This document shows positions 1 through 64,000 of a DNA stretch of 64,000 nt, piece after piece. The notes beneath the pieces are model-generated. The model was not told where the DNA came from, did no database searches, and saw nothing but the letters and a program-made list of their open reading frames with translations. Made by a program: the position numbers and the translations under genes. The DNA is from Shigella phage Shfl2. Positions within the stretch are counted from its first letter, which is position 1; each line of letters begins with the position of its first letter. The stretch lies in the sequence record HM035025; one strand, written 5' to 3'.

Positions 1-1907
1 ACTTCATCTACACTGAAGTACTTCATCATAAAATCTAATTCAGGATACTTGATAATTTTATCAATATATCGTTTAGCTGAACTTGAATAACCTACATACT
101 TATCATAATCTACATCATCAAAAGCATCTACATATAAATCACGCAAAGCTTCAAAAATGCATTGGCACTGACCGAGTTCTTTTACCTTTTTCTGTAAAAG
201 CGGACGAATAACATAAAATTCATTAATGCCAATAAGATTAGCCATACGAATCAAAATATTCATAGATGGATGACAAAGAGATGTAGTACCATCCATAGAG
301 AAAATATCAGAACGATGCATATACGCTACATAACCAGTAATTTCATCTGCTTCTGATGTGAGCGTAAATAGTTCCTCTTTTTCCCATCGCCCATCTTTAA
401 TTTCAAATTTAAATGCTGTAGCAGCTTTAGGACGAGGAGCTTTACTTTTAACTACCTTTGGAATATAGCTTTTAACTAAAGCTTCAATTTCTGACAAATA
501 ATGAATGTTAACTTCATCATTTTCAAACATTGCCATAATATCAGGGAGTAAATCAATCTGTGATTCTACTTCCGGATTAATAAACAGAAGACGCTCATTG
601 TGATGAATATTTAAGGTGTTATTAAATTCACTATCATCTAATGCACGTGCTAATCCACGGACAATATTAACACGATTTTTAATATTATCAATAACGATAT
701 TAATTTTTGTTGTATTAATACCAAACAGACGATAACTTGATGCAATGGCTGAAGTTTCATGACTTTGCTTAATGCGCTTCAGTCGAGGGTCAAGATTTAC
801 TTCATACACAACCCCTGCATTACATAACTTACTATCAGGTTCAAACATACTCTGCATCTTCTTATATGACAGATTTTTAGTCGTGAATTTGACTGAATTA
901 CTAATCATATAATCTCGAGCAGAATACCCCATCTTCATCAATTCACGATATGTGTGACGAGGAGATGTAGATTCTTTAAATCGTTTTACATCTTCATTAA
1001 ATGCTTTCTCACTGAGTTCTTTAACTCGTTCAATGATATTTTTACGAGTGCGATCATCTAATGAAAGAGCTTCGCGTGATGGAGCAATATCCAGTGAACC
1101 CATTGGAAACTTAATGTAATTCACTTCATTGCGAATGCTTAACCAGTTGCGGTCTCTAATAACACCATCAATAGGATAAACAATACCACCATAGATAGCA
1201 TATAATCCACCACGATCAGGCCAGTATCTTTCTGGATTTACACCGTAATAATCATCAAAATCCGGAAAATAGTCAATTTCACGGTCAAGACCATTAATGA
1301 TAGCCAAATCTTTGAACGGTCGCATGATATAAGAAACTTCATAAGCAAAGTTTCTAAAGTCTTTTTCTTCAACTGGAACTACGATTTCAATACCAGTTTT
1401 ATCATCTGGACCCATTTCTTTTACGAATGTAGGTTTAATTTGTGGACCATCGCCATCCATGTAAGCTACATAACCACGAATTTCACCTTTATGATACGAA
1501 GTAATACTAAATGTATCAGTATAACTAAACGGAGATTTAGAACCTAAACCAAATCCGCCAATAAAGTCATTAGATTCGGCTTTAGATGAACTGAAGTATG
1601 AATTATACAGACCAGGAGAATTATCATCACCCTGAATATCAAAATCACTCATACCGGGACCAAAATCTCGGCAAACAAATCGTGGATCTAAACGTCCTGG
1701 AACTTGAATGATAAATTTTTCAGGATTTCCATTAAGAGCATGGGCATCAATCATGTTGGTAATCAATTCACGGACTACTGCGCGAATTTTGTTTGTATAC
1801 AAATCAGATGACAGAATTTTAAATACTTTAGGAGATGCTGTGATGCTAAATGCTTTTGATTTAGAACCATTACCAAGAATTGTTTCTTTTTCAGTGGTGA
1901 TAATCAT
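1..1907 (-). CDS. rIIA: rIIA protein, N-terminal part; C-terminus lies beyond window start
   Basis: Minus-strand translation from ATG at 1905-1907 reads [32 protein letters not shown]..., matching T4 rIIA N-terminus as recalled; GAGGA SD upstream; frame open to position 1; absent from ORF track because no in-window stop. Confidence 0.88.
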
Positions 1908-1917
1908 AATTTCCTCA

Positions 1918-2121
1918 TTAATTCATATTACGCTTAATAACTTCAGCAACTTCTAGCAGTTCATCTTTAGTTGCGGTGTCGGATTGAATTTTATCTCTAA
2001 TATCTTTAAAGCGGTTTTTAAATTCTTCGGCTTCTCCCATATCGAAAAAGCGTTGAATGATTCTATATTCTCGATGAACTGCTTTATCAAAAAGTTCTAA
2101 ATTTACTTTATATGATTTCAT
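1918..2121 (-). CDS. small conserved ORF upstream of rIIA (rIIA.1-like)
   Basis: 67 aa ORF at the position of T4 rIIA.1, between gene 39 and rIIA. Confidence 0.55.
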
Positions 2122-2146
2122 TTCAATATCCTCATTTGCCCAATTA

Positions 2147-2176
2147 ATTATACCACATCCTTGTGGTAAAGTAAAC
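2147..2176 (-). promoter_or_regulatory. T4-type early promoter (-35 GTTTAC / -10 TATAAT) reading into rIIA.1-rIIA
   Basis: Minus strand reads GTTTACT-17 nt-TATAAT; the spacer holds the palindrome CCACAAGGATGTGG; the -35 overlaps the gene 39 stop codon. Confidence 0.55.
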
Positions 2177-3996
2177 TACTGGCTCATCCATTCTTTACGA
2201 AGGTCAGCATTATCTCCCATGAGCATTTCAAAAAGCTCTTTCCAATTCTCAGGAAGTTTAACAACATCATATACTGGGTTTTGAATCATCTCACGATATT
2301 CAGATTTTTCCAAAGAGCCAAGTCCCTTAATATAACGGATGCTATGTTTAGGTAGAGCATCTTTGGCACTCTCATATTCAGCGACTGTATAAAACCATTC
2401 TTGTTTTTTACCGACCTGAGCGATGATTACAGGAGTTTTGACAAAGCGAATTCGTCCTTGCTCAAACAGTTCTGGCCAATTACTAAAAAACCCGAGCAGA
2501 GAAGGATAAATGCTTCCTAGACCATCATGGTCAGCATCAGTCATAATAGCAATATTATGATAATTCAAGTTTTCAGCTTTTTCACCGAGAACTAATCCAG
2601 TGATTGCGCAAATATCAAATAGTTCTTTGTTTTTAAGCATATCAGCATATGACATACCCCAACTGTTGAGAACTTTACCGCGCAATGGATAACCACCGTG
2701 AAGTTCTTTATCACGAACATCAATAAGATATCCGATAGCCGAATCACCCTCGGTTAAGAACAATGTAGTATCAGCATCTTTACCACAAAGATTCGCTTTG
2801 ATATGTTTATGAACCTTTGCCTTAGAAGCCTTTTTAGCTGCTTTAGTTTCTGCTGCTTTTTCTGCTGCCAATTTACGAGCTAATGCTGCTTCAATAATTG
2901 GCATCAAAATTGCTTCATTATTTAGAATAGCACGTGAAATCTTTTTAGCATCAAGTTGAATATGACTACGAATTTCACCAAAAGGAGAAGTAAGTCGTTC
3001 TTTAGTTTGAGAATCAAATCGCATGTTTTTCATATCACGGACAAACATAACGATAGTCAAACATTCTTTGACACGTGCTTTAGTTACATCAATTTTGAAC
3101 TTACGTTTGATTTGTGGAATAAGGTCTTCACAAATATCATCCATAACACAGTCAATGTGATGGCCACCATTCTTAGTGTGAATGTTATTCACATAAGTTA
3201 ATTGACGAAATCCATCTGGTGAACGACCAACCGCAATAGAACAATTTTCTTGTTCTTGAACAATAGCATGTTCATCATACTGTCGTGCATATTTCTTAAA
3301 ATTGCCCTGAACCTTTTTACCATTAAAGGTAAATTGAATATCAGGATAAACAACAGCAAGTGTCTGGAGACGATCTAGTGTAATGTCAAGATAAACTTGG
3401 GACAGCTCATTAGTTTCAAATGACATAAAATCAGGAATGAAAGTAACACGAGTTCCTTTCCATTTTCCTGGAATAGTTTCCCATGATTTATTTTCCATGC
3501 CATTTGAACAACGAACTACAATATTATTTTGACCGTCGCCAGTTTCACCAACAAACATCACAGAAAAAATGTTTGTCAAACTAGAACCAACACCATTCAT
3601 ACCGCCGGTGACACGTTCTTTATCATCACCGAAGTTACCACCTGCTTTTGGAATAGTCCACGCAGCAACAGGACCAGGAATTTCTTCACCGGTAGGTGTT
3701 TTAACCATCGCTTGTGGAATACCGCGACCGTTATCTTCAACTGTTACCTGATTATTTTTAATGTTAACATTAATTTTATTCGCGAATTTAAACTTAGTAC
3801 GAATACCTTCATCTACTGAGTTATCGATAATTTCATCAATAAGCTTAACAAGACCAGGTACATACTGAACACTTTCCCATTTACCAAACAGAAAGCGCTC
3901 ATGCATTTCATTAGCTGAAGAGCCAATGTACATGCCGCTACGCTTTTTGATATGTTCAATATCGCTCAGAATTTTAATTTCATTCTTAATCATCAC
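2176..3996 (-). CDS. 39: DNA topoisomerase II large (ATPase, GyrB-like) subunit, unsplit form
   Basis: 606 aa, starts MIKNEIKILSDIEHIKKRSGMYIGSS; GHKL ATPase motifs (VEDNGRGIP, GxxGxG); a single continuous ORF, unlike the T4 39 + 60 arrangement. Confidence 0.9.
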   Translation of the reverse strand: MMIKNEIKILSDIEHIKKRSGMYIGSSANEMHERFLFGKWESVQYVPGLVKLIDEIIDNSVDEGIRTKFKFANKINVNIKNNQVTVEDNGRGIPQAMVKTPTGEEIPGPVAAWTIPKAGGNFGDDKERVTGGMNGVGSSLTNIFSVMFVGETGDGQNNIVVRCSNGMENKSWETIPGKWKGTRVTFIPDFMSFETNELSQVYLDITLDRLQTLAVVYPDIQFTFNGKKVQGNFKKYARQYDEHAIVQEQENCSIAVGRSPDGFRQLTYVNNIHTKNGGHHIDCVMDDICEDLIPQIKRKFKIDVTKARVKECLTIVMFVRDMKNMRFDSQTKERLTSPFGEIRSHIQLDAKKISRAILNNEAILMPIIEAALARKLAAEKAAETKAAKKASKAKVHKHIKANLCGKDADTTLFLTEGDSAIGYLIDVRDKELHGGYPLRGKVLNSWGMSYADMLKNKELFDICAITGLVLGEKAENLNYHNIAIMTDADHDGLGSIYPSLLGFFSNWPELFEQGRIRFVKTPVIIAQVGKKQEWFYTVAEYESAKDALPKHSIRYIKGLGSLEKSEYREMIQNPVYDVVKLPENWKELFEMLMGDNADLRKEWMSQ

Positions 3997-4045
3997 TTAT
4001 CCTCGTTTGGTTTCGGGAATATTATACTCCGGTAATCATAAAGCT

Positions 4046-4063
4046 AAAGGCCCGAAGGCCTTT
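4046..4063 (-). terminator. stem-loop with CGAA/UUCG tetraloop downstream of lipoprotein gene
   Basis: aaaggcc-cgaa-ggccttt inverted repeat abutting the stop codon. Confidence 0.45.
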
Positions 4064-4335
4064 TATTTAAAACGAATAGTTGAATCCTTAAAGAACAGCC
4101 CAGAACATACTGTTCCTTCTACTTTCTGCCCGGTAGGTCCAATAGCACGAAATCCAGTATGTTGGAAATCATTTTCAGAGCAACCAAACCAATTGTATCC
4201 AGTGATTTCAATATTAGTAAACCCACTTGAAGACAAAACTTTGGTTGCATTATCAGCATCAGTACATCCTACTAAAGATACTGCTAATACTAATGCCGCG
4301 ATAGAACGATTAATATATTTCATAATTTCACTCAA
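4063..4335 (-). CDS. small lipoprotein (signal peptide plus lipobox LVGC)
   Basis: 90 aa; N-terminal hydrophobic segment ending LVGC then a Cys-containing mature part. Confidence 0.55.
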   Translation of the reverse strand: MSEIMKYINRSIAALVLAVSLVGCTDADNATKVLSSSGFTNIEITGYNWFGCSENDFQHTGFRAIGPTGQKVEGTVCSGLFFKDSTIRFK

Positions 4336-4699
4336 ATTTAATGGCTTGAAGAAGACTAATAATTCTCAAGCGACTTCTTTCATCTTTAACTGTAAAAGAA
4401 AGAGGGTCACCAGATTTCATAGTAATAGTACATTCAAAATCAAAATCTTCGGAAACTTCTTTGAAGAAGTCAAATTCTTCATCATAAATTAGAACATTAC
4501 TCTGACAACTATGAAGAATTTTTCCATCATTTCCAGATGCTGTACTAATCATCGTAACATTGCGACCTTTCATATCTTCAACGATAAATTCGCTTGTAGA
4601 TATTACAGCATTAATAGAACCATTCCTATAAATAGCAGACATTAGATATTTCTTTTCTTCGCCTTCGCGAATACGATATTTCTTACCGATTTTAAACAT
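4328..4699 (-). CDS. hypothetical protein
   Basis: 123 aa ORF tightly packed between neighbours. Confidence 0.45.
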   Translation of the reverse strand: MFKIGKKYRIREGEEKKYLMSAIYRNGSINAVISTSEFIVEDMKGRNVTMISTASGNDGKILHSCQSNVLIYDEEFDFFKEVSEDFDFECTITMKSGDPLSFTVKDERSRLRIISLLQAIKFE

Positions 4700-4701
4700 A
4701 A

Positions 4702-4878
4702 TTACCCTTTAAGTAAGTCGTAAAAACCACCATTCACATGCTTAGGAGCAGAAGGCCGATGAGTAGACAAACGATGACATTTAGGGCAAACATCATTTTC
4801 TCGTTCAGAAATCTTTTTAATTTTTTCATATTCATGCCCGCAATCTTCGGATTGGCATTTATAATCATACATTGGCAT
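4702..4878 (-). CDS. FmdB-family zinc-ribbon protein (58 aa)
   Basis: Hand-translated: MPMYDYKCQSEDCGHEYEKIKKISERENDVCPKCHRLSTHRPSAPKHVNGGFYDLLKG; two CxxC pairs; fills the gap exactly; below the 60 aa cutoff of the ORF track. Confidence 0.55.
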   Translation of the reverse strand: MPMYDYKCQSEDCGHEYEKIKKISERENDVCPKCHRLSTHRPSAPKHVNGGFYDLLKG

Positions 4879-4880
4879 AA

Positions 4881-5300
4881 TTATTCCTTAAAGTGTGCTT
4901 TCAACATCTGATACAAGGACCATGCCTGTTCATTATTTTCAATAGTAACTTTCATGACCGGGAATTCTGTGAAATCTTCTATTTGTTCTTGCTCTTCCTG
5001 CTTTTGCTCTTCAGATGCCTGGTATGGATTTTCTACTTCATCAAAGAACTCAGCTTCGTTAGTAGAAAGCCAGATAAAGTTTTCATCAAGGATATCACCA
5101 TGTTTTGCATATCCAATTGTGCCAGTAAATGACATAATTTTAGTAGGACGACCAAGATGGTCAGCATCTAAAATTTTAAAAGGATGCATACCTAAACGGC
5201 GTGCATAGATTCCGTTATCAGTATGGTCTTTAATAAAAGCTTCTTGAGCTTGTTTATTTTTAAATTGATACCATTTATTAACTTCAAATCTAATAGCCAT
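4881..5300 (-). CDS. hypothetical protein (position and size compatible with T4 goF)
   Basis: 139 aa; acidic Q/E-rich tail; assignment by synteny only. Confidence 0.45.
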
Positions 5301-5515
5301 TAATAAATTTCCTTCCAGTAAGTTGTGCCATCTTCAGTAATTTCACGAAATACACCGTAAATTGGTTGTTTATCACCAACCTTTTCATACACATAAACCG
5401 AAGTCAAGTGAGTAAACTTAACGGTATGTTCCTTTTGAACTACTACCAAATCTGGATCGAATAATACATCTTCAAATTCATCATTAGTGCAATTCTGAAC
5501 AATTTTACGTTTCAT
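5300..5515 (-). CDS. hypothetical 71 aa protein (size and position compatible with T4 cef)
   Basis: 71 aa; synteny and length only. Confidence 0.4.
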
Positions 5516-5528
5516 TACAATTTCCTCA

Positions 5529-5798
5529 TTAATTGAACAGTGGAGCGATGCGTTTCAGAAGAGTAGCAGCACCTTTGGCGAATTTTACATCATGAAAAAC
5601 AGTTTCTTCTTCCGTTACAACACGAGCTTTAATGTTTTCACAATCCCAATTTTTACGAACAATCTTCAAAAGCTGCAGTAAATCTTTACATTCAGCAATA
5701 TCGATAACACATCCACGAGAATCTTCCATTATCGCACGATAACCGTAAACCATACCATAATCGTTGAAAGATTGTTCGATGATAATTAAGTTTTCCAT
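5529..5798 (-). CDS. hypothetical protein carried on a repeated promoter/5'UTR cassette
   Basis: Likely start at MENLIII (GGAG SD); upstream leader resembles the cassette found at 25.3, 49.7, 51.2 and 54.8 kb. Confidence 0.45.
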   Translation of the reverse strand: MENLIIIEQSFNDYGMVYGYRAIMEDSRGCVIDIAECKDLLQLLKIVRKNWDCENIKARVVTEEETVFHDVKFAKGAATLLKRIAPLFN

Positions 5799-5895
5799 TT
5801 TATTCTCCAAGTTGTTTTCTGTATCAGTAGTTGATATTGATATAGTACCATAATCAACTACTGATGTATATAGTTTTATGAAAAAATTTTAAACT

Positions 5896-6387
5896 TTATG
5901 CATAGCGAGCTTTGCTATAGTGTTTAATCCAACTTTCAGGAATGACTTTGTATGTTCCTAAAAATACCACGTTGTACAACTTAACGCCATCTTCTACCCA
6001 CTGATCGGTAATGTATGCACACATAGCACGAGTGCGTTGTTTAGATCCTTTCTCGTCTTCAATAAATTCGAATTCATAAGGAGCAACGAACTTAATAGCC
6101 TGACCGAGTTTCCACTTAAAGTCTACACCTACATGCGAAGTATCAATCGTTTCAATTCCTTTAGCAGGAACAGCTTTCAAAAACGCAGACTCAAGAAATT
6201 TCGCACGAACATAGCCAAACTGAGGTTTAGACTTTCCATCTTTAGGAATGATACGCACTTTTACTTCAGAATCTTCATCTTTAACACCATGTTTAAGCTG
6301 AATACTTACAATTTCGACCAATTTTCCTGCTGCTTTAGAACGAGATTTATCAGATACACGAGCAATTTCACCAATATTAATAATCAT
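5896..6387 (-). CDS. motB-like protein
   Basis: 163 aa at the T4 motB position (T4 MotB ~162 aa); C-terminal region paralogous to the next ORF. Confidence 0.45.
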   Translation of the reverse strand: MIINIGEIARVSDKSRSKAAGKLVEIVSIQLKHGVKDEDSEVKVRIIPKDGKSKPQFGYVRAKFLESAFLKAVPAKGIETIDTSHVGVDFKWKLGQAIKFVAPYEFEFIEDEKGSKQRTRAMCAYITDQWVEDGVKLYNVVFLGTYKVIPESWIKHYSKARYA

Positions 6388-6462
6388 AGTTATCTCTCAC
6401 TTGTTAAAAAGATTTTATACTCCACGAGGGACCATTATACTCTGGTCCCAAGAGTTTGTAAA

Positions 6463-6963
6463 CTAGCTTACACGAACATTAATCACTGCGCTGCGAGGAA
6501 CTACAGAGTATTCTCCAGCATGAACTACATTAAGAAGTTCAACGCCATCTTCAATCCATTGGTCAGTTACCCAACCGCCGACCGGATTCGCAAATGGACG
6601 ACGAATGTAAACCGCCTTACACAACAAATCAGTCGGGTCTTCAATTTTTTCAACTGGTGCCACATACATAGAAACTAAATCCATATCAATATGGGATTTT
6701 TCCTCTTCTTTTTCAATTTCTGTCAATAGACTAAAATCTTTTTCATAAATAATAAGCGATGACACCATTCCATAATAGTTTCTAATTTCAATATACATCA
6801 TGCCGATAAGAATTCCGCTATTAACACTAATAACAGTAAAAGGATATCCGCCGGTTAAAGCAAGAAGTTCACAAAACTTATTATGAGCTGTATTAGATAG
6901 TACCGGAAAATTCTTAATTTCATCAAATTTTTTCAATTGATAAACAGCATTATTTTTAATCAT
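6463..6963 (-). CDS. hypothetical protein, C-terminal domain paralogous to motB-like ORF
   Basis: 166 aa; ...WVTDQWIEDGVELLNVVHAGEYSVVP vs ...YITDQWVEDGVKLYNVVFLGTYKVIP in 5896..6387. Confidence 0.45.
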   Translation of the reverse strand: MIKNNAVYQLKKFDEIKNFPVLSNTAHNKFCELLALTGGYPFTVISVNSGILIGMMYIEIRNYYGMVSSLIIYEKDFSLLTEIEKEEEKSHIDMDLVSMYVAPVEKIEDPTDLLCKAVYIRRPFANPVGGWVTDQWIEDGVELLNVVHAGEYSVVPRSAVINVRVS

Positions 6964-6973
6964 AATTTTCTCT

Positions 6974-7516
6974 TTAATCTAAAGTAATAAAGCCTTTTAA
7001 TTCAGCATGCGATTTACGGAACATTACTTGGTGTCCGCCAATTATAACTTCATCTTCAGGAACTTCGTATACAGCGAGATAAAATCCTTTAGAAGATAAT
7101 TCTTCACGCTCTTCTCGAGTGAACCATCTCATCATATCATATTCACTAGCGAAAGCAAAATGATAAAGAGCTATAAACCATCCTGGAATATAGTGATCTA
7201 CGCCTACATATTCCTCTTTCTCAAATTTAGTATTAATTGCTATATTAGCATTTTTAACTAATAATTTGTCTTCGCGCGGAAGAGGAATTCTTTTGTTATC
7301 ATTACTATGATGTGTAAAATTAGGTCTATCATAACCTACGTGTAATAACCACTCTTCGCTCCATGAATCTATTATACTCCTGTATGGCGTTATTTGAACA
7401 CAAAGATTTCGACGTATTGTTATAGCATCTTCACAATTAAGAATACTAAACGATGATTCAACACGATAAATTTTCATTTTATTATCCTCAGTAGCTATGG
7501 TGTTATAATACCACAA
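6974..7516 (-). CDS. hypothetical protein
   Basis: 180 aa ORF. Confidence 0.45.
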   Translation of the reverse strand: MWYYNTIATEDNKMKIYRVESSFSILNCEDAITIRRNLCVQITPYRSIIDSWSEEWLLHVGYDRPNFTHHSNDNKRIPLPREDKLLVKNANIAINTKFEKEEYVGVDHYIPGWFIALYHFAFASEYDMMRWFTREEREELSSKGFYLAVYEVPEDEVIIGGHQVMFRKSHAELKGFITLD

Positions 7517-7540
7517 CTAACCGAGGAAGTAAACAACTTT

Positions 7541-8224
7541 TTATCGTTTTGTTGGAAGAGATAGAGGATCGCACTCTTCCTCTGATGGAGCATCTTCAAG
7601 ACCCATAGCATATCGCAAAGCATACTTCATCATCAGGATGTCTTTCGCACAGTCATGAATAGAATCATGCGCAACGAATCCATCTAAAGTTCCCTTTGGA
7701 AGAGGACACGTGGTCATATCACGAACAAGCAGAAGTGCTTCAATTCTGGTACGAATATCACGTTGATTCCAGAATTTACATGGTTCTAACTTAAATGTGT
7801 CAAGTTCATTCTCAGAAACGCCGTTAAGACGCTGAATATCGCGAATAAGATCGACTAAAATTGGAAAATCAAATGACATTCCACGGCACCAGCCTTGAGA
7901 TTTCCAAGGATCGATGTTATGTGCATTAATGTAATCATTAAATTTTGCAATACCATCGATAGTGCTTACATCTTCATCTGATGGCGCAATATTTTTTCGA
8001 GCTTCAGGAGACTGATTTTTCCACCATTCGATAGTGCTTTTAGTAAAAAGACGATGTCCTTTTTGGCTTTTTAAATCAAACTTGATTTTAATGCCGCGTG
8101 AAACTAATTCATCAAATGTTTCAACTACTTCTGGATTAGGATCAAAGGCAATAACAGCTAAGTCAATAACAGCTGCTTTTTCACCGCTTCCCATTGTTTC
8201 AAAATCTATAATAAAATCAAACAT
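7541..8224 (-). CDS. dexA: exonuclease A (DEDDh 3'-5' exonuclease)
   Basis: 227 aa; starts MFDFIIDFETMG with DxE and later H/D motifs typical of DnaQ-like exonucleases; T4 dexA size and position. Confidence 0.82.
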   Translation of the reverse strand: MFDFIIDFETMGSGEKAAVIDLAVIAFDPNPEVVETFDELVSRGIKIKFDLKSQKGHRLFTKSTIEWWKNQSPEARKNIAPSDEDVSTIDGIAKFNDYINAHNIDPWKSQGWCRGMSFDFPILVDLIRDIQRLNGVSENELDTFKLEPCKFWNQRDIRTRIEALLLVRDMTTCPLPKGTLDGFVAHDSIHDCAKDILMMKYALRYAMGLEDAPSEEECDPLSLPTKR

Positions 8225-8499
8225 TAAATTTTCCTCGCTAAATCGCGAATTTGACCTACAGTATAATCTTGGATATAAACTTTATTAATGGGCTCATCAA
8301 TAAATTTTGCCATAGATTCAATATCTTTTTGTATCTCTTCAAGACTGTATACTATCTTTAAAGCTTTTTCGCGAATAGTAACATTATCAGGTCCTGAATT
8401 TTCTTGAATGACAGCTTTAACATTTGCCATAAGAGATTTAAACTGATGCAAACTTAATTCAATCATTAATAACCGCCTTATAAAGATGGCTAATTTCAC
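8224..8499 (-). CDS. hypothetical protein (dexA.1-like)
   Basis: 91 aa; paralogous to the next ORF (LEEIQKDIESMAKF vs LEEIERDLIALEFF). Confidence 0.4.
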   Translation of the reverse strand: MKLAIFIRRLLMIELSLHQFKSLMANVKAVIQENSGPDNVTIREKALKIVYSLEEIQKDIESMAKFIDEPINKVYIQDYTVGQIRDLARKI

Positions 8500-8719
8500 C
8501 TAAAACATAATCACTGATTGTAACAGTTTTCACTTCACCGCAAAAGAATTCTAATGCAATCAAATCTCGTTCAATTTCTTCCAATTGAAGCATTAACTTG
8601 CCTGATTCAGTTTTCACATTTTTGCGATTTTTGCTATAAGCTATTTCATAAATTTCGCTTACTTTATCTTGAAGAAGATAAAACTGGTCTTTAGTTATTT
8701 CCACGAATAGCTTCCTCAA
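8459..8719 (-). CDS. hypothetical protein (dexA.2-like)
   Basis: 86 aa; tandem paralog of 8224..8499. Confidence 0.4.
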   Translation of the reverse strand: MRKLFVEITKDQFYLLQDKVSEIYEIAYSKNRKNVKTESGKLMLQLEEIERDLIALEFFCGEVKTVTISDYVLGEISHLYKAVIND

Positions 8720-8951
8720 ATTTAATTAGTAATTTACAGACACTTTCATCTAGTGTAATTACCGTATCTGTATTACTGTGATATGATTGTTTTTCAATTC
8801 GTTTAATTGCTAATATAGTATCACTTATAAGATAAAGCTTATGAAGGAGCTCAGCTCCTGTTACCATAACATCGAGATTATCTTGCTTATTAGTATGCTT
8901 CCTTATACCATCTATTAGACGATTTAAATATTTTGAATTGATGTTAATCAT
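8691..8951 (-). CDS. hypothetical protein
   Basis: 86 aa ORF. Confidence 0.4.
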   Translation of the reverse strand: MININSKYLNRLIDGIRKHTNKQDNLDVMVTGAELLHKLYLISDTILAIKRIEKQSYHSNTDTVITLDESVCKLLIKFEEAIRGNN

Positions 8952-8957
8952 ATAGCC

Positions 8958-10277
8958 TCACACATAAAACACATCATAACGACCACGTGTTACACCAACA
9001 TAAAGAAGCTGCTGAGCTAGTTCAGCATCTGCATAATGAATGCAAGGTGTATAGATGAAAGCACGGTCTACAGACATACCCTGAGCTTTATGGAATGTTG
9101 ATGCAGGAAGTGCTTTCACTTTACTAAACTGTGATTTAGCATCCCAAAAATCACTCCACGGAGCTTTTCCGCCTTTGTTCCAATTTTTATAAGTTTCTGC
9201 CGTTTTACCTAAAAATAGGTTAAACTTATATAGCTCTTCATCAGATGAAATTATTTTAATCTTTTCACGATAATATTCATCATCACCATAAGTTTCTACT
9301 GTTAAATCCCAATGACGAATTAGGTATTCTCCAGAAACACCACGAGCTTTAACAAACGTCGATGTATACTCTGCTTCTATAATACGAACTAATTGTCCGT
9401 TATTAAAAATAATTTCTGACACAGGCTTTCCATCAATTTTATATGTTTTAATTAATGGTTCCTGCATTACAATAATTTCACCAACAATAAAATCTTTATC
9501 AGTTTCAAAAATCTTTTTGCGAATAATGCTATTTAACTTGTCAACGGATTTATTCGTAAATGCCATTACACGATTTTCAAACAAATCATCTAGCGATTTG
9601 ACGATTGAAAAATAATTTACCATAAAATCGCGTAAAGCGGTATCACCAGTAAATCCACGTACTCCATGCCCGTCAACAATTTTATCATAAATCCACTTAC
9701 CATTACGAACATCAGTAGCTACATCAATAATAGGAGCATTACTGCGTTTAACTTCAGTGAGTTCACACTGATAAAAATCTTTATGTGTAAAGAATGGACT
9801 GATATAAGCAGTGTTTTCTCCTGGGTCAACAGGTCTAATTTGCTTATTATCACCTATTCCAATTATAGTACACCACGGCGGGATAGTTGAAAGCAGAATT
9901 TTAAATAGCTTTCTATCATACATTGACACTTCGTCGCAGATTAATACCCTGCATTTAGCCAAATCTGGTACTTCTTTTTGCTCAAAAAGAACGTTTTCTT
10001 CGTATGTTACTGGGTTAATTTTAAGAATACTGTGAATAGTACTCGCTTCTTTCCCTGATAGTTTTGAAAGAATCTTTTTAGCTGCATGAGTAGGAGCTGC
10101 TAAAATAATGCCAGTTTCGCCCGTAGATATTAAGGCTTCAATGATGAACTTAGTAAGAGTAGTCTTACCAGTACCAGCAGGTCCATTAATAGTTACATGA
10201 TGTTTCTTTTCTTTGATAGCCCTCATAACGATGTTAAAGGCATTTTTCTGGCCTTCGGTCAAATCATCAAATGTCAT
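8958..10277 (-). CDS. dda: Dda DNA helicase (SF1B)
   Basis: 439 aa; Walker A GPAGTGKTT; starts MTFDDLTEGQKNAFNIV as T4 Dda. Confidence 0.92.
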   Translation of the reverse strand: MTFDDLTEGQKNAFNIVMRAIKEKKHHVTINGPAGTGKTTLTKFIIEALISTGETGIILAAPTHAAKKILSKLSGKEASTIHSILKINPVTYEENVLFEQKEVPDLAKCRVLICDEVSMYDRKLFKILLSTIPPWCTIIGIGDNKQIRPVDPGENTAYISPFFTHKDFYQCELTEVKRSNAPIIDVATDVRNGKWIYDKIVDGHGVRGFTGDTALRDFMVNYFSIVKSLDDLFENRVMAFTNKSVDKLNSIIRKKIFETDKDFIVGEIIVMQEPLIKTYKIDGKPVSEIIFNNGQLVRIIEAEYTSTFVKARGVSGEYLIRHWDLTVETYGDDEYYREKIKIISSDEELYKFNLFLGKTAETYKNWNKGGKAPWSDFWDAKSQFSKVKALPASTFHKAQGMSVDRAFIYTPCIHYADAELAQQLLYVGVTRGRYDVFYV

Positions 10278-10585
10278 CGTAAATTCCCTGCAATTGGTAT
10301 ACTAACAATACGCCCAGTATCTAAAATTCGCCGATATAATCTTTGTGTGTCTACATCAGGCTTAACGTGTTTAACTTCTATTTTATTAAACCAAAACTTG
10401 CGTGGAGTCTCAACTAATCTCGGAATTCCCATACCTAAAGCTAGTCGATACTGATCTTTAAGAGTAGTAAATACTTTATCAGCAATCTCCCTTTCAAAAA
10501 ATACAGCAGGACGATGTTCATCAAGAGGAACAGGCACCGCAAATCCATCTTTATCTCTATACACTATCGCATATACATAAAACAT
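10274..10585 (-). CDS. hypothetical protein (dda.1-like)
   Basis: 103 aa ORF. Confidence 0.4.
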   Translation of the reverse strand: MFYVYAIVYRDKDGFAVPVPLDEHRPAVFFEREIADKVFTTLKDQYRLALGMGIPRLVETPRKFWFNKIEVKHVKPDVDTQRLYRRILDTGRIVSIPIAGNLR

Positions 10586-10586
10586 A

Positions 10587-11333
10587 TTATCCTCGGATAA
10601 GTTTAAAAATTGAACAATTTAGCGGGTATCCTCTTTTCAGTTTAAGTTTATCAATAAAAGACAAGTTTTGATACCGCTCTACACCTTGAATAATTTTATC
10701 ACACATATCATATTGCATTTCTGCTTCTGACAACTTTTTCACAGTTTTCCAATCCGAGCCTTTAAGAAGAACGTTCAATTTAACAACTTCAGCGCCTTCT
10801 GCTATACGAGAACCATCAATACGAGCTTTGAGTGCTATAATCGTTAGCTTAACGTCAGAAGTTTGTTTTGATTTAGAAAGCTGAGAAATGTGCTCAATTC
10901 GGTTTTCACGTTTTTTCTGTATAGCTTTAATTTGATTATAAGTCTTTTTGATTTTAGCCCATTTCTTTTCATCTAAATTTAGTTTATGAACTTTTTTCGC
11001 AGATGAACGACCAATTCGCAAAGCAAATAAATCACGCTTTTCAATCAACTCTTCTAAAGTATAATCAGACCGAAATGTATTATACTTTTTCTTTACTGCA
11101 ATAACATTCCCTTTAATATATCCAACGTTATTATCAAAACGTTCTAATGATAATTTCTCTCCTTCAATACGATTATCAAAAGGTTCTCCTGAGTAAGCGC
11201 AAACTTTCTGATCTAAAATGTTCTTAATGTAATTGAAGTCTAAGTTAAAATCTTTAGAACGTCTTTTGGCAGATGCCTGAGTATGCTCTAGACGACGTTT
11301 AATTTTACGAATTTGATTATTAGACAGTTTCAT
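10587..11333 (-). CDS. hypothetical basic protein (size and position compatible with T4 srd)
   Basis: 248 aa; lysine/arginine-rich; synteny between dda and modA. Confidence 0.4.
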   Translation of the reverse strand: MKLSNNQIRKIKRRLEHTQASAKRRSKDFNLDFNYIKNILDQKVCAYSGEPFDNRIEGEKLSLERFDNNVGYIKGNVIAVKKKYNTFRSDYTLEELIEKRDLFALRIGRSSAKKVHKLNLDEKKWAKIKKTYNQIKAIQKKRENRIEHISQLSKSKQTSDVKLTIIALKARIDGSRIAEGAEVVKLNVLLKGSDWKTVKKLSEAEMQYDMCDKIIQGVERYQNLSFIDKLKLKRGYPLNCSIFKLIRG

Positions 11334-11449
11334 ATTTTTCTCACGGACGGGTTAACTACTTATACTATAACATTTTTACTTCAGCTTGTAAACAACTTTA
11401 TGAAAAATGCTTTAAAACTTTCATGGTATAATGAATCTAAGTCCTTCCA

Positions 11450-12052
11450 TTATAGATTAAATCCTTCAAAATCAAGAGTATAGATAGTGTATGTTGAATA
11501 CTTTTTATACTCGTATCTATCCGCAATTCTAAATACACTTCCAGCTGGTATCATTACTTCTTGTTCATCTGAAACTAATTCCATATTACGATAGCGATGG
11601 CTATCCGGAAATTTAAAACTCGGGCTATATTCTTTACAACGTAAAGCTTTTATAGCATACTCCTGGAAATTAAACACCATAGGAGCTTTGAATTCAAAAA
11701 TAACTTGTGTGTTGTATTCTAATCCAGAAGCAAAATGTAGAGCTATATTTTTATCATATGAAGCTGATACTACTTTATCAAATGTAATAATATCAATTCC
11801 TTGATTTAACACCTGCTTAGTCTCAACTGGAACACCTCTCCAAAGAGGTTTATCGTTTGGTTCCAAACGAGATTTGATTATTTCATTTAACCAAGAATGA
11901 TCGTCTGGCTTATTAGTAATACAATGAATTAAAAGTTCAATTTCGGATAAATTAAATCCTTCAGAAAGTAATTCTTCACGAATAGAAGCACGCACCGATG
12001 CATCCATTGATTTGATTTTAAAATCTTTTAATTGCATTGCTGAATATTTCAT
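11450..12052 (-). CDS. modA: ADP-ribosyltransferase ModA
   Basis: 200 aa; R...STS...E-x-E style ART motifs (RGV, SASYD, EQEVMIPAGS). Confidence 0.8.
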   Translation of the reverse strand: MKYSAMQLKDFKIKSMDASVRASIREELLSEGFNLSEIELLIHCITNKPDDHSWLNEIIKSRLEPNDKPLWRGVPVETKQVLNQGIDIITFDKVVSASYDKNIALHFASGLEYNTQVIFEFKAPMVFNFQEYAIKALRCKEYSPSFKFPDSHRYRNMELVSDEQEVMIPAGSVFRIADRYEYKKYSTYTIYTLDFEGFNL

Positions 12053-12684
12053 TCAACTACCTCAATATCATACACTTTAAATGTTCCAAACGAATCGTGT
12101 AATTTTTCTTTTGAAATAGAAGTTATTTTATACTTTCCAATTGGAATCATCCATTCTTGTTCATGTACAATCATCATTAAGTTATCAGTACGTTCTGAAT
12201 CTAATCCATCAGTATCTTCATATGTATACTTAAACTCAGTATTAGGAGAAGAAAGTATAATATCGCTGATATGGTCAGAGTAATTAAAAGCTTTATCAGT
12301 TTTTAAGCGAAGTACTATTTCAGTGAAATATTCAGCATAAGAAAAAGAACACGCTGTATGCAAACTAGTAGTAAATGAATCTACTCTGTTCGTTGAAAAC
12401 ACTTCTCCAACTTGTAAATCTTTAATGAGTTCTTTTGTCGATTTTGATATACCACGATATAGCTGATACGGCGATTTAGTTAAATGCTTTTTAACGATTT
12501 TATTCAACTGCCGATGAAGAGCTTCATTCTTTTTGGCTTCCATACATTGCCAAAGAACTGACTGCTCAAAGTCAGTAAATTTTTCACAGACCTTTTTATA
12601 CATATCATATTGAAAATCGACACTTTCAGCTTTTATAGATAACTGTTCAACATCTGCAGGATTAATAATCATGATAGCCTCCAT
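12049..12684 (-). CDS. modB: ADP-ribosyltransferase ModB
   Basis: 211 aa; paralog of ModA with YRGI, FSTNRV, HEQEWMIPIG motifs. Confidence 0.78.
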   Translation of the reverse strand: MEAIMIINPADVEQLSIKAESVDFQYDMYKKVCEKFTDFEQSVLWQCMEAKKNEALHRQLNKIVKKHLTKSPYQLYRGISKSTKELIKDLQVGEVFSTNRVDSFTTSLHTACSFSYAEYFTEIVLRLKTDKAFNYSDHISDIILSSPNTEFKYTYEDTDGLDSERTDNLMMIVHEQEWMIPIGKYKITSISKEKLHDSFGTFKVYDIEVVE

Positions 12685-12698
12685 ATACTTCAGAAGCT

Positions 12699-12728
12699 AT
12701 CATATCATCGTTAGAAAGGAAAGTAAAC
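12699..12728 (-). promoter_or_regulatory. T4-type early promoter
   Basis: Minus strand GTTTACT-17 nt-TATGAT upstream of the modB operon. Confidence 0.45.
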
Positions 12729-12739
12729 AACTTTTTGAA

Positions 12740-12922
12740 TTATTTTGCCCAGGGAGCCCAGGGCGGAGGGTCAAGATGGTATGAAGCTAGTTCTTCTAGA
12801 AGAGCATCTGGGGCTTCAATTCCATAATTCTGTAATACTATACGGTATTCTTTCTTATAATCACTAGAATCATTCTGGATATTCGTAGAATGATTATCTT
12901 CTAACATCTCAAATAAATCCAT
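12740..12922 (-). CDS. hypothetical small protein
   Basis: 60 aa ORF downstream of an early promoter. Confidence 0.35.
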   Translation of the reverse strand: MDLFEMLEDNHSTNIQNDSSDYKKEYRIVLQNYGIEAPDALLEELASYHLDPPPWAPWAK

Positions 12923-12930
12923 ATTAATTC

Positions 12931-13401
12931 CTAGCGATAAAAACCAAAATAACGATTAGTTTCAATAATCTTTCTTTCTTCTTCTGACATTCTCCAGCGT
13001 AGTCCAACATCAAAATGAGCCCAGACCATCTTAACAAATGCATTTATATCTTTAATATCTTCAATAATGAATGTTTTACTTTTAGAAGGTTGACTCGCTA
13101 ATTTAACTTTATCGTCTTCAAACAGGTCAAAAAGACCATATTCATGAGCTCTTTTATAGCCTTTAATAGTTAAAGCTTCAGAAGAAGAAAATGGTGAATC
13201 AGTATTCTGCAAAATATCTTCAGTATGTTTTATAATTAGAATAACATTTTCTGGATATTTTCTTTCTTTTATATCTTTAATTAAAAGATCCGGATTTTCT
13301 GCTAAAGGAATAATTAATGAGCACTTTTTATCAAGTGTATTTACTGATTTACCTTCTTTGGACATAAATTCTATTGAATAATGTTTTGCTACTTCAATCA
13401 T
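12931..13401 (-). CDS. hypothetical protein
   Basis: 156 aa ORF. Confidence 0.45.
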
Positions 13402-13546
13402 GTGATTTCCTCTTGCCTACTAATGGGCCGTCAGGAATTTTGTTTTCCTGGATATATTTCTCATTTTCTTCCATCATTTTACTGCCAATTTTAAGAAGCA
13501 AATCCAATGCTTCATTTGCTTTAGCCTTGGCCTCTTCTAGCGTCAT
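13397..13546 (-). CDS. hypothetical small protein (49 aa)
   Basis: Hand-translated [50 protein letters not shown]; stop overlaps the next start in an ATGA arrangement. Confidence 0.35.
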
Positions 13547-13554
13547 ATCTCTGT

Positions 13555-13758
13555 TCACGATTTATCCCCATAGATGTCTCTCATCAATTTAAGCGCTGAG
13601 CGTTCTAATTTCTTTTCTTTCTCAGCACTAATCATTGATTTCATCCATTCTTCTGATTCGTTCTGCATTTCTTTATTTGCTTGTTCAACCCAACCATCAT
13701 CAATGTACATTGAGTTTGGTCTACTGAACCATTCAAGCATTTTCTTCAGAACTTTCAT
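13555..13758 (-). CDS. hypothetical small protein
   Basis: 67 aa ORF. Confidence 0.35.
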
Positions 13759-14230
13759 TTGTTTTACCTAAAACAACAGTAGGAGCATCATCAAATTCAT
13801 GAATTTTTAGCAAATTTGGATGTAAACTATTCCATACAGAAGAAATAAAGTATGATAAAGCATCTTCACTCACAATTATAAATTTATTTCCTTTATCTAT
13901 TTTCCAGCTATATACTGAATCATACGAATAGAAAGATAAAGGTTTATCATTATATTGTTCTGCGCTAACATTAATGTATTCGGATTTAGTAAATGCTTCA
14001 ATTGCTCTAAACGGAATATTTGGTACAGTTTCAATAATTCCGATCTTTTTAAGTTTTATTTCAGCATCTTCTGGAACTGGCATTGAAACAAAATTTTCTA
14101 CGAGATACATTGGGTCACAATAACCCTTATCAATCATTACTGCTACGGTAATTGGAACGTCTTTAGCAAACGACATACTATTACTGCTAATATACATTTC
14201 AAACAAAATCGCTTCCATAATTTTCCTCAA
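13733..14230 (-). CDS. hypothetical protein
   Basis: 165 aa ORF. Confidence 0.45.
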
Positions 14231-14568
14231 TCACAAGATGTAGATGAACAACTAGAATCACAAGAACTTCCACACGAATCGCCCGTCCATACATGAACAG
14301 GAACATTAGTGTCATATGAATCAGAACTAGACTGTGTATTCTGCGTATTAGATGATGTAGTAGGTGTTGACCAGCGCCAAGGATTTTTATAATATTCTTG
14401 GGCTTCTTCATAAGTCATAGTAACTGCTTCTACTGTTCCATCTCCCATATAAACATATTCAACTACAGTTAAAGGGAGGTAGTCATTTGAAATAGGAACT
14501 ACACCTTCTCCGGGAGTTGTAGAGAAAAAATCCGTAAAGAAACTTTTAAACCAATTAAAGATAAACAT
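14227..14568 (-). CDS. hypothetical protein with Cys/Ser-rich C-terminal tail
   Basis: 113 aa; tail [18 protein letters not shown]. Confidence 0.4.
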
Positions 14569-14774
14569 TACAAAAAGCCTCTCTTGAATTCGACTTGCTT
14601 CTCGCCATAATCATATCGAATCTCTGCATTAAATTCGACAGAACCATCTGCGTACATCATAAATGAGTGCACAACAACTTCTGTAGACCATGACTGCAGT
14701 TCATATTTCTTCATTACATGCCGTGAAATGATAATATCTAAATCTTCATTTGGTTTAATCCAACGATTTAACAT
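14568..14774 (-). CDS. hypothetical small protein
   Basis: 68 aa ORF; early promoter upstream (gtaaac at 14825-14830). Confidence 0.4.
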   Translation of the reverse strand: MLNRWIKPNEDLDIIISRHVMKKYELQSWSTEVVVHSFMMYADGSVEFNAEIRYDYGEKQVEFKRGFL

Positions 14775-14840
14775 AGTACTCTCCTCTATAAGATAATTCT
14801 ATTATACCATACTCATTTTGGAAAGTAAACCAGTAAAATG

Positions 14841-14865
14841 AAAAAGGACTCCCGAAGGAGTCCTT
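14841..14865 (-). terminator. intrinsic terminator downstream of soc
   Basis: GGACUCC-UUCG-GGAGUCC hairpin followed by a U-run on the minus-strand RNA. Confidence 0.65.
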
Positions 14866-14869
14866 GAAT

Positions 14870-15115
14870 TTATTCACCAGTTACTTTCCACAAATCTTCG
14901 TTTGCAGTAATCCATTCAGTACGTTGATTTTCTTCATATACTGTAGAATATGCTGCTTTTTCTGAAGGGAATATCTGGTAATGAGCTCCAGAAATTTTGT
15001 GAACGTCAGAATAAAGAGGGAAAGCTACAGAAATTTCCTTTCCTTCAATTTTCTTATTTCCATCTAATTTCTGCTCAAATGTTTTGATATTAACATAACC
15101 GCGAGTACTAGCCAT
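14870..15115 (-). CDS. soc: small outer capsid protein Soc
   Basis: 81 aa; MASTRGYVNIKTFEQKLDGNKKIEGKEISVAFPLYSDVHKISGAHYQ... matches T4 Soc as recalled; AAGGAG SD. Confidence 0.93.
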   Translation of the reverse strand: MASTRGYVNIKTFEQKLDGNKKIEGKEISVAFPLYSDVHKISGAHYQIFPSEKAAYSTVYEENQRTEWITANEDLWKVTGE

Positions 15116-15131
15116 GTAATTCTCCTTTTAT

Positions 15132-15341
15132 TTAAATTACATGATTATTTATAATAAATTCTCGCGGAACGTTAAAATATCCGATTTTAGTTAATATAAC
15201 AACATCACCGTTAATAACTACCGGAGAATAATCGTCTGGAGCATTAAACTTCCAATGAGCTCTAATATTATATCCATCAGAACCAAATGCTCGACTAGCC
15301 GGTCTCCCGGCTTTTTGCCATGCATAAAAATCAAATTTCAT
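15132..15341 (-). CDS. hypothetical small protein (soc.1-like)
   Basis: 69 aa ORF. Confidence 0.4.
   Translation of the reverse strand: MKFDFYAWQKAGRPASRAFGSDGYNIRAHWKFNAPDDYSPVVINGDVVILTKIGYFNVPREFIINNHVI
15146..15153 (-). promoter_or_regulatory. late promoter TATAAATA upstream of soc
   Basis: Exact TATAAATA on the minus strand about 30 nt upstream of the soc ATG. Confidence 0.55.
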
Positions 15342-15538
15342 TTTGAATGCTCTATAATTAATTTTAAGGCTTCTTCATGCACCTTACCTAATTGTATATG
15401 TCCAGTTTTAATTGTGTAAGCTTTGTGGAGCTGATTAGATAAGAGCTCGTATGTGAGCTCCTTGTCATAATTTTTAAATAGCTGGTCAATACGTTTCTTG
15501 TGGGCTTTCTTAAGCTGGCGTTTATTTAAACGAGCCAT
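15338..15538 (-). CDS. hypothetical small basic protein (soc.2-like)
   Basis: 66 aa ORF. Confidence 0.4.
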   Translation of the reverse strand: MARLNKRQLKKAHKKRIDQLFKNYDKELTYELLSNQLHKAYTIKTGHIQLGKVHEEALKLIIEHSK

Positions 15539-16056
15539 TAATAACCTCGGTCTTGACGAGCGAAGTTTTCAGCATTTTTCAGATAATAAAGTTTAAAGAT
15601 TTCTTCAGCTGACATTCCAAGAGCAATGAATTTATTCATGAAAAAGTGAAATTGATCAATCAATTCAAATTTAATTTCAAGTTGATCTTCAGGAGATAAA
15701 TCTTGAATTTTCTTGGATTGCATTTCAGAATAACGTTTCTTCCAAGGTTTCCATACAGCAGAAGCTTCTTTTTCGCCATTGCTCATACCACCAAGAGAAG
15801 TATATAGCTCGCGAGTTTCGTCTGCGATATAATCGTCTTGGTTTCGCAACCAAGCAAGAACTTCTCCTGCAGTTTCAAGTGAATCAGGATGACGATTTGT
15901 TTCTGGTTTATCATTAGCCAAACGAATCTGTAAATGCCGCTGCATATCAAGCATAACCTGCAGTGGGTCAATATTGTGCATAATATTCTCAGCATATGCA
16001 CGATTTGCTTTATCAACACCTTCGATCAAATGAGCACATTCATTAAAGTAAGCCAT
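15538..16056 (-). CDS. 56: dCTP pyrophosphatase (MazG-like), gene 56
   Basis: Start set at internal MAYFNECAHLIEGV (SD AAGGA upstream), giving 172 aa; EE/D metal-binding motifs; the track's longer 203 aa form adds a hydrophobic extension that overlaps the plus-strand ORF. Confidence 0.75.
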   Translation of the reverse strand: MAYFNECAHLIEGVDKANRAYAENIMHNIDPLQVMLDMQRHLQIRLANDKPETNRHPDSLETAGEVLAWLRNQDDYIADETRELYTSLGGMSNGEKEASAVWKPWKKRYSEMQSKKIQDLSPEDQLEIKFELIDQFHFFMNKFIALGMSAEEIFKLYYLKNAENFARQDRGY

Positions 16057-16127
16057 TATTTTTCCTTTCAATTCATGGGTTAGTAGATTAATTATACAAT
16101 AAATATATAAAGCAATAAGGAGGACAT

Positions 16128-16328
16128 ATGGTACAAAAATTAATGGCACTTGTTAATGCCATCAAAGGTAATAAAAAACGTATAGCTTTTACTATTTCTG
16201 CTATGGTAGGAATTTTACTCTGGAACTTTATTTTATCACCTGTTGCAATTGCACATGGTATTAATATTCCAGTAGTTACTCTTGATACATTTGTAGATTT
16301 AGCATTTGCTTTAGTTGGGTTAATTTAA
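16128..16328 (+). CDS. plus-strand small two-helix membrane protein
   Basis: 66 aa; AAGGAGG SD 4 nt before ATG; two hydrophobic segments; lies where no minus-strand ORF exists between 56 and 61. Confidence 0.4.
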   Translation: MVQKLMALVNAIKGNKKRIAFTISAMVGILLWNFILSPVAIAHGINIPVVTLDTFVDLAFALVGLI

Positions 16329-17353
16329 ATCTTAGCATATTTAGATAGCCGCATTTTAGCCATTAACCCCTGCGCAATATTATTTTTCATATATTCCATA
16401 ATCTGTTCAGGGGTTGCACCTTCCTTTCTAATCATATCATTGACATCTTTTGATTTCCAGGGAGATTTATCCCAAAACATAACCCTTTCTCCTGCATCAA
16501 CTAATTTAGTCATTCGCTTGATAGTGTCAGGGTGACGAGGTTCATTATCTAAGACCCACACTCGTCTATCTTTAAATGGAACAACTTCTAGGTCTAATTG
16601 ACCACCCGTAATAGCTATACCATTTTCAATAAAAAGCGAATCTATAGGTCCTTCTAGAACATATACATCACCATCTTTAACTCGTTCAACACCGTAAATT
16701 TTTGTTGCCTCAGGATAAGCTTTGATGGTGATATACTTTTGTGGAGCATCTTTCTTTAATGCACGTCCTTGAAAAGACTCAGCTTTTCCATTTGCATTAT
16801 AAATTGGAATAACAAGACGAGGCTCAGAAATTTCCTTTTTGTATGTTCCCGGTGCTATGCTATTAACTAATTTAGGCCATTCGGTTGTAAACCAAAGATA
16901 TTTCCATTTATCCTTTGGAATACAACGAGCTTTTACATATTTTATAATTGGATGGTCTTCCGCCAGTTTATCTAATCTAACACATGACGGAAGAGATTTA
17001 ATTATTTTCTTCTCAGGTTGTTTAGGAAGTTCTTTAGGTTTTTCTACTGGACGACTTTTACCTTTTTCTTTTCTTATTTCAAAGATATACTCACGATATA
17101 AATCAGGTTCAAACTCCTTTAAATATATTCCGATTGGTGCGTGATAGTTACAGTTATAACAATGAATATTTCCTTCATTATTATCACCATAATACCATCC
17201 ACGGGCTTTATTTTGGTCGGTTTTTGAATCTCCACAAACAGGACATCTAAACCGCAATTTAAAAGTTGAACTATTATTTACTTGTGTGAATTTAGGTAAA
17301 TGAGCTAATGCACGATATGCAAACTCATTATCAATCCAAGGTATTGATGACAT
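16325..17353 (-). CDS. 61: DNA primase
   Basis: 342 aa; zinc ribbon CPVCGDS...CYNC and TOPRIM-like C-terminal region; size matches T4 gp61. Confidence 0.92.
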   Translation of the reverse strand: MSSIPWIDNEFAYRALAHLPKFTQVNNSSTFKLRFRCPVCGDSKTDQNKARGWYYGDNNEGNIHCYNCNYHAPIGIYLKEFEPDLYREYIFEIRKEKGKSRPVEKPKELPKQPEKKIIKSLPSCVRLDKLAEDHPIIKYVKARCIPKDKWKYLWFTTEWPKLVNSIAPGTYKKEISEPRLVIPIYNANGKAESFQGRALKKDAPQKYITIKAYPEATKIYGVERVKDGDVYVLEGPIDSLFIENGIAITGGQLDLEVVPFKDRRVWVLDNEPRHPDTIKRMTKLVDAGERVMFWDKSPWKSKDVNDMIRKEGATPEQIMEYMKNNIAQGLMAKMRLSKYAKI

Positions 17354-17355
17354 TT

Positions 17356-17520
17356 TTACTCTTCTTTTTCTTTAGATTCCTCTTTTTTCTTTTTAGGAAT
17401 CTGTTCAGGACCTTTATTTACTATAGCACCTGACGTTGTTCCAGTGGAGATATTTTCAGGATTACCACCTGAATCTCCAGCTACCATATCTTCTTTGATA
17501 AATTCTTTATATGTTTTCAT
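17356..17520 (-). CDS. small acidic/lysine-rich peptide with capsid-targeting-sequence-like N-terminus
   Basis: Hand-translated MKTYKEFIKEDMVAGDSGGNPENISTGTTSGAIVNKGPEQIPKKKKEESKEKEE; GAGG SD; first 10 residues resemble the T4 internal-protein CTS MKTYQEFIAE. Confidence 0.4.
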   Translation of the reverse strand: MKTYKEFIKEDMVAGDSGGNPENISTGTTSGAIVNKGPEQIPKKKKEESKEKEE

Positions 17521-17521
17521 A

Positions 17522-17878
17522 TTAACCTCTATTCATAAAAGCATTAAAAATTTGGTCATCAATTGATGGAACAGCAACCTTTTCTACATCATTTAACAAA
17601 TCATTAATTTCATCAGATAGCATAACGCATGTACCTTTATTTCCTGTAATTGTTACTGCGCAATTACGAACGTTTTCTTTATCAAATTTTAGGTTAATAT
17701 TTTCGTAGTGAAAATCCTTTAATGCCGAATATATTTTTAAAATGAAATTGTCTTTTACTACAATAAAACCGACTTCACTATTAAAACGCGGCTCATGAAA
17801 ACTGTAATAAACCTTTTCATCTATAAAATCGTATGAAATTTTTTCCATTTTTAAATATGAAAATTCAGAACTATACAT
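17522..17878 (-). CDS. hypothetical protein (61.1-like)
   Basis: 118 aa; C-terminus ...SIDDQIFNAFMNRG shared with the next ORF. Confidence 0.45.
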   Translation of the reverse strand: MYSSEFSYLKMEKISYDFIDEKVYYSFHEPRFNSEVGFIVVKDNFILKIYSALKDFHYENINLKFDKENVRNCAVTITGNKGTCVMLSDEINDLLNDVEKVAVPSIDDQIFNAFMNRG

Positions 17879-17879
17879 A

Positions 17880-18506
17880 CTAACCTTTATTCATAAAAGC
17901 ATTAAAAATTTGGTCATCAATAGAAACATTTACTTTAGACTGTTTTTCTGATGGTAATTCATATCCACATATTACAATTTTGTGATCAATATCAAAATAC
18001 ACAGAAGCAATATGATTAATGATGTTTTCAGTAAAGTCTAAATCAACATCAATATCTTTTTGACCACAGCCCAAAGGATAAATAATGCGAGTAATTCGAT
18101 TATCTTTAACAAATATTCCACCGACATACTCTGTGCTGCGTTTAAAGTCTACACGCCGACGAAATGAAAAATATTCAGGCTCTCTATGAGCTCGGCTCAT
18201 AGGACACAACGAGTAACTAGAATAAGAGATGTCAAATCCTACGCCTTCAATATGAGCCAAAGTGTCATGATTAAACCAATTATAATCGTACGCCAAATCC
18301 ATTAGATTATAATATGTAAAAGGCACCGGATTAACATCATTAGTCACAAGCATGTAATTAGCAACTGCTATAATTTCATTGTTTTTAACGAATACAAACC
18401 GTGATTGATGCGAATGACCTGGACCCGCGTTTTCACGATTAATGATATAACACTGGGCACCTTTATATTTGTATGTATCTTTGCACTTGTGCATTTGATA
18501 GAGCAT
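17880..18506 (-). CDS. hypothetical protein (61.2-like)
   Basis: 208 aa; C-terminus ...SIDDQIFNAFMNKG. Confidence 0.45.
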   Translation of the reverse strand: MLYQMHKCKDTYKYKGAQCYIINRENAGPGHSHQSRFVFVKNNEIIAVANYMLVTNDVNPVPFTYYNLMDLAYDYNWFNHDTLAHIEGVGFDISYSSYSLCPMSRAHREPEYFSFRRRVDFKRSTEYVGGIFVKDNRITRIIYPLGCGQKDIDVDLDFTENIINHIASVYFDIDHKIVICGYELPSEKQSKVNVSIDDQIFNAFMNKG

Positions 18507-18799
18507 TATTCACCTACCACTTCAGCGATGATATTTTTATTATTAAAGTTTTTATCACAATACAGAACGTAATTGTATTGCATTACACCACCGGACTTAA
18601 GCTGTTTTTGTACTTCAGCTTTCATTTCAGGACGATCACGCTCAACGATATTCATAATATCCGCTTCAATTTGAGTTTCAACTTCAGTCTGATCTGCAGT
18701 CATAGACCATTCACACAAATCTTTATCATATCCTGCCATAGCAGGCTGAGCAGCACAAAAAGCTAAAGCAAAAATTGCAGCAAAAACAAATTTTTTCAT
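18506..18799 (-). CDS. sp: Spackle periplasmic protein (superinfection exclusion / lysozyme inhibitor)
   Basis: 97 aa; signal peptide MKKFVFAAIFALAFCAAQPAMA followed by GYDKDLCEWSMTADQ..., matching T4 Sp (61.3) as recalled. Confidence 0.82.
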   Translation of the reverse strand: MKKFVFAAIFALAFCAAQPAMAGYDKDLCEWSMTADQTEVETQIEADIMNIVERDRPEMKAEVQKQLKSGGVMQYNYVLYCDKNFNNKNIIAEVVGE

Positions 18800-18856
18800 G
18801 ATAATCTCCTCAGTAGTTTATGTTTATATAGTATCTCAATTTCTAACAAAAGTAAA

Positions 18857-19111
18857 CTATTTTATTTCCTCAAGTTCGTTAATCAATAAAAGTTCTCTGA
18901 CGCTAAAAACAAAGAAAAATGTGTTCCCATCAACCAGAGCATGACCGCTAATAGAACACCCTCTGCGGAATTTAGAAACTTCACAATCTAGAACTGTAAA
19001 GGGTTTTAATCCTATGACTTTAGCTGTGCGTCTATTCAGTTCACAACCACTTGCGAATTTTTCCAAATCTTCTTCTGATTTAAACTGATATTCTCTATTA
19101 ACTAGCATCAT
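18857..19111 (-). CDS. hypothetical protein in the sp-dmd island
   Basis: 84 aa ORF with its own early promoter (gtaaac at 19159-19164). Confidence 0.45.
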   Translation of the reverse strand: MMLVNREYQFKSEEDLEKFASGCELNRRTAKVIGLKPFTVLDCEVSKFRRGCSISGHALVDGNTFFFVFSVRELLLINELEEIK

Positions 19112-19174
19112 TTTCTTTTCTCCGCGATTAGCTGATAGAATTACTATAACACAACTCTATCAGCTTGTAAACTA

Positions 19175-19417
19175 CTATTTTACTAGCATCAATAACTGTT
19201 TCTCTAATTTGACGATTTTACGAAAGTATCTTTTGCATTGGCGAATCTGTCGCTTCGTAGGGCGCACAGCAAACTTAATAAATTCCACTCGACCAAATGG
19301 AGGACTTTCTTCTGCTGGAATATCTAACACCAATTCCCACGTATCTGCAACAAGTGCTTTGAATTGAGTATTTTTCCTGACATTATACGGAGTAGGTTTA
19401 AATAAAACAATATGCAT
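19175..19417 (-). CDS. hypothetical small basic protein (61.4/tifA-like position)
   Basis: Start set at MHIVLFKPTPY (GAGGA SD), 80 aa; immediately downstream of dmd. Confidence 0.45.
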   Translation of the reverse strand: MHIVLFKPTPYNVRKNTQFKALVADTWELVLDIPAEESPPFGRVEFIKFAVRPTKRQIRQCKRYFRKIVKLEKQLLMLVK

Positions 19418-19418
19418 A

Positions 19419-19601
19419 TTATCCTCGACAATCAACTTCACATACTTTCTTGTCATCAATGAAAGCTTTAACTAGCGCTTTATTAACTTCAGCATATTGA
19501 GTAGTAGCCCATTGAACGTCATCTTTCATCATTGTGATTTCTTTAGTAAACATGCTTTCATTCTTAAACCACCCCATAAAAACTACCTTTACCAATTCCA
19601 T
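19419..19601 (-). CDS. dmd: Dmd antitoxin (discriminator of mRNA degradation)
   Basis: 60 aa; MELVKVVFMGWFKNESMFTKEITMMKDDVQW...; size and position of T4 61.5. Confidence 0.78.
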   Translation of the reverse strand: MELVKVVFMGWFKNESMFTKEITMMKDDVQWATTQYAEVNKALVKAFIDDKKVCEVDCRG

Positions 19602-19659
19602 AACAATCTCCTCATTTAACCAACAAGACTACTATACCATAGTCTTGTCGGCTTGTAAA

Positions 19660-21087
19660 CTAAAATTTTAATTCATTCGCTAAAGCATCTAACTGAGCTC
19701 GAGTGGATTCGTTTCTTTGATAGCGATTCTGCTCAGCCTGAATCTGTTGTGAACCTGCTACTTCGTTCACTTCTGTTGGAGTAGAATCTTGTTCAATTTC
19801 TACCCATTTTTGATTTCCTTTTTGAACACCCATCAAAAACTTATTCCACTTATTCTTATCACCATATCGTGATTTGATTTGCTTAATGAGTTGTTGTTCA
19901 GCAGCTGCTAGCTCCTCGGTTTCAATGACCGCAAGCATAAAATCAGCTGTTGCTGGAAGACCAGCAGATTCTGCAATATCGCTCATGTTAACATCGGAAG
20001 AGTCCCAAGCTTGTTTACCGACCTGTGCTGCAGTCCAAAGAACAGTTTCGGTTTCAACAGCAAGAGCACGCAATTCCTCTGCAATAGCTTTAACAGTTGT
20101 GTAACTATTTTCTGAATAAACTCTAATGCGGCAAGATTTACAAATACCCAGATAGTCGACAATAATGATTGTTGGAACAAAATTCTTTTTGAGCTTCAAT
20201 TCGTTTAAAAGTGATCGAAATGTATTAGCATCTGCTCCACCAGTAGGATACTGTTTAACGATTAAACGACCAAGGGTAGATTTCTCACGCCATTTTTCCA
20301 TTTTTCCTTTATACTCAGCGTAAGAAATATGCCCATCATCAATGTCATCAAGAGAAACATCAAGCATATTAGCATCAATACGTTTAGCACAGACTTCTTC
20401 TGCCATTTCCATGGAAATGTAAAGAACATTATGTCCGAGCTGTAAATAATCTGCTGCTAATGAACAAAGTCCTAATGATTTACCAACGTTAACACCAGCC
20501 ATTAAAACGTTCAATGTTCCAGTTTCAGCTCCGCCTTTAGTAATTTTATTTAGAATTTTGAGTCTAAATGGAACCTTACGAGCTTTATTCATATAAGATA
20601 GCCAACGTGCTTCGTAGTCATCCATCCAATCATGACCAACATAGCTATCAAATGAAATTGATAATGCTTGGCGCATGATGTCAGGAATAGCACCAACATC
20701 CGGCATTTTCTTATTTCGTTTTTCTGGAGGAAGCTCAGCATTAGTTTGAATTTCGATTATTTTAGACGTAGCATTAAACATCGCCCTTTGCTGAACATAT
20801 TTTTCTGTTTCTTTTACTAACCAGCTGTGGTCTTCTGGAGAATCAGCCAGTTTTGAAATAAGTGTTTTTACACCAGAATATTCTGTTTCAGTAAATGAAC
20901 TATTTTCTAATGCAACATTTAACGCATTAATAGATGGAACGCTATGGTACTCATTAACATGAGATTTAATTAATTTGAATGTATTTTTAGCTGGACCACT
21001 TTCAAAATATTCTGAATCCATATATGGCCAAACTTTTGAAAAATAAGCTTGATCAAATATAAGATGAGAAAGAATAATTTCTACCAC
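19660..21087 (-). CDS. 41: replicative DNA helicase (DnaB family)
   Basis: 475 aa; Walker A GVNVGKS; size matches T4 gp41. Confidence 0.95.
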   Translation of the reverse strand: MVEIILSHLIFDQAYFSKVWPYMDSEYFESGPAKNTFKLIKSHVNEYHSVPSINALNVALENSSFTETEYSGVKTLISKLADSPEDHSWLVKETEKYVQQRAMFNATSKIIEIQTNAELPPEKRNKKMPDVGAIPDIMRQALSISFDSYVGHDWMDDYEARWLSYMNKARKVPFRLKILNKITKGGAETGTLNVLMAGVNVGKSLGLCSLAADYLQLGHNVLYISMEMAEEVCAKRIDANMLDVSLDDIDDGHISYAEYKGKMEKWREKSTLGRLIVKQYPTGGADANTFRSLLNELKLKKNFVPTIIIVDYLGICKSCRIRVYSENSYTTVKAIAEELRALAVETETVLWTAAQVGKQAWDSSDVNMSDIAESAGLPATADFMLAVIETEELAAAEQQLIKQIKSRYGDKNKWNKFLMGVQKGNQKWVEIEQDSTPTEVNEVAGSQQIQAEQNRYQRNESTRAQLDALANELKF

Positions 21088-21096
21088 ACTTACTCC

Positions 21097-21459
21097 TTAA
21101 AAGAATTTAAATTTTTTCTTTGACCTTTTATTAAATGCATCTTGTAGTTGCATTGTAATACATTTTTCTACATGAGGAGCTAACTCAGCTTTTCTTTCTT
21201 GGTCAAGAACAGCAAAGTCCATTACAACCTTTCCATCAACCCAATCTAATTTTGTCACATACACAATGTGTGTAGAACCATCTTCTAGTTTAATGACAAT
21301 CTCCTGGATAACATTTTCCATGGCAGATTTAATTATCTTAAGAGATTCATTAAAAAGACGTTCTTTTCTTTCTTCTTCCCCCTCCGAAGAGGGGGATTCG
21401 TCGATAATTTCTAGATCTAAATCCAAATCATCTTTATTCATTAAATTCTTCCATATCAC
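21097..21459 (-). CDS. hypothetical acidic protein at the T4 gene 40 position
   Basis: 120 aa between 41 and uvsX; start overlaps the uvsX 3' end so the true start may be an internal Met. Confidence 0.5.
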   Translation of the reverse strand: MIWKNLMNKDDLDLDLEIIDESPSSEGEEERKERLFNESLKIIKSAMENVIQEIVIKLEDGSTHIVYVTKLDWVDGKVVMDFAVLDQERKAELAPHVEKCITMQLQDAFNKRSKKKFKFF

Positions 21460-22615
21460 TTAACTGATCTAGGTCAGTTTCTAAATCAGCTGCTGATTTA
21501 CTTTTACTTTCTGGAGATTTAAATTTTTCAACCTTTGAGTTAATCAATTCATCAACTTCAGCTTCAACAATTTCATTGCTATCAATAGCACCTAACTGAT
21601 AAGCACGTTTAATAGCATCTCGGAATGGTTGATGCTTAAATAAAGGACCCCAGAATGTAGTGCAATTGGTATCTTTTGCACGCCAAGATTTTTCTTCGCG
21701 AATCATCTCGCCGGTTTCTTCATCAAGAAATTCACGAGCATACCAACCATTTTTAGGTTTTACTACAAATCCTAATTCAAGAGCCATATCTAACAATCCA
21801 GAATAAGGATCGATGCCACCGTCAAATTTAACATCAATAAAGAATTTACTTTTTTCTTTAACGGTACGAGATTTTTCTACATTTAGAACAAATTGATACC
21901 CCTGAAGATCAGAACCATCTTTAATCTGACGCTTACCGATAATGAATACAGTATCAGCCGAATACATTACGCCTGTACCACCTGTCATCACGGTTTTACT
22001 AAACATTTCAATTGTTTCAATTGTGTGGTTAACCGCAACACATGGAATGTTTTTAATACTAAAATAAGGAGTAACAATACGGAATAATGACTTCAGTGAT
22101 TTAGCACGAGTCATATCTGCCACAGATTTTTCATTCAAGGCATCTTCCGTTTCTTTCTTGGAAGCCATATTACCGATTGAGTCGATGAATACAATAACCT
22201 TTTCACCGCGCTCAATAGCTTCAAGCTGATTCACCATATCAATTTTCAGCTGTTCAACTGACTGAATCGGCGTATGAATTACTCGTTCTGGGTCAACCCC
22301 CATGGATCGCAAATAAGCTGGAGTAATACCAAATTCGCTATCATAGAATAGACACACCGCGTCAGGATATTTGTTCAAATATGCCGCAACCATAGTCAAA
22401 GACATATTTGATTTAAAGTGTTTAGAAGGCCCTGCGAAAATAGTTAAACCAGACTGCATACCGCCATCAATTGCACCAGAAATAGCAATATTAAGCATTG
22501 GGATTTTTGTACGAATTACATCCTTTTCATTAAAGAATTTAGATGTAGTCAGTTCAGCAGTCATTTTAGAAGTGGAAGCTTTAATCAAACGGGATTTTAA
22601 ATCTGCAATAGACAT
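21434..22615 (-). CDS. uvsX: UvsX recombinase (RecA family)
   Basis: 393 aa; Walker A GPSKHFKS; MSIADLKSRLIKASTSK... as T4 UvsX. Confidence 0.95.
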   Translation of the reverse strand: MSIADLKSRLIKASTSKMTAELTTSKFFNEKDVIRTKIPMLNIAISGAIDGGMQSGLTIFAGPSKHFKSNMSLTMVAAYLNKYPDAVCLFYDSEFGITPAYLRSMGVDPERVIHTPIQSVEQLKIDMVNQLEAIERGEKVIVFIDSIGNMASKKETEDALNEKSVADMTRAKSLKSLFRIVTPYFSIKNIPCVAVNHTIETIEMFSKTVMTGGTGVMYSADTVFIIGKRQIKDGSDLQGYQFVLNVEKSRTVKEKSKFFIDVKFDGGIDPYSGLLDMALELGFVVKPKNGWYAREFLDEETGEMIREEKSWRAKDTNCTTFWGPLFKHQPFRDAIKRAYQLGAIDSNEIVEAEVDELINSKVEKFKSPESKSKSAADLETDLDQLSDMEEFNE

Positions 22616-22692
22616 TCATTTTTTCCATAGGCAACATTATATTTTCCTCACTGGTTAAAGATAGAGTAATTATAACACAATAAATTTAGGCA

Positions 22693-23541
22693 TTAATCAA
22701 CTGCTATTGGATGAATAGCATTAAACTTATGAAATGCTTCTGATTTTTCTTTACGCGAAACACACATGCGAAGAACCTTTAATGGCTCGTCTTCTTCACC
22801 CAACGATTTTCGTTTTTCAATATTAGAAGTTTTCCAACGAGCTTGCTCTGGAAACTCTCTATTGATTTGCTCAAGCGCTCTATTATGTTTAGAATTACTA
22901 CGAATTGAACTGCACCCGCCAGGAGCTTGTGCTTTTCCAGATACAACCAGATATTTGAACAAGGCCAAATGCGGATAACCTTGATTAATTAAATTGAGAA
23001 ATGCATACATATCTTCACATAAATCAATTTTTCCATACCCAATTTGTTCTGTCGTAAGTTTTCCGAGGTCATACCATGTATTCGTGAATCCATATGAATT
23101 TTCACGATAATTACCCCAAGATGAAGTAATTTTAAAAATAGGTAGACGAGCATGGCCATGATAATACCCACAATCCATGGCATCTTCAACGTATTGAATC
23201 AATTCATAGAACTGTTCACGAGTCAATTGATTGACTTTATCCACACAACGACGATCATCTCTTTTTCGCATTGAACTCATACGAATAGTAGTATCATCAT
23301 CAATCATCCAGATTCGTTGACCTGCATACATATCAGTAATTGCTTTACGAGTACCAGCAATTCCATTAACATCATCAGGAATAGTTATAATTTTAGCTCT
23401 AGACCCGTAAGCGTCATAATAAGCTTTTTCTTCGTGTTCACGTACTACAATATGAGGTTCATAATCAGATGGAAACATATCAAGGGCAGAAACTGCCCCT
23501 ACGCGTTGATAGCTTGGAATTACGAATTGAATCATTTCCAC
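22693..23541 (-). CDS. GT-A-fold glycosyltransferase at the beta-gt locus (likely HMC-DNA glucosyl modification)
   Basis: 282 aa with IDDD (DxD) motif; unlike T4 beta-gt in length and sequence; position between uvsX and 42. Confidence 0.55.
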   Translation of the reverse strand: MEMIQFVIPSYQRVGAVSALDMFPSDYEPHIVVREHEEKAYYDAYGSRAKIITIPDDVNGIAGTRKAITDMYAGQRIWMIDDDTTIRMSSMRKRDDRRCVDKVNQLTREQFYELIQYVEDAMDCGYYHGHARLPIFKITSSWGNYRENSYGFTNTWYDLGKLTTEQIGYGKIDLCEDMYAFLNLINQGYPHLALFKYLVVSGKAQAPGGCSSIRSNSKHNRALEQINREFPEQARWKTSNIEKRKSLGEEDEPLKVLRMCVSRKEKSEAFHKFNAIHPIAVD

Positions 23542-24272
23542 TCACCGTTATAATCTTTTTTCGCAATATGAGTTTCGCCAGTTTTCCACCAATGGTCAAC
23601 CAAATAAAAATGACGGGAATACACATGAAGGCTCCCGACATTCCATATAATGGAACCTGCTTTATACTGACGAGTTGAATCACCTGCATTCAAATCAGAT
23701 ACTAATTTATCTAGTACATATTTTTGCCATGCATAATCATTACGGAATCCGAAGACCACGTCATTTGAACGCATGTTAACCACTGCATTAATTTTCTTAT
23801 CACGAATCAGGTACTGTACTGTATTAGTACACATGAAATCCGACATGCCATCTTTATTGTAGTCAAACTGCATGGATGGACGAGTATAAATCATGATACC
23901 GCGTCGAGAATCAGGATTTTGACCAAGTTCAGCTAAACACATATCATACTGGGCATAGTTATCTTCTGACCAGATGGCCCAACCATAATTCGAGTTAATT
24001 TCGCCTTTAGAAGATGCTACCTGCTGCCAAATCTTCGGCGTTTCACCTGGAATATCTTTAACAAACAGACTTTGAGACTTATACCATTCAAGTTCACGCT
24101 GAATGTATTCATCATTAAGAGCGCCAAAAATAAAAGGTTCATCTGCTACAAATGATGCACCAATAATTTCAATAGTTTTAACCCCGGTTTTATCAATTAC
24201 GAAATCTTTTTCCTTTAATGCAAGACCCAAATCAAGACGGATTTCTTCAACTGTCATATAATCGTTAATCAT
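23532..24272 (-). CDS. 42: dCMP hydroxymethylase
   Basis: 246 aa; thymidylate-synthase-like fold signatures; T4 gp42 size and position. Confidence 0.93.
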   Translation of the reverse strand: MINDYMTVEEIRLDLGLALKEKDFVIDKTGVKTIEIIGASFVADEPFIFGALNDEYIQRELEWYKSQSLFVKDIPGETPKIWQQVASSKGEINSNYGWAIWSEDNYAQYDMCLAELGQNPDSRRGIMIYTRPSMQFDYNKDGMSDFMCTNTVQYLIRDKKINAVVNMRSNDVVFGFRNDYAWQKYVLDKLVSDLNAGDSTRQYKAGSIIWNVGSLHVYSRHFYLVDHWWKTGETHIAKKDYNGEWK

Positions 24273-24425
24273 TTAAACCTCAATTGATGCATTCATATTT
24301 AATTTGTAACAGTAATAAACTCCAACCTATAATAAGTGGCGGAATCATAAGAGGAACTGTTACGCTATAGTATATACTTATTATAATCATCAAGATTAAA
24401 AGCAATACTGCTAAAATTTTGCTTT

Positions 24426-24677
24426 TCATTCCTTCTCTCTGATGATAATTACTTGATTTTGCTGTACAGATTTTTTAGTTTCACCTGCAATTGACCAAAT
24501 AAAAGTAATAAACCAACCAATGATTGACCAGTTAAACAGTAAAGATGTGAAAAAGATTCCTACTGTCGATTTTGACCCACGCATCAAGGCGATGAACCAT
24601 GGAAGCATGTATATAATAATAGCCAACACGCCTGAAACTAAAACCATAAAAATTGAACCTGCTACTAAAGTTTCCAT
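24426..24677 (-). CDS. imm: immunity protein Imm (membrane, superinfection exclusion)
   Basis: 83 aa; two hydrophobic helices; METLVAGSIFMVLVSGVLAIIIYMLPWFIALM... Confidence 0.88.
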   Translation of the reverse strand: METLVAGSIFMVLVSGVLAIIIYMLPWFIALMRGSKSTVGIFFTSLLFNWSIIGWFITFIWSIAGETKKSVQQNQVIIIREKE

Positions 24678-24684
24678 GTTTTCC

Positions 24685-25065
24685 TCACTTAGTCAAATTT
24701 TTTACACATGAATTATAAGAATTCACTACATACTCCATCGGAGCATTTTTACCTGTACGCCATTGGTAATTATTAGCCCAATTGGCCCAAAGCTCAGCGC
24801 AGTAGTTTTCAATTTTTTCTTCGCGTGTAATTACATCTGAATTACGATATGCTTGAGCAGATTCATCTGGGCGAATAGCTTCGTCAAAATTCGCCTGCAT
24901 CTGTTCTACTGTCTGTTTTGGAGCTTCTTTATAACACTTAACATTAGGATTATAAAATTTGCTTGAACAGTTTACAATTTTTCCTACATCAGATTGATTT
25001 ACTACCGGTCCTTGAGCTACACAGCCAGTAAGACCTAATGCAATAACCAAAATAGCGATTTTCAT
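24685..25065 (-). CDS. lipoprotein (signal peptide plus lipobox LTGC)
   Basis: 126 aa; MKIAILVIALGLTGC... Confidence 0.5.
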   Translation of the reverse strand: MKIAILVIALGLTGCVAQGPVVNQSDVGKIVNCSSKFYNPNVKCYKEAPKQTVEQMQANFDEAIRPDESAQAYRNSDVITREEKIENYCAELWANWANNYQWRTGKNAPMEYVVNSYNSCVKNLTK

Positions 25066-25075
25066 AATAATTTCC

Positions 25076-25312
25076 TCAAATACAAGTAGTAATTACTCCA
25101 GTAGTGCTTACACAGGTATTACCTAATTGAACACCCAACGTTCCATTAGTATTCATATGAAGATTATCATCAATTTTTGTTGATACTTTACCATTCATGT
25201 GAATAATAGTATTAGATTCAATCACATTCTGAGTGTCATTTTCAATATCAATAAATGGAACAGTTGCTAATGCAACTAAACACACTGCTAAACAACCATA
25301 AACAATTTTCAT
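25076..25312 (-). CDS. small secreted protein carried on a repeated promoter cassette
   Basis: Start at MKIVYGCLAVCLVALA (GGAG SD); signal peptide; the upstream 52 nt are identical to the leader of the AAA+ gene at 51.15 kb. Confidence 0.5.
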   Translation of the reverse strand: MKIVYGCLAVCLVALATVPFIDIENDTQNVIESNTIIHMNGKVSTKIDDNLHMNTNGTLGVQLGNTCVSTTGVITTCI

Positions 25313-25377
25313 TTTATTCTCCAAATCCGTATCAGTTGATAGTTGTATAGTACCATGGAAGAACGGGGATGTAAACA
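25305..25377 (-). repeat. repeated early-promoter/5'UTR cassette, copy A
   Basis: Minus strand GTTTACA-17 nt-TACTAT then CAACTATCAACTGATACGGATTTGGAGAATAAAATG; 52 nt identical to 51148-51199. Confidence 0.7.
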
Positions 25378-25457
25378 GTTTTGTGAAAAATTTTTAATGA
25401 ATTTACAGGACCTAGAATCATCTATTTTTCCTAAGTATAGATTTATATTACTTGTAT

Positions 25458-25480
25458 GAAAAAGGGACCCGGAGGTCCCT
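25458..25480 (-). terminator. intrinsic terminator downstream of gene 43
   Basis: GGGACC-UCCG-GGUCCC hairpin followed by UUUUU on the minus-strand RNA. Confidence 0.65.
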
Positions 25481-25492
25481 AGATTTATTCTA

Positions 25493-28189
25493 TCAGCCAA
25501 ACAGGAAGTCTAACGAAGCTTTTTCCTCATAGTCCATACCTGCCGATTCACACATGCCCGCAAGCGGTTTAACAAACGATTTTTGGAACAAAGTTGAGTA
25601 GTCAATCCAAGATAGTACGTCAGAACGAATTTCTTTTGGAAGTTCCGTACCCGATGGCCAAGCAATGCACTTGTCACCAAATGGATTTCCCTCACGTAAC
25701 GGAAGAACCATTACCTTATTTCCATCCAAAATTGGAGCTACACCTAAACCGCTAACAGCTCGACGATAAGTTAGCACCCCACGAATATGGAACGGGCATT
25801 TAAACCCTGGCCAACCTTTATCGTCATATTTCGCTATATCGTTCGCGGTTTTTACTTCAGCAATAACTTTATAGTCAAGTTGACGGTATTCTTTCTCAAA
25901 GTTCTTATAGTATTCTTGAACAGACTCTTCGCCTTCCTGAAGAATACGACGAATACTTTCTTCGAGAGCTTCTTGTACTGCTTTTGGTGTTGAACTCTGC
26001 TGAGTTTCCATACCCATGATTTTTAGATGTGGTTCAGCAAATCGCTTATCTTCCATATCATAAACGTTCAGAGCATAACGTTTTTTCGCTTTCCAAAATC
26101 CACCAACACCCTTTGAACCAAGTGGAGGGCAAGAAATAGCTTCACGGTCCATATGCATCAGATGCTCGCGATTATTCATATAATCACATAACTCACGATA
26201 TGCAACATCAATCATAGGTTCCATCTTTTTCTTACCAAACTGATTCATGAATTCAACTAAATCATTTTGTTCTTTAAAGCGGTCAAGACCTACTTTTTCA
26301 ATTACTTTATCTACACAAACATATACCGAATCAGTATCACCTGCTGCGATGAAATCTTCGCCATTAGTTCCACATACTTTATTCAGATACTCATTAATTT
26401 TACGAGCAATCCACTGAATACCAACTTGACCAAAAATTGTGATAGCAGTAGCATTTCGCAAATCATAGTAACGGAAATGAATATTACCAAGAGCACCATA
26501 AAGACTGTTAATAAGAATTTTACGGTTCAGCTGATTTGTGTTAGCAAGTGTAGCTGCTTTTTCACATTCTTCAATCAAACTATTGAGAACAGATTCAGTA
26601 TAATTCGATAGTTCATTTAAGAAATCATTACTGAACTTAACATATCGTTCAACTTCCGGTTTAGTTGAACAAGACCCTGCGCCTTTCATAATAATCTTTT
26701 TAATAGCTTCGGCATTCATTTCTTCAGCGAACATTTTCTTTTTCCAATCTTTACGCTGGAAAAATACTTTAGCGATTTCCTTTGGAATGATACCTTCTTG
26801 ATGCTTATCATACATCCATCCATTCGGAGAACAAGAATATTCATCACTCGGTTTAGGAGCTGTTCCTGCGATATATTCATGAATTGGATGAACTTTAAAC
26901 TGACCACGAATAGTCTCAGGACTAATGTTAACCTGACGAATAATGCTCGGATACAGAGACGTCAAGTCAAAACTCATAATGTATCGACGAGCAATTGGTT
27001 TAGGTTCAAATACAAATGCACCCGGAAAACTCTGTTTAACGTGTGAACCTTGTTGAGGAATAACCTTATGTTCACCTTTCAATGAGTTAAAAATAATAGC
27101 ATCCCAAGTTTTAATAGGACTCATTACACCAGAAAAAGGCATTTTAGCGTAATAAGACATACTTAAAACTAGATCGATAAACCCGCGAATTTTATCAATT
27201 GCTTGAACTGATTCTACGTCAATGATGTTATAACTAATGTATCGTTGATGATTAGTCTCACGAAGTTTATTAATAGGACCGTCGTATGGTAATTTACCTT
27301 TTTTGGTTTCATGTTGAGCAACTGATTCCAAAGAGAATGATGGCAAATTAGTAAATGCGAATTTTTTGTACAAATCTAAATAATCAAGAATAGATACGCC
27401 ATCAATAGAATAAATTTCTTTGCTACCGTACATATTTTGAATTAGTTTAGATTTTACTCGACCGATTGGAGAGAAGCGTTTCATACTACGTTCACCGAGA
27501 ACCATTTTAACACGATTCATGATATACGGAACGTCAAATCCCTCAATATTCCAACCGGTAAAAATAGCAGGTCGTTTCTGTTCCCAGAGATTAATATATT
27601 CCATGAGCATATCGCGCTCATTATCAAATGGCATATAAATTACTCGGTCAAGAATTTCTTGAGGAACTTCATCACCACCTTCACAGTCAAGCTTAGCAGC
27701 TAACTTTGCATCCCATTTTGATACTGAACCGTACATTGAATTCAACAAATCAAAGACGTAAAAACGGTCGTCAATTGAATCATAATGAGTGATAGCATCA
27801 ATTTCATATTCTGCTTTCATTGGGTCAGGAAATTTATCACCAGTAACCTCAATGTCACAGTTAGCTACACGAACAAATTTTCGGTCATAAACAATTTCTG
27901 AACCATATGTATCACTGATATAAGCGAGTTTAAAATCGTTCATACCGAGAGCTTCGAGACCGATGTCTTCCATTCGCTTCATCCAGTCTCGTGCATCTTT
28001 CATTGATGGAAATTTTTGAGGAGCACAGTTTTTACCATAAATGTCTTTGTATTTTGACTCTTCCTTACAATGCCTAAACATAGTCGGAAGATATTCTACT
28101 TCACGAGTACGTTCCTTTCCGTTTTCATCAATATAGCGCTCAACAATGTTATTTCCGACTGTTTCGATAGAGATATAAAATTCTTTCAT
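25493..28189 (-). CDS. 43: DNA polymerase (family B)
   Basis: 898 aa; exonuclease and polymerase motifs (DTDS, KILINSLYG); exact T4 gp43 length. Confidence 0.97.
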   Translation of the reverse strand: MKEFYISIETVGNNIVERYIDENGKERTREVEYLPTMFRHCKEESKYKDIYGKNCAPQKFPSMKDARDWMKRMEDIGLEALGMNDFKLAYISDTYGSEIVYDRKFVRVANCDIEVTGDKFPDPMKAEYEIDAITHYDSIDDRFYVFDLLNSMYGSVSKWDAKLAAKLDCEGGDEVPQEILDRVIYMPFDNERDMLMEYINLWEQKRPAIFTGWNIEGFDVPYIMNRVKMVLGERSMKRFSPIGRVKSKLIQNMYGSKEIYSIDGVSILDYLDLYKKFAFTNLPSFSLESVAQHETKKGKLPYDGPINKLRETNHQRYISYNIIDVESVQAIDKIRGFIDLVLSMSYYAKMPFSGVMSPIKTWDAIIFNSLKGEHKVIPQQGSHVKQSFPGAFVFEPKPIARRYIMSFDLTSLYPSIIRQVNISPETIRGQFKVHPIHEYIAGTAPKPSDEYSCSPNGWMYDKHQEGIIPKEIAKVFFQRKDWKKKMFAEEMNAEAIKKIIMKGAGSCSTKPEVERYVKFSNDFLNELSNYTESVLNSLIEECEKAATLANTNQLNRKILINSLYGALGNIHFRYYDLRNATAITIFGQVGIQWIARKINEYLNKVCGTNGEDFIAAGDTDSVYVCVDKVIEKVGLDRFKEQNDLVEFMNQFGKKKMEPMIDVAYRELCDYMNNREHLMHMDREAISCPPLGSKGVGGFWKAKKRYALNVYDMEDKRFAEPHLKIMGMETQQSSTPKAVQEALEESIRRILQEGEESVQEYYKNFEKEYRQLDYKVIAEVKTANDIAKYDDKGWPGFKCPFHIRGVLTYRRAVSGLGVAPILDGNKVMVLPLREGNPFGDKCIAWPSGTELPKEIRSDVLSWIDYSTLFQKSFVKPLAGMCESAGMDYEEKASLDFLFG

Positions 28190-28247
28190 AGATATTCCTT
28201 AGTTTATAGCCCGAGTTATTAGGCTCTTGATATATTATACTCCAAAT

Positions 28248-28265
28248 AAGGGGCCGAAGCCCCTT
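28248..28265 (-). terminator. stem-loop with UUCG tetraloop downstream of regA
   Basis: aaggggc-cgaa-gcccctt inverted repeat. Confidence 0.5.
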
Positions 28266-28267
28266 GC

Positions 28268-28636
28268 TTAATTACCAATCGTATATTTAGGAACGAGTTT
28301 CCATTCGTGTTTTTGTTTAAAAGAAATAACTCGGAAGTTATTGGTTAAATCTTTCATAAAAGTTCTTTGACCAGGAACGATTTCAATCAGCCCCCAATCT
28401 TCTAACAGCCACGCAATCGAATCACGACGAACTTCATCTTCTTCTGTCATTTCAACCTGACGGCCATCCATACGAAGCATTTCTTTAAAATGAACGATAT
28501 AATATAGTCCTTTTTTCTGGAGAATGTGGCAGGACTGATACAGAACTTTATCTTTATTATTAGCAATTCCCATACGAGTCAAAGTTTCTTTTACTTTCAG
28601 AAAATCTTCAGGTTTTTTAAGAGTAATTTCAATCAT
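28268..28636 (-). CDS. regA: translational repressor RegA
   Basis: 122 aa; MIEITLKKPEDFLKVKETLTRMGIANNK... as T4 RegA. Confidence 0.93.
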   Translation of the reverse strand: MIEITLKKPEDFLKVKETLTRMGIANNKDKVLYQSCHILQKKGLYYIVHFKEMLRMDGRQVEMTEEDEVRRDSIAWLLEDWGLIEIVPGQRTFMKDLTNNFRVISFKQKHEWKLVPKYTIGN

Positions 28637-28637
28637 T

Positions 28638-29201
28638 TTACCATTCCAATGCTAGTTTTTTGAGTTGTTTCTGTTCTTTTACATTCTTAGTCACTTCTTT
28701 TAAAAAATCATCCGTGACTAAACCTTTTAGTTCTTTTAATACTAAAGGAAGTTTTCCATTTTTAGTAAGAATTGATTTATAGTTAATTGCATCATTTGTA
28801 TTAACTTGATACCGCTTAGCAAGTAACTTAATAATCAATACTTCAGTAGAATCTTCGACCAGTTTTGCCCATTTACCATATCTTTTACCCCGAGGAACAG
28901 CAGCCATCAGGTAATTAAAATGGGCTTCATCGCTTAAACCTGATCCAATTAAATTCATAGCATATACAGCTGGCATGCATTCAGGAAATTGTGATAATGC
29001 ATTTTCAACCATGAATTTTGAATAATCTTTTTGAGCAATAGAGCATTTAGTTTTATTATTAATAGCTCCAATTATTTCAAAAAACTCATTTTCAGCTTTT
29101 TCTTTAAAAGAATCAGCAGCGGATTGGACAGCTGTCCAATCTTTTGAATACCAAGCAACTTGATGCTCGTTTAATTGAATATCATCTTCAAATAAGCTCA
29201 T
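28638..29201 (-). CDS. 62: clamp loader small subunit
   Basis: Start at [22 protein letters not shown] (187 aa) as in T4 gp62; the track's 194 aa form starts 7 codons earlier. Confidence 0.88.
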
Positions 29202-29202
29202 A

Positions 29203-30162
29203 TCACTTCCACTGCATTTCACATGCTAACTGAATGAAAAGATAAGCTAAATGCAATTCAGTATTAGCTGCAATACCATGATACTGATTATTTTCGCCGA
29301 CAATTTCGTACATACGAATAATACTCTGTGGAGTTACACGTGAATAGATTTCTTCGGCAAGTTTACCCACGAACCACGAATAATCGGCTGCATATTTTGG
29401 TGCTAAAGCTCTGAGTTGTTTAACATCTTTATTTTTGAGAGACTCAAGAACATCATCAATAGCACCACGATCGTTAGTAACCAGTGATAAAATACCAGCA
29501 TCCAAAACACCTTTAGATGAATAACTATCGAGCTCGCCAATAGTTTTACGAAAATCAGGAAAATTCTTTTTAACCAAAGCTGCTACAACTTTCATATCAG
29601 CTATAGCAATTCCTTCATGCTTGCAGATTTCAGTCAATCGACGAATCATCTGCTTCATCATTTCAATTTTATCTTCATCGGTTGGTTGACCGAATGTAAT
29701 AACTCGGCAACGTGACTGAAGTGGTTTAATAATACCATCAATATTGTTAGCAGTAATAATAATACTACAGTTTGAACTATAAGCTTCCATAAAGGAACGA
29801 AGATGTCGCTGAGATTCTGCTAATCCTGAGCGGTCAAATTCATCAATAACGATTACTTTTTGACGACCATCAAATGAAGCGGCGCTGGCAAAATTAGTCA
29901 AAGGACCACGAACGAAATCAATTTTACAATCTGATCCATTCACAAACATCATATCAGCATTTACATCATGACACAATGCTTTTGCTACAGTTGTTTTACC
30001 TGTTCCTGGAGAAGGAGAATGAAGAATAATATGTGGAATCTTACCTTTACTTGTAATAGATTTAAAGGTTTCTTTATCAAAGGCGGGAAGAATACATTCA
30101 TCGATAGTAGATGGACGATATTTCTGTTCAAGAATGTGTTCTTTTTCATTTACGGTAATCAT
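29203..30162 (-). CDS. 44: clamp loader ATPase subunit (AAA+)
   Basis: Start at [17 protein letters not shown] (319 aa); Walker A GTGKTT; SRC motif. Confidence 0.93.
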
Positions 30163-30194
30163 AATTTCCTCATTCAAGTTTTAGTGTAAATTAT

Positions 30195-30210
30195 AAAGGG
30201 CCGAAGCCCT
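30195..30210 (-). terminator. stem-loop with UUCG tetraloop downstream of gene 45
   Basis: agggc-cgaa-gccct inverted repeat. Confidence 0.45.
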
Positions 30211-30213
30211 CTA

Positions 30214-30900
30214 TTAAAAATCATGGGTAGAATCAGCTTCAAGAGCTACTACATAATTCGCGTGTTCACCTTCAAATTTAGCAGCACCTTGTTTACCTTT
30301 TGCCCAGAGCAGAAGTTTATAATTTCCTGGTTGCATTTTCATATTTGCCATATTGATAATGAAATTAAATGTATTTTCACCATCATAATCACCAAGAGTC
30401 AAAGAATATTTAACACGGGTCAGAGCAGAATCTTCTACTTTATTAAAACCGTTAATTACAATTTTACCTTCTTTTACCGTGATAGCAATTGTATCAATCT
30501 GCAGACCACGAGATACACGCAATAGCTGTTGAAGGTCTTCAGCTTTAATTTCAGTAACAACAGATGCTACCGGGAATGGAATTGGTTTATTAGGAGCAAC
30601 TACTGTACTCGGATCGGCTGCTGGCCAAAAAATTGTTGAACGAGCATCAGCAATTTTAATATTTCCATCTTCTGACTGAGAAATTTCTGCATCATCATTA
30701 ACTAGAGACAGAATACCGAGAAAACCGTTCAAATCGTAAATTGCTACATCAAAATCAATAACGTCAGAAATATTTGCTTCCGCATAAGTTGTACCATTAA
30801 CTGCACGAGTCATAATAAATTGACCGGATTTAAGCATAATACCAGAGTTAATAGTAGCGAAATTTTTAAGCAGAGCAGTAGTATCTTTAGACAGTTTCAT
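30214..30900 (-). CDS. 45: sliding clamp
   Basis: 228 aa; MKLSKDTTALLKNFATINSGIMLKSGQFIMTRAV... as T4 gp45. Confidence 0.95.
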   Translation of the reverse strand: MKLSKDTTALLKNFATINSGIMLKSGQFIMTRAVNGTTYAEANISDVIDFDVAIYDLNGFLGILSLVNDDAEISQSEDGNIKIADARSTIFWPAADPSTVVAPNKPIPFPVASVVTEIKAEDLQQLLRVSRGLQIDTIAITVKEGKIVINGFNKVEDSALTRVKYSLTLGDYDGENTFNFIINMANMKMQPGNYKLLLWAKGKQGAAKFEGEHANYVVALEADSTHDF

Positions 30901-30917
30901 GTAATTTCCTTCAATTC

Positions 30918-30955
30918 AAATGAGATTTAATTTTATAACTAATTTAATAAAGCAA
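30918..30955 (-). promoter_or_regulatory. MotA-dependent middle promoter upstream of gene 45
   Basis: Minus strand TTGCTTTA (MotA box) followed by a TATAAA-like -10. Confidence 0.45.
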
Positions 30956-31345
30956 TTAACGATTAAAATCAGCCGCAATTGTTTCCGCAACAATTTGAGC
31001 AGCAACAATTAGACGTTCATCTGCATTACCACAATAATCATCTTCAAGGCGTTCACCACATGAAGTCATAATAAACTTAGCACCAGCATTTAAAGATTCT
31101 GTCGTATGTTTGCGCATTAGTTCAATCCATTTATCACTCACTTCACGATCGATAGCTTCATAATACGCATGACGAGCAGGTGCAGATTTAATTTTGTTCT
31201 GAATAACTTCCATTGCGTTATCAGAAAGAGACAAAACCCATGCTCGACGAATTTTATTTTGGTTTTGTGGATTTGATTCAGAACGCACGTGTTTTGGCTG
31301 AATATCTTTTACATCAACAGTATAATTCACAGTAATTTTAGTCAT
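30956..31345 (-). CDS. rpbA: RNA polymerase-binding protein RpbA
   Basis: 129 aa at the T4 rpbA position and size. Confidence 0.75.
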
Positions 31346-31354
31346 AATACACCT

Positions 31355-31543
31355 TTAGTCATAATAATCAGTAACAGTCCAAGCTTCATTTCTATTGGAC
31401 ATTATTTTTGTATATTCTGCTTTAAATGCATTCCTAAGCATAGATTCAGTAACTATATGCTCTTCATTAGAAAAATTATTTCTCAGAATATATCGTTTTA
31501 TTTCAGGAAAAGTTAATAAATGCTGTCCAGTTGAATATTCCAT
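31355..31543 (-). CDS. hypothetical small protein
   Basis: 62 aa ORF. Confidence 0.4.
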   Translation of the reverse strand: MEYSTGQHLLTFPEIKRYILRNNFSNEEHIVTESMLRNAFKAEYTKIMSNRNEAWTVTDYYD

Positions 31544-31598
31544 GTTTTTCCTCCATAGAGATTATACTCTAATAAATTAAAGCATAATCTCTTATAAA

Positions 31599-33281
31599 TT
31601 AAACCATTACAGTAAATCGACCAACTTTCTTCATTTGAAGATGCTGACCATATTCTTGTGGGTCATGGTCTTTATGCGAAATTATAAAAACATTAGTATT
31701 TTTCATTGAATTTATAATATTCGCTACACCTTTAATACCTTCGGCATCAAATGACCCATCAAATACTTCATCGAGTATTAATGTACTAATACTAACACCA
31801 GATACAATAGAAGCAATATCACGCCAAGTAAATAAAAGAGCAATATCAATTCGTGCTTTTTCACCTTCACTAAATGAAGCATAACTAAAATCTTCACGAC
31901 CACGGGATTTAATTGTCTCATTAAATTCTTCATCTAATGTAAACACATAATCCGCTTCCATTATTTTAAGATAATGGTTAATCTGCTTATTAAATAATGG
32001 AATGTACTTTTTAATAATAGCACCTTTAATACCAGAATCTTTGAGCATATCAGTCAAAATTCCTCGGTGGTATTTTTCCATTACTAAATTAGTTTTTGTC
32101 TTAACAATTTTATCAAGTTCTTCTTGAAGCAGTGCTATTTCATCAGCATGGTCAATAAACTCAGAAGATGCTTTTTCTATAGCCGCTTTAACCTTTTTAG
32201 CTTTATCTACCGTCGTGATTAGAGATTGCTTTTTATTGCGAATATCATTTGCCAACGACTGCTGGGTTTTAATATTATCTCGGTATTCATCAACAAGAAC
32301 TTTTAAATTATCACGATGTGTTGAAAGCTGTTCAAACGAATGCGTGCATTCAGAAACTTTATCTTTAATTTTAGAAACAACTTTATCACCGGAACTTAAT
32401 TGTGACAAGCAGGTTGGACATAATCCACCTTCGTGATACATATTAATGACTTTATTATACGAGTCAATTTTTGATTTAATTAAAACTGCTTCTTGACCGA
32501 TTTTATTAAATGCATCAGTCGGGTCTTCGTCTAAAACAATATTAACTAATCTTTCATTAGCTTCTTCTATTTCCGATTTTAGCGTTCTAGCTTCTTTTGC
32601 CAAATCATCATACATATTTTGAAGACGAGTAAGGTTGTCACCCGTTAATTTTTTCTGGCGTTCAACGTTATCATTATATATTTTAATTTGTTGGATAATA
32701 CTATCTTTTTTAACATCAAGCACTTGGTTTTGTGAATTTAATTCACGTATTAGTGCTTTATTAAGCTTATCCATTTCAGCTAATGTTCCTACCTCAAGCA
32801 GGTCTTCCACAAGCTTTCTTCGTGCAGGGGTCGACAAACCCATGAAAGGGGTATACCCTGCTGTACCAAGGACAACAATCTGCTTGAAACTGGCATATGA
32901 CATTCCGATAAGCTGTTCAAATTCTGCTTGGAAATCTTTACTGCTGGCAGATTCATTAAGACGTGTACCGTTAACGGTGATTTCGAAAACGTTTGGTTTT
33001 TGTCCTCTTTTGATATAGTACTTTTTCTCATCATATTCCATCCACAGTTCAACTAAAAGTTCTTTCTTATTTGTGCTGTTTATTAATTGACCTTTCTTTA
33101 CATCACGAAATGGCTTGCCAAAAAGCCCAAATGTGATGGCTTCTAACATAGTAGACTTACCACCGCCATTTCGTCCAGTAATAAGAGTTTTTTGAACCTT
33201 ATCTAGTTGAATGTCAATAGGATTTCCACCTACTGACATTATATTTTGATACCTAACTCGGTTTAGTTTAAAATTCTTCAC
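31599..33281 (-). CDS. 46: recombination nuclease ATPase subunit (Rad50/SbcC-like)
   Basis: 560 aa; Walker A GRNGGGKST, central coiled coil with CPTC zinc hook, signature/Walker B at the C-terminus. Confidence 0.95.
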   Translation of the reverse strand: MKNFKLNRVRYQNIMSVGGNPIDIQLDKVQKTLITGRNGGGKSTMLEAITFGLFGKPFRDVKKGQLINSTNKKELLVELWMEYDEKKYYIKRGQKPNVFEITVNGTRLNESASSKDFQAEFEQLIGMSYASFKQIVVLGTAGYTPFMGLSTPARRKLVEDLLEVGTLAEMDKLNKALIRELNSQNQVLDVKKDSIIQQIKIYNDNVERQKKLTGDNLTRLQNMYDDLAKEARTLKSEIEEANERLVNIVLDEDPTDAFNKIGQEAVLIKSKIDSYNKVINMYHEGGLCPTCLSQLSSGDKVVSKIKDKVSECTHSFEQLSTHRDNLKVLVDEYRDNIKTQQSLANDIRNKKQSLITTVDKAKKVKAAIEKASSEFIDHADEIALLQEELDKIVKTKTNLVMEKYHRGILTDMLKDSGIKGAIIKKYIPLFNKQINHYLKIMEADYVFTLDEEFNETIKSRGREDFSYASFSEGEKARIDIALLFTWRDIASIVSGVSISTLILDEVFDGSFDAEGIKGVANIINSMKNTNVFIISHKDHDPQEYGQHLQMKKVGRFTVMV

Positions 33282-33541
33282 AAAAGATTCCTTTTAATGT
33301 ATCTTTTAGACCATTCTATCATATCATCATAATCTAAAAAGTATTCATCAAATTCAGCCATGCAAACAACACCTTGTGCTGCTTTTGATGTGATATAAAT
33401 TATTCCAACATATCTAGAATCTTCTTCGGTGTAATCAATATTTGCTATGAATTCATCATTAATGTCAAATGTCGAAAACTTCACAGTATGCATCCTTAAT
33501 ACAAGATACAGCCATATCTTGTAATGATTTAGGTGTGTCAT
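33278..33541 (-). CDS. hypothetical small protein (46.1-like)
   Basis: 87 aa ORF; overlaps the next ORF so the start is uncertain. Confidence 0.35.
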   Translation of the reverse strand: MTHLNHYKIWLYLVLRMHTVKFSTFDINDEFIANIDYTEEDSRYVGIIYITSKAAQGVVCMAEFDEYFLDYDDMIEWSKRYIKRNLL

Positions 33542-33728
33542 TATCTAAAATGTTGAAGTTAAAAGATACAGCCCAATCTGTACAGACCGTAACCTTTTTA
33601 ATACAATTATCTTCAACCTCTAACGGTTCAAACCAATATTCAATAATTTCTTTATGACCAATATCATCTTTTACTTCGCATTCAAAATGCTTACTCATCA
33701 TAACATTTTTAAATTCATCAAAAGTCAT
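33465..33728 (-). CDS. hypothetical small protein (46.2-like)
   Basis: 87 aa ORF. Confidence 0.4.
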   Translation of the reverse strand: MTFDEFKNVMMSKHFECEVKDDIGHKEIIEYWFEPLEVEDNCIKKVTVCTDWAVSFNFNILDNDTPKSLQDMAVSCIKDAYCEVFDI

Positions 33729-34744
33729 TGTGCTGCCTCTACATATAGCTGGTTTGCATATTGAATAAGTGCTTCACGGTCAGAATCAGTGATGTCTGGA
33801 ATTGCATTAATGTATTCTTCCATCAACGTCTGAAGAGATTGAACTTCAACTTCTTCACTGTCATCTGACTCGACAGAGTTATCAATCTTTGACACAACTC
33901 GTAATGAATGCACAACTTTTTCTAGTTCAGATTCGAACTTCGTTAGATTTTTGTCTACTTCAGTTACTATAACACGTACTGATAGATTTGTAAAATCTTT
34001 ATAGTCAATTTTTCCTTTAAATGGATAATGAATTCTACGATGCCAGGTAGTATTGTTTGGAATAAATTCCATTCGTTCTGTTTCTGTATCAAACATCCAG
34101 AACCCGCGAGGGTCATTCTCGTCACCTGCAGTTAGTGTCCATGGTGTCCCAATATATCTGACGTTAGCAGCCTCAGAGATAGTATGGAAGTGACCAGACC
34201 ACACTTCTTTATAAGTCTTAAGGAAATCAGGTTCAAGACCATGAGATTTCATTCCTTTATAAAAATAAAATCCATTCAGTTCCCAGTGACCAACACAAAA
34301 AGAAGCAGATGAAGTTTTGATGTGCTCAAGAATTTCACCAGTATTTTCTTCACACATCCAAGGAATTAAATCAATTAAACATCCGTCAAAATCTACTGTT
34401 GTAGGCTTATCATACACTTTAACATTGGGATATTTAGCCAAAAGCTCAGTAGAGGCATTTGGAGTTAAAGTATTTTTAAAGTGCATATCATGGTTTCCTA
34501 CAACAGTATGTAGGGTAATACCAGCATCATCAAGCATTTGAACTATTTCACGGGCGAACTCCATAGTTTTATGCGTGATTGCTTTTCGCACATCAAAAAT
34601 ATCGCCGTATTGAATCCATGTAGTAATTCCATTTTTCTTAGAATATTCTATTGCTTGTTTAATTCCATCCAACTGAATAGATTGAACCCACTCATCATCA
34701 GCTTTAACGCCTAAATGCCAATCACCTAAATTTAAAATTTTCAT
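33725..34744 (-). CDS. 47: recombination nuclease subunit (Mre11/SbcD-like phosphoesterase)
   Basis: 339 aa; calcineurin-like motifs (DWHLG, GDIFD, GNHD). Confidence 0.95.
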   Translation of the reverse strand: MKILNLGDWHLGVKADDEWVQSIQLDGIKQAIEYSKKNGITTWIQYGDIFDVRKAITHKTMEFAREIVQMLDDAGITLHTVVGNHDMHFKNTLTPNASTELLAKYPNVKVYDKPTTVDFDGCLIDLIPWMCEENTGEILEHIKTSSASFCVGHWELNGFYFYKGMKSHGLEPDFLKTYKEVWSGHFHTISEAANVRYIGTPWTLTAGDENDPRGFWMFDTETERMEFIPNNTTWHRRIHYPFKGKIDYKDFTNLSVRVIVTEVDKNLTKFESELEKVVHSLRVVSKIDNSVESDDSEEVEVQSLQTLMEEYINAIPDITDSDREALIQYANQLYVEAAQ

Positions 34745-34881
34745 ATATCAAGAACCGTCATTGAAATGCAAAATAAAATTATTGAAATAAACCCATCTGG
34801 CGTGCTAAAGAACCCAATCCAACATGCTCTAGTGAATAGATAAAATGCAAGAAAAAGTATCACATATCCAAGAAATATCAT
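34741..34881 (-). CDS. small hydrophobic membrane peptide (46 aa)
   Basis: Hand-translated MIFLGYVILFLAFYLFTRACWIGFFSTPDGFISIILFCISMTVLDI; stop overlaps the gene 47 start (ATGA). Confidence 0.3.
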   Translation of the reverse strand: MIFLGYVILFLAFYLFTRACWIGFFSTPDGFISIILFCISMTVLDI

Positions 34882-34904
34882 TATATCAAACTCCGTATAA
34901 AGCT

Positions 34905-34922
34905 AAAGGGCCGAAGCCCTTT
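34905..34922 (-). terminator. stem-loop with UUCG tetraloop at the 3' end of alpha-gt
   Basis: aaagggc-cgaa-gcccttt inverted repeat overlapping the stop codon. Confidence 0.5.
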
Positions 34923-36123
34923 ATTTTGTAATAATGTCAAACTGTTCTTTAAAGCAGAAGCTTGAATCTTGATGCTGATACAAAAATTCATAAGCTTTTT
35001 CGCGTTCACGGTCATAAAGAGCTCGGTCAGATGACAGTTCTTTAATACGTTCAAATGTTGATTCCATGTCATTTTCATCAAACCAAACGATACCGCTATC
35101 ATGTGAAATTAACGGAGTATTATCAACACGGAATTTTAAATTTTCGCCAGTAGATTTCCAAAATACTGGAATTGTTCCACATGCACCGAGCTCGAGATGA
35201 GTATATTCTAAAGAACGTTGTAGATATTTTTTGTCCAACTTACTCAGCTGATAACCAAATCCGGATTTACTCATGCGTTCAAGCATTTCGCTATTTACAT
35301 AACGGTCAAGAATTTGCGTTGGCAAATTAGGAGCAATTTTAATTTGGTCTACTTGATGAAGACGATAATACTCGTATGGAATTCCTTTTTCTTTAATAGG
35401 AATGAACGCTGGAGAACGTTCCAGACCTTCCATAATAGTACTTAGTCCTGCGGGTTTAAGATGTTTTTCATGAAAATCAAACATCTGATAAAAACCTTTC
35501 CATGTAGTCGTACGACCAATCCAACGATTGATATTCATGTTAATTTCAGAAACATCTTTCCAGTAGGTTGACCGAACCTTCGCAATATCCATAGGAGGCT
35601 GAAAGTTATATACGGTCGGTGCTTCTTCAATGTCATCAAACAGAGAAACAGTTTCTGGATACCATTCTTTCATCAGAACTTTATTAAAATCACCATTATC
35701 AGAATGGCTAAAAATAACATCAGCTCGACGAACAGTTTCTTCTAATCCCAAATTTCGGCGCAAAGAAAGAGAAGAATGGTCATGTTGATAAACTACAACA
35801 CGAACAGAAGGTTTAATGTTATCAATAATTTTTTTATAGTTATTAATAGTGTCTTCTTCAACCGAAGTAGCAGGAACTGAATTGATAATTAGAATATCAC
35901 AATCATTTACCAGCTTAAGTGTTTTATCATATTCTTTTGCCAATAAAACCGGAATTGAAAATGATTTATAATCATGCGCACAATTACGAGTAAATGATTT
36001 ATCTTTAGCATAAACCAAAGTTACTTCATGACCATTTTTAATAAACCAATCACGTTGCTCGAGTGAGAATTTTGTTACACCACAACCTTCAAGACCTCGA
36101 GCCATAAAAATACATACTTTCAT
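34921..36123 (-). CDS. agt: DNA alpha-glucosyltransferase
   Basis: 400 aa; starts M[K/R]VCIFMARGLEGCGVTKFSLEQRDWFIKNGHEVTLVYAKDKSF... as T4 alpha-gt. Confidence 0.93.
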   Translation of the reverse strand: MKVCIFMARGLEGCGVTKFSLEQRDWFIKNGHEVTLVYAKDKSFTRNCAHDYKSFSIPVLLAKEYDKTLKLVNDCDILIINSVPATSVEEDTINNYKKIIDNIKPSVRVVVYQHDHSSLSLRRNLGLEETVRRADVIFSHSDNGDFNKVLMKEWYPETVSLFDDIEEAPTVYNFQPPMDIAKVRSTYWKDVSEINMNINRWIGRTTTWKGFYQMFDFHEKHLKPAGLSTIMEGLERSPAFIPIKEKGIPYEYYRLHQVDQIKIAPNLPTQILDRYVNSEMLERMSKSGFGYQLSKLDKKYLQRSLEYTHLELGACGTIPVFWKSTGENLKFRVDNTPLISHDSGIVWFDENDMESTFERIKELSSDRALYDREREKAYEFLYQHQDSSFCFKEQFDIITK

Positions 36124-36142
36124 TTAATATCCTCTTTGTTTT

Positions 36143-36172
36143 GGTTTATTTTACCAAAAATTTATAAAGCAA
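36143..36172 (-). promoter_or_regulatory. MotA-dependent middle promoter upstream of alpha-gt
   Basis: Minus strand TTGCTTTA MotA box followed by GGTAAAAT -10-like element. Confidence 0.4.
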
Positions 36173-36173
36173 T

Positions 36174-36193
36174 ATAGGAGCCGAAGCTCCTAT
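36174..36193 (-). terminator. stem-loop with UUCG tetraloop
   Basis: ataggagc-cgaa-gctcctat inverted repeat. Confidence 0.4.
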
Positions 36194-36366
36194 CCGCATA
36201 ATACGCCATACAGAGGCTCATTAGAACTTTTAAATTTTATGCGCTTATATGTTATAGTTCCTTCTGCTTTAGCTTTATCATGAGACTCTTTAAAGCGTCT
36301 CATCATTTCCTCTTTAGAGGAACGAATTTTATTATAATCTATTTCAGAAGTCTGGGTGTTCATCTT

Positions 36367-36573
36367 TCATAACTGCCACCATTTTTTGACTTGATAAGAA
36401 TCAACCCACACTTTCATATTAGGGTCTGCTCTTACAATAGGAGGATTAACTTCTTTAATTGAACTATCATGGTATTCTTTTTCAGAAATTTTCACACAAA
36501 GATGACCATTCAAAGATTCAGTAAATCCTGCATTAATTTTAAGACGCTTGAATTTTACGTGTGTAAGCATCAA
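36367..36573 (-). CDS. hypothetical small protein
   Basis: 68 aa ORF. Confidence 0.4.
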   Translation of the reverse strand: MMLTHVKFKRLKINAGFTESLNGHLCVKISEKEYHDSSIKEVNPPIVRADPNMKVWVDSYQVKKWWQL

Positions 36574-36856
36574 TCATATCCTCAATTTGCGATCTAGTAG
36601 TCTTCCAAAGAATACTGATGAGTTCATCGTTATATGGCTGTTTTAGAATATCCCGACTTTTCTTGATAGCATATTCGTATTGAGCAAAATTATTATTTTC
36701 AGCTGCGATCTGAGCGTGCTTATAAAGACGATTCAGTTCGCGTTTGTTTTTAGACAATAACTTATTTGCTTTTCTTTCTGCTTCAAGACGGTTCTTTTCT
36801 TCAATAGAAGAAATAAGCTTTTCCACTTCATCATTAATTTCGGGTTTATCAGTCAT
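36539..36856 (-). CDS. hypothetical protein
   Basis: 105 aa ORF. Confidence 0.4.
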   Translation of the reverse strand: MTDKPEINDEVEKLISSIEEKNRLEAERKANKLLSKNKRELNRLYKHAQIAAENNNFAQYEYAIKKSRDILKQPYNDELISILWKTTRSQIEDMIDAYTRKIQAS

Positions 36857-36857
36857 A

Positions 36858-37076
36858 TTATTTCTCTAATATAAAATAAAAATCATCATCTGTTAAATGA
36901 TACCGATAGTTTAATTCTACACCATTAGATTTAAAAGCGGTATCATACGGATTTTCTGGATCAATATCAATGTCAAGAGCTAAAACTTCCCTGAGATACA
37001 TTTTAAGTAAATAGGGAATAGCTTCAACTTCAGGTATTTCTTCCAAGAATCCGGAGAGGTTAATCGTTAGCCTCAT
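36858..37076 (-). CDS. hypothetical small protein
   Basis: 72 aa ORF. Confidence 0.4.
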
Positions 37077-37617
37077 ATAAAAAATCCAAACTAGGAGAAT
37101 CGTCTACAACACTTTTCTTTTCAGCCCCCGGTGTTCTATAGGTTGATTCTTCGTAATGCGTCATTTTATCATAGATGTCTTGAATAAAAGTTTCATCTAC
37201 TAACGCAACCATATCGTCGTCACGGCTGTCATAGACATTGTGAACGAAGTAACTATATTTCTTTGCAACTTCCTTACGTTCTTTTTTAATACGTTGGACG
37301 AATGCATTAAAACAAGCTTGAGTTATATATGCATGTGGGTTTTTATATTTCGTTTCATCAAAATTGTGAAGCCCCTTAATAGAAGCTTCTATACCATCTG
37401 CAATCATTTCTTGTTTCCAAGACTGGGTGTATCCTGAAAAGTTGAAACGTTTAGATAAGCCTTCTGCAATAAGCATAATGGCTAATCCGATAGTATCATT
37501 TTGACGAACTACTTTATTTGGGTCTTTATTATTTGCTAATTCTGTTTTCCAATCAATAATAGCTTGTAAAAGCTCTTTATTGTTTACGTAATTATATTTA
37601 GGCTTAGTTTCTGACAT
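37060..37617 (-). CDS. 55: late-transcription sigma factor gp55
   Basis: Start at [24 protein letters not shown] (185 aa) as T4 gp55. Confidence 0.92.
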
Positions 37618-37695
37618 TTTCACCTCTTAGCTCAATTCATAGATCTATTATATCATAATATTTGAAGATCTATCTTAAAGCATAGAGGATATCAG

Positions 37696-37965
37696 TTATC
37701 TAAGTAAACAGTATGCTTGGAACACTTTCTCCATCATCTTTTTAAATTCATGAATATCTATATAATGACTAGTTAGATCAGCATGATATAAAAAGTCTAA
37801 AAACTTTTCATGTGTACTAACATATTCGCTTTCATTTAATTCAGAAACATGGCTTTCCCAATATCCAACACCAGTCTTATTTGGGAAAAATGAAATTTTC
37901 ATGTATTGGTCAACATAGAAAATGCCATAATTTTCAATAGTAATAGAAATATTAATAAATTTCAT
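37696..37965 (-). CDS. hypothetical protein
   Basis: 89 aa ORF. Confidence 0.4.
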   Translation of the reverse strand: MKFINISITIENYGIFYVDQYMKISFFPNKTGVGYWESHVSELNESEYVSTHEKFLDFLYHADLTSHYIDIHEFKKMMEKVFQAYCLLR

Positions 37966-38177
37966 ACATTCATCAACTTAGCCGCTTCAAGAGCTGCATC
38001 TAGTGAATCAAATTGGTCAACATATTCAATCAATTCGCCGTAATTAGCGTATAACCACCATTGACTGAATTCATATTCAAGGATAAATCCATTTCCCTCA
38101 ATTTGAGTTAAACCAATGCCATTTGTATTTACTTCATATCCGGCAAGACGCAAATCATTAATAAGAGCTTCGTTCAT
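37962..38177 (-). CDS. hypothetical small protein
   Basis: 71 aa ORF. Confidence 0.4.
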   Translation of the reverse strand: MNEALINDLRLAGYEVNTNGIGLTQIEGNGFILEYEFSQWWLYANYGELIEYVDQFDSLDAALEAAKLMNV

Positions 38178-38179
38178 AA

Positions 38180-38506
38180 TTATGCCTTAGTAATTTTCAG
38201 GTCAGCAAATTTTTTCTTGCGTTGATTTTTCATGCGACGAATAGTTTTATCGGAAATTTCATGCTTTTGATAAGCTTTAGATTCTACACCAAAAGCTTTA
38301 ACATCAAATTCTGACAAGATATATTGAACCAACAATTCACGGACAGTATTGCGTCCAATCTTCTGATCATTCTGTTTCATCGTTTGATGAAGCTCTTTTT
38401 CCCATTTATCCAAAATTTGAGGAGTTACAATATCGCCTTTTTCTAACAAAGAAACTACTTTATCATATGCGTAAGAATTGATGGCGTTTTTAATTTGAAT
38501 AGTCAT
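38180..38506 (-). CDS. hypothetical protein
   Basis: 108 aa ORF with basic C-terminus. Confidence 0.4.
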   Translation of the reverse strand: MTIQIKNAINSYAYDKVVSLLEKGDIVTPQILDKWEKELHQTMKQNDQKIGRNTVRELLVQYILSEFDVKAFGVESKAYQKHEISDKTIRRMKNQRKKKFADLKITKA

Positions 38507-38541
38507 ACATTATCCTCAATTGCGTTAAAATTTTATTATCC

Positions 38542-38560
38542 AAAAAGGGCCGAAGCCCTT
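38542..38560 (-). terminator. stem-loop with UUCG tetraloop
   Basis: aagggc-cgaa-gccctt after an A-run on the plus strand. Confidence 0.5.
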
Positions 38561-38759
38561 AGCTAAACTGTTTGGCACCCTTCCAGCCTTCGTACATCAT
38601 TGCGGCTGATATTAATATTGCTCCTGCGCATTTTGAATATTTGTGATTCCAAAACCAGTTCAGAAAAACTTCGTCATCAATACCCTGGGCTATCATATTT
38701 TCAAAGAACTGGCGACGAGCTTCAGCAATTCGTTGCGATAATTTAGATTCAGGATTCAT
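38559..38759 (-). CDS. hypothetical small protein
   Basis: 66 aa ORF. Confidence 0.4.
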   Translation of the reverse strand: MNPESKLSQRIAEARRQFFENMIAQGIDDEVFLNWFWNHKYSKCAGAILISAAMMYEGWKGAKQFS

Positions 38760-38975
38760 TTAAATTTTCCAGTTACCATTTTCATCAATAAATTTAATCC
38801 AGTCATTTACTGACCACTTGGTCGTATCGCCTTTTGGAGCAACATTTAAAGTATATAATCCCTGCTTAAAAAGCATTCGTTTGATATTCATATTTTCCTC
38901 AGCTGTAACGATAACACTCGTTTGATTTACGTTTAGCAACTCGTTGAGAAGTATTATAATCAAAATCATCGTCAA
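38760..38975 (-). CDS. hypothetical small protein
   Basis: 71 aa ORF. Confidence 0.35.
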   Translation of the reverse strand: MTMILIIILLNELLNVNQTSVIVTAEENMNIKRMLFKQGLYTLNVAPKGDTTKWSVNDWIKFIDENGNWKI

Positions 38976-39237
38976 TGTAAACTGATTTTTTCAACTTTCT
39001 TACTTCACCGCGTAATTGACGATTTAGCTCATCTTTAACTTCTGAATCAATACCTTTCATTCTACGCCATTTATCTGAGCGAAAAATGTTTTCAACCATA
39101 TCTTTATGACTTACACCATCAGGAGCTTTACGCTTTCCGAAATAGTCATAATCACGCACTTTTAAGTCTTTACGACGATACGTTTTACCCATGGAGTTTA
39201 ATTTCCTTAGCAACTGAACTAAATACAGCACGATCAC
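38899..39237 (-). CDS. hypothetical basic protein
   Basis: 112 aa ORF; true start probably the internal MGKTYRRKDLK. Confidence 0.4.
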   Translation of the reverse strand: MIVLYLVQLLRKLNSMGKTYRRKDLKVRDYDYFGKRKAPDGVSHKDMVENIFRSDKWRRMKGIDSEVKDELNRQLRGEVRKLKKSVYIDDDFDYNTSQRVAKRKSNECYRYS

Positions 39238-39486
39238 AAATCATACGTTTGTTCCATTTAATCACAGTATAATGAACATCTAAATCATCGACTGCTGTAA
39301 CAATAACGATATGTCCGTTAACACGATAGTACTGGTCAATTTTAATCTCTTTATCAACCATATCAATTCCTCAAAGGTAATTCATATGTTAATAATACCA
39401 CGGTTTGAACTTGTTGTAAACAACTTTGTGAAAAATATTTTAGGGAATGATAAGAAAGGAACGATAGCTTAGAATGGTAATATACA

Positions 39487-39506
39487 GAATGTGAGAAAGA
39501 AAGGCC
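39487..39506 (-). terminator. GC-rich stem-loop downstream of nrdH
   Basis: ggccc-aga-gggcc inverted repeat. Confidence 0.45.
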
Positions 39507-39519
39507 CAGAGGGCCCGTC

Positions 39520-39828
39520 TTAATCTTCTATGATATCTCTATCATATCCAAGTGAAATGAGAGTTTCTTTGAAGTGTTTAATGTTCTTTTGTCTAGAATC
39601 ATTGATGAAAATGACTGGATAACGAATGTTAAGAGATGTGAATCCAGCGCGTTTAGCAAGAGATACAATCAGTGGACGATCATACTCAATCTTACCATTA
39701 TTTGTAAGAACTTTATAGAAAGTAAAAGGAGCATTGAGCTCCTTTAGAAGTTTTGTAACTGATTGACATCCAGGACAACGACCTACTTCATCTGGAATTC
39801 CATAGACTTCAATCTTGTTTTGTTTCAC
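39520..39828 (-). CDS. nrdH: glutaredoxin-like protein NrdH
   Basis: 102 aa; CPGC redox motif. Confidence 0.82.
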   Translation of the reverse strand: MKQNKIEVYGIPDEVGRCPGCQSVTKLLKELNAPFTFYKVLTNNGKIEYDRPLIVSLAKRAGFTSLNIRYPVIFINDSRQKNIKHFKETLISLGYDRDIIED

Positions 39829-39830
39829 AA

Positions 39831-40043
39831 CTATTCCTTACTAAGAGCAGCATTCAGCTTATTAGTAATTTTATCCAGACGCTCATTGAACTCACTAGAA
39901 GATAGTCCTTTTTCTGGAGAAATCAAACTAATCACGAAAAATATAGCAATAAAAGGAATAAGGAAAATAGCTCCAACTGCCATAAACAGAAAGAATGTTA
40001 CAGTTGTAAGAAAATCAGCTAAACCTTTACGAAATTTATACAT
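39831..40043 (-). CDS. small membrane protein
   Basis: 70 aa; one long hydrophobic segment. Confidence 0.45.
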   Translation of the reverse strand: MYKFRKGLADFLTTVTFFLFMAVGAIFLIPFIAIFFVISLISPEKGLSSSEFNERLDKITNKLNAALSKE

Positions 40044-40161
40044 TTACCTTTACCTTTAATTGATTAACCAAGCATTGATAAGTACTAAACTATATTGTGA
40101 ATAAAATTCTGGACCAAAATGAAAAATCATATCATTTATAGTATCCATAATGTAATTCAAT

Positions 40162-40632
40162 TTAATCATGTTTCCACACCCCATCGGTATTTGACCAAAG
40201 TCGCTGATTATCTGATCCTCGCCACAGCTTTTTAGTCGGAAGATTTTTCTCATACTTCCCATCAATAATAACATCAACATATTTAAGCATTTCTAGTTGT
40301 TTAATATCTTCAAACTTATATCCTGTCCACAACCAAATGCTTTTATTGGGATAAAGATTTTTTACTGTTTGAACAATACAATGAATAACATCGCGGTTAT
40401 CAGGATAAAGAGGGTCACCTCCAGTTATAGTTAATCCTTCTATATAATCATTATTCAAACATTCAATTAATTGTTTTAGTGTTTCACCAGTGAATGGAAC
40501 GCCATTTCTAGCATTCCATGTTGATTTATTATAACACCCTTCGCATTTATGCAAACAACCTGTAACGAAAAGAACGACCCTGCAACCAGGGCCATTCACA
40601 AAATCGCAAGGATAAAATCTATCATAATTCAT
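40162..40632 (-). CDS. nrdG: anaerobic ribonucleotide reductase activase (radical SAM)
   Basis: 156 aa; CxxxCxxC cluster (GCLHKCEGC). Confidence 0.92.
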   Translation of the reverse strand: MNYDRFYPCDFVNGPGCRVVLFVTGCLHKCEGCYNKSTWNARNGVPFTGETLKQLIECLNNDYIEGLTITGGDPLYPDNRDVIHCIVQTVKNLYPNKSIWLWTGYKFEDIKQLEMLKYVDVIIDGKYEKNLPTKKLWRGSDNQRLWSNTDGVWKHD

Positions 40633-42446
40633 TGGTGTTTAACCCTATGCATGATTTCTTTATTTTTGCCAAGATTAAATCCGCGCTCGTTCGGATTTCC
40701 CAAATAACCACATGTTCTTCTTATTGTGTTCATCTTTTTAGGATCAGTTTCTCCACAGATAGAACAAACAAATCCGTTTTCAGTAGGAGTCATTTCATGG
40801 GTACTTCCGCATGTAAAACACTTATCTACTGGCATATTAACACCAAAATAATCTAAATGCTGTGCAGCATAATCCCACACGGCCTCAAGACCTTTTAAGT
40901 TATTTTTCATATCAGGAAGTTCAACATAAGAAATGTGACCACCTGTCGCAATGAAATGATATGGCGCTTCACGAGAAATCTTTTCAAACGGAGTAATATT
41001 TTCTTCTACTGAAACGTGGAAACTGTTAGTGTACCAGCCTTTATCGGTAACATCTTTTACACTTCCATATTTTTCTGTATCAAGTTTACAGAAGCGGTAA
41101 CAAAGGTTTTCAGCAGGAGTCGAATATAAACTAAAAGCAAATCCGGTTCTTTCAGTCCACTGCTTAAGACGAGCATTCATTTTAGTTAAAATTTCTTGTC
41201 CAATATCACGACCGACAAGAATATTCAATTCGTGAATACCAATGTATCCCAAAGACACTGAACTTCTGCCGTTTTTAAATAACTCAATTATATCGTCATC
41301 AGGTTTAAGACGAACCCCGAATGCACCTTCTTGGTAAAGAATAGGAGCAACAGTCGCTTTAACTCCTTTTAAGGAACTAATTCTACACATCAATGCTTCA
41401 AAACATAAATCCATTCGCTCATTGAATAATTCAGTAAATTTCTGTTCATTGAACTGTGTTCCAATATAAGAATCTAACGCGATGCGAGGAAGATTCAGTG
41501 TTACAACACCAAGATTATTACGTCCATCAAGAATTTCATTACCAGTCGAATCTTTCCATACGCTCAAGAAACTACGGCAACCCATTGGAGAAACAGGAAC
41601 AGATGAACCAGTGATAGCTTTATTGTTCTTAGCCGAAATGATGTCAGGATACATTCTTTTGCTTGCGCATTCTAAAGCAAGCTGCTTAATATCATAGTTC
41701 GGATCGTCTTTATAAAGATTAACACCTTCTTCAACGAACATAACAAGTTTAGGGAAAATAGGAGTTATCCCGTCACGACCAAGACCTTTAATACGATTTT
41801 TCAGAATTGCTTTCTGAATCATTCGTTCAGTCCAGTCAGTTCCCGTACCAAATGTAATTGTTACAAAAGGCGTTTGCCCGTTTGAACTAAAAAGAGTATT
41901 TACTTCATATTCATAAGCTTGAAATGCATCGTATACGTCTTTTTCTGTTTTAGATTGAGCATAATTCAACGCATCAGCGATTTGCCATTTTTCTGCATCT
42001 TCAATATGTTTTGCATAGGTGCGTTTAACATAAGGAGAAAGTACTTTATCTACATTCGCAAAAGTCGTTCCGCCGTATTGATGGGAAGCAACCTGTGCAG
42101 TAATTTGTGCCATAATTGCAGTAGCAACACCGATTGATTTAGGAGTTTCAATCTGTGCATTACCGAGCTTAAATCCGTTCTCAAGCATTCCTTTTAAATC
42201 TACTAAACAGCAATTAGTAAATGGAAGAGCAGGGGAATAATCAATATCATGGAAATGGATAATTCCGCTTTCATGTGCTTTCATAATAAAAGACGGGACC
42301 ATATTTTTGGCAATGTGCTTAGACACAATACCAGCCATAAGGTCCCGTTGAGTTGGAAAAACACGAGAATCTTTATTAGCATTCTCGTTTAAAAGGTCTT
42401 TATTAGTTTTATGAATCAATCCTTCAATTTCTTTTTCAATTGTCAT
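40629..42446 (-). CDS. nrdD: anaerobic ribonucleoside-triphosphate reductase, uninterrupted
   Basis: 605 aa; C-terminal zinc ribbon and glycyl radical region; continuous ORF with no intron. Confidence 0.95.
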   Translation of the reverse strand: MTIEKEIEGLIHKTNKDLLNENANKDSRVFPTQRDLMAGIVSKHIAKNMVPSFIMKAHESGIIHFHDIDYSPALPFTNCCLVDLKGMLENGFKLGNAQIETPKSIGVATAIMAQITAQVASHQYGGTTFANVDKVLSPYVKRTYAKHIEDAEKWQIADALNYAQSKTEKDVYDAFQAYEYEVNTLFSSNGQTPFVTITFGTGTDWTERMIQKAILKNRIKGLGRDGITPIFPKLVMFVEEGVNLYKDDPNYDIKQLALECASKRMYPDIISAKNNKAITGSSVPVSPMGCRSFLSVWKDSTGNEILDGRNNLGVVTLNLPRIALDSYIGTQFNEQKFTELFNERMDLCFEALMCRISSLKGVKATVAPILYQEGAFGVRLKPDDDIIELFKNGRSSVSLGYIGIHELNILVGRDIGQEILTKMNARLKQWTERTGFAFSLYSTPAENLCYRFCKLDTEKYGSVKDVTDKGWYTNSFHVSVEENITPFEKISREAPYHFIATGGHISYVELPDMKNNLKGLEAVWDYAAQHLDYFGVNMPVDKCFTCGSTHEMTPTENGFVCSICGETDPKKMNTIRRTCGYLGNPNERGFNLGKNKEIMHRVKHQ

Positions 42447-42916
42447 TTTAAACTCTTTCTAAGCTGCTTCTTGAATGAAGCTATTAACTGTGTTTTTGTG
42501 TCAGATTCATTATATTCAAATCCTCTTTGAAGCATCTCGGCCATCATTTCCTCTTTTCCTAAACGAGAAAATTCCTTTGATTTATCTCCAACGAAGTTAG
42601 GGTGAATATTATTTTGGGTGTAATCGGATTTTAAATAAGTAAGTAAATTTTCTAACCATTCAAGATAATCAACACCTTGTCCCTTTAAGCCAGAACGATT
42701 AAATTTGTGCTTCATTTGACCTTCTGCGGCATTACAGAGATTACAAAGCAATCCACGTACCTTTCCTGCTTTTGGTCCATTTAATTCATGGTCATGGTCG
42801 AGGTGATTAGCTTGAACATCAGGATTTAGTTCTCGTTGGCAAATTAAGCATTTACCGTTTTGTGCATCATAAAATTTCTGTTTTTCTTCTTTATATAATT
42901 TGCCAGTCAATAACAT
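42443..42916 (-). CDS. 49: endonuclease VII (Holliday junction resolvase)
   Basis: 157 aa; MLLTGKLYKEEKQKFYDAQNGKCLICQREL...; Cys-rich zinc site; T4 gp49 size. Confidence 0.92.
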   Translation of the reverse strand: MLLTGKLYKEEKQKFYDAQNGKCLICQRELNPDVQANHLDHDHELNGPKAGKVRGLLCNLCNAAEGQMKHKFNRSGLKGQGVDYLEWLENLLTYLKSDYTQNNIHPNFVGDKSKEFSRLGKEEMMAEMLQRGFEYNESDTKTQLIASFKKQLRKSLK

Positions 42917-42957
42917 AATAAACCCTTACCTTAAATAGATAAGGGTATTTATTATTT

Positions 42958-43461
42958 TCAAGTATTGTAAAACATTTGATTCAATCGCTTATATTGCCGA
43001 ATCTTTTGGTCAGAAAAAGAAATTTGGGTTTCAAGCCATTCAATATATTCTGCCGCAGCTTGCATCAAATTTCCTTCATAGCCATCGTTATTTTCTTGTG
43101 CAGCTAATTTAGCTAATGCGTATGGAATACGTTCACCTTGAAAATCGGCTTTAGGCTTCTGAACAACTTGATTAGTTCTCTCTACAACTTCTTCAATTTC
43201 ACCATTTTCTACTGATTCAGTATTCCACAAGCACCAATACGTAGTTGGCTTATCGTAGATGTTAATAATCTTTCCATCAGAAAGTTCAATTTCAATAATT
43301 CCAGTATCAGGTTCTATATCATCTTCACATTCTTTTGCAAGTTCACGAACTTTAAAGACAGTACCTGCACTAAGTTCCGGCCAGTAATTACATAGCTCTT
43401 TATCAGCACGATTAATTCTAAACCACTTATCTACTGTAATCATGTCCCATCTCCATATCAA
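42958..43461 (-). CDS. hypothetical protein (size and position compatible with T4 pin)
   Basis: 167 aa; synteny only. Confidence 0.35.
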   Translation of the reverse strand: MIWRWDMITVDKWFRINRADKELCNYWPELSAGTVFKVRELAKECEDDIEPDTGIIEIELSDGKIINIYDKPTTYWCLWNTESVENGEIEEVVERTNQVVQKPKADFQGERIPYALAKLAAQENNDGYEGNLMQAAAEYIEWLETQISFSDQKIRQYKRLNQMFYNT

Positions 43462-43565
43462 TTAAGTCATTTATTGTAGGTTCATTATATACTGTTTCTT
43501 CATCAGTGTAAACCGGTTCTTCCGGCTCTGGCTCTACAGTTTCCCATCTAGCCGCCCACCAAGGT

Positions 43566-43775
43566 TTAACCCCGAAGCTTATTAAGTTCTTCATAATCAA
43601 TCCAGGATTCTAGTCCTGATGGCAAATCAGATTCAATTTCCCAAAGAAGTTCTTCAATTTTCTGAAGACGATCTAGTTCTTCGGCTGGAATAGTAACCAT
43701 TGACGGAGCTCGTGATACATTAATATCGTAAATCATATTTACCCCAGTTTGACCATGCAATCGCCGTATTTCCAC
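43566..43775 (-). CDS. hypothetical small protein
   Basis: 69 aa ORF. Confidence 0.4.
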   Translation of the reverse strand: MEIRRLHGQTGVNMIYDINVSRAPSMVTIPAEELDRLQKIEELLWEIESDLPSGLESWIDYEELNKLRG

Positions 43776-43954
43776 TTAGAAATAGACTTTTCACCGTTAG
43801 AATAATAAACTTCGAGTTTAGCACGATTATTTTTAATTTGAATAACCTTTGCTGTCATCAAAGTTCCATACCCATAGTAAACTGCAACTTCATCACCTAC
43901 ATATACCGCGCTTCCGCGGTAATCGTGAATATAGTCAGTTCCTTCGAGCATCAT
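43739..43954 (-). CDS. hypothetical small protein
   Basis: 71 aa ORF. Confidence 0.4.
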   Translation of the reverse strand: MMLEGTDYIHDYRGSAVYVGDEVAVYYGYGTLMTAKVIQIKNNRAKLEVYYSNGEKSISKWKYGDCMVKLG

Positions 43955-44214
43955 TTAAAATATTCTCGCAGTTGGTCAAATCCACCAATATGACTTCCAT
44001 CAGGAGCAAATACCTGAGGCATTGTCAAGCCGATTTGAGTATCACGACCTAGTTTCGTTAGAAGCTCAGCGATTTTCTCATCATCAAAAACACCTTTTTC
44101 CGGCATAATGTTGATAAATTCAAATGGCTGTTTCTTCACGGTCAAAAGACGTTTTGCATTATCGCAATACACACATTTGTGGATGTTGCTATCATAGCCA
44201 TATACTTTAAACAT
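43951..44214 (-). CDS. nrdC: thioredoxin/glutaredoxin NrdC
   Basis: 87 aa; CVYC active site; MFKVYGYDSNIHKCVYCDNAKRLL... Confidence 0.9.
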   Translation of the reverse strand: MFKVYGYDSNIHKCVYCDNAKRLLTVKKQPFEFINIMPEKGVFDDEKIAELLTKLGRDTQIGLTMPQVFAPDGSHIGGFDQLREYFK

Positions 44215-44215
44215 A

Positions 44216-44458
44216 TTATTCCTTAATTCCTAGTACTTGTTTAAAAGTCTCGTCGTAATCAAGACTTTGGCCCGTTTGTTCTTTATGTTTGTATATAATA
44301 TCACTTACTTCTGATAGCATATTTTTATATGAACGAGTTAAAGCAGATTTAAGCACGCTGTATCTATCAGGAAATTTACCATGTTCATTATAATAAGCTA
44401 TTGCTAATTCACGGACTGCCTTTTCAGCAGCCTCCATATATTCTTTACGCTTGGTCAT
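44216..44458 (-). CDS. hypothetical protein
   Basis: Start probably [15 protein letters not shown] (81 aa); the track's longer form overlaps the next ORF. Confidence 0.4.
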
Positions 44459-44762
44459 TTTCTTCTCGGTCAAATCGGTGTTTACAATGGCGGCATTTAT
44501 AACGAAGATTACTAGTCTGCCAATGGACCAATTGCACCTGTTCAGTTCCACATTCAGGGCAATTAGGAACGTTTTTAGAAGCCCTTTCGCGACGTTTAAC
44601 CATAGCCATAATGGCATCCCATGCTGGAGGTTTAAAATCTAAATCGTCACAACCATGAATCTTTCCACGCATTTCCATATCATCTTCCTCACCAGCCATA
44701 ATAATTTTAATTAAACTGGAATTACTTGAAGCTGCAATGTCTTCTAATAGACGCTTTTTCAT
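44445..44762 (-). CDS. zinc-ribbon protein
   Basis: 105 aa; CPEC...CRHC pairs. Confidence 0.45.
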
Positions 44763-45688
44763 TTCAATACCTCAATAGCATTACGTAAACCATTTGCTTT
44801 TGCATTAAGAGCTTTTAACAATTTGGTGTGTTCTGCAATTTGGGCTTCAACTTCAATCAAACGAGCATTGAGATATTCGCGTTCTTCACTCAGATTATCA
44901 ACCTTTTCTACTTTAGGCTCTTTTACAACTGTCTTATATGTATTAGGGTTCTTCAGTTTAATTAGAATGCGTGAACTGTATAACATTGAACCATTATCTT
45001 CGGTTTCGTCATACATTTCTACTACATCCATAATTTTTAACATCATGCGGAGTTTATAAGACAACGAACGAATAGTTTTGTTGTGCTTATTAATTTCTTT
45101 AGCTGTCATGGTGCCGAGATTACGTGAGTAATAATAAGGAACCTGGATATTAATTAATACTGATGAACCACCTGGCTTGTGTGTTACTTCATCAGCAATA
45201 ACCCAATCCTTAACATGAACTGTATTTGTACGGTCATCGCCCGCGGTAAATAGTTTGCGAGCATGCTTAAAAAGCATATTCACTTGGTCATTGAATTGAC
45301 AAGCAAATTTATCAGCAAATTTAGTTTCAGGAATGGTAGATAACCAATCAGCCAAATGGGTCTTTTTAACATCGTTAACAATAGTAAATTCAACCAAATC
45401 AGTTATAGATGTCTCAGATTTAATAAAGCTCGGCTTCATAAAGTTTTTAATGTTATCGCGAGCTACAGTAGAAGATAACATACGAGAACGTTTAAACCAT
45501 TGAAGCAAATTGCCCAACGAATGAGAATAAGCGTTTTGAGTATCTTTACAGATATGATTTTCCTGGCCAACATATTGAAGGAAATCACGAAGAATATTAT
45601 TGATTACTGCTCTGTGTCCGATCTGATAATTACGGTGTTTAGTAATAAGACTGTCAAAATAATCAATATAATGTTTACGAGTTTTCAT
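44759..45688 (-). CDS. paralog-array protein 1 (C-terminal coiled coil)
   Basis: 309 aa; starts MKTRKHYIDYF; shares a central block and C-terminal heptad-rich tail with the next three ORFs. Confidence 0.55.
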   Translation of the reverse strand: MKTRKHYIDYFDSLITKHRNYQIGHRAVINNILRDFLQYVGQENHICKDTQNAYSHSLGNLLQWFKRSRMLSSTVARDNIKNFMKPSFIKSETSITDLVEFTIVNDVKKTHLADWLSTIPETKFADKFACQFNDQVNMLFKHARKLFTAGDDRTNTVHVKDWVIADEVTHKPGGSSVLINIQVPYYYSRNLGTMTAKEINKHNKTIRSLSYKLRMMLKIMDVVEMYDETEDNGSMLYSSRILIKLKNPNTYKTVVKEPKVEKVDNLSEEREYLNARLIEVEAQIAEHTKLLKALNAKANGLRNAIEVLK

Positions 45689-45740
45689 ATTCTTCTCACT
45701 TGGTTAATGATTTATACTCCGAGCCATCCCTGGCTTTAAA

Positions 45741-46742
45741 TTACTTAATTAACTGTAAAGCTTGTTCAAGACGATCAAGACGATTAACGGATTCTTCCCA
45801 AATCTTTTTAGCCTGCTCATATTCTTTCTGCGCTTTATTAGAAATTTCTAGAACTTCTTTATAAGCTTTTTCTAGTGCAATAACTTCTGGACGAATTTCT
45901 ACCGGTTCAGGAGAATCATCAAGATTATCCATTAGTTCCTCAAGGGTAGTTTCTTCTTTAGGAGTATTCACAATTTCATCACATTTTTGTTGGTAAATTT
46001 CTTTATCAGTCGGTGAGTACGCACACTTTACTTCACGAAGACTAACTACAATTTTATATCCTTCCCAACCGCATATATTCTTAAAAGGATATGTATGAAT
46101 ATTTTCTACTGTTTCCATACAAAGTAATGCAGTCTCTAACTGACGAGTTATAGTGCTAGCAATTGAGAAAAATTTATTAATATTCTTTTGGTTAGCGTTT
46201 GGTGTAAAAAATCCATAATTCACAAAAATAGCTACTTTATTTTCATCAAGCTCATATTCTTTTACGATAATCATATCAGAAGCCAAAGGATGAATTTGAC
46301 GATAATCACCATAACATAATTTAGAAGCTGATTTTAGAATTTGCTTCTTAAAAAGTCTGAAATTACTAATCCAACGACGAGTAAAAATATTCTCAGGGTC
46401 TTCTTTATTATTAAGATGATAAGAATTAACATCACCGAACCAATTATATCCTACTACATCTTTGGTTCGTTTAATTTCTTTCCCAAAATTACCAAGAATA
46501 TCCCGATTAACCAAATATGAAAGAAGACGAGACTCTTTAAAGGTTTTCTTGATAACATCTTTATCTACACGACTAGAAATTTTACGAATTTCATGAATAA
46601 ATTTAGTAGAAGAAACAATACTTGCATCAACACTATTGAGCCATTGATTGATAATAGAAAGAACGATATTTTGACCAAACATCGGTATAGCTTTATCATC
46701 AATAACGCTATTGAATGATTTGATATATTCGTTACGAGTCAT
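45741..46742 (-). CDS. paralog-array protein 2
   Basis: Start probably MTRNEYIKSF (333 aa); central block RWISNFRLFKKQILKSASKL. Confidence 0.55.
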   Translation of the reverse strand: MTRNEYIKSFNSVIDDKAIPMFGQNIVLSIINQWLNSVDASIVSSTKFIHEIRKISSRVDKDVIKKTFKESRLLSYLVNRDILGNFGKEIKRTKDVVGYNWFGDVNSYHLNNKEDPENIFTRRWISNFRLFKKQILKSASKLCYGDYRQIHPLASDMIIVKEYELDENKVAIFVNYGFFTPNANQKNINKFFSIASTITRQLETALLCMETVENIHTYPFKNICGWEGYKIVVSLREVKCAYSPTDKEIYQQKCDEIVNTPKEETTLEELMDNLDDSPEPVEIRPEVIALEKAYKEVLEISNKAQKEYEQAKKIWEESVNRLDRLEQALQLIK

Positions 46743-46770
46743 ATTAATCTCCTCATTAGAAAGTAAGAAC

Positions 46771-46800
46771 ATTATACCACATCCTTGTGGCGAAGTAAAC
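46771..46800 (-). promoter_or_regulatory. T4-type early promoter, near-identical copy of the rIIA.1 promoter
   Basis: Contains the same 19 nt TTATACCACATCCTTGTGG and AAGTAAACTA as 2148-2180. Confidence 0.55.
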
Positions 46801-47825
46801 TAGTTTAGTGCATTTAGTGCATTGTTCAGTTTAGAACGTTGCTTTGTCAGATTTTGAACCCTTGACTGAGCTTGTTCTAACACCTTTTCAGCTTCTAGCA
46901 CTTCATTGGTCGCTTTAAAGAGTTCATCATCTACTGCCTTAAGAGACTTCTCAATCGCGTCAGCGTGCCATTTTTCTACAGGTTTAAGACTCGGATTTTC
47001 AACAGGAAGAAAATTCACTTTATTGAATTTCCATGCATCATTATTACCTGAACTATACATCCAAAATTTAGAATCGTTTGATGAGCAATTGGATAAATTT
47101 AAATTTAAGTTATCTTGCACTTCTTGCTTTTTCTCTTGCGGGACTTCGTCCTTTCTCAAAAAATCGTATTTAAATGAAACAATCATATCAAGTTCATATG
47201 TTGTCGTATCTAACTTAAATCGTTCAAAACGAGGTAAAATCTTAGATTGAACAGCAGCAACAACATCCATATACTTAAATGCTTCTGTCAACTGTGATTT
47301 AAGGCATTCACAAATTGAAAGAGAATTTTTTGTATTAGGTTTAAAGCTAATTCGTGCAGTTCTATTATTTTCTTTTAATGGTCTTACTTCCATCTGAAGA
47401 GTATAACCATCAAATTTCAGATTCTTTAAGTTAATATCAGAACCTTTTAATCGACTCGCAGTTGATAAAATTTGCTTTAATTGTCTACGGAACAGAGCAA
47501 TAAATCTCCATTCAATACGATAATGATTTGGATTGAAAAATCCAGATGATAAATCGACCTTACTTTGACCAACGCCTTGAACAAATAGAGGATTTTTATA
47601 ATCAATAGTTTTACAGAAATCGGTGAGCTGCTCACGAGCAGTCATTTGTGTAATATACCCCGCTTTACTAAAATGACGTAACCATTCACTGCTATTCATA
47701 TATTTAAAGTGAATATCACGATTAACTTTATCAGGGTCTAAATTATTTTGGCACAAAAATGTCATAACATCACGAGTATAGCTGGCATTACGAATCATAT
47801 CTTCAATTTGAGAACGAGTTTTCAT
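46800..47825 (-). CDS. paralog-array protein 3
   Basis: 341 aa; starts MKTRSQIEDMI; central block EWRFIALFRRQLKQILSTASRL. Confidence 0.55.
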   Translation of the reverse strand: MKTRSQIEDMIRNASYTRDVMTFLCQNNLDPDKVNRDIHFKYMNSSEWLRHFSKAGYITQMTAREQLTDFCKTIDYKNPLFVQGVGQSKVDLSSGFFNPNHYRIEWRFIALFRRQLKQILSTASRLKGSDINLKNLKFDGYTLQMEVRPLKENNRTARISFKPNTKNSLSICECLKSQLTEAFKYMDVVAAVQSKILPRFERFKLDTTTYELDMIVSFKYDFLRKDEVPQEKKQEVQDNLNLNLSNCSSNDSKFWMYSSGNNDAWKFNKVNFLPVENPSLKPVEKWHADAIEKSLKAVDDELFKATNEVLEAEKVLEQAQSRVQNLTKQRSKLNNALNALN

Positions 47826-47833
47826 GGTGTTCC

Positions 47834-48760
47834 TTAAGATTTAAGTAAATCAACAATTTTAATTAACTTTTCACGCTCAGATTTAGCTTTACTACTCAAT
47901 CCAGATAGTCTAAAAATTTCATCATCATATTGTTGAATAGAAATATTCAGCTCTTCAATCTGTTTATTAAAATAATCAATTTGTTCAGAATGTTTTTCGT
48001 TACTACGAACTGGTACAGGTTTTGTAGGCAATGTAGTTGAACTGGATTCATTCGGGCGATAAATTAAAATACAACTTGAACCAATAGGGCATTTTGCACC
48101 AGATGAATATTCTAATGTTCCAGCTTCTTTTAAAACTTCAAAAGCTAAACAGAGATGATGCCCCATATTAACATAATCTGTAGAGTGAGCTCTGATGTAA
48201 TAATCATCGCCACGAATACTAAATTTAAAGCATTTAAGGTCTTCTGTATTATTGGTCTTAAAAATCATTTGTTTATCTAGACCTTTAGCTAATCGAGCGC
48301 CTAATGCTAATAATCGGCGTTGATTTTCCCACAAATCCGCAATCATTTGATCGAATGATAATTTTGGCATCAGTCGACCATAAAGGTCATATCCTTTATT
48401 ATAATTACGAAGAATTTCACTCGCATTAATACGAGACAACGCTCCAATTTTATTAAGGGCTTTCATAATGCGATTAGATAAACTCATTCCAGACCCGTTT
48501 GTTCGCTGCAAATGTTTTTCTAATCCAAATCCAATATCAACTTTAAATTTATCTAAAATTTCGGCATGAACATCTCTGTCAATAACATTCAAATCCAAAG
48601 TTGAGTTAAATCTATGAAAAAATTTATCTGGCTCTGCACTGCGAAATACAGTCCATTCATTCATCATTTTTTTATTAACTAAAGATTTAATTACTGCATT
48701 GACATTATTAATTACTACTGACATATTTTCCTCACTCAATTTCAATTTTACTAAATACAC
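47834..48760 (-). CDS. paralog-array protein 4
   Basis: 308 aa; central block LWENQRRLLALGARLAKGL; C-terminal coiled coil. Confidence 0.5.
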   Translation of the reverse strand: MYLVKLKLSEENMSVVINNVNAVIKSLVNKKMMNEWTVFRSAEPDKFFHRFNSTLDLNVIDRDVHAEILDKFKVDIGFGLEKHLQRTNGSGMSLSNRIMKALNKIGALSRINASEILRNYNKGYDLYGRLMPKLSFDQMIADLWENQRRLLALGARLAKGLDKQMIFKTNNTEDLKCFKFSIRGDDYYIRAHSTDYVNMGHHLCLAFEVLKEAGTLEYSSGAKCPIGSSCILIYRPNESSSTTLPTKPVPVRSNEKHSEQIDYFNKQIEELNISIQQYDDEIFRLSGLSSKAKSEREKLIKIVDLLKS

Positions 48761-49139
48761 AGAATATGATTGAACAGACTACATAAGCACCACACACAGA
48801 TTGAACTAATACCATCCCAAAGAACCAAACAATATTATCAAACAGTGTCTGTTTTACGTCGAAAGGACGTAAACTTACAGTAATATTATCACCTTTTTCT
48901 ATTGAAGAATACATCTCTGGGGAAATATATTCACTAAATCTATAACCGTCTTTAAGTTCATATACGGCAATAAACGATAAACTAGACCCTTTTCCTTGTG
49001 TTCCTGTAATGGTATTAACTACAGTAACATCATAATCTTTATAATGCATATAATCATTAATTGCGTAATAACCGTATGCAACTACTACACATAAACAACA
49101 TATCAATAAATTCAATCTTTTAATTATCAACTGTTTCAT
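48732..49139 (-). CDS. membrane protein
   Basis: 135 aa; hydrophobic segments at both ends. Confidence 0.45.
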   Translation of the reverse strand: MKQLIIKRLNLLICCLCVVVAYGYYAINDYMHYKDYDVTVVNTITGTQGKGSSLSFIAVYELKDGYRFSEYISPEMYSSIEKGDNITVSLRPFDVKQTLFDNIVWFFGMVLVQSVCGAYVVCSIIFCVFSKIEIE

Positions 49140-49194
49140 AATAATCTCAATTAAAAGGGCTTAGAACCATTATACCATCCTTGGTATAAAGCGG

Positions 49195-49722
49195 TTATGC
49201 GAGTACCGTCTTTAACCGTTCTTCAAACTTCCGAAGAGTATTTTGGCGTTCAGCTCTTTGCTTTTTGTAAGTTTCAATACGCTCTGAAATGAGAGTGTAT
49301 CGTTCATTTACTGATTCTTTCATAAAATCAGGAATTTCACGAGAAGCTTTAATCTCATCAAATTTATCAATAACAGCTTGCTCTTCAGCAATTAAGTTAT
49401 CATACATTAAAATATCTTTCTTGATGAACTCAATATCTTCTTGAGTTACACGAGATAATTTAGATGCTTTATCCTTTTTGTACTGTTCGTTAGTATCACG
49501 AGACCAGTGTAATGTACGATTTTTATTCGTATTTTTGTAAATTTCTACAATACCAATTTCATCAATAATAACGATCCAATTCCAACGGGATTTGTAAATT
49601 TGTCCTCCATCAACAGTGATTTCACCTCCGATTGAGATGTCATTAAAGAACTTACTCTGTGCTTCAGATTTAAATTTACCATCGTTGTAATTTACTAAGT
49701 TGAAAATATCTTTAGCGTTCAT
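49195..49722 (-). CDS. hypothetical protein carried on a promoter cassette
   Basis: Start at MNAKDIFNLV (175 aa); the track's N-terminal extension is translation of the cassette leader. Confidence 0.5.
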   Translation of the reverse strand: MNAKDIFNLVNYNDGKFKSEAQSKFFNDISIGGEITVDGGQIYKSRWNWIVIIDEIGIVEIYKNTNKNRTLHWSRDTNEQYKKDKASKLSRVTQEDIEFIKKDILMYDNLIAEEQAVIDKFDEIKASREIPDFMKESVNERYTLISERIETYKKQRAERQNTLRKFEERLKTVLA

Positions 49723-49780
49723 TTTCTGTTCCTCCGTAGTTGATAGTTGTATAGTACCACAGAGGAACAGTCTTGTAAAC
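49720..49780 (-). repeat. repeated early-promoter/5'UTR cassette, copy
   Basis: gtaaac -35 at 49775-49780 and shared tatagtacc -10/leader block. Confidence 0.6.
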
Positions 49781-49782
49781 AA

Positions 49783-50097
49783 CTAAAAGAAACTTCTTTC
49801 ACAATTTTTTCCACTGAACCAAGCACTTACCGCTTTCTTAGTCTCAGGAGCAGTGTTATCCATAAACCATTCAAAGGCAGCCTTTTTATGATTCTGGAGG
49901 GCTTCTCGGGCTTTAATCTGCTCACGGTCTATTAACACTAACATATGAGCCTTTCTTGTCACAATGGGCTTCTTATGATTTTTTGAATACTCCCAATCAT
50001 TTGTCCATCGCATTGTCGTTGCGAACTGAAATACTGCTTCTTTAATTTTAGTTTCGTAAATTTCACGAGCCTTTGAGTATAACATCACTACCTCCAT
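49783..50097 (-). CDS. hypothetical protein
   Basis: 104 aa ORF. Confidence 0.45.
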   Translation of the reverse strand: MEVVMLYSKAREIYETKIKEAVFQFATTMRWTNDWEYSKNHKKPIVTRKAHMLVLIDREQIKAREALQNHKKAAFEWFMDNTAPETKKAVSAWFSGKNCERSFF

Positions 50098-50186
50098 TCA
50101 CCAGTTTAATTCTAGTCATCTTTTTGATGGCAGTCCATATAATCTATTTCTGAACTGCCTTTTTGTCATAGAAGTCCTCTTATGAA

Positions 50187-51155
50187 TTATTTCAGAAGAG
50201 TAACTTCAGCGATTTCTTCCCAACCGTTTTTGTCGGTCATAATAAAGTCAGCAAGATAAAGAGCAGTACGCAGTGAAACATTGCGTAAACGATTAACATT
50301 AACTTTCATCCATGATAATGCTTTATAAGTTTCTTCATCAGAAAGACCGCGCTTTTGCATCATGTCAGTTGAAAGAATAACATCTTCAACCCTGACCATA
50401 ATTTCTTCATTAGTGTGAACACCCAAATCTAAATAAACTGAGCGGGACACTAATGCTTGTAAGTGTGGAGCAAGTTTAGTACCACGGTCTAATTCGCGGT
50501 CAATGTCAACGTTTGTGATAAAAACAATCGTTCCTTTAAATTCAAACTCACGGTCAATGCCTTTTTCTTCTAAGTAAGAAGATGCAGTGCTCCAGCAGAC
50601 TTTACGGGTCTCTCCGGTGTCCAGAGCGGCTTTTAGAAGATTAAGAATGTCCATATCAGAGAAAACATCCACATCATCAATCAAAAGGACAGAATTCTCT
50701 TCACGATTATTCCAAAGCTGCTCATAAAGACCAATACCAGAGATTTTACCATTAATGCTTTTATATTCAATGTATCCAATATCATTTGCTTTATTTAAAG
50801 CTTTATCTAAAGAATACGTTTTACCAATACCTGCTGCGCCAGAGATAATCAATGAACGAATATTTCCGTTAATAATACCATTCGTCATCATTCCCATAAC
50901 ATTAAATCTTTTATTAATGCGGGTTTTCATATCTTCATACGATTCTTTAACTTCTTCAACTTTTACACCATCATATGAAATATCTGATTTGTAAACCCAA
51001 ACACCGCGACGTTTACCGTCAATTTCAACAAAAACTTTACCATCTCCTTGTGCATCTACCGGAGCATTATCTGGGAACCATTCGCCTAAGAGCTCAAAAG
51101 TTCCAGAGATTTCTTTACCGAAGTAGATACCCTTATTGATAGTTACAGTTTTCAT
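50187..51155 (-). CDS. P-loop NTPase, AAA+-like
   Basis: Start at MKTVTINKG (322 aa); Walker A GAAGIGKTY, Walker B VLLIDDVD, sensor-1-like IVFITN. Confidence 0.6.
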   Translation of the reverse strand: MKTVTINKGIYFGKEISGTFELLGEWFPDNAPVDAQGDGKVFVEIDGKRRGVWVYKSDISYDGVKVEEVKESYEDMKTRINKRFNVMGMMTNGIINGNIRSLIISGAAGIGKTYSLDKALNKANDIGYIEYKSINGKISGIGLYEQLWNNREENSVLLIDDVDVFSDMDILNLLKAALDTGETRKVCWSTASSYLEEKGIDREFEFKGTIVFITNVDIDRELDRGTKLAPHLQALVSRSVYLDLGVHTNEEIMVRVEDVILSTDMMQKRGLSDEETYKALSWMKVNVNRLRNVSLRTALYLADFIMTDKNGWEEIAEVTLLK

Positions 51156-51262
51156 TTTATTCTCCAAATCCGTATCAGTTGATAGTTGTATAGTACCATC
51201 CAAATCCGTATCAGTTGATAGTTGTATAGTACCATAAAGCTTTATGCCTGTAAACCGTTTTG
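51148..51262 (-). repeat. promoter/5'UTR cassette with internal tandem duplication (2 x 36 nt)
   Basis: CCAAATCCGTATCAGTTGATAGTTGTATAGTACCAT occurs at 51164-51199 and 51200-51235 and again at 25321-25356; gtaaac -35 at 51251-51256. Confidence 0.75.
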
Positions 51263-51279
51263 TGAAAAATTTTTAAAAT

Positions 51280-51302
51280 AAAAAGGGAGCCCGAAGGCTC
51301 CC
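51280..51302 (-). terminator. intrinsic terminator
   Basis: GGGAGCC-UUCG-GGCUCCC hairpin followed by a U-run on the minus-strand RNA. Confidence 0.6.
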
Positions 51303-51304
51303 TA

Positions 51305-52318
51305 TCATTTATAATAACTTCGGTGGTTTTCAAGATAAACCCTCTCAAGGAAGTCATCCCAGAAACCCATGTCTACTTTTTGCTGCATACCGTTCTTAGA
51401 AGCTTCAATAGATGCTGCTTCTACTTGATCGACCACATCTTCCAAAAACTCTTGAACAGTTTTAAATGGGTGTTTACCCAGCTTCACGTCGAGAATAAAT
51501 GGAGCGTCTTGAAGTGGATAGACTAAGTCACCAGTTTTGTAAATTTCCAATAGTTGGAGTCCACCACGACAAGCATGGCTCAGAGCTTTCCAGTCAATAC
51601 CTTCATTCGCTTCAGCCTTACGAGCACGTTCACCATATTCAGCATCTAATTTGTTCAGTGACTGCTTAAGCTCAATAAGAGAAAGCGTTGTCTGATATTT
51701 ACGACCCAATACAGTGTAGAACGTTTGTGGACCTGTTTTCTCATGATTATGGAACACCCATTCACAGAATTCGTTTTCTGGAAGACGATTCTTAATATCT
51801 TCAACTTTAGTGCGACGCTGCTTAATAGAACCATCTTCTTGGTAATCAACCCATTGCTCAGGGATTTGATTAACTACTTTCAATACATCGCGTAATGCAG
51901 CCAAACGAGAACCCTTGACACCGTATTTAGAAGCTTGCTTGCGGACATATCCTAAATAGGATTTCATGTTAGTCGTATAAAAACGAGAACGGTTGTCTTG
52001 AATAAACTTCCACACATCAGGCAAATCAGATTTAACCACTAGTTCAGGCGGAGTGTGAAGCATATCCAATGCTACAGTTTCACCATCTGCTGCTAATTTA
52101 AAGAAATACTTAAGACTGTATAGTTCATGGTCAATATCATCTTTAGTGTTTTTAGATGATGTGTTGTTAGTGTTTTTACTCATGTGCTCTTTAACATTTC
52201 CGATAAGAATATCGCGAGCAGGAGGAACAAAAATTTCTTTAAAATCTACATCAGATTCTGGGGTAGAAGTTCCATAAAGATGACTACCAAAATAGCTTTT
52301 CATTACTGTTTTCATCAT
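51305..52318 (-). CDS. Pol-beta-superfamily nucleotidyltransferase-like protein
   Basis: 337 aa; N-terminal FGSHLYGTSTPESDVDF fits the hG[GS]-x9-13-DhD NTase signature, with a possible third acidic residue in ALDMLH. Confidence 0.5.
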   Translation of the reverse strand: MMKTVMKSYFGSHLYGTSTPESDVDFKEIFVPPARDILIGNVKEHMSKNTNNTSSKNTKDDIDHELYSLKYFFKLAADGETVALDMLHTPPELVVKSDLPDVWKFIQDNRSRFYTTNMKSYLGYVRKQASKYGVKGSRLAALRDVLKVVNQIPEQWVDYQEDGSIKQRRTKVEDIKNRLPENEFCEWVFHNHEKTGPQTFYTVLGRKYQTTLSLIELKQSLNKLDAEYGERARKAEANEGIDWKALSHACRGGLQLLEIYKTGDLVYPLQDAPFILDVKLGKHPFKTVQEFLEDVVDQVEAASIEASKNGMQQKVDMGFWDDFLERVYLENHRSYYK

Positions 52319-52776
52319 TCAGCCTTATATTCAATAACAGGACATACTTTAGCTTTACGAGCTTTTAAAAATTCGACGATAATAGATTTCTTGGGTTGAA
52401 TAGGAGGTAAACCTTTATACGCCCTATCAATATTTTCTACGTGTAAAGCATAATCCTTTTTCCATTTATAATCTTTATATTTTTCACGCAAATGTGCAGG
52501 AATAACAAATGAACCGATAATAAGTAAAACAACCAAAAGCGCAAGTATAAATGCCGATGGAAGAAGAGTCCATAAACTACCGAAAATAATCCAACGCTGT
52601 AGGCTTTCTGCACAAATAATTGTTAACCCTACGAGTATAGCACACCCAAAAATAGAAACGAAAAATGTAGGTATGGCAATAGACCAAAAATATGCGCATA
52701 GTGTCTTAGGTCGTTGCCATTCATCGTTAAACAATTTGAATAATTTATAGTGCCAAGAGTTTTCATTAATAATCAT
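52315..52776 (-). CDS. integral membrane protein
   Basis: 153 aa; two or three hydrophobic helices. Confidence 0.5.
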   Translation of the reverse strand: MIINENSWHYKLFKLFNDEWQRPKTLCAYFWSIAIPTFFVSIFGCAILVGLTIICAESLQRWIIFGSLWTLLPSAFILALLVVLLIIGSFVIPAHLREKYKDYKWKKDYALHVENIDRAYKGLPPIQPKKSIIVEFLKARKAKVCPVIEYKAE

Positions 52777-52778
52777 AA

Positions 52779-53300
52779 TTATCCTTTCATTGAAGGCGTA
52801 ACAGTTGTTAAATACTTAATCATAGCTTCAGCTTCTGATTTTGATAATGAAATTTCTCCATTGTTTTGACGAATAGAAATAAAATCCGGATGACGGTCAC
52901 CACCAGCTTTTAAAATACACATATAAGTATCAGTTTCATCTTCAATATCTGAAATGATTGAAGCAGTTCCGCATGAATGTGGTTTTTGATAAATCAATGC
53001 AGCTTTTCTTCCACCGTTTGACTGTTCATAAACTTTTAACACATCAAACAAATCACTTCTTTTATCAATAGCTAAAATGTTATTTTCATCTTCAATGTTA
53101 AATCCTTCGGATACTTCATAAAGTGTTACCCATAAATCACCAATGTCAATAACAGCATTTACGTTTCCACGGCTTTCAAGAGTATGACAAATTTTCTTGA
53201 TTTCATCATAACTCATTTTAATAATATCATCTCCTTGAATAAGGAAGATGTCATTTTTAAATTCAACGCGAATTAAACCGCTTCCACTTGAAATAAACAT
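52779..53300 (-). CDS. hypothetical protein, paralog pair member
   Basis: 173 aa; C-terminus ISLSKSEAEAMIKYLTTVTPSM matches the next ORF. Confidence 0.45.
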   Translation of the reverse strand: MFISSGSGLIRVEFKNDIFLIQGDDIIKMSYDEIKKICHTLESRGNVNAVIDIGDLWVTLYEVSEGFNIEDENNILAIDKRSDLFDVLKVYEQSNGGRKAALIYQKPHSCGTASIISDIEDETDTYMCILKAGGDRHPDFISIRQNNGEISLSKSEAEAMIKYLTTVTPSMKG

Positions 53301-53306
53301 ATTTCC

Positions 53307-53864
53307 TCACTTTGAAATCATAGTTGGAATAACAGAATCAAGATAAGTCTTTAGTGCAATAGCTTCGTCTTTGTTTAATGTAATGATATGTGATCGAAAA
53401 TCGTCAATTTGACGAATAGATACTACATCTCCCTCTTCATAGCATTTTGACACATTTAAAATAGTTTCATCATTCTGATTACAGGAGTTAGTAATAATAG
53501 CATTACATTTTTTAAACCATTTTAAATTATGTTTTCTTTTAGTAGAATCATAAAAATATTTAATGTTAGTTATAAAATTATCCCAATTATTAATTGATAA
53601 GCACATTGACTCGCTTTTAATATTAAATCCTGGGCATGAAGAATAAAAATGAATTTTATGCTCATCATTAATGTTTACAATTTTATCAGTGTAAGCATAT
53701 TCAATTTGGGTTAAACGAACAATTTCACTAGGCGTAAAATATAACATATCATCTTCTTGCGTCAAACGATACATGTTATTTACTTTTTCGATCGCTAATT
53801 CACCAAAAAGCACACTATCTTCTAATACTAATCGTTTCATATTGATTCTCTTCGACTCACTCAC
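53307..53864 (-). CDS. hypothetical protein, paralog pair member
   Basis: 185 aa; C-terminus ITLNKDEAIALKTYLDSVIPTM. Confidence 0.45.
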   Translation of the reverse strand: MSESKRINMKRLVLEDSVLFGELAIEKVNNMYRLTQEDDMLYFTPSEIVRLTQIEYAYTDKIVNINDEHKIHFYSSCPGFNIKSESMCLSINNWDNFITNIKYFYDSTKRKHNLKWFKKCNAIITNSCNQNDETILNVSKCYEEGDVVSIRQIDDFRSHIITLNKDEAIALKTYLDSVIPTMISK

Positions 53865-54194
53865 AATTACATACTCCTTTGAATAATATCAATAATGTTG
53901 TTCACCAGATTATAAGTAAACATCGGGTGATAATATTGAATCATCACATACACAACAAACAAAATTTTCATTCTCTTCTCCTTGGCAGTTGACAAGATTA
54001 CTATACCATAACCTTGCCAACTTGTAAACCATTAAATGACGTTTTCAATAAAATTCTGAAGCTTTGTGTGAGCATCAACCATGATTTTCATTTCTTCCTT
54101 TGCGAAAGCTGTACCTCTTTCTCGAGCAGAATACTCATAGTCAGAAACTGCATTAGCATATTCTTCAATTAGCTTCATTAAAAACATCTGCTTT

Positions 54195-54389
54195 TCAGTT
54201 TTCATTATTCCACCTAATCATTTCAAGATATTGAACTAACTTAGCTTTGGATTTATCCAAATCCTTTTTAGCTGCTTCTATACCATCGTACGAATATCCT
54301 TCACAATGCTCAACTGCCAATTGGTATGAATCTATTTCAATATCACGTGCTAATTTAATGATCTTTTCAAACTGTTCACGTGTTAGCAT
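54195..54389 (-). CDS. hypothetical small protein
   Basis: 64 aa ORF. Confidence 0.35.
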   Translation of the reverse strand: MLTREQFEKIIKLARDIEIDSYQLAVEHCEGYSYDGIEAAKKDLDKSKAKLVQYLEMIRWNNEN

Positions 54390-54391
54390 AC

Positions 54392-54631
54392 TTAAACTCT
54401 CGTATTATGATCGATAATTTCATCAAGAAACATATCTAAAGCTTCTACAGCATTATCAACTTTAGCTTCAAGTTCTTCAGCGCCTTTATTTGCAATGCCT
54501 GCCGAAAACCAAGCAAAGTCACTAAGTTCCTCGTCTGCTTTGCGAATTAAAGCTACCAATTCTTTAATTTTATCTGCTTGTTCGATACTAATCATTATTC
54601 CACCACATATGAAAGAGAGAATATTGCACAC
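54392..54631 (-). CDS. hypothetical small acidic protein
   Basis: 79 aa ORF. Confidence 0.35.
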
Positions 54632-54783
54632 GCCATGTGAGTTGCAACTTCATCACACATATTATAACGTTTCTTAAGAAGTTCTACAAGTTCTTCACTA
54701 GTAACTTCATCCATGTCGACGAAAAAATCACCATTAATGATGACGTAGATATTTCCTTCTTGATTGAGTGCTTCAATTTTCAT
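54595..54783 (-). CDS. hypothetical small protein carried on a promoter cassette
   Basis: Start at [11 protein letters not shown] (62 aa); the track's extension is translation of the cassette leader. Confidence 0.4.
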
Positions 54784-54841
54784 GATGTTCTCCTCTTTAT
54801 CCGATAGTTGTATAGTACCACAGCTCAAACGGAAAGTAAAC
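54781..54841 (-). repeat. repeated early-promoter/5'UTR cassette, copy
   Basis: gtaaac -35 at 54836-54841 and shared gatagttgtatagtacca block. Confidence 0.6.
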
Positions 54842-54851
54842 CGGTAAAATG

Positions 54852-54874
54852 AAAAAAGTCTCCCGAAGGAGACT
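54852..54874 (-). terminator. intrinsic terminator
   Basis: AGUCUCC-UUCG-GGAGACU hairpin followed by a U-run on the minus-strand RNA. Confidence 0.6.
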
Positions 54875-54878
54875 AATG

Positions 54879-55265
54879 TTATTCGAGGGAAAGAAGATAT
54901 TTACTCTGGTAAAACATTCCAGTAATATCATCTATCGTGCTTTGAATGGCTGGAGGCATTTCTTTATAAATGCTGTTAGATTGGTCTAGTATACGATCAA
55001 TCATTTTAATTGTGTCGGTAGGAAGTTTACTAGCATCTGGAATTGAAGGTGTGTATTTTCTACCAGAATACCCCAAATATTGCTCACCAAATTTATCAAT
55101 CAAATCTGGCAACTCAGAGAAAATAAAATCGTATGCTTTGTGTCTAGCATAACTTTTAGTTTCAAAATGTGCAGAATGAAAATAAGCTTGTGCAGCCATT
55201 AATAAACCTAAGTATTCATCTGCCTTTGAAGGTTTTCCACTTTGTGAAAAGTCGCTGAATTTCAT
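54879..55265 (-). CDS. hypothetical protein (rI.-1 position)
   Basis: 128 aa directly downstream of rI. Confidence 0.45.
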
Positions 55266-55555
55266 TCAGTCTCCAATTTAATGTTCATAATTCTAGCGTA
55301 TGATTGTGCCATCTCCGCGCCTCGCTCTATACATTCAAAATCAGAAGAGCACGGGTCATTTTTATAGGTCGTTCTCATAAAACTATAGAATTGTTCAGAC
55401 GATTCTACGCTTTTATTTTCAAAAAGTGTATAAACGTGCCTAATACCAGATTCCATAAATTTATCAAAATGAGGATCGACATTCGCTTCAATCGGTGGAG
55501 ATAAAGCAAATGCTAATCCTAGCATGGCAAATAGTGCCGTTGCTTTTAAGGCCAT
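55262..55555 (-). CDS. rI: lysis inhibition regulator RI
   Basis: 97 aa; MALKATALFAMLGLAFALSPPIEANVDPHFDKFMESGIRHVY... as T4 RI with SAR-type N-terminus. Confidence 0.85.
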   Translation of the reverse strand: MALKATALFAMLGLAFALSPPIEANVDPHFDKFMESGIRHVYTLFENKSVESSEQFYSFMRTTYKNDPCSSDFECIERGAEMAQSYARIMNIKLETE

Positions 55556-55567
55556 AAAGGCCTCCTA

Positions 55568-55780
55568 TCATTTTTGTCCTGTATTTACTTTATGCCGATG
55601 CACGGCCTTAACTTTATCAAGGTATTTTTCAAAATTTCGCAATCTAGTATAGTCTGCCGGAGATTGGTTGAGTGATACTTCTCGACGCAAAGCTGAAATG
55701 ATATTTCCAACTTCCCTACGAATTTCATCTAATTGAAGCACAGTAAGATTGCGAAGTTGCTTTTCAGTTAATTGTAGCAT
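55568..55780 (-). CDS. hypothetical small protein (rI.1 position)
   Basis: 70 aa ORF. Confidence 0.45.
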
Positions 55781-55805
55781 ATATACCCCTTTAGTTAGAT
55801 AAATC

Positions 55806-55813
55806 TATTTATA
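55806..55813 (-). promoter_or_regulatory. late promoter TATAAATA upstream of rI.1/rI
   Basis: Exact TATAAATA on the minus strand between tk and rI.1. Confidence 0.5.
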
Positions 55814-55822
55814 ACTTTTGCA

Positions 55823-56404
55823 CTAACCGAGCTTTTTAGTTAATTCATTCCAATGTTTTCTACACAAAGAAACATAAATTTCATCACCAATACAGATTTG
55901 ATTACCTTCTTTAACTGGTGTTCCATCTTCCATTAATCGAGCTGTCATAATCGCTTTTTTACCGCAATGACAAACTGCCTTCAGTTCAATAAGTTTATCT
56001 GCAATCGCCAAAAGTTCTTTAGAACCTTCAAACAATTTTCCAGCGAAATCAGTCCTTAATCCATAAGCCATAACAGGAACATTATATGTATCAACAATTC
56101 GACTCAATTGATGCACCTGTTCAGTTTTTAAAAATTGGGCTTCATCTACAAATACGCAATGAATATCTTTTTGTGCTTCAGCCCATTTATAGAACTCGAA
56201 AATATCCATATCATCTGTAATAATATTCGCTTCCTGTTTAATTCCAATGCGAGAAACGACTTCACAGACAGAATCGCGAGTATCAATAGCAGGCTTAAGA
56301 ACTAATACACTCATTCCACGTTCTTTATAATTATGCGCAGCAGTTAAAAGAGAAGCAGATTTTCCAGCATTCATTGCTGCATAAGTAAAAATTAAACTCG
56401 CCAT
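55823..56404 (-). CDS. tk: thymidine kinase
   Basis: 193 aa; Walker A AMNAGKS; C-terminal zinc-binding Cys cluster. Confidence 0.93.
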   Translation of the reverse strand: MASLIFTYAAMNAGKSASLLTAAHNYKERGMSVLVLKPAIDTRDSVCEVVSRIGIKQEANIITDDMDIFEFYKWAEAQKDIHCVFVDEAQFLKTEQVHQLSRIVDTYNVPVMAYGLRTDFAGKLFEGSKELLAIADKLIELKAVCHCGKKAIMTARLMEDGTPVKEGNQICIGDEIYVSLCRKHWNELTKKLG

Positions 56405-56413
56405 ATCACCTTC

Positions 56414-56599
56414 TTAAAGCGTATTCACATAAGCTATTAATTCGTTTTCTTTCTTATCAAACCGATCAGCAAATTCTTCTTGCTGTTCGGGAGATAGCGG
56501 GCCGTATTCATCATAAAAGGTGTTTGCTTCTGTATGCTCATCTAGAAGTTCATGGATAAGCTCAAACAATTTATCTTTTTGTTCTTTACTCAGACTCAT
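56414..56599 (-). CDS. hypothetical small acidic protein
   Basis: 61 aa ORF. Confidence 0.4.
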   Translation of the reverse strand: MSLSKEQKDKLFELIHELLDEHTEANTFYDEYGPLSPEQQEEFADRFDKKENELIAYVNTL

Positions 56600-56765
56600 A
56601 TATTAATTTCCAGGAGTTTTAAAATAATTCGCTTTTGCTTAAATATTTCCATAGTTAAATGACCAGTATCTTTTTGACCGATTCCAATGGCAAAACCTTT
56701 ATTAACAGCGAGTTCAATTAAATTATCAAGCTCACGTAACACTTCGTATTGTAACTCAAAACTAT

Positions 56766-56993
56766 TCATTTTGGTTTACCTTCTTTAACGAAATCAGGAT
56801 AAGGATAAAATCCTGAATAAAATCCTTCACCTTTATGATTGATGCATCCTTTATTAGAACAATAGCACCAATAATCGAAATCACAAGCCATTTCATCGTT
56901 GCATAAAGCAAAAACAACCGGCCACTTACACTTTTCACAATGAGCATTTTTAAGAATACTAGTTTGGCTCATAACCATGTAACCTTTAAACAA
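56766..56993 (-). CDS. Cys-rich small protein
   Basis: 75 aa with about 10 Cys (CEKC, CNDEMAC, CYC, GC); the overlapping ORF 56762..56947 is judged an alternate frame. Confidence 0.4.
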   Translation of the reverse strand: MFKGYMVMSQTSILKNAHCEKCKWPVVFALCNDEMACDFDYWCYCSNKGCINHKGEGFYSGFYPYPDFVKEGKPK

Positions 56994-57181
56994 TATTCTT
57001 CTACGTGCTGTTTACGACCTTTCTTATCAATAAAGGTATATTCAACGAATGTTCCAATATAGTCTTTATCTACATCATGAGGACTATTAATTGGGCATTT
57101 AGTACGGCAAATGCGTTCCCATTGACGAATAATTTCTGCTTTGTTTTTAGGATCAAACGGATGTGGGTAATGTACTTTCAT
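56969..57181 (-). CDS. hypothetical small protein
   Basis: 70 aa ORF. Confidence 0.4.
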   Translation of the reverse strand: MKVHYPHPFDPKNKAEIIRQWERICRTKCPINSPHDVDKDYIGTFVEYTFIDKKGRKQHVEEYCLKVTWL

Positions 57182-57632
57182 AATCCACCACTATTAAATC
57201 AATATCAGGAGTAAACATGTCGATTAATTTAGAAACCTTATCCCAATCACCGCCAGCAATACCACAACCTATGCGTGGAATGTAAATTACTGGTTTAAAC
57301 AAAAGGGTCTCTGCCTGTAGATTTAATTCTATCATGCAGTTTACTAAAGCACCATAATCAAGATTAGGACCCGGTTCGTATTGCGTATACAGGTTATAGC
57401 ACATACTAAATCCTGTAGGATTATGTTTAAAAACAATAGACATATCGCCTAATTTATCACGAGAACCATATTCAGTAGTGGTTTTATCTATTTCTAAAAT
57501 TTTAGGATAGGCCCTTGCTAATTGACCCGCTACACCTGAACCCATAGTATGAAAACAATTGCACCCGTGCGCAATAATATTACCTTGAAGAAATAGGGCG
57601 ACAATATCGCCCTTGATATATTTTACAATCAT
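57153..57632 (-). CDS. macrodomain protein, TARG1/DarG-like (putative ADP-ribose hydrolase)
   Basis: 159 aa; KGDIVALFLQGNIIAHGCNCFHTMGSGVAGQL and PRIGCGIAGGDW resemble the two signature segments of TARG1-type macrodomains. Confidence 0.55.
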   Translation of the reverse strand: MIVKYIKGDIVALFLQGNIIAHGCNCFHTMGSGVAGQLARAYPKILEIDKTTTEYGSRDKLGDMSIVFKHNPTGFSMCYNLYTQYEPGPNLDYGALVNCMIELNLQAETLLFKPVIYIPRIGCGIAGGDWDKVSKLIDMFTPDIDLIVVDYESTLPTSV

Positions 57633-57976
57633 CTAGTACTCAATCCTCGATTATAAGAATCTACTAAACGGTCAACCATTGAATGACAAGCGGCTTTATC
57701 TTTCTCCTCCGCAACTGAACATTCTAAGGTATTCCACTTTTTAGCATATCGTTTTAACAATGTATCATTTTTATATCTACTTGATTTATCTCTTTCTCCG
57801 TCTTTATATGCATATATTAATTTCTGCGCAAATTCAGCTTGGCATGCTTTATTTTTCCCACAATAATCTGCCGCAGTGCGGTTTACATATTCTCTAATTT
57901 CAGTATATGATGTATCTGCTGACGCATAAGCAGAAAATGAAATTAATCCTATACATAAAACCAAAATTTTAGTCAT
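57629..57976 (-). CDS. small secreted protein
   Basis: 115 aa; signal peptide MTKILVLCIGLISFSAYASA; four Cys in the mature part. Confidence 0.45.
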   Translation of the reverse strand: MTKILVLCIGLISFSAYASADTSYTEIREYVNRTAADYCGKNKACQAEFAQKLIYAYKDGERDKSSRYKNDTLLKRYAKKWNTLECSVAEEKDKAACHSMVDRLVDSYNRGLSTR

Positions 57977-58514
57977 TTACTATTTCCAAAAGTTTATTAT
58001 TTTTAAGGTAGTTAGCCTTTTCTAGGACTTCAGAAGCATATTTAGAACCTGCTTTAACATTCCATCCCGAATTATAAGAGGATATTGCTTTTCTTATATC
58101 GCCCTTATGTATATTTAACCAATAAGAAAGTTCAATGTACGCCCAGGAAGCTGAATTGGATCGTTTATTCAACATTCTTTTTATTTCAGCATCGGTCATA
58201 TTATAACCAAGTTCCTTAACTCTTGCTCGCATAGTAGGCAAATAATTTTGGAACATTCCATAAGCGTGATGCTTTGGTTTAGATTTTAAATTAACTCCGC
58301 CAGAGCTTTCTTGCCATAAAATAGCAGCCATTATATGACCTAATCCGCTCTTGTGGATATTTTTATGTGTTTTATATTTTCCATCCTTAGAAAATTGTTC
58401 CCCGAATTGATACGCGTAACGCATGTTATCGAGTTGGACATTACTGAAAGTATGCTCGGAGCTATGTGCCATCATTGAAATGGCCAATAGACCAGCGAGT
58501 AGTGCTTTTCTCAT
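57969..58514 (-). CDS. secreted lytic transglycosylase-like protein (SLT domain)
   Basis: 181 aa; signal peptide; ...WQESSGG...AYGMFQ resembles the SLT catalytic E-S and GLMQ motifs. Confidence 0.5.
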   Translation of the reverse strand: MRKALLAGLLAISMMAHSSEHTFSNVQLDNMRYAYQFGEQFSKDGKYKTHKNIHKSGLGHIMAAILWQESSGGVNLKSKPKHHAYGMFQNYLPTMRARVKELGYNMTDAEIKRMLNKRSNSASWAYIELSYWLNIHKGDIRKAISSYNSGWNVKAGSKYASEVLEKANYLKNNKLLEIVND

Positions 58515-58521
58515 GCTTACC

Positions 58522-58983
58522 TCATTGAGTTTTAATTACTGCTTTAGAAGCCTTTCCTGGTAAACGACGACTATTGATAATTGCCATCCTGCACTGAAGT
58601 GACGGGTCTTTGAACTTCGCATTAGGTTTACAAACTGTAAATCCAAGCCAAAGATTTCCATCTGTGATTTCTAAACGTCCAGGACGATATTCAACCCCAT
58701 CAATAAAATCCTCGTCAATGTCAGGACGCGGAGGCATACTTAGGAATTCATTAACTTCTAAAACATGGTCTTTTATTTTATGGAATAATTCAAAAACGTA
58801 TGTCTCATCAATCTCCCGTTGAATTGCGCGATCAAGAAGATGTTGAGAATATTTTAGATGAAACGATGAGACTCCTGCTGCTTTTGATGCCTCACGAATC
58901 TCATTGTTGATTTGACGAAACTCCGACTCAAAGTGACGACGAAGCTTATTTCGACGGATAAAAACTTCTGTGTTGATAGTCAT
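58522..58983 (-). CDS. regB: RegB endoribonuclease
   Basis: 153 aa; MTINTEVFIRRNKLRRHFESEFRQINNEIRE... as T4 RegB. Confidence 0.88.
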   Translation of the reverse strand: MTINTEVFIRRNKLRRHFESEFRQINNEIREASKAAGVSSFHLKYSQHLLDRAIQREIDETYVFELFHKIKDHVLEVNEFLSMPPRPDIDEDFIDGVEYRPGRLEITDGNLWLGFTVCKPNAKFKDPSLQCRMAIINSRRLPGKASKAVIKTQ

Positions 58984-59042
58984 GTTATTCTCCTCTTAAC
59001 TGATAGAAAAATTATACCACAGTCAAGAGGAAAAGTAAACAA

Positions 59043-59363
59043 TTATTCTTTAAATCTAATCAATTTATTCATAGACTTTGAAACTTCTGCACGAACCTCA
59101 TGTAGGTTTTTGAGTTGCTCAAGACGCTGCTCATAGTAAGCAATTTCATCTTCTTCGAGACAGTCCTGTGAATCTTCTTTAAGATAGCGTGCATAATCCT
59201 GGAAAGCGTTACGGACTACTTCCTGGAAGTCATCAAGACTTTGAATTTTCTTAGGAGCAACAGATACACGACGAGGGGCAGTATAATACTCATAACCAAA
59301 CCCTGCGCTTAATTGAGCCATTAATATTTTTCCTCTGGTTGGAACACAGCACGACAAGCCCAC
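59043..59363 (-). CDS. hypothetical protein
   Basis: 106 aa ORF. Confidence 0.4.
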
Positions 59364-59587
59364 ATACTGGCTTCTTTGAGTTTCGTTTTAGCAATAGTTA
59401 ACTGATCGAGGCTTTCAGCATAATTCTTCGCGAATTCACAGTCTTCACAATTATCTAGTGCTTCCCAAAATTCATCGTATAAAGCATCAAAGATAAGTCC
59501 TAAACGAACTTCAGCATCTTTAATAGCATTCACTTTACCGATTTTCTCTTCAGTATGTGGCTTATAACCCTTAATATCTTCAATCAT
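59321..59587 (-). CDS. hypothetical small acidic protein (vs.4-like position)
   Basis: 88 aa ORF. Confidence 0.4.
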
Positions 59588-59801
59588 ATTTTACTTCCTC
59601 ACCAGTACCTAAATCATATTCAACTAAACGAATAGGCTCATGAATTCCATATCCTTGAACAGAAATTTCTGTCGTAGGATAAATTCCGTTAATATCGCCC
59701 ATGTTCCACGCTTCATTAAATTGCTGTTCGCCTGAATTACTAAACCATTCAGCGAAAGCATTTAGCACATCTTCAGAACCTTCAATAATTATCTTTGCCA
59801 T
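59580..59801 (-). CDS. hypothetical small acidic protein
   Basis: 73 aa ORF. Confidence 0.4.
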   Translation of the reverse strand: MAKIIIEGSEDVLNAFAEWFSNSGEQQFNEAWNMGDINGIYPTTEISVQGYGIHEPIRLVEYDLGTGEEVKYD

Positions 59802-60163
59802 TACAGGCTCTCAGTAAAGGTACGAGCGATAACGTCGCGCTGCTGTTCCGGAGTCAGAGAGTTAAAGCGAACTGCATAACCGGATACACGGATGGTCAGC
59901 TGCGGATATTTTTCCGGATGCTTAACTGCATCTTCCAGAGTTTCACGACGCAGAACGTTTACGTTCAGGTGTTGACCACCTTCAATTTTAACCGTAGGTT
60001 GTGTTTCAATTTCAATTTCACGGGCATACAAACCATAGAAAATTTCTGGGTCTACAAAAGAGTCCTCTTTAAAAGTTTTAGAGACAATAATTCTTACTTG
60101 AATACCGTCTTCAAAATAAATAGTACCTTTATGCGTGCCTTCAAGAATTTGATATGCTTTCAT
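59801..60163 (-). CDS. autonomous glycyl radical cofactor (GrcA/YfiD-like), chimeric
   Basis: 120 aa; C-terminal ~65 aa ([59 protein letters not shown]) match E. coli GrcA as recalled, including RVSGY; that part is GC-rich (59805-59995), the N-terminus is phage-like AT-rich. Confidence 0.8.
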
Positions 60164-60170
60164 ATAAACC

Positions 60171-61084
60171 TCAATTAGAAAATAAATTTATCCAAGATTG
60201 TTCTTTAATTAAAAATGGCTCAGAATCATATGCCATTAAACTTTGTGTAATTAGTCCTTTAAAAGGCCCATCAATAAATTCCATGGTAAAATATGGAATT
60301 TTATTCATTAGCCGTGCATTAGGAGCCGTGCACAAAACTCTGCATCCTTTGAATACGCCTTTTTGTAATTTGTATTGCTTAAGATAAAATTCGCTCAAAA
60401 TGTTATTTTTTGCCAAAATTTCAAAATGATTCACCAATTTATTTTTAATAGTTTTTGGCGAAAAATAAAGATATTCGAAAAGTTGCGAATCTGTCATCAT
60501 TGCATTCCAATCACAAAAAATTGAGGACGAGTAATACCACCAATGCAACATTTACTATTGCAGCAGTACTGTACAGTGTCAATATGAGCATCATAAATCT
60601 TATCCATATCAGGAGATTTGACAGGCTCATCAATTATATACAAAATTCGCGAAAGCGATAAACCTCTGAACTTGCTTCCTTTATTACCAATAAAACTGCG
60701 CACAGAATCAGTAAATAAGCGGAATCGAATATCATCATTAGAATAACGCGAAAATTCCTTTTTAATGTTATTTGCAGAAATTTTAGCGTAAGCTGAAGTA
60801 TTAGAAAGAACAATAACTGTTCCGCCATCATACAACCAATTAGCAGCAAAGTTAGTCACAGCAATTGATTTACCGGATTGACGTCCACCATCTAGTCGAA
60901 GTGTACAATACTGTTTAAGTAAGTCTTCAAATGATAGGATATAATCGTTTTTACAAATTTCTTCTACTCTAGCATCAGAATGGTGTGTAAAAGCATTCAT
61001 CAGGATAGATAAGGACCAGTTAAAAATGTTCTCATTTCTTCTCTCTCTAAGTTTGGGCCATTCCATGGCGCATGAATTGTCCAT
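60171..61084 (-). pseudogene. terminase-like P-loop ATPase split into two overlapping frames (possible frameshifted remnant)
   Basis: ORF 60497..61084 has Walker A GGRQSGKS and Walker B ILYIIDEP but no SD and an N-terminus that runs through a leader hairpin; ORF 60171..60551 continues in the -1 frame; overlap contains an A6/T6 run (60515-60520). Confidence 0.35.
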
Positions 61085-61130
61085 TTCTGTATTTACCCAT
61101 TACCGCACTTGGGCTCGACCTTATTACAGG
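61040..61130 (-). repeat. repeated leader element with 9 bp hairpin, copy 1
   Basis: TAAGTTTGGG-CATTCCATGGCGCATGAATTGTCC-TTTCTGTATTTAC-CATTACCG shared with 61690-61770. Confidence 0.6.
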
Positions 61131-61189
61131 TTGGCGGGAATCCCTCACAAAATCATGAGGTCCAGGTTGTTCCCATATTTCTTATTTGC

Positions 61190-61663
61190 TTATTTGAACG
61201 ATTTAACGTACTGAATAGAACCTTTACTATTCACGAAAGCGATTTTACCATTTTTATTATACATGGTAGCAGTACGCTGATAGCCGTAAGTTTGCTTACC
61301 AGATTGATAACCAACTAATGCAAAATTATCTTCACCCATTTTATTCTGTTTAGCGCGAATGCGTTCATGACCATGTGCCATAAGAACCTTAGCATCACCA
61401 GTTGCAATGGATCGACGAGTTTTTTCATCTTCAACTGTATTAACAAAGTCGTCAAATGAATCAAATTTAGCGTGAGATTTATTATACAGTTTTCCATCTA
61501 CTGCATAATTATATCCCTGTACATCCATCTCAACTTCTGTACCATCATCCAATACAGCAGTGATTTTCTGTCCTTTTTTAAATTTCAAAAGATCAGTAAA
61601 AGATTCAGCAATAATTTGAGAATTAATAGCTGCTTCAGTAATAAATTCTTGATATGTTTTCAT
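61190..61663 (-). CDS. internal protein (IP) with capsid targeting sequence
   Basis: 157 aa; starts MKTYQEFITEA, i.e. the T4 IP CTS (MKTYQEFIAE) with a gp21-type cleavage context; body unlike T4 IPII as recalled. Confidence 0.6.
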   Translation of the reverse strand: MKTYQEFITEAAINSQIIAESFTDLLKFKKGQKITAVLDDGTEVEMDVQGYNYAVDGKLYNKSHAKFDSFDDFVNTVEDEKTRRSIATGDAKVLMAHGHERIRAKQNKMGEDNFALVGYQSGKQTYGYQRTATMYNKNGKIAFVNSKGSIQYVKSFK

Positions 61664-61689
61664 GTGTTTCCTTTAAATGTAAATAGTTT

Positions 61690-61770
61690 TATTCTTTAAG
61701 TTTGGGACAATTCGCACGCATGAATTGTCCGTTTCTATATTTATCTATTACCGGGTTCGAACTCGGCTTT
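61690..61770 (-). repeat. repeated leader element with 9 bp hairpin, copy 2
   Basis: GGACAATTC-gcacgcat-GAATTGTCC hairpin and conserved flanks upstream of the ipII-like start. Confidence 0.6.
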
Positions 61771-61771
61771 A

Positions 61772-62350
61772 TTAAGAATTACCACGGGCTGCATTAGCAA
61801 CGGCATACGCGTACTGAACATTAGCGTCTTTAAACGTACCTTTAGAGGTATCTATTTCTGCCTTAAAGCCGCCTTTAGTCATAACATCGGCAAATTCTTT
61901 ACGGAAAGCCATTGCATCAAGACCTTTCCATGATGATTTATGCTTGGCGAATTCAAGACCAGCGTAGTTGACAGCCTTAGCTAATTTATTATCAATAACC
62001 CATTTACCAGCTTTAGGCACAAACTTCGGGCCTTTCTGTTTAGAGAACAGTTTTAAATTCCAGCGGCGAAGGTCACTGTCGGCTTTAACAAAAGCTGCGT
62101 CTAAGTTACTAGCAACAACATCTTCAATATGAGCAAATTTAAGTCCGTCAACTTCAATATTTAGATCGGTACGCCAGCGAAGTCCTTCCCAAGCGAAGGC
62201 TTTAAAATCGGAAGCTTTTGTAGCTAAGTATCGTTCAATAGGGGCTGTTTTAGGGTCAAAGCCGTTTCCTCGGTAAGTCCACTCGTCTTTATTAATGCCT
62301 TTGGCCTTTTCAACAGAAGCTTCAGCGATAAATTCTTTATACGTTTTCAT
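61772..62350 (-). CDS. ipIII: internal protein III-like
   Basis: 192 aa; starts MKTYKEFIAEA (CTS); size matches T4 IPIII. Confidence 0.7.
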   Translation of the reverse strand: MKTYKEFIAEASVEKAKGINKDEWTYRGNGFDPKTAPIERYLATKASDFKAFAWEGLRWRTDLNIEVDGLKFAHIEDVVASNLDAAFVKADSDLRRWNLKLFSKQKGPKFVPKAGKWVIDNKLAKAVNYAGLEFAKHKSSWKGLDAMAFRKEFADVMTKGGFKAEIDTSKGTFKDANVQYAYAVANAARGNS

Positions 62351-62421
62351 GTGTTTCCTTTAAATATTTTAATTAGTAACTGTGAATATACTATCACAGT
62401 TCCAAGAGAAAGTAAACAACT

Positions 62422-63390
<969 letters not shown>

Positions 63391-63409
<19 letters not shown>

Positions 63410-63879
63410 TCAGTGATAAAGTTATTTAAATTTTGAGCATATTTCTTTTCATCAAAAATCTTTTGTTGTCTGCGTAACCGCCATGGCATTTCAATGAACA
63501 TGCGCCATATTCCTGATAATACTGCTACTGTAAAAATATTAACAAGTATAGTTAAAAGAACCCAATCTCCTATTCTGTCCATTGGATTTTTTATAAAAAA
63601 GTAAAATACGAACGATGATATAGGAAGACTAATGATATACCACAGAAGAACCTTCTTATCTGTGAACCAATCAGCATTCGTTAACTTAGCGCGACCATTT
63701 TGAATACACACGAATTTATCATCTGTTACAGTAAATGGCTTAGCTGCTTGATATCCCATTCTAAACTCCCTAATTAATCGTTTCTTTGTATCTTCGGAAC
63801 AACCATTCCAGTCAACTCTATCAACTGGAATGCCATCATCCCCATCATCTAAATCGTACCAGCGAGTTTTTAAAATCAT
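63391..63879 (-). CDS. hypothetical membrane-associated protein
   Basis: 162 aa; central hydrophobic segments. Confidence 0.45.
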
Positions 63880-64000
63880 TTAATTTTCCTGCAATCGCTC
63901 ACAAACTCTTTCATTGATTCATTTTCAATATAAGACATGTAGCTATTATATTCTTTTAATTGTATTTTGTAATCTTTTTTTCTTTGCCAATTTATTTTAA

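Follow-up and report, generated by a model that had tools for sequence, protein, structure and literature searches.

Two predicted early promoters that stand 44.6 kb apart in the genome of Shigella phage Shfl2, one before rIIA.1 and one before nrdC.4, most likely form one T4-type early promoter subfamily and share a portable variant of the spacer and extended -10 region that came from a common cassette, a reading to which we give a probability of about 0.78. The repeat behind this reading is real and not due to chance. It pairs two copies of a single T4 early promoter variant that is ordinary, known in kind and portable among enterobacterial phages. The pair re-finds a known kind of T4-type early promoter together with the published idea of promoter-cassette shuffling, and in that respect it matters little.

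The sequence studied is a 64,000-nt stretch of Shfl2 (record HM035025), referred to as a whole as the window. It is a Tequatrovirus (T4-type) genome segment that starts within rIIA, carries its genes on the minus strand and shares ~97-98% identity with phages including PhiZZ30 and RB3. Window coordinates run ~270 nt behind those of T4 at the rIIA end, and the lag grows toward the nrdC end because T4 has extra insertions. When the window was searched for the 19-mer TTATACCACATCCTTGTGG, exactly two occurrences were found on the plus strand, at 2148-2166 and 46772-46790, and there were still two with three mismatches permitted, against a chance expectation of 0.01. In both places a 2-nt gap separates the 19-mer from AAGTAAACTA (2169-2178 and 46793-46802). 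The result is a direct repeat of 32 nt, 2147-2178 versus 46771-46802, with 30/32 positions identical. The first-pass annotation had placed the block at 2148-2180 and 46772-46804; the repeat itself stands, but those end coordinates lie 2 nt too far. A chance origin of the pair was rejected on the 0.01 expected matches and on the excess spacer identity described below. Both copies are conserved across ~500 Tequatrovirus records, and T4 has the two of them (31/32). The rIIA.1 promoter of the window is identical to that of T4, while the nrdC.4 promoter differs from its T4 counterpart by one base, the spacer of the T4 copy having TTTG.

Read on the minus strand, the repeat takes the form TAG|GTTTAC-N18-TATAAT with TGTGG as an extended -10. 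The two sites and the genes around them are as follows.

2147..2176, minus strand: early promoter P(rIIA.1), site 1, a sigma-70-like call with the same sequence in T4
2171-2176, 2153-2170 and 2147-2152, minus strand: -35 GTTTAC, 18-nt spacer TTTACCACAAGGATGTGG and -10 TATAAT of P(rIIA.1)
Near 2140, minus strand: predicted transcription start of P(rIIA.1)
2176..3996, minus strand: fused topoisomerase II large subunit gp39+60, 606 aa, upstream of site 1
1918..2121, minus strand: rIIA.1, 67 aa, downstream of site 1 and followed by rIIA, which starts near 1907
46771..46800, minus strand: early promoter P(nrdC.4), site 2, a sigma-70-like call
46795-46800, 46777-46794 and 46771-46776, minus strand: -35 GTTTAC, spacer TTCGCCACAAGGATGTGG and -10 TATAAT of P(nrdC.4)
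Near 46764, minus strand: predicted transcription start of P(nrdC.4)
46800..47825, minus strand: nrdC.5, 341 aa, upstream of site 2
45741..46742, minus strand: nrdC.4, 333 aa, starting MTRNEY, downstream of site 2

Each site is the best sigma-70-like call in its own region (TTTACT-17-TATAAT, 10/12 consensus matches). In the published T4 early consensus, summarized as GTTTAC...TGGTATAAT, GTTTAC occupies -36 to -31 and a GT-rich/TGn tract stands ahead of TATAAT (Hinton 2010, PMC2988021; Nolan 2006, PMC1524935). At both sites GTTTAC lies at the proper T4-early distance (17 nt to the -10, counting from TTTACT), and the TGTGG directly 5′ of TATAAT is the TRTGn extended -10 motif. The earlier description of the two sites as promoters is therefore borne out by the best regional calls, the TG extended -10 and the T4 early consensus, and we treat both as predicted T4-type early promoters, whose activity and start sites we infer from sequence and from the T4 literature. 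The T4 literature describes an early promoter upstream of rIIA. The distance from the -10 to the start codon is 26 nt for rIIA.1 and 29 nt for nrdC.4, and each gene has a GAGGA Shine-Dalgarno sequence.

The upstream side of each promoter is set by a gene end. The topoisomerase TAG stop (2176-2178) contributes its G as the first G of the -35 hexamer at site 1, and the G of the nrdC.5 TAG stop (46800-46802) is likewise the G of the -35 hexamer at site 2. With the stop codon of the preceding gene forming the edge of each promoter, gene and promoter are not separated by an intergenic spacer or a terminator, and on the minus strand neither site has a terminator-like site or T-run. Neither site has an A-rich, UP-element-like stretch around -40 to -44, as the -35 is preceded by the tail of a coding sequence (GGATGAGCCAGTA and GCACTAAACTA) that is not rich in A-tracts; tracts of this type are frequent, but not universal, among T4 early promoters. 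We expect that unmodified host sigma-70 RNA polymerase would read both promoters in the first minutes of infection, P(rIIA.1) starting the rIIA.1-rIIA transcript and P(nrdC.4) the nrdC.4 transcript, which would run through nrdC.3 and beyond.

Site 2 had been placed upstream of a gene called paralog 2. By the T4 annotation this is corrected to a position before nrdC.4 and directly after the nrdC.5 stop. The nrdC.4 and nrdC.3 products are weak paralogs (25% identity over 226 aa, E 5e-7). They belong to a run of four adjacent minus-strand genes at 44759-48760, encoding 308-341 aa, that correspond in size and order to T4 nrdC.3 to nrdC.6, and pairwise comparison of these counterparts gave no significant similarity beyond nrdC.3/nrdC.4. 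Among the early genes of T4, nrdC.5 acts against the Dsr1 defence (Srikant 2022, PMC9391042). At the other locus, the topoisomerase large subunit gene (2176-3996, minus strand) is unsplit, without the 39/60 split, the mobA remnant and the 50-nt translational bypass found in T4.

If the two sites resembled each other only as members of one promoter family, their spacers should agree no better than those of other pairs. The comparison set was 20 early promoters of the form GTTTAC-N18-TATAAT-like, all taken from the minus strand of the window, giving 190 pairs. The pair of sites 1 and 2 ranks first of the 190, with 28/30 positions identical overall and 16/18 in the spacer; spacer matches across all pairs have a mean of 7.1 (sd 2.4), and the runner-up reaches 13. 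Under the column frequencies of the family, the probability of at least 16/18 spacer matches is 1e-5, or 0.002 after multiplying by the 190 pairs. The spacer consensus of the window family reads 'at.cc.a...g..TgTGG', with TgTGG TATaAT as its -10 part. TGTGG, which forms the right arm of the palindrome described below, and part of the CC are thus generic, and what is private to the pair is the ACA of the left arm and the centre AAGGA. In addition, the spacer block was present in 0/136 generic GTTTAC-N15-TGGTATAAT promoters sampled from viral contigs. The first-pass annotation had asked for the two loci to be aligned, with identity limited to the generic -35/-10 consensus as the outcome that would count against it; the alignment shows identity well past that consensus, and we reject the explanation by generic consensus on the spacer matches and on the absence of the block from generic promoters.

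Close repeats between early promoters are found elsewhere in the window, and some are longer. The segments 25302-25356 and 51145-51199, at loci 26 kb apart, form a promoter/leader/start-codon repeat that is 98% identical over 55 nt, a closer match than the rIIA.1/nrdC.4 pair. At ~51.2 kb (51181-51235) a 36-nt segment of -10 and leader is tandemly duplicated. The promoters at 25347, 49751, 51226 and 54812 share the beginning TGGTACTATACAACTATC, which is followed by AAC in three of them and by GGA in 54812. The existence of several promoter subfamilies with long repeats suggests that near-identical early promoters are a general property of this genome.

The T4 early (immediate-early) promoters have reportedly been treated by Liebig and Ruger in 1989 and by Miller and colleagues in 2003. 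Sites 1 and 2 share with them the -35 GTTTAC, the GT-rich/TGn extended -10 and a perfect TATAAT, as well as their placement directly before early genes on the early-transcribed strand. Nothing essential sets the two sites apart from this class (reviewed in Hinton 2010, PMC2988021); they are the most similar pair in the family, and the positions they share include non-consensus spacer positions. A second point of comparison is provided by PeSLs, the promoter-early stem-loop cassettes that are repeated in T4-type genomes and serve as module exchange points (Arbiol 2010, PMC2839356; Comeau 2014, PMC4122927). Mapped PeSL crossovers fall between the -10 and the ATG, and the cassettes are described for T4/PST, including the nrdC region (PMC2839356; PMC4122927). 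Like sites 1 and 2, PeSLs are early-promoter cassettes that end in a Shine-Dalgarno sequence and ATG, and they lie at the boundaries of insertions, deletions or replacements, as sites 1 and 2 may do; the PeSL consensus of T4/PST, TTTACW-N17-TAYWAT, fits both sites, and the nrdC region is among the variable regions named by the PeSL authors. However, the promoter of a PeSL is preceded by an AT-rich stretch and a stem-loop terminator, and sites 1 and 2 are without both: here upstream coding sequence runs into the -35, and the sole palindrome lies inside the spacer.

True PeSL-type composites of terminator and early promoter are present on the minus strand at 14801-14860 and 54812-54871, and are 93% identical over 41 nt. 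In these the hairpin GGACTCC-TTCG-GGAGTCC or AGTCTCC-TTCG-GGAGACT is followed by a T-run and then by GTTTAC. The window also has five copies of a GC-rich hairpin of the GGGCC-GAAG-GCCC type (4045, 28247, 30194, 34904 and 38543; 77-95% identical over 22 nt), which probably act between early genes as intrinsic terminators or to stabilise RNA.

We followed the shared block outside the window. In the two copies it reads [A/G]CCACAAGGATGTGGTAT, and across phages it can be written [A/G]CCACA[A/T/C]GGA[T/A/C]GTGGTAT. In a promoter context it is found at the motB|cef junction of Klebsiella T4-like phages, directly after the stop of gene 43 (DNA polymerase) in Karamvirus-like contigs, before several small secreted-protein genes, in a 64-kb contig with a TTGACA -35, and before a helicase gene in Rosemountvirus, which is not T4-like. 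BCU-2 (46.9 kb) was rejected as a non-T4 match, since it is a partial Tequatrovirus record. In T4 and in the window, the motB|cef junction has a different early promoter (window 6434). The same block at unrelated genes, and another promoter at the same junction, indicate that promoter variant and locus are uncoupled. Within orthologous contexts, the nrdC.4 promoter of SholemSchwarzbard is 30/30 identical to the rIIA.1 copy. In RB69, JS98 and CC31, rIIA.1 is not preceded by such a promoter, and extra ORFs lie there between the topoisomerase gene and rIIA.1. In bacterial genomes the 17-mer matched at chance level only, with no enterobacterium among the matches, and we therefore rejected a host motif or host-factor site.

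How strictly the block is conserved depends on how the sequences are gathered. In an alignment of 12 block-bearing contexts the block is invariant and the -35 varied; the block looks invariant there because the sequences were retrieved by searching for it. A comparison anchored on the flanks shows the opposite. The nrdC.4 promoters of the Gaprivervirus phages RZ and SP18 keep GTTTAC and TATAAT and lack the block, with the spacers TTCCAGGGATGGATGGAG and TTCCAAGGATGGAGGGAG, and these orthologues retain only CCA-AGGA-TGG, displaced from the -10. The notion that the block is more conserved than the -35 was accordingly rejected as an ascertainment artefact. Since these nrdC.4 promoters do without it, the block is dispensable for a working nrdC.4 promoter, which argues for a portable variant rather than an obligatory element.

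We hypothesize that the block most likely descends from a common promoter cassette, that short-patch recombination or conversion, as described for PeSLs, carried it to different loci, and that selection favouring a strong early promoter would then have retained it. The repeat, its promoter architecture, the excess identity, the way the block is distributed and the lack of recombinants between the copies are observed; shared descent of the copies and this mode of spread are inferred. With so short a repeat and almost no informative variation, descent and convergent selection are not rigorously separable, and the latter needs to be weighed. On this account the block would be a polymerase-contact element, made up of the TRTGn motif and a spacer read by the zipper at about -24 to -18, that was selected independently as an optimum and not passed on by descent. 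A precedent is the Z-element at -22 to -18 (AACCT in T7A1, AACAT in T7A2), which is contacted by the β′ zipper and can substitute for the -35 (Yuzenkova 2011, PMC3173786). Sites 1 and 2 resemble extended -10/Z-element promoters in having TGTGG before TATAAT and conserved spacer bases at -24 to -18, with the conserved CA-N-GGA at -23 to -18 falling in the zipper contact zone (PMC3173786). Varied -35 hexamers are also tolerated among block-bearing promoters (GTTTAC, TTGTAC, TTGACA, GTATAC and GTTTAT), and the occurrence in the unrelated Rosemountvirus fits independent selection as well. However, the sequence AAGGA at -22 to -18 of both sites has only AA in common with AACCT and AACAT, so that the resemblance is positional and identity with the Z-element was rejected. 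Moreover, the invariance seen in the 12-context alignment is largely due to ascertainment, the unbiased cross-genus nrdC.4 promoters keep the -35 and -10 while losing the block, and neither the 18 other early promoters of the window nor the 136 generic ones have it. Given this, we regard a convergent optimum as clearly unlikely.

A related idea bears on both descent and function. A 17-18-nt block that is identical across genera, with flanks that diverge at once, could reflect a sequence-specific function. That [A/G]CCACA-N-GGA-N-GTGGTAT is either a mobile module, moving in short tracts across genera, or a sequence that is specifically read, and in either case marks a distinct class of early promoter, is in our view doubtful, though not far-fetched. 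If the spacer block did act in a sequence-specific manner, it would give a handle on the differing behaviour of T4 early promoters, which reviews list as unexplained.

The shared spacers also contain inverted repeats.

2151..2168: palindrome TACCACA-AGGA-TGTGGTA, 7+4+7, within the P(rIIA.1) spacer region
46777..46790: palindrome CCACA-AGGA-TGTGG, 5+4+5, within the P(nrdC.4) spacer

The palindrome CCACA...TGTGG that had been noticed in each copy is confirmed, as CCACA-N4-TGTGG is present at both sites. Its description as a stem-loop holds as far as the inverted repeat goes, but the structure is weak, is no terminator and differs from the stem-loop of PeSLs, which lies upstream of the promoter. 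The right arm at site 1 overlaps the extended -10 motif and the first 2 bases of the -10 hexamer. As DNA, the hairpin has a folding energy of -5.9 kcal/mol at site 1 (z -2.5 and -1.8) and -4.4 kcal/mol at site 2 (z -1.7 and -1.4), and folding in RNA context gave z of -1.1 and -1.3 for the two sites. A structured RNA was rejected on these RNA values and on the lack of any Rfam family match in the whole window, and a terminator was rejected because there is none at either site.

We considered whether the palindrome could nevertheless have a function of its own, with ACCACA-N4-TGTGGT serving as an operator through which a dimeric protein co-regulates a subset of early genes, or as a functional hairpin, cruciform or read-through RNA hairpin. 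It is present in both copies, and a palindrome of 5+4+5 form lies at almost the matching position in promoter 51226. In viral contigs the left arm CCACA occurs at the exact position in 16 distinct promoter contexts, with varied loops, so that arms are kept while loops change in environmental phages; control 5-mers of the same composition occur at the same position in 5 and 3 contexts. This 3-5x enrichment of the left arm is modest and comes in part from lineage-specific subfamilies. Against a function stand the weak folding energies and RNA z values given above and the absence of stem covariation, in that three natural variants alter the inner right-arm base (T to A or C) with the left arm uncompensated. 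The conserved centre GGA is asymmetric, and the Gaprivervirus orthologues, as described, hold a reduced form set away from the -10. The motif is also missing from enterobacterial genomes, matches no Rfam family and has no terminator-like T-run, and we know of no DnaA, CRP, FadR/GntR-type, lambda-operator or other box that fits it. A functional palindrome is thus very unlikely, although the left-arm enrichment leaves it a small probability. Palindromes are common in this promoter family, and the analysis gave no positive evidence for a pairing role. Because its right arm coincides with the extended -10 motif, the palindrome appears to be largely a by-product, CCACA on the left being the one arm specific to the variant.

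Stronger inverted repeats (z -2.7 to -3.9) are found at the minus-strand promoters 6434, 19143, 19631, 54000 and 62388. In at least three of these (6434, 19631 and 62388) the -10 hexamer lies within the inverted repeat, as in ACAAGACTA-tggtatag-TAGTCTTGT. Inverted repeats around the -10 would fold only in read-through transcripts or in single-stranded DNA.

The first-pass annotation had proposed that identical promoters at distant loci are substrates for homologous recombination and module shuffling, and that recombinant junctions might be seen at this repeat in related genomes. An active ectopic exchange between the two copies has in its favour 19+10 identical bases in direct orientation, which would be enough for rare recombination in T4, a phage that recombines at patches of <50 bp and even at microhomologies of 2-10 bp (PMC2839356; PMC9391042). 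We built both chimeric junctions, topo-P-nrdC.4 and nrdC.5-P-rIIA.1, and searched them against 50,697 phage records. Neither junction was contiguous in any of the 504 matching records, all of which hold the halves at separate places. The 44.6-kb interval between the copies includes genes 56, 61, 41, 42, 43, 62, 44, 45, 46, 47 and 55, and since these include essential replication and late-transcription genes, a deletion between the copies would be lethal. The reciprocal 44.6-kb duplication would exceed a headful and be too large to package. With a lethal deletion and an oversized duplication, the absence of chimeric junctions is expected, and recombination of the two copies with each other is extremely improbable. 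What survives of the proposal is its general part, the exchange of modules at repeated promoters, which is already published for PeSLs.

One rearrangement was found beside site 1. In the Tequatrovirus FL12, a homing endonuclease gene is inserted between the topoisomerase gene and rIIA.1, and the insert (locus 600-1600) also has an RB69-like topoisomerase end, a terminator and a truncated start of RB69 ORF003c. The junction carries a duplicated 33-nt topoisomerase 3′ end and lies 33 nt upstream of the promoter. FL12 was rejected as a promoter recombinant, since this junction is outside the promoter; the insertion looks like an intergeneric homing/co-conversion scar.

The reading of such promoters as seams along which genomes are shuffled is plausible, and the surroundings of both sites agree with it. 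At site 1, homology with Mosigvirus ends at the topoisomerase stop codon. At site 2, the gene directly upstream of the nrdC.4 promoter varies between genera. T4 and SholemSchwarzbard are ~71% identical over nrdC.5 and nrdC.4, yet they share an 82-nt patch with at most 2 differences (P 4.5e-10) that extends from 2 nt before GTTTAC to ~25 nt inside nrdC.4. Between these two phages the mosaic boundary is therefore at the -35, with divergent nrdC.5 and nrdC.4 alleles flanking a near-invariant regulatory patch. Both promoters thus lie at boundaries of gene content or mosaicism, which is consistent with a role as seams, causation being unproven because intergenic sites tolerate change and regulatory sequence is constrained. 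The uncoupling of variant and locus, together with a mosaic boundary at the -35 beside the anti-Dsr1 gene nrdC.5, is consistent with cassettes that may act as seams for the exchange of anti-defence and accessory genes. A PeSL-type indel is seen in two Karamvirus-like contigs (L011 and L016) that are 96% identical overall: shortly after the gene 43 stop and immediately following the same promoter variant, they differ in the presence or absence of a 212-bp segment. This segment carries a 74-aa ORF between the promoter and a lipoprotein-like gene, and it is flanked by an imperfect 23-bp leader/RBS repeat. The ribosome binding site in L011 (CAAATGAGGATATTGAAATGAAAT) is the same as that of T4 rIIA.1.

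Follow-up and report, generated by a model that had tools for sequence, protein, structure and literature searches.

In the T4-like phages a family of small proteins named RB69ORF029w or RB32ORF030w (the latter carrying the older description 'similar to RB69ORF029w') is already known. It is annotated as a hypothetical protein in hundreds of genomes, among them those of RB69, RB32, RB14, and vB_EcoM-UFV13 (hereafter UFV13), and corresponds to PHROG 2024, whose category is unknown function. Other described systems resemble it in map position, in expression, or in size. The T4 dam gene, which maps between genes 56 and 61, codes for a DNA adenine methyltransferase of 259 aa. Class II holins and pinholins (e.g. 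S68 of phage 21) are proteins of ~65–70 aa that are made late and have hydrophobic inner-membrane helices. The soc gene of T4 is a small late gene located in the early-gene block near oriA; it is on the early-gene strand, codes for a soluble capsid decoration protein, and has its own TATAAATA late promoter, annotated as P(L)15.32 in T4 record X01416.

We analyzed a window of 64,000 nucleotides from Shigella phage Shfl2 (the whole stretch of DNA under study, from sequence record HM035025), a segment of a Tequatrovirus (T4-like) genome in which a 66-aa ORF lies in the 268 bp (16057–16324) separating gene 56 from gene 61 (Table 1). It is the same gene as RB69ORF029w/RB32ORF030w, at the same position and on the same strand. 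The original prediction had proposed a plus-strand ORF in this gap, preceded by an AAGGAGG Shine-Dalgarno sequence and convergent on the primase gene, and the ORF and its neighbors are indeed arranged in this way. The ORF and primase genes stand tail to tail with overlapping stop codons that share the sequence TTAA, and on the minus strand the gap contains no ORF of more than 25 aa with a start codon in the ORF list, also as predicted.

Table 1. Features at the gene 56–61 junction of the Shfl2 window.
Feature	Position	Strand	Basis and remarks
Gene 56 (dCTPase/dUTPase)	15538..16056	-	tblastn with T4 gp56; annotated likewise in the locally identical UFV13
MotA-type middle promoter of gene 56 (predicted)	16091..16116	-	mot-box ATTGCTT at 16116..16110, 13-nt spacer, -10 TATAAT at 16096..16091
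Late-promoter box AATAAATA (predicted)	16098..16105	+	variant of TATAAATA having A at -13; 22 nt between its end and the ORF ATG
Shine-Dalgarno sequence AAGGAGG	16117..16123	+	4 nt upstream of the ORF ATG; read from the sequence
66-aa ORF (RB69ORF029w/RB32ORF030w family, PHROG 2024)	16128..16328	+	ATG start; sequence and ORF list
Terminator-like hairpin	stem 16165..16140, T-run 16139..16130	-	consensus scan and folding; in ORF codons 1–13
Gene 61 (DNA primase)	16325..17353	-	tblastn with T4 gp61 and ORF list; convergent with the 66-aa ORF

The left boundary of the gap is set by gene 56. Residues 1–171 of T4 gp56 match 16056..15541 at 69% identity (tblastn), and a 203-aa version of gene 56 in the ORF list, extended to a GTG codon, was rejected because the gp56 homology begins at the ATG at 16056. 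The overlap between the 66-aa ORF and the 5′ end of gene 56 that had been thought possible does not occur, as gene 56 starts at this ATG and a spacer of 71 nt separates the two. The window primase is 99% identical to T4 gp61 (residues 1–342, tblastn), whereas the adjoining gp56 is only 69% identical to its T4 counterpart (window 15132–16056 compared with 1107–2286 of the T4 locus), and the difference places a mosaic boundary within the 56–61 intergenic region. T4 has the homing endonuclease gene segF beside gene 56; the window has two small ORFs there (15132–15341 and 15338–15538). The 2.1 kb around the 66-aa ORF are 100% identical to UFV13, whereas the whole 64 kb are only 92–97% identical to UFV13 and all other phage records (the best whole-window matches in the phage collection being at 96–97%), illustrating the fine-scale mosaicism of these phage genomes.

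Over the whole window the plus strand has 24 ATG ORFs with a length of 66 aa or more. Long ones at 3926–4492 (188 aa) and 6037–6678 (213 aa) are antisense to minus-strand early genes, and their translations look to be of low complexity. In UFV13, the closest annotated record, the 66-aa ORF is named BIZ64_gp033, a hypothetical protein, and it is the sole plus-strand CDS in the first ~75 kb, in keeping with its description as the only plus-strand ORF of the window that sits in a gap between minus-strand genes.

The ORF had been said to lie where T4 carries dam, and this part of the original prediction fails, as T4 has the same ORF alongside dam. In T4 (NC_000866) dam spans 16846–17625 and gene 61 ends at 17935, leaving a 309-bp gap with no annotated feature. 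This gap holds an ORF at 17738–17938 (L001 3239–3439 in our locus set) that is identical to the window protein at 64 of 66 residues. It is not annotated in T4 records NC_000866.4, AF158101.6, or X01416, the last of which (dating from 1984) marks only a putative early promoter there; the ORF is also unannotated in JS10 (L046 1501–1701) and PEi20 (L049 1423–1608). The confusion with dam arises because the ORF is missing from the T4 reference annotation, and since T4 carries both, the ORF coexists with dam and is not its replacement. The likeness of the two is limited to map position: dam is on the opposite strand, and the Dam enzyme has no similarity to the ORF product.

Sequence likeness between T4 and the window extends to the mot-box of the gene 56 middle promoter and resumes at the Shine-Dalgarno sequence of the ORF, and the ~880 bp dam cassette sits exactly between these two elements. 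In most Tequatrovirus loci there is nothing in this interval beyond the 71-nt spacer. It is occupied by dam in T4 and locus L006, by dam and about 550 bp more in loci L007 and L026, and by a homing endonuclease gene in fPS-90; the dam-less layout is present also in Mosigvirus, Gaprivervirus, and Dhakavirus. At a threshold of 90% identity or more, 182 phage records hold T4-type Dam and 501 hold the ORF. These comparisons mark dam as an optional cassette in a hot spot for insertion, carried by T4, T2, and roughly a third of the Tequatrovirus records, and the ORF as the constant feature. The window was correctly predicted to have no DNA methyltransferase-like ORF: with T4 Dam and E. coli Dam as tblastn queries the best match has an E value of 0.8, and the whole UFV13 genome likewise gives no significant match to Dam.

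By hmmscan the window protein has a full-length match to phrog_2024 (E = 1.4e-31; protein residues 2–66 with profile positions 1–65 of 65), and many records carry annotated proteins with 100% identity to it. The ORF is found by tblastn in 691 phage records, in identity bands of at least 90% and of 44–57%. It is on the plus strand and tail to tail with primase in Tequatrovirus, Mosigvirus, Gaprivervirus, Dhakavirus, Marfavirus, Kanagawavirus, Moonvirus, and Klebsiella T4-like phages, and its position beside the primase gene is fixed across at least eight Tevenvirinae genera. The placement between gene 56 and primase holds for all 33 of the loci compared below and for seven further genera. An exhaustive phmmer search covering 1.84 billion representatives gave only three genuine clusters, plus fragments; the long repeat proteins P0032, P0036, and P0037 that it also returned were rejected on reading as compositional or repeat matches. 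A 61-aa database protein (P0034) departs from the T4-type sequence by A>V, T>I, P>L, H>Y, and S>F changes spread over its length. These substitutions form a C-to-T conversion pattern, and the protein is probably derived from an assembly of bisulfite-treated T4-like reads rather than being a natural variant.

A profile search identified a second subfamily (subfamily B), also of 66 aa and of the type MGTLFYQIWKL...LWNLLVVPIAATQG..., which is the only form of the gene that Dhakavirus, Marfavirus, and Klebsiella T4-like phages have, and of which Kanagawavirus and Moonvirus have more distant versions. In Gaprivervirus it forms the second of two tandem paralogues (in UPEC01, L012 1495–1692 and 1701–1901), and Gaprivervirus DK-13 (L009 2872–3621) has a homing endonuclease gene between the first copy and primase. 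Neither the window nor UFV13 contains a paralogue of the 66-aa ORF. Some database labels in this family are misleading: several records wrongly call the second Gaprivervirus copy a 'DNA packaging ATPase', and other members are labelled 'DNA helicase' or 'thymidylate synthase' in some records.

The predicted MotA-type middle promoter of gene 56 lies upstream of the ORF and diverges from it. In sequence it is almost a duplicate of T4 P(M)16.53, the primer promoter linked to replication origin oriA. In a side-by-side comparison the T4 counterpart in X01416 has ATTGCTT, a 14-nt gap, and TATAAT, and the identical sequence in fPS-90 is annotated as a 'predicted middle promoter'. The late-promoter box of the ORF, which is followed by the AT-rich sequence TATAAAGCAAT, is nested in the 13-nt spacer of this middle promoter, and the locus would be a neat case of a late promoter placed within the spacer of a divergent middle promoter of the oriA type.

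An ATAAATA core is present upstream of the ORF in 11 of 13 distinct upstream contexts, with 16–24 nt between the end of the box and the ATG. The box is a perfect TATAAATA in Marfa and CIP9 and takes the form AATAAATA in Mosigvirus and JS10 as well as in the window; T4 has GATAAATA, and Gaprivervirus and PEi20 have CATAAATA. Moon has TATTAAATA, which is not a clean box, and the metagenomic locus L042 has none. The base at -13 may be T, A, G, or C, and this variation, like the two contexts with no clean box, counts against reading the box as a late promoter; the A found in the window is the commonest variant of the T4 late promoter, occurring at 9 of 50 listed sites (PMC2988020). The sequence (T/A)ATAAATA is rare, with only eight sites on both strands of the 64-kb window, and apart from the present box it marks late genes: other sites precede soc and a lysozyme-sized ORF e at 13–30 nt from the ATG. 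On the minus strand at 62937–62957 there are two TATAAATA boxes 13 nt apart upstream of a 164-aa ORF; this ORF matches the lysozyme gene e in size and position, and the paired boxes may constitute a tandem late promoter.

Early and middle transcripts of T4 have a single polarity and late transcripts may have either (PMC2988020), and because the 66-aa ORF is on the opposite (clockwise) strand, which T4 transcribes only late, and has a late box, it is probably a late gene. It would be transcribed from a gp55-type promoter at the normal distance and translated from a strong Shine-Dalgarno sequence, and its product would most likely be made only once DNA replication has begun. The predicted mRNA, which would start ~15 nt upstream of the ATG, would be complementary to the 3′ untranslated part of the primase message. 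The ORF thereby resembles soc, likewise a small late gene in the early-gene block with a box at a similar distance from its ATG (the window soc box ends 30 nt before it), but it differs from soc in being on the opposite strand, in converging on primase, and in encoding a predicted membrane protein. Literature searches found no publications on the ORF, transcript and protein data included.

Within the first 13 codons of the ORF there is a terminator-like hairpin on the minus strand, and a 'terminator' is annotated at the equivalent position in fPS-90; this hairpin may end the gene 61 transcript. Its distribution is limited to Tequatrovirus; Mosigvirus and Gaprivervirus do not conserve it, and the peptide segment encoded at this position is conserved in genera without the hairpin. 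With this restricted distribution the hairpin is secondary to the coding constraint, and its occurrence in a single genus led us to reject it as the element chiefly conserved here. There is no plus-strand terminator within 1.2 kb downstream of the ORF, such that a late transcript would run antisense into gene 61. An Rfam search gave no match.

The coding capacity of the ORF was evaluated by comparing 33 loci of three genera, drawn from public phage, viral, and metagenome collections. When the 272-nt stretch containing the ORF was shuffled, an ATG ORF of at least 66 aa arose in 91 of 20000 shuffles (p ~0.005); length by itself is modest evidence, and conservation is decisive. The frame is intact, at 65–66 aa, in all 33 loci. 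The ATG is conserved, as is the Shine-Dalgarno sequence, which is AAGGAGG or AAGGAGA in all orthologues. Pooled pN/pS in the ORF frame is 0.18 in Tequatrovirus and 0.16 in Mosigvirus, the +1 frame being the lowest or joint-lowest among the frames tested, and pairwise dN/dS among the Tequatrovirus sequences is ~0.1–0.36. Variable sites are distributed over codon positions 1:2:3 as 29:8:43. In intergeneric comparisons the proteins are ~50% identical and synonymous sites are near saturation; the +1 frame of the ORF has an identity of 0.49–0.55 and a mean BLOSUM62 score of 2.7–2.95, compared with 0.36–0.41 and 1.2–1.8 for the sole other open frame, that of primase on the minus strand. By the measures of selection used here the ORF is a real gene, as had been predicted, in which the plus-strand protein is what selection preserves.

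It could be argued that the region is a non-coding spacer that is conserved simply for the promoters and terminator of its neighbors, with the ORF open by chance. A middle promoter and a terminator-like hairpin do lie in it, the T4 records treat it as non-coding, and the length of the ORF is only modestly unlikely. We nevertheless regard this as extremely improbable, since the regulatory elements are confined to the upstream region and the first ~40 nt of the ORF, and because the low pN/pS and the periodicity of substitutions by codon position contradict it, as do the conserved start signals and a frame that is intact not only in the 33 loci but also in further genera at ~20–55% identity. Alternatively, the coding strand could be the minus strand, with a read-through extension of gp61: the primase frame is open for 78 codons beyond its TAA, with no stop from 16324 down to 16091, and within genera the pN/pS values of this frame and the plus frame are equally low. 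However, the two frames have their wobble positions in common, and openness is expected opposite a gene for a hydrophobic protein, where T is at the second position of sense codons. The extension would have no start codon before 16165, its intergeneric conservation is far below that of the plus frame, and in Gaprivervirus it contains a stop and is physically apart from gene 61; we rejected read-through on the grounds of this poorer conservation and the Gaprivervirus stop, and its chances are just as slight as those of a non-coding spacer.

A further alternative gives the role to RNA rather than protein, with one of the convergent ORF and primase transcripts shutting off the other as an antisense RNA, in the manner of a type I toxin-antitoxin system. 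The convergent, overlapping layout is conserved, there is no terminator for the plus-strand transcript over the 1.2 kb noted above, and, as the gene 61 hairpin (stem at 16140–16165) is at the opposite end of the ORF from primase, the primase 3′ UTR would extend over the whole of it. On the other hand, selection acts on the amino acid sequence and not on nucleotides alone, Gaprivervirus keeps the ORF despite having a homing endonuclease gene or a second copy before gene 61, and the hairpin is confined to Tequatrovirus. We therefore consider the RNA explanation very unlikely, if less so than the two preceding ones; an antisense effect could accompany the protein but cannot be the main reason for conservation of the ORF.

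The predicted protein begins with an amphipathic, basic segment (residues 1–18) that contains five K/R and no acidic residues. All of the K/R in the protein are within this segment, and only two acidic residues follow, with the C-terminus ending in ...DLAFALVGLI. From the sequence, the one tryptic fragment suited to detection would be LMALVNAIK, the remainder being a hydrophobic peptide of 48 residues, and ordinary trypsin-based proteomics would probably overlook the protein. Residues 19–37 form an insertable transmembrane helix with a Hessa sum of +0.4 (-2.4 in Gaprivervirus). The C-terminal 18 residues have a value of +4.3 here and of +10 to +13 in the second subfamily, which argues that they are not an autonomous transmembrane helix. 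An AlphaFold monomer built from a 33-sequence alignment (mean pLDDT 80) has helices at residues 2–12, 16–42, and 52–63. W32, N33, P38, and G44 are invariant in both subfamilies, P48 is near-invariant, and an acidic residue is present at position 53 in all but one of the aligned sequences, giving a conserved core pattern of WN..P..G..P..(D/E).

Simple hydrophobicity scales and the AlphaFold monomer are together best read as describing a single-pass protein with its N-terminus inside, a transmembrane helix at approximately residues 19–42, and a short acidic tail of ~24 residues that carries the conserved motif and would be periplasmic or folded onto the membrane. Of the two-helix membrane protein originally predicted, the membrane location and the first helix are upheld, and the second helix is weak, with its +4.3 value and only 12 residues in the AlphaFold model. 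A two-helix form is possible for the T4-type subfamily but is unsupported across the family. Searches of Pfam (E up to 10), NCBIfam, and PADLOC gave no match to the protein, there was no match in the PDB either by sequence profile search or by Foldseek, and Foldseek against BFVD returned only the protein's own family.

Taking these findings together, we think it very likely that this is a conserved single-copy gene of the T-even phages, unrelated to dam, whose product is a late-made single-pass inner-membrane protein acting through a partner in the envelope. The basic N-terminus of the 66-residue protein would be cytoplasmic, and the protein would act late at the cell envelope, where its conserved motif would bind a second protein of the membrane or periplasm. 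The most plausible class of role would be control of lysis timing or of membrane integrity; in this reading the protein would be neither an enzyme nor an autonomous pore.

A more specific proposal is that the protein is itself a holin, antiholin, or pinholin-like protein, accumulating late and either forming holes or regulating the T holin. It is small, is predicted to be late and in the membrane with at least one transmembrane helix, and is thus similar to the class II holins and pinholins in size, expression, and hydrophobic helices; the UniProt entry of one orthologue also carries the automatic label 'Holin'. However, the search of holin and antiholin families suggested with the original prediction yielded nothing in Pfam, NCBIfam, or PHROG, and, the protein's own orthologue aside, the holin-labelled Foldseek matches are weak, with E values above 5. 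The charged, hydrophilic C-terminal tail of class II holins is absent. In subfamily B the C-terminal segment cannot be credited as a second transmembrane helix, and none is credible family-wide. Nor is the gene part of a lysis cassette: its neighbors encode dCTPase and primase rather than endolysin or another lysis protein, in UFV13 holin t, lysozyme e, and the spanins are located elsewhere, and the lysis proteins of these phages already include the T holin, RI, RIII, and spanins. A holin-type function thus seems improbable to us, although it is the least improbable of the alternatives weighed here. For the single-pass envelope protein a lysis role is itself weakened because no r-type (lysis) mutation is known to map at the ORF. 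That the gene has stayed out of the T4 annotation through 40 years of study suggests that the phenotype of a knockout in a laboratory host is probably mild.

Taken as a sequence feature the ORF is ordinary: it belongs to a known phage protein family and already bears the annotation of a hypothetical protein. What is added here is the unannotated T4 copy, the conserved late-promoter box, the position shared by at least eight genera, the second subfamily, and the likely single-pass topology. The T4 reference omits a gene that is under clear purifying selection, and omics data mapped to NC_000866 cannot see it. A conserved T4 membrane protein with predicted late expression is a cheap and well-defined lead for a knockout and for re-analysis of RNA-seq data. 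We suggest tentatively, as a possibility that we would not yet favor, that T4 and essentially all of its enterobacterial T-even relatives have an overlooked late gene with a real role at the envelope, be it in lysis timing, lysis inhibition, membrane integrity, or protection from abortive infection, the mRNA of which may also pair with the primase message.

What the first reader, a model, noticed from the sequence alone, without database searches (positions are those of the whole stretch)
17356..17520. Small ORF with a capsid-targeting-sequence-like N-terminus between 61.1 and primase
A 54 aa ORF with a good SD starts MKTYKEFIKE, almost the T4 internal-protein CTS (MKTYQEFIAE), and has an I-x-E context for prohead protease cleavage. 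It lies far from the ip locus. If functional it would deliver a ~44 aa acidic/lysine-rich peptide into the capsid for injection.
Basis: partly seen in the sequence, partly recalled or inferred. Interest (0 to 1): 0.6.

Follow-up and report, generated by a model that had tools for sequence, protein, structure and literature searches.

The report
T4 gene 61.1: capsid-protein N-terminus mimic
The small ORF is the long-annotated but uncharacterised T4 gene 61.1, a conserved gene that copies the stretch of the major capsid protein around its maturation cut site and starts with an internal-protein-like head-targeting signal, so it is probably a small head-processed peptide, which nobody has yet shown.

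Summary
A 54-aa ORF at 17356..17520 (minus strand) has a GAGG Shine-Dalgarno and starts MKTYKEFIKE. The label is wrong: this ORF is T4 gene 61.1.

The N-terminus matches the capsid-targeting sequence of this phage's own internal proteins at 9 of 10 residues. Residues 4-46 are homologous to major capsid protein gp23 residues 59-101. That stretch covers the real gp21 cleavage site (L-T-E|A) and the N-fist of mature gp23. gp23 is the only hit in the whole PDB (E=3e-5; 5e-10 with a broader profile).

The family is under strong purifying selection (dN/dS about 0.1-0.2). It lies upstream of primase gene 61 in all 47 loci examined. It comes in short forms with a CTS-like N-terminus and in long forms with an N-terminal domain of about 100 aa. 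Almost all members keep hydrophobic-x-E before the conserved core.

Best reading (about 0.5): a protein targeted to the prohead and cut by gp21 that mimics the gp23 N-terminus. Packaging, cleavage and injection are untested. In T4 the transcript is early, the protein went undetected, and knock-down had no fitness effect.

The parts
17356..17520 (-). Gene 61.1 CDS (54 aa plus stop), member of phrog_1823
   Evidence: ORF list; identical position and 52/54 identity to T4 gene 61.1; phrog_1823 E=9e-34
17526..17529 (-). Shine-Dalgarno GAGG, 5 nt upstream of the ATG
   Evidence: Sequence read directly
17491..17520 (-). Codons 1-10, MKTYKEFIKE: CTS-like propeptide ending in the predicted gp21 site I-K-E
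   Evidence: Translation; 9/10 identical to the CTS of the window's own IP gene; aligned with gp23 59-65
17407..17490 (-). Codons 11-38, DMVAGDSGGNPENISTGTTSGAIVNKGP: N-fist-like core homologous to gp23 66-93
   Evidence: Translation; gp23 is the only PDB hit and the only other hit in a T4-like genome; dN/dS 0.1-0.2
17359..17406 (-). Codons 39-54, EQIPKKKKEESKEKEE: Lys-rich tail containing an A-run that is frameshifted in T6-type relatives
   Evidence: Family alignments; +1 frame reproduces the 62-aa T6-type variant
17530..17537 (-). TATGAATA, one mismatch from the T4 late-promoter consensus, at the place where other lineages have a perfect TATAAATA
   Evidence: function here not shown
16325..17353 (-). 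Primase gene 61, starting 2 nt after the 61.1 stop; the conserved downstream neighbour
17522..17878 (-).
   Evidence: Pfam PF23813 E=1.9e-8 over the C-terminal half; phrog_4122
61772..62350 (-). Internal-protein gene of this phage starting with the CTS MKTYKEFIAE (comparison sequence)
61190..61663 (-). Second CTS-bearing internal-protein-like gene (MKTYQEFITE)

Best explanation
The ORF is gene 61.1, a real and strongly conserved gene of the non-cyanophage T4-like phages. It has three parts: a short pre-cleavage segment (MKTYKEFIKE), a 28-residue copy of the N-fist region that forms the N-terminus of mature gp23, and a Lys-rich tail.

Proposed mechanism, none of it shown:
1. The N-terminal decapeptide acts as a capsid-targeting sequence and docks the protein onto the prohead scaffolding core. 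It would use the same site as the internal proteins and, plausibly, as gp23's own pre-cleavage segment.
2. The prohead protease gp21 cuts after Glu10.
3. This frees a 44-residue peptide that imitates the N-terminus of mature gp23. The peptide either stays in the head through its Lys-rich tail or binds the gp23 lattice or scaffold where a gp23 N-terminus would bind.

In other lineages a conserved domain of about 100 residues replaces the decapeptide and would serve as a long propeptide.

Shown here: identity of the gene, homology to gp23, motif conservation, purifying selection and synteny.
For: 1. CTS. The N-terminus matches this phage's own IP CTS at 9 of 10 residues, including positions 4, 7, 8 and 10. 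Published work found those four positions to matter and the 10-residue CTS to be sufficient to carry foreign proteins into T4 heads (PMC9026906).

2. gp23 homology.
- gp23 residues 1-122 match the 61.1 profile phrog_1823 at E=4e-10, pairing gp23 59-101 with profile positions 4-46.
- The 61.1 profile against all 177,635 distinct PDB sequences hits only T4 gp23, at E=3e-5.
- A profile of diverse long forms hits gp23 at E=4.8e-10, with one unrelated weak match at E=0.2.
- A family HMM built without gp23, run against 3049 ORFs of a T4-like genome, hits only 61.1 and gp23 (E=1e-12).
- The alignment places E10|D11 on the real gp21 site E65|A66.

3. Conserved cleavage motif. Among 94 family members, Glu lies 2 residues before the core motif MVAGD in 80 and a hydrophobic residue lies 4 before it in 85.

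4. CTS replaces the N-domain. An aromatic-x-x-aromatic N-terminus occurs in 21 of 31 unique short-form junctions but in only 4 of 82 long forms.

5. The gp23 segment fits this role. In the prohead, gp23 66-105 is disordered, lies inside the shell and probably contacts the scaffold. After expansion, residues 66-91 form the N-fist, which contacts four subunits.

6. Late promoters elsewhere. 17 of 47 loci, in at least 6 different sequence contexts, have a perfect late-promoter TATAAATA 21-35 nt upstream of the ATG. These are 17 of the 18 occurrences in 147 kb.

7. Precedents. Head-assembly gene 40 lies in the same early cluster. ipII and ipIII transcripts are also classed early. Propeptides longer than 100 residues are known in SPN3US head proteins.
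Against: - No experimental evidence exists for packaging or cleavage.
- In T4 the 61.1 transcript is classed early and the protein was not detected in a time-resolved proteome.
- The window and T4-type phages lack a perfect late promoter upstream of the gene.
- A T4 head mass-spectrometry study does not mention the protein.
- The residue after the predicted cut is Asp. Whether gp21 accepts Asp there is unknown.
- The invariant position between helicase and primase is not what one expects of a head gene.
- Knock-down gave no fitness effect. That fits an accessory role and argues against an essential assembly role.
- The published T4 capsid papers I read contain none of the terms 'extra density', 'unassigned' or 'unidentified'.
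Confidence: 0.5

Rival explanations
1. A cytoplasmic mimic of the gp23 N-terminus. The peptide is never packaged. It acts in the infected cell as a decoy or regulator for something that recognises the gp23 maturation junction or N-fist, such as the gp21 protease, a chaperone, or a host defence that senses capsid protein.
For: - The transcript is early in T4 and there is no late promoter in T4-type phages.
- In T-even phages the gene sits at the end of a counter-defence cluster: dmd, 61.4 and sp and 61.2, which matches the Pfam family AdfA, Anti-DarT factor A.
- No fitness effect in a laboratory host is typical of accessory or counter-defence genes.
- The homology is limited to a surface-exposed, recognisable part of gp23.
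Against: - The gene is conserved at a fixed position in phages of very different hosts (Escherichia, Klebsiella, Acinetobacter, Aeromonas, Vibrio, Pseudomonas), whereas the counter-defence genes beside it come and go.
- The conserved hydrophobic-x-E junction and the CTS-like N-terminus have no obvious use in a decoy.
- Late promoters sit in front of the gene in several lineages.
- The Gol region of gp23, which Lit senses (residues about 93-122, from my own knowledge), is mostly outside the homologous stretch.
Confidence: 0.2
2. A primosome accessory factor. The protein works with the gp41 helicase and gp61 primase, for example through its Lys-rich tail binding nucleic acid. On this view the gp23 resemblance is an evolutionary leftover.
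For: - Primase lies downstream in all 47 loci: 30 to 100 nt beyond the stop in 42 of them, and 0.5 to 0.7 kb beyond it in L016, L021, L046 and L048.
- In several loci helicase lies directly upstream, giving the core order 41 - 61.1 - 61.
- In the window the stop is 2 nt from the primase start.
- The transcript is early in T4.
- A Lys/Arg-rich tail is universal in the family.
- The T4 primase itself is also 'Not Fit' on knock-down.
Against: - The most conserved part of the protein is the N-fist-like core, not the tail.
- The only detectable homolog is a capsid protein, aligned exactly at its protease site.
- The spacing to primase varies, and in FL20 other genes are inserted between the two.
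- No fusion to helicase or primase appeared among the 120 relatives listed.
- Some annotations call it 'primase-helicase subunit', but these look like errors carried over from the neighbouring gene.
Confidence: 0.12
3. An annotation artefact or a decaying remnant of a gene 23 fragment with no function.
For: The ORF is very short, no protein was detected and there was no knock-down phenotype in T4. Pfam has no family for it.
Against: - dN/dS is about 0.1-0.2 with synonymous sites saturated.
- The ORF is intact in 1437 phage records and 47 metagenomic loci.
- 50 diverged cluster representatives were found in 1.8 billion proteins.
- It has its own SD, and in many lineages its own late promoter.
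Confidence: 0.02

Closest known systems
T4 internal proteins IPI, IPII and IPIII (CTS-bearing prohead core proteins)
   Same: - An N-terminal decapeptide of the MKTYQEFIAE type, with the key residues at positions 4, 7, 8 and 10, ending in a hydrophobic-x-E gp21 site.
- Small and non-essential in the laboratory.
- Transcript classed early, as for ipII and ipIII.
- Rich in Lys.
   Different: - IPs are hypervariable and live in plastic loci. 61.1 is conserved at a fixed position next to primase across the family.
- The mature part of 61.1 is a copy of a capsid-protein segment, which no IP has.
- In many lineages the CTS is replaced by a 100-residue domain.
- Packaging and injection are shown for IPs and not for 61.1.
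Major capsid protein gp23: the end of its propeptide, the gp21 site Glu65|Ala66, and the N-fist and N-arm (residues 66-105)
   Same: Statistically supported homology of 61.1 residues 4-46 to gp23 59-101, without gaps, with 16 identical residues over 61.1 positions 7-38. The cleavage motif sits at the same aligned position.
   Different: - 61.1 has none of the HK97-fold body (54 aa against 521 aa), so it cannot be a capsid subunit. Records that name it 'major capsid protein' are wrong.
- Where gp23 continues into its N-arm, 61.1 has a Lys-rich tail.
- It is encoded in the early replication cluster, not the late head cluster.
Head and ejection proteins of giant phages (SPN3US, phiKZ) with long N-terminal propeptides removed by a gp21-like protease
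   Same: The long-form 61.1 proteins have a domain of about 100 residues, then hydrophobic-x-E, then the conserved core. This resembles the propeptides of more than 100 residues cut after Glu in SPN3US.
   Different: There is no sequence or fold similarity. The giant-phage motif is S/A-x-E. Processing of the long form is only inferred.

Membership tests
T4 gp61.1 family (phrog_1823; long relatives phrog_2086) | Significant full-length profile match | tested here: met
   phrog_1823 E=8.9e-34 over residues 1-54 of 54; phrog_2086 E=2.9e-16; 52/54 identity to T4 NP_049649 at the same map position
T4 gp61.1 family (phrog_1823; long relatives phrog_2086) | Position upstream of primase gene 61 | tested here: met
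   Window: the stop lies 2 nt before the primase ATG. Primase is downstream in 47 of 47 related loci
CTS-bearing internal head proteins of T-even phages | N-terminal capsid-targeting decapeptide with an aromatic residue at position 4 and Phe at position 7 | tested here: met
   MKTYKEFIKE against this phage's IP CTS MKTYKEFIAE; determinants taken from PMC9026906
CTS-bearing internal head proteins of T-even phages | gp21 processing site (aliphatic at position 8, Glu at position 10) | tested here: met
   I8 and E10 are present. The motif is conserved in 80-85 of 94 relatives and aligns with the gp23 site. This is sequence evidence only
CTS-bearing internal head proteins of T-even phages | Physical presence in proheads or virions, and cleavage by gp21 in vivo | not testable with these tools
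   No data found. The protein was not detected in the T4 infection proteome and is absent from a T4 head mass-spectrometry paper
CTS-bearing internal head proteins of T-even phages | Basic, DNA-associated mature protein ejected with the DNA | tested here: inconclusive
   The mature peptide has pI 5.0 here and 10.3 in a long-form relative. A Lys-rich tail is universal. Ejection cannot be tested
CTS-bearing internal head proteins of T-even phages | Expression at the time of head assembly | tested here: inconclusive
   The T4 transcript is early, as are those of ipII and ipIII. There is a perfect late promoter in 17 of 47 relatives but only TATGAATA here
Major capsid protein gp23 (HK97 fold) | HK97-fold body with A, P and I domains | tested here: not met
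   The protein is 54 aa and the homology is confined to gp23 59-101. It is not a capsid subunit
Counter-defence genes of the dmd - 61.4 - sp - adfA cluster | Patchy, lineage-specific presence | tested here: not met
   61.1 is present in all 47 loci, whereas dmd, sp and adfA are present in only some

The most novel reading that the evidence does not exclude
Gene 61.1 may be a free-standing 'trans N-fist', a core capsid-assembly microprotein that has been overlooked. On this reading it enters the prohead by the same docking interaction that gp23's own pre-cleavage segment uses. gp21 cuts it, and its N-fist copy then occupies gp23-lattice or scaffold sites where a gp23 N-terminus is missing or must be displaced, for example next to the portal, where gp23 N-fists are disordered.

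It would also follow that the capsid-targeting sequence of the internal proteins mimics the gp23 propeptide end, with 61.1 as the evolutionary link. Krischvirus FL20 fits this. In the 92 kb of its 165-kb genome that I scanned, the 61.1 homolog keeps a CTS-like N-terminus and no other ORF with a recognisable ribosome-binding site has one.
Probability: 0.15. Interest if true: 0.75.

Novelty: new variant of a known kind. Interest (0 to 1): 0.55.

Why it matters
How the 10-residue capsid-targeting sequence places proteins in the T4 scaffolding core is still described as mysterious (PMC9958956).

Gene 61.1 links three things at the sequence level: the internal-protein CTS, the end of the gp23 propeptide with its gp21 site, and the N-fist. 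This gives a testable idea, that the CTS imitates the capsid protein's own docking and cleavage segment. It also provides a natural 54-residue substrate to test it with.

61.1 is also one of the few genes conserved across the non-cyanophage T4-like phages that still has no function (Nolan et al. 2006). If the peptide proves to be a head component, the parts list of a textbook virion is incomplete. If it is not, a capsid-protein mimic made early in infection is interesting in its own right.

For annotation, records that call this gene 'major capsid protein', 'head morphogenesis protein' or 'primase-helicase subunit' should be corrected.

Tried and rejected
- Pfam gives no family for the short or long forms.
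- The first homolog search found only 11 close relatives. Wider sets came from IMG/VR loci, the exhaustive HMMER search and a profile search.
- An AlphaFold2 model of a long form (mean pLDDT 76) has a confident helical N-domain, while the N-fist-like part is low-confidence. Foldseek against the PDB found nothing. BFVD returned only uncharacterised phage proteins, some of them larger (672, 913 and 396 aa), which I could not retrieve.
- I checked for fusion to helicase or primase. In Aeromonas phage ZPAH1 the 'primase-helicase subunit' label sits on a separate 149-aa gene, and no fusions appear among the 120 relatives listed.
- The long-form N-domain has no match elsewhere in a Tequatrovirus genome (best E about 1). 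It was lost, not relocated.
- No third N-fist paralog exists in the genome.
- Recent recombination with an ip gene is not supported. The 30 coding nucleotides are 26/30 identical to an ip gene, but the upstream leaders differ.
- The test for co-variation between the 61.1 N-terminus and IP CTSs in a diverged phage (FL20) was uninformative. No CTS gene family turned up in the 92 kb scanned.
- Literature searches for gp61.1 or 61.1 returned only gene lists. Miller et al. 2003 is not held.
- The GDSGG string recalls the serine-protease motif (my own knowledge). I rejected that reading because the Ser varies (A, H, C, G) across the family.

Full report
**Identity of the ORF**

The window comes from a T4-type phage (genus Tequatrovirus). 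The 600 bases around the finding are 100% identical to phage vB_EcoM-UFV13 and 95-99% identical to about 490 other records.

The ORF lies at 17356..17520 on the minus strand and encodes 54 aa. A GAGG sits 5 nt upstream of the ATG, and only four in-frame codons precede the ATG.

It corresponds in position and sequence to T4 gene 61.1, annotated 'gp61.1 hypothetical protein' (NC_000866 18966..19130). The T4 sequence is MKTFKEFIKEDMVAGDSGGNPENISIGTTSGAVVNKGPEQIPKKKKEESKEKEE.
- The 118-aa ORF at 17522..17878 is a partial paralog of the next gene.
- That next gene, at 17880..18506, is 61.2, which matches Pfam PF23813 (Anti-DarT factor A) at E=5e-136. The 118-aa ORF matches the C-terminal half of the same family at E=2e-8.

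The gene order on the minus strand is 41 (19660..21087), dmd, 61.4, sp, 61.2/adfA, the 118-aa paralog, 61.1, and primase 61 (16325..17353).

**The CTS resemblance is real**

The window carries its own internal-protein genes. One, at 61772..62350, starts MKTYKEFIAE. The other, at 61190..61663, starts MKTYQEFITE. The 61.1 N-terminus MKTYKEFIKE matches the first at 9 of 10 residues.

According to a review of Mullaney and Black's work, targeting depends mainly on positions 4 and 7 and processing on positions 8 and 10. Those 10 residues are enough to carry foreign proteins into T4 heads (PMC9026906). All four positions (Y4, F7, I8, E10) are present in 61.1.

At the DNA level the 30 coding bases are 26/30 identical to the ip gene, but the upstream leaders differ. 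Nothing points to a recent recombination with an ip gene.

**The main new result: homology to the major capsid protein**

Residues 4-46 of 61.1 are homologous to residues 59-101 of gp23. Four independent searches agree:
- The N-terminal 122 residues of T4 gp23 match the 61.1 profile phrog_1823 at E=4e-10, pairing gp23 59-101 with profile positions 4-46. They also match the long-form profile phrog_2086 at E=5e-8.
- A profile of ten 61.1 proteins against all 177,635 distinct PDB sequences finds only T4 gp23 chains (6uzc E=3e-5, gp23 59-94).
- A profile of 22 diverse long-form relatives raises this to E=4.8e-10 over gp23 58-99. The only other match is an unrelated weak one at E=0.2.
- A family HMM built without any gp23 sequence, run against all 3049 stop-to-stop ORFs of a nearly complete T4-type genome, hits only 61.1 (E=1e-26) and gp23 (E=1e-12, about residues 63-100).

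The alignment has no gaps. It places I8-K9-E10|D11 of 61.1 on L63-T64-E65|A66 of gp23. gp23 loses its 65 N-terminal residues to the prohead protease, so this is the real cleavage site.

The residues that follow in gp23 (66-91) form the 'N-fist'. The N-fist contacts four neighbouring subunits and helps form the Soc binding site. In the unexpanded prohead, residues 66-105 are disordered. They lie inside the shell and probably contact the scaffolding core. Head-length mutations A66D, A94V and G97S map there.

Gene 61.1 is thus a miniature paralog of the gp23 maturation junction plus N-fist, followed by a Lys-rich tail.

**The gene is real, old and fixed in position**

- tblastn finds it in 1437 phage records from Escherichia, Klebsiella, Acinetobacter, Aeromonas, Vibrio and other hosts.
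- An exhaustive HMMER search of 1.8 billion representative proteins gives 50 diverged cluster representatives.
- For the 27-codon core against 16 diverged loci, non-synonymous divergence is 0.08-0.25. Synonymous sites are at or near saturation, giving dN/dS of about 0.1-0.2.
- In all 47 IMG/VR loci retrieved, primase gene 61 lies downstream: 30 to 100 nt beyond the stop in 42 of them, and 0.5 to 0.7 kb beyond it in four. In several loci helicase gene 41 lies directly upstream. The same order is seen in Aeromonas phage ZPAH1 and in KVP40-like Vibrio phages.
- The T-even genes dmd, 61.4, sp and adfA are inserted between 41 and 61.1.
- Nolan et al. 2006 already listed 61.1 among the conserved T4-like ORFs with no assigned function.

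**Two architectures exist**

Short forms (50-70 aa) resemble the window's gene. Long forms (130-250 aa, phrog_2086) carry a conserved N-terminal domain of about 100 residues in front of the same junction and core, for example ...EALPLFE|DMVAGDSGG....

AlphaFold2 models the N-domain confidently, with pLDDT above 93 for residues 21-70. It has no structural or sequence relatives of known function. The N-fist-like part is predicted with low confidence, as expected for a segment that folds only on a partner. The N-domain has no counterpart anywhere in the Tequatrovirus genome.

I anchored 94 family members on the core motif MVAGD. Glu lies two residues before the motif in 80 of them, and a hydrophobic residue lies four before it in 85. 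This is the hydrophobic-x-E motif of gp21 sites. The review describes gp21 as cutting after Glu with very few other determinants.

An aromatic-x-x-aromatic, CTS-like N-terminus occurs in 21 of 31 unique short-form junctions, including very diverged metagenomic ones such as MKIKTFDEFVE|A and MIKFKDFVE|S. It occurs in only 4 of 82 long forms. So wherever the N-domain is absent, a CTS-like peptide stands in its place. This suggests that the two do the same job.

**Expression**

Seventeen of the 47 loci, in at least six different sequence contexts, have a perfect T4 late-promoter motif TATAAATA 21-35 nt upstream of the 61.1 ATG. These are 17 of the 18 plus-strand occurrences in 147 kb, against an expectation of about 0.008 per locus.

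The window and other T4-type phages have TATGAATA at that position instead (17530..17537). There the sequence also encodes the C-terminus of the inserted AdfA-like gene.

In T4 itself the 61.1 transcript is classed early and the protein was not detected. ipII and ipIII transcripts are also classed early (PMC9697503 Table S2).

CRISPRi-ART knock-down of T4 61.1 gave no fitness effect (score -0.84, 'Not Fit'). The same was true of primase (PMC11879866 supplement).

**Interpretation**

The best-supported reading is that 61.1 is targeted to the prohead core and cut by gp21 after Glu10. This would release a 44-residue peptide (4.6 kDa, pI about 5 here and about 10 in other lineages) that imitates the N-terminus of mature gp23.

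The steps from sequence to targeting, cleavage and retention are inferences. They rest on the published sufficiency of the CTS, and on the homology that places the junction on a genuine gp21 site. I give this reading about 0.5.

What the mature peptide does is open. It could remain in the head through its Lys-rich tail, as an internal peptide. It could instead bind the gp23 lattice or the scaffold where a gp23 N-terminus would bind.

The location in the early replication cluster is not a strong objection. Gene 40, annotated as a head vertex assembly chaperone, lies in the same cluster next to gene 41.

**Rivals**

- A cytoplasmic mimic of the gp23 N-terminus acting as decoy or regulator (about 0.2). 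Early expression and the counter-defence neighbourhood favour it. The fixed, universal conservation and the conserved cleavage motif count against it.
- A primosome accessory factor (about 0.12). Only the invariant 41 - 61.1 - 61 order and the basic tail favour it.
- A functionless remnant (about 0.02). The selection data exclude it.

**Novelty**

The gene is annotated, and automated pipelines have occasionally named it 'major capsid (domain-containing) protein'. That name is wrong for a 54-residue protein, though it reflects the same similarity.

In the literature available to me, nothing discusses its CTS-like N-terminus, its N-fist homology or its two architectures. I could not read Miller et al. 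2003.

I rate it a new variant of a known kind. It is a CTS and gp21-site protein, but unlike the internal proteins it is conserved across the family and its cargo is a copy of a capsid-protein segment.

Noticed in passing
window 17522..17878 (-) and 17880..18506 (-): A 118-aa ORF is a tandem partial paralog of AdfA/61.2. Both proteins end ...IDDQIFNAFMN[RK]G, and both are followed by the same junction TATGAATA[GA]AGGTTA before the next ATG. T4 itself has only 61.2 here. Relatives carry one gene, the other, or both.
   Followed up: partly
window 17522..19601 (-); loci L004-L050: The stretch between helicase 41 and 61.1 is an insertion hot spot. In T-even phages it holds dmd, 61.4, sp and adfA. 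Other T4-like phages have different genes there or none (for example L044 and L049, where 41 abuts 61.1).
   Followed up: partly
loci L009-L020, L040-L042, L045, L047 (21-35 nt upstream of the 61.1 ATG): Perfect T4 late-promoter motifs (TATAAATA) sit directly in front of 61.1 homologs. They account for 17 of the 18 occurrences in 147 kb of fetched DNA. This implies late transcription of 61.1, and probably of primase, in RB69-type and other lineages.
   Followed up: partly
window 17380..17394 (-), the A-rich run CCT AAA AAG AAA AAA: T6-type relatives (P0002 and P0004, 62 aa) carry a +1 frameshift in this run. It gives a different but still Lys-rich tail (...KKKKRNLKKKKSKNVINTLD) that reads across the primase start codon.
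   Followed up: partly
window 61190..62350 (-); L051 (UFV13 60-110 kb) 1709..2284, 2299..2613, 2801..2935, 3414..3695, 8262..8828, 8947..9420, 11696..11983: There are many ORFs with CTS-like N-termini (MKTY.EF..E): two in the window and at least seven in UFV13, spread over about 10 kb. The window stops matching UFV13 around 62 kb, in this plastic internal-protein region.
   Followed up: partly
L042 1210..1947; proteins P0026, P0044, P0049: Some long-form 61.1 relatives (245-251 aa) carry a further conserved C-terminal domain of about 100 residues after the Lys-rich stretch. P0049 has that domain without the N-domain.
   Followed up: no
window 16128..16328 (+): A 66-aa hydrophobic ORF on the opposite strand converges on the 3' end of the primase gene and overlaps it by 4 nt. 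A CDS is annotated at the same place in the T2 record, under an unreliable name.
   Followed up: no
L001 (T2, AP018813) and other GenBank records: Product names in this region are often wrong or shifted by one gene. Helicase 41 is called 'major capsid protein'. 61.1 appears as 'putative head morphogenesis protein', 'major capsid protein' or 'DNA primase-helicase subunit'.
   Followed up: yes
window 19175..19459 (-), gene 61.4: When read from the ATG at 19456, the protein starts MTRKYVKLIVED, which fits a loose CTS pattern. This is probably chance.
   Followed up: no
L054 and L055 (Escherichia phage FL20, Krischvirus, 2.6-92 kb): In the 92 kb scanned, the 61.1 homolog (MIGFKQFVEENKLKE|DMTAGD...) is the only gene with a clear CTS-like N-terminus. 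A loose aromatic-x-x-aromatic pattern matched about 30 other ORF candidates, none resembling a CTS. Two small ORFs and an HNH endonuclease gene separate it from primase.
   Followed up: partly

Follow-up and report, generated by a model that had tools for sequence, protein, structure and literature searches.

A tifA ortholog and a promoter-bounded cassette with a predicted GoF-type barrel protein occupy the sp-dmd interval of a Tequatrovirus

The neighbourhood of adfA, dmd, and tifA in phage T4 has been described as an 'anti-TA island', and the remaining genes there are regarded as attractive anti-toxin candidates (Srikant et al., PMC9391042). Gene 61.4 of T4, which belongs to an early operon with dmd, was renamed tifA after its product had proved to be an inhibitor of ToxN, which is the type III toxin encoded by toxIN (PMC9391042). 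TifA traps ToxN on cellular RNA, and the RNA is bound via a Pro-Thr-capped basic helix with residues K55, R56, and R59 (PMC10853763); both the PT cap and the basic C-terminal helix are required for RNA binding and for ToxN neutralization (Guegler 2023 NAR, PMC10853763). The potency of the inhibitor is set by residue 41, where F, the T4 residue, is weak and S or H is stronger (PMC10853763). PeSL (promoter-early stem-loop) elements, which comprise an AT-rich stretch, a sigma70 promoter, a stem-loop located either between the promoter boxes or over the -10 box, and a Shine-Dalgarno (SD) sequence, flank accessory open reading frames (ORFs) in hyperplastic regions and mediate their exchange (Arbiol 2010, PMC2839356); in the T4 group, the consensus of the PeSL promoter is TTTACW-N17-TAYWAT (Comeau 2014, PMC4122927). 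Termination or attenuation of upstream transcription at the stem-loop and excision of the cassettes as mini-circles also belong to the PeSL concept. Furthermore, the proteins GoF and MotB.1, together with Frd.2, have been characterized as a family with an N-terminal five-stranded 'LSm-like' barrel of SH3 topology and variable C-terminal domains, for which the nearest structural relatives reported from the PDB are FeoA, SloR/IdeR-type regulators, and, in addition, Hfq (Kim et al. 2025, PMC12152347). The only functional lead for this family is the variant GoF(D25Y), which stabilizes gene 41 mRNA post-transcriptionally, and the wild-type forms of GoF and MotB.1 had little or no clear effect on RNA in a reporter assay (PMC12152347), so that an RNA function is conjectural even at the level of the family.

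The window analysed here is a stretch of 64,000 nucleotides from Shigella phage Shfl2 (sequence record HM035025), which the ORF listing and Pfam searches identify as the early region of a Tequatrovirus, i.e., a T4-like phage. From the same sources, the genes around the interval between sp and dmd were assigned as follows:

16325-17353, minus strand: gene 61 (primase)
Between gene 61 and the 118-aa ORF, minus strand: 61.1
17522-17878, minus strand: 118-aa ORF
17880-18506, minus strand: 61.2/adfA
18506-18799, minus strand: sp (spackle), Pfam T4_Spackle at 149 bits
18857-19111, minus strand: ORF84, the 84-aa ORF, with an ATG start in the ORF listing
19175-19417, minus strand: tifA, the 80-aa ORF, from the T4-equivalent ATG at 19417
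19419-19601, minus strand: dmd, the antitoxin against RnlA/LsoA, Pfam Dmd at 156.9 bits
19660-21087, minus strand: gene 41

A sequence-only reading of this DNA had placed two ORFs of 84 and 80 aa between sp and dmd, and both are confirmed on the minus strand, neither being a chance frame. Two plus-strand ORFs of 48 and 52 aa that overlap the interval are unsupported and were set aside. The same reading had ascribed anti-toxin functions to the neighbourhood, in agreement with the anti-TA island of adfA, dmd, and tifA known from T4 (PMC9391042); Dmd itself (60 aa) is 100% identical to T4 Dmd by tblastn, and the nearest records to the 1.3-kb region, vB_EcoM-G28, REP4, and others, are 97-98% identical to it. 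In T4, 61.4 is the sole gene separating sp and dmd; the corresponding interval of the window consists of two unrelated small early genes, tifA and ORF84. The first reading had allowed that both ORFs might prove to be direct orthologs of known T4 genes with no additional gene content, which holds for the 80-aa ORF, and ORF84 is extra relative to T4.

Two further observations concern the flanking genes and their annotation. The 118-aa ORF that adjoins adfA (17522-17878, minus strand; phrog_4122) resembles the C-terminal half of AdfA/gp61.2, with a Pfam AdfA match of 34 bits over profile positions 113-211 and a tail, SIDDQIFNAFMN(R/K)G, common to AdfA. This ORF is lacking from T4, a short form only is found in ime09, where a full-length adfA is missing, and the window has both genes adjacent to each other; from its sequence, the 118-aa ORF may be a second, truncated anti-DarT-like paralog. 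In the vB_EcoM_P8 record (L003, PV390659.2), two annotations are wrong: the tifA ortholog appears as 'DNA polymerase' and is given a start overlapping dmd, and gene 61.1 appears as 'major capsid domain-containing protein'.

The 80-aa ORF is identified by its sequence as the ortholog of T4 gp61.4, TifA. Alignment to T4 61.4/tifA, as the sequence-only reading had proposed, gives 96% identity over residues 1-76 (E = 8e-56); the ORF also matches Pfam DUF7279 (PF23945) with 71.5 bits, against a cut-off of 24.5, and phrog_2375 (E = 3.5e-38), and homologs are found in 677 phage records, 499 of them at least 90% identical. A ToxN inhibitor had been suspected near dmd, and it is one of the two ORFs rather than a mere neighbour, the 80-aa ORF being tifA/61.4 itself. 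The mechanical start, a TTG at 19459, gives a product of 94 aa and overlaps dmd; the T4-equivalent ATG at 19417 gives the 80-aa product, lies 1 nt past the dmd stop codon, and is preceded by an SD, GAGGA, built from the last dmd codons. The promoter scan found no promoter belonging to tifA, which sits behind the dmd promoter (19659..19631), and tifA is co-transcribed with dmd from this early promoter and translationally coupled to dmd. The earlier statement that each ORF has its own promoter or SD is therefore correct for ORF84, where both are present, and for the SD of the 80-aa ORF, which has no promoter of its own and uses that of dmd.

The protein encoded by the window retains P53, T54, K55, R56, and R59 as read in the translation, together with F41, and is basic (pI 10.3). 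By orthology, the tifA product would bind cellular RNA and trap ToxN, the type III toxin, on it, and F41 predicts a T4-like, i.e., weak, potency. The C-terminus is ...KLEKQLLMLVK (80 aa) here and ...KLEKQFVTCDYAEILK (85 aa) in T4; QLLMLVK replaces T4 QFVTCDYAEILK (LLMLVK vs FVTCDYAEILK), and the last 4 residues differ. The tail departs from that of T4 because the recombination junction of the neighbouring cassette falls in the 3' end of tifA. RB69 TifA likewise has no T4 tail, yet it is active and is the more potent inhibitor (PMC9391042); therefore, the short tail is expected to be tolerated without loss of function. This half of the interval is already known, and only the tail, trimmed by a natural recombination junction, is new there.

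ORF84, by comparison of its homologs, is a real protein-coding gene under strong purifying selection. It matches phrog_2980 (E = 3e-20), and the reading frame is conserved in homologs at 55-81% identity. Against the metagenomic homolog of contig L007 (78% aa identity), dN is 0.137 and dS is saturated, and the homologs of contigs L007 and L008 give a dN/dS of 0.17 when compared with each other. It might nevertheless be supposed that ORF84 is not a gene and that its frame arose by chance in regulatory DNA, such as a promoter or terminator, given that no Pfam, NCBIfam, or PDB sequence match was found for it and that some depositors left it unannotated, e.g., in IME339, EcNP1, and PD112. This supposition is effectively refuted by a dN/dS of at most 0.17 with saturated dS, by the conserved frame, by an SD correctly spaced before the start codon, and by the significant homology to the GoF domain with a coherent predicted fold, both described below. 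The intergenic DNA around ORF84 has no Rfam match, and literature searches found no paper in which ORF84 was tested.

ORF84 was found by tblastn in 82 phage records, 69 at an identity of at least 95% (RB3, RB5-RB10, ime09, PP01, Shfl2-type phages, and others) and 13 at ~57%, the latter forming the SP18 group of Gaprivervirus. The 1.3-kb region is matched by 501 records, 70 of them over at least 80% of its length, and hence ~14%, or about one in seven, carry the block; most Tequatroviruses, among them T4, T2, and T6, do not have the cassette. The suggestion that the 84-aa ORF is lineage-specific is thus upheld, as the gene is absent from T4 and present in ~14% of Tequatrovirus records. ORF84 is extra relative to T4 and is not new to the databases, being present in ~70 public genomes under a misleading name. 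An exhaustive HMMER search of 1.84 billion representatives recovered one true relative (P0006, of the SP18 type); other matches were zinc-finger repeat proteins fitting 'KPFxCxxCxKxF' and were rejected as spurious, and the match to P0009, a repeat protein with an SH3-repeat-like unit, is a weak hint only.

The regulatory signals and the boundaries of the ORF84 cassette are located as follows:

19631-19659, minus strand: early promoter of dmd and tifA, TTTACA-17-TATAGT with a TG extended -10 box, scan score 10/12
19143-19171, minus strand: early promoter of ORF84, TTTACA-17-TATAGT with a TG extended -10 box, scan score 10/12
19130-19165, minus strand: hairpin at the ORF84 promoter, 14-bp stem with the -10 box in the loop
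19120-19123, minus strand: SD of ORF84, GGAG, 8 nt before the ATG and conserved in contigs L007 and L008
18824-18857, minus strand: sp promoter region, GTTTAC TTTTGTT...TACTAT, by homology to T4
18858-19192, minus strand: replacement block relative to T4, 335 bp here versus 38 bp in T4

The promoters of dmd and ORF84 tie as the best of the region (10/12), and their -35 contexts are near-identical. At the dmd promoter, a hairpin with a 15-bp stem (-23 kcal/mol, z -6.1) presents the -10 box in its loop, which is a PeSL-type layout, and the hairpin of the ORF84 promoter reaches -18 kcal/mol with z -4.2, none of 200 shuffled sequences being as good. The DNA 5' of ORF84 reads TAGTTTACAAGC-TGATAGAGTTGTG-TTATAGT-AATTCTATCAGC, and an AT-rich stretch, AAAATAGTAG, lies before the promoter. 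The sp promoter was assigned by homology to T4 because it falls below the scan threshold, and no significant hairpin was found at it (z 0.26). The ORF84 hairpin could possibly serve as an attenuator or a 3' stabilizer for read-through transcripts from dmd and tifA. Its use as an intrinsic terminator is unsupported, since no T-run follows the hairpin and no terminator was called in the scan.

Furthermore, the ORF84 homologs in L007 and L008 are preceded by conserved counterparts of all three elements, promoter, hairpin, and SD, with changed bases in both arms of the stem, and these comparisons indicate that the three travel with ORF84. A three-way DNA alignment with T4 and ime09 shows the window matching T4 up to tifA codon 75 and again from the -35 box of the sp promoter onward; the replacement block accordingly spans tifA codon 76 to that -35 box. 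Both ends of the block have the form AAAATAG(TAG)TTTAC, i.e., a stop codon fused to a -35 box, and the ORF84 stop codon ends on the G that belongs to the -35 box of the sp promoter. The cassette has a promoter with an AT-rich stretch, a stem-loop at the -10 box, and a position at an indel/replacement boundary, three of the features that characterize PeSL elements. The self-contained ORF84 cassette has taken the place of the tifA 3' end and of the spacer between tifA and sp, probably through homologous exchange between early-promoter (PeSL) sequences. A further cassette with a 60-aa ORF (phrog_37915) lies between sp and the ORF84 gene in ime09 (L002, 1899-2081), where it sits as an insertion at the sp promoter between direct GTTTACTTTTGTT repeats, and it is also present in PP01 and relatives; one site has therefore taken at least two different promoter-bounded cassettes.

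The sequence GTTTACAAGCTGA, common to the dmd and ORF84 promoters, has a third copy at 11381-11393 (minus strand), giving 3 matches against 0.29 expected. This copy is located in the 116-nt gap between a 248-aa ORF (10587-11333) and a 200-aa ORF (11450-12052), upstream of the 248-aa ORF; by length and place in the T4 order, the two ORFs are srd and modA, respectively. The site at 11381-11393 is probably a further PeSL-type early promoter.

The relationship of ORF84 to the GoF family emerges from several comparisons. In pairwise BLASTP, ORF84 and T4 GoF share 37% identity over 41 aa (residues 4-44, E = 2e-8); a search of the 339 ORFs of the window with the ORF84-family profile returned the GoF of the window as the only other significant match (E = 7e-8); BLASTP after seeding with a mixed alignment extended the similarity to many GoF orthologs, at 28-31% identity over 93% of ORF84; and hhalign gave 97% probability (E = 1e-10) for the alignments of the two families. 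GoF in turn matches phrog_2980 over its residues 11-91, the motifs VNxxYQFK and G(M/L)xPFxxLD and an acidic end are common to both proteins, and ORF84 ends at residue 84, which in the alignments is the end point of the GoF N-terminal domain. The AlphaFold model of ORF84, built from a shallow alignment of 17 sequences, is of moderate confidence (pLDDT 76.2, pTM 0.63). Briefly, it consists of a strand, two helices, three strands, a helix, and a strand, and it has the bent five-stranded antiparallel beta-sheet (SH3/LSm-like) predicted for the family. Its nearest PDB neighbours are FeoA-like SH3 barrels, namely FeoA and the C-terminal SH3-like domains of DtxR/IdeR (7r7b, 4o6j, 6e55), and Foldseek against viral models returned the SP18-type homolog (E = 1.5e-8), T4 MotB.1 (E = 7.9e-4), and a GoF, as well as numerous Straboviridae proteins (70-260 aa) without a name. 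A first model from 5 close homologs (pLDDT 62.5), for which Foldseek found only ORF84's own homolog, was replaced by this one. On the strength of these alignments and the predicted fold, ORF84 is a stand-alone, single-domain paralog of the N-terminal SH3/LSm-like beta-barrel of GoF/MotB.1/Frd.2. The two-domain architecture of the family, i.e., barrel, flexible linker, and C-terminal domain, is not found in ORF84, which as the barrel domain alone is thus a variant architecture within the family.

ORF84 also has residues of its own. Every member of the ORF84 subfamily, including the 55%-identical SP18 form, has C23, C43, C52, and H57, none of which occurs in GoF; C43 and C52 are carried by neighbouring strands of a predicted hairpin. 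These four residues may form a metal site, and such a putative site draws attention because the nearest folds, FeoA and the DtxR/IdeR SH3 domains, are metal-associated.

The RefSeq label 'goF mRNA metabolism modulator' was rejected as a statement of orthology. The true goF lies 14 kb away (4881-5300, 139 aa, phrog_622 with E = 3e-40), and ORF84 has neither the full-length similarity nor the place between gene 39.2 and cef that would identify a goF ortholog, its similarity to GoF being partial; the name stems from phrog_2980 and reflects remote homology only. The idea that ORF84 substitutes for a missing MotB.1 was likewise discarded, since a MotB.1 homolog of 166 aa is present in the window at 6463-6963 (minus strand), 66% identical to T4 MotB.1 (119 aa).

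With goF (4881-5300) and a homolog of MotB.1 (6463-6963) both encoded in the same genome, ORF84 might be a largely redundant paralog of the family or a neutral passenger that lacks any specific role and is kept in some genomes only because PeSL-flanked cassettes are readily acquired. The absence of the cassette from most Tequatroviruses (T4, T2, and T6) without obvious consequence and the absence of a laboratory phenotype from goF and motB.1 knock-outs (PMC12152347) are in keeping with this argument. However, strong purifying selection across lineages with saturated synonymous sites, the private invariant residues C23, C43, C52, and H57, and retention in at least three divergent lineages make redundancy quite improbable.

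The explanation preferred here, to which a probability of roughly one half is assigned as a whole, is that the interval combines tifA with a PeSL cassette and that ORF84, the gene of this cassette, encodes an accessory factor of RNA fate. The component that ORF84 acts on RNA fate, taken in a broad sense, is put forward tentatively, with a chance slightly short of even. ORF84 would be a dispensable accessory factor produced in the opening minutes of infection, would act on RNA fate by analogy with the D25Y form of GoF, and would bind RNA or a host RNA-processing or RNase protein. An RNA-fate role fits the constant placement of ORF84 between genes 41 and 61, in an island directed against RNase toxins. 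Direct binding of RNA is argued against by the slightly acidic character of ORF84 (pI 5.8, charge -1.4), unlike TifA, a basic RNA binder with a pI of 10.3, so that a protein partner, be it a host RNase, an RNA-processing factor, or a toxin, is at least as likely as RNA. SH3-like barrels are, moreover, too widespread for the fold to specify the ligand of ORF84.

The placement of ORF84 is best followed in the other lineages that carry it. In SP18 (Gaprivervirus), the order is gene 41, an 82-aa homolog, two unknown ORFs, dmd, sp, two ORFs, and a TifA-like ORF. In three contigs of uncultured T4-like phages (L007, 2179-3483; L008, 2179-3640; and L009; Logan assemblies SRR30535871 and SRR21291449/47), whose gene 41 is ~76% identical in DNA to that of Tequatrovirus, the order is gene 41, a 253-aa ORF, an 83-aa homolog, an optional 50-aa ORF, a tifA homolog of 44% identity, and sp. 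The 253-aa ORF has no PHROG match and a sub-threshold GIY-YIG match (E = 3.8e-4). The tifA ATG of L007 is 1 nt past the stop codon of the ORF84 homolog; no dmd was found in the three loci, and the ORF84 homolog directly upstream of tifA holds the slot that dmd occupies in T4. In each of the three other lineages the ORF84 homolog is located between genes 41 and 61, and in two cases it is the promoter-proximal partner of tifA, directly upstream of it. This placement is a suggestive hint but only circumstantial evidence, since cassettes are exchanged frequently in the region, and the co-location in the island may reflect only a recombination-permissive hyperplastic region.

The same placement bears on a further explanation, considered unlikely, in which ORF84 is a dedicated protein inhibitor that binds a host toxin or defence effector directly and stoichiometrically, alongside AdfA, Dmd, and TifA; the sequence-only reading had proposed such a role for one or both ORFs, and for ORF84 it is a candidate role. 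In its favour, ORF84 lies inside the anti-TA island, whose other genes have been called anti-toxin candidates (PMC9391042), it is distributed patchily as an accessory gene (~69 of ~500 Tequatrovirus records), it has an immediate-early promoter, its product is small, acidic, and single-domain, and its homolog takes the place of dmd upstream of tifA in L007-L009, where no dmd was found. Somewhat more doubtful is the proposal that ORF84 is a counter-defence factor in the form of a minimal GoF-type beta-barrel that neutralizes a host RNase-type toxin or another abortive-infection effector, as an alternative or complement to Dmd; if true, this would be the first physiological function for the GoF/MotB.1/Frd.2 family.

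Three small neighbours, adfA, dmd, and tifA, each neutralize a toxin-antitoxin defence, and ORF84 lies in the same region of the T4-type genome. Nearly identical natural phage pairs with and without the cassette exist (RB3, ime09, or PP01 versus T4), and the anti-defence hypothesis for ORF84 is therefore cheap to test. The locus holds nothing surprising for a T4 specialist, and ORF84 is a reasonable candidate for anti-defence screening. With the RNA-fate factor retained as the preferred reading, ORF84 is a compact, naturally variable, single-domain member of a protein family described in 2025, carried on a known type of mobile regulatory cassette.

The interval can be set against three known systems. 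The TifA of the window shares with T4 TifA its place after dmd, the early operon, the PT helix cap, K55/R56/R59, and F41, and differs in length, with 80 aa against 85 aa, the tail being 5 residues shorter. ORF84 resembles T4 GoF (ComC-alpha) in that its full length aligns with the GoF N-terminal domain, in the predicted five-strand barrel with two helices after strand 1, in the shared PDB neighbours FeoA and the DtxR/IdeR SH3-like domain, and in being the product of an early gene. By contrast, GoF has 141 aa with a linker and a C-terminal domain, and ORF84 has 84 aa and neither; GoF has D25 where ORF84 has G22 at the aligned position; and goF is next to gene 39, whereas ORF84 is in the island between genes 41 and 61. 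The ORF84 cassette corresponds to the PeSL elements in its AT-rich stretch, strong sigma70-type early promoter, stem-loop over the -10 box, SD, and small accessory ORF, and in its location in a hyperplastic region exactly at a replacement boundary between close relatives. It departs from them in that a full promoter with a hairpin is present only upstream of ORF84, the downstream boundary being the sp promoter, and in that its left junction is inside the tifA coding sequence rather than intergenic. Even if the anti-defence hypothesis proves negative, the ORF84 locus clearly illustrates how cassettes are exchanged in Tequatrovirus by way of promoters (PeSL).
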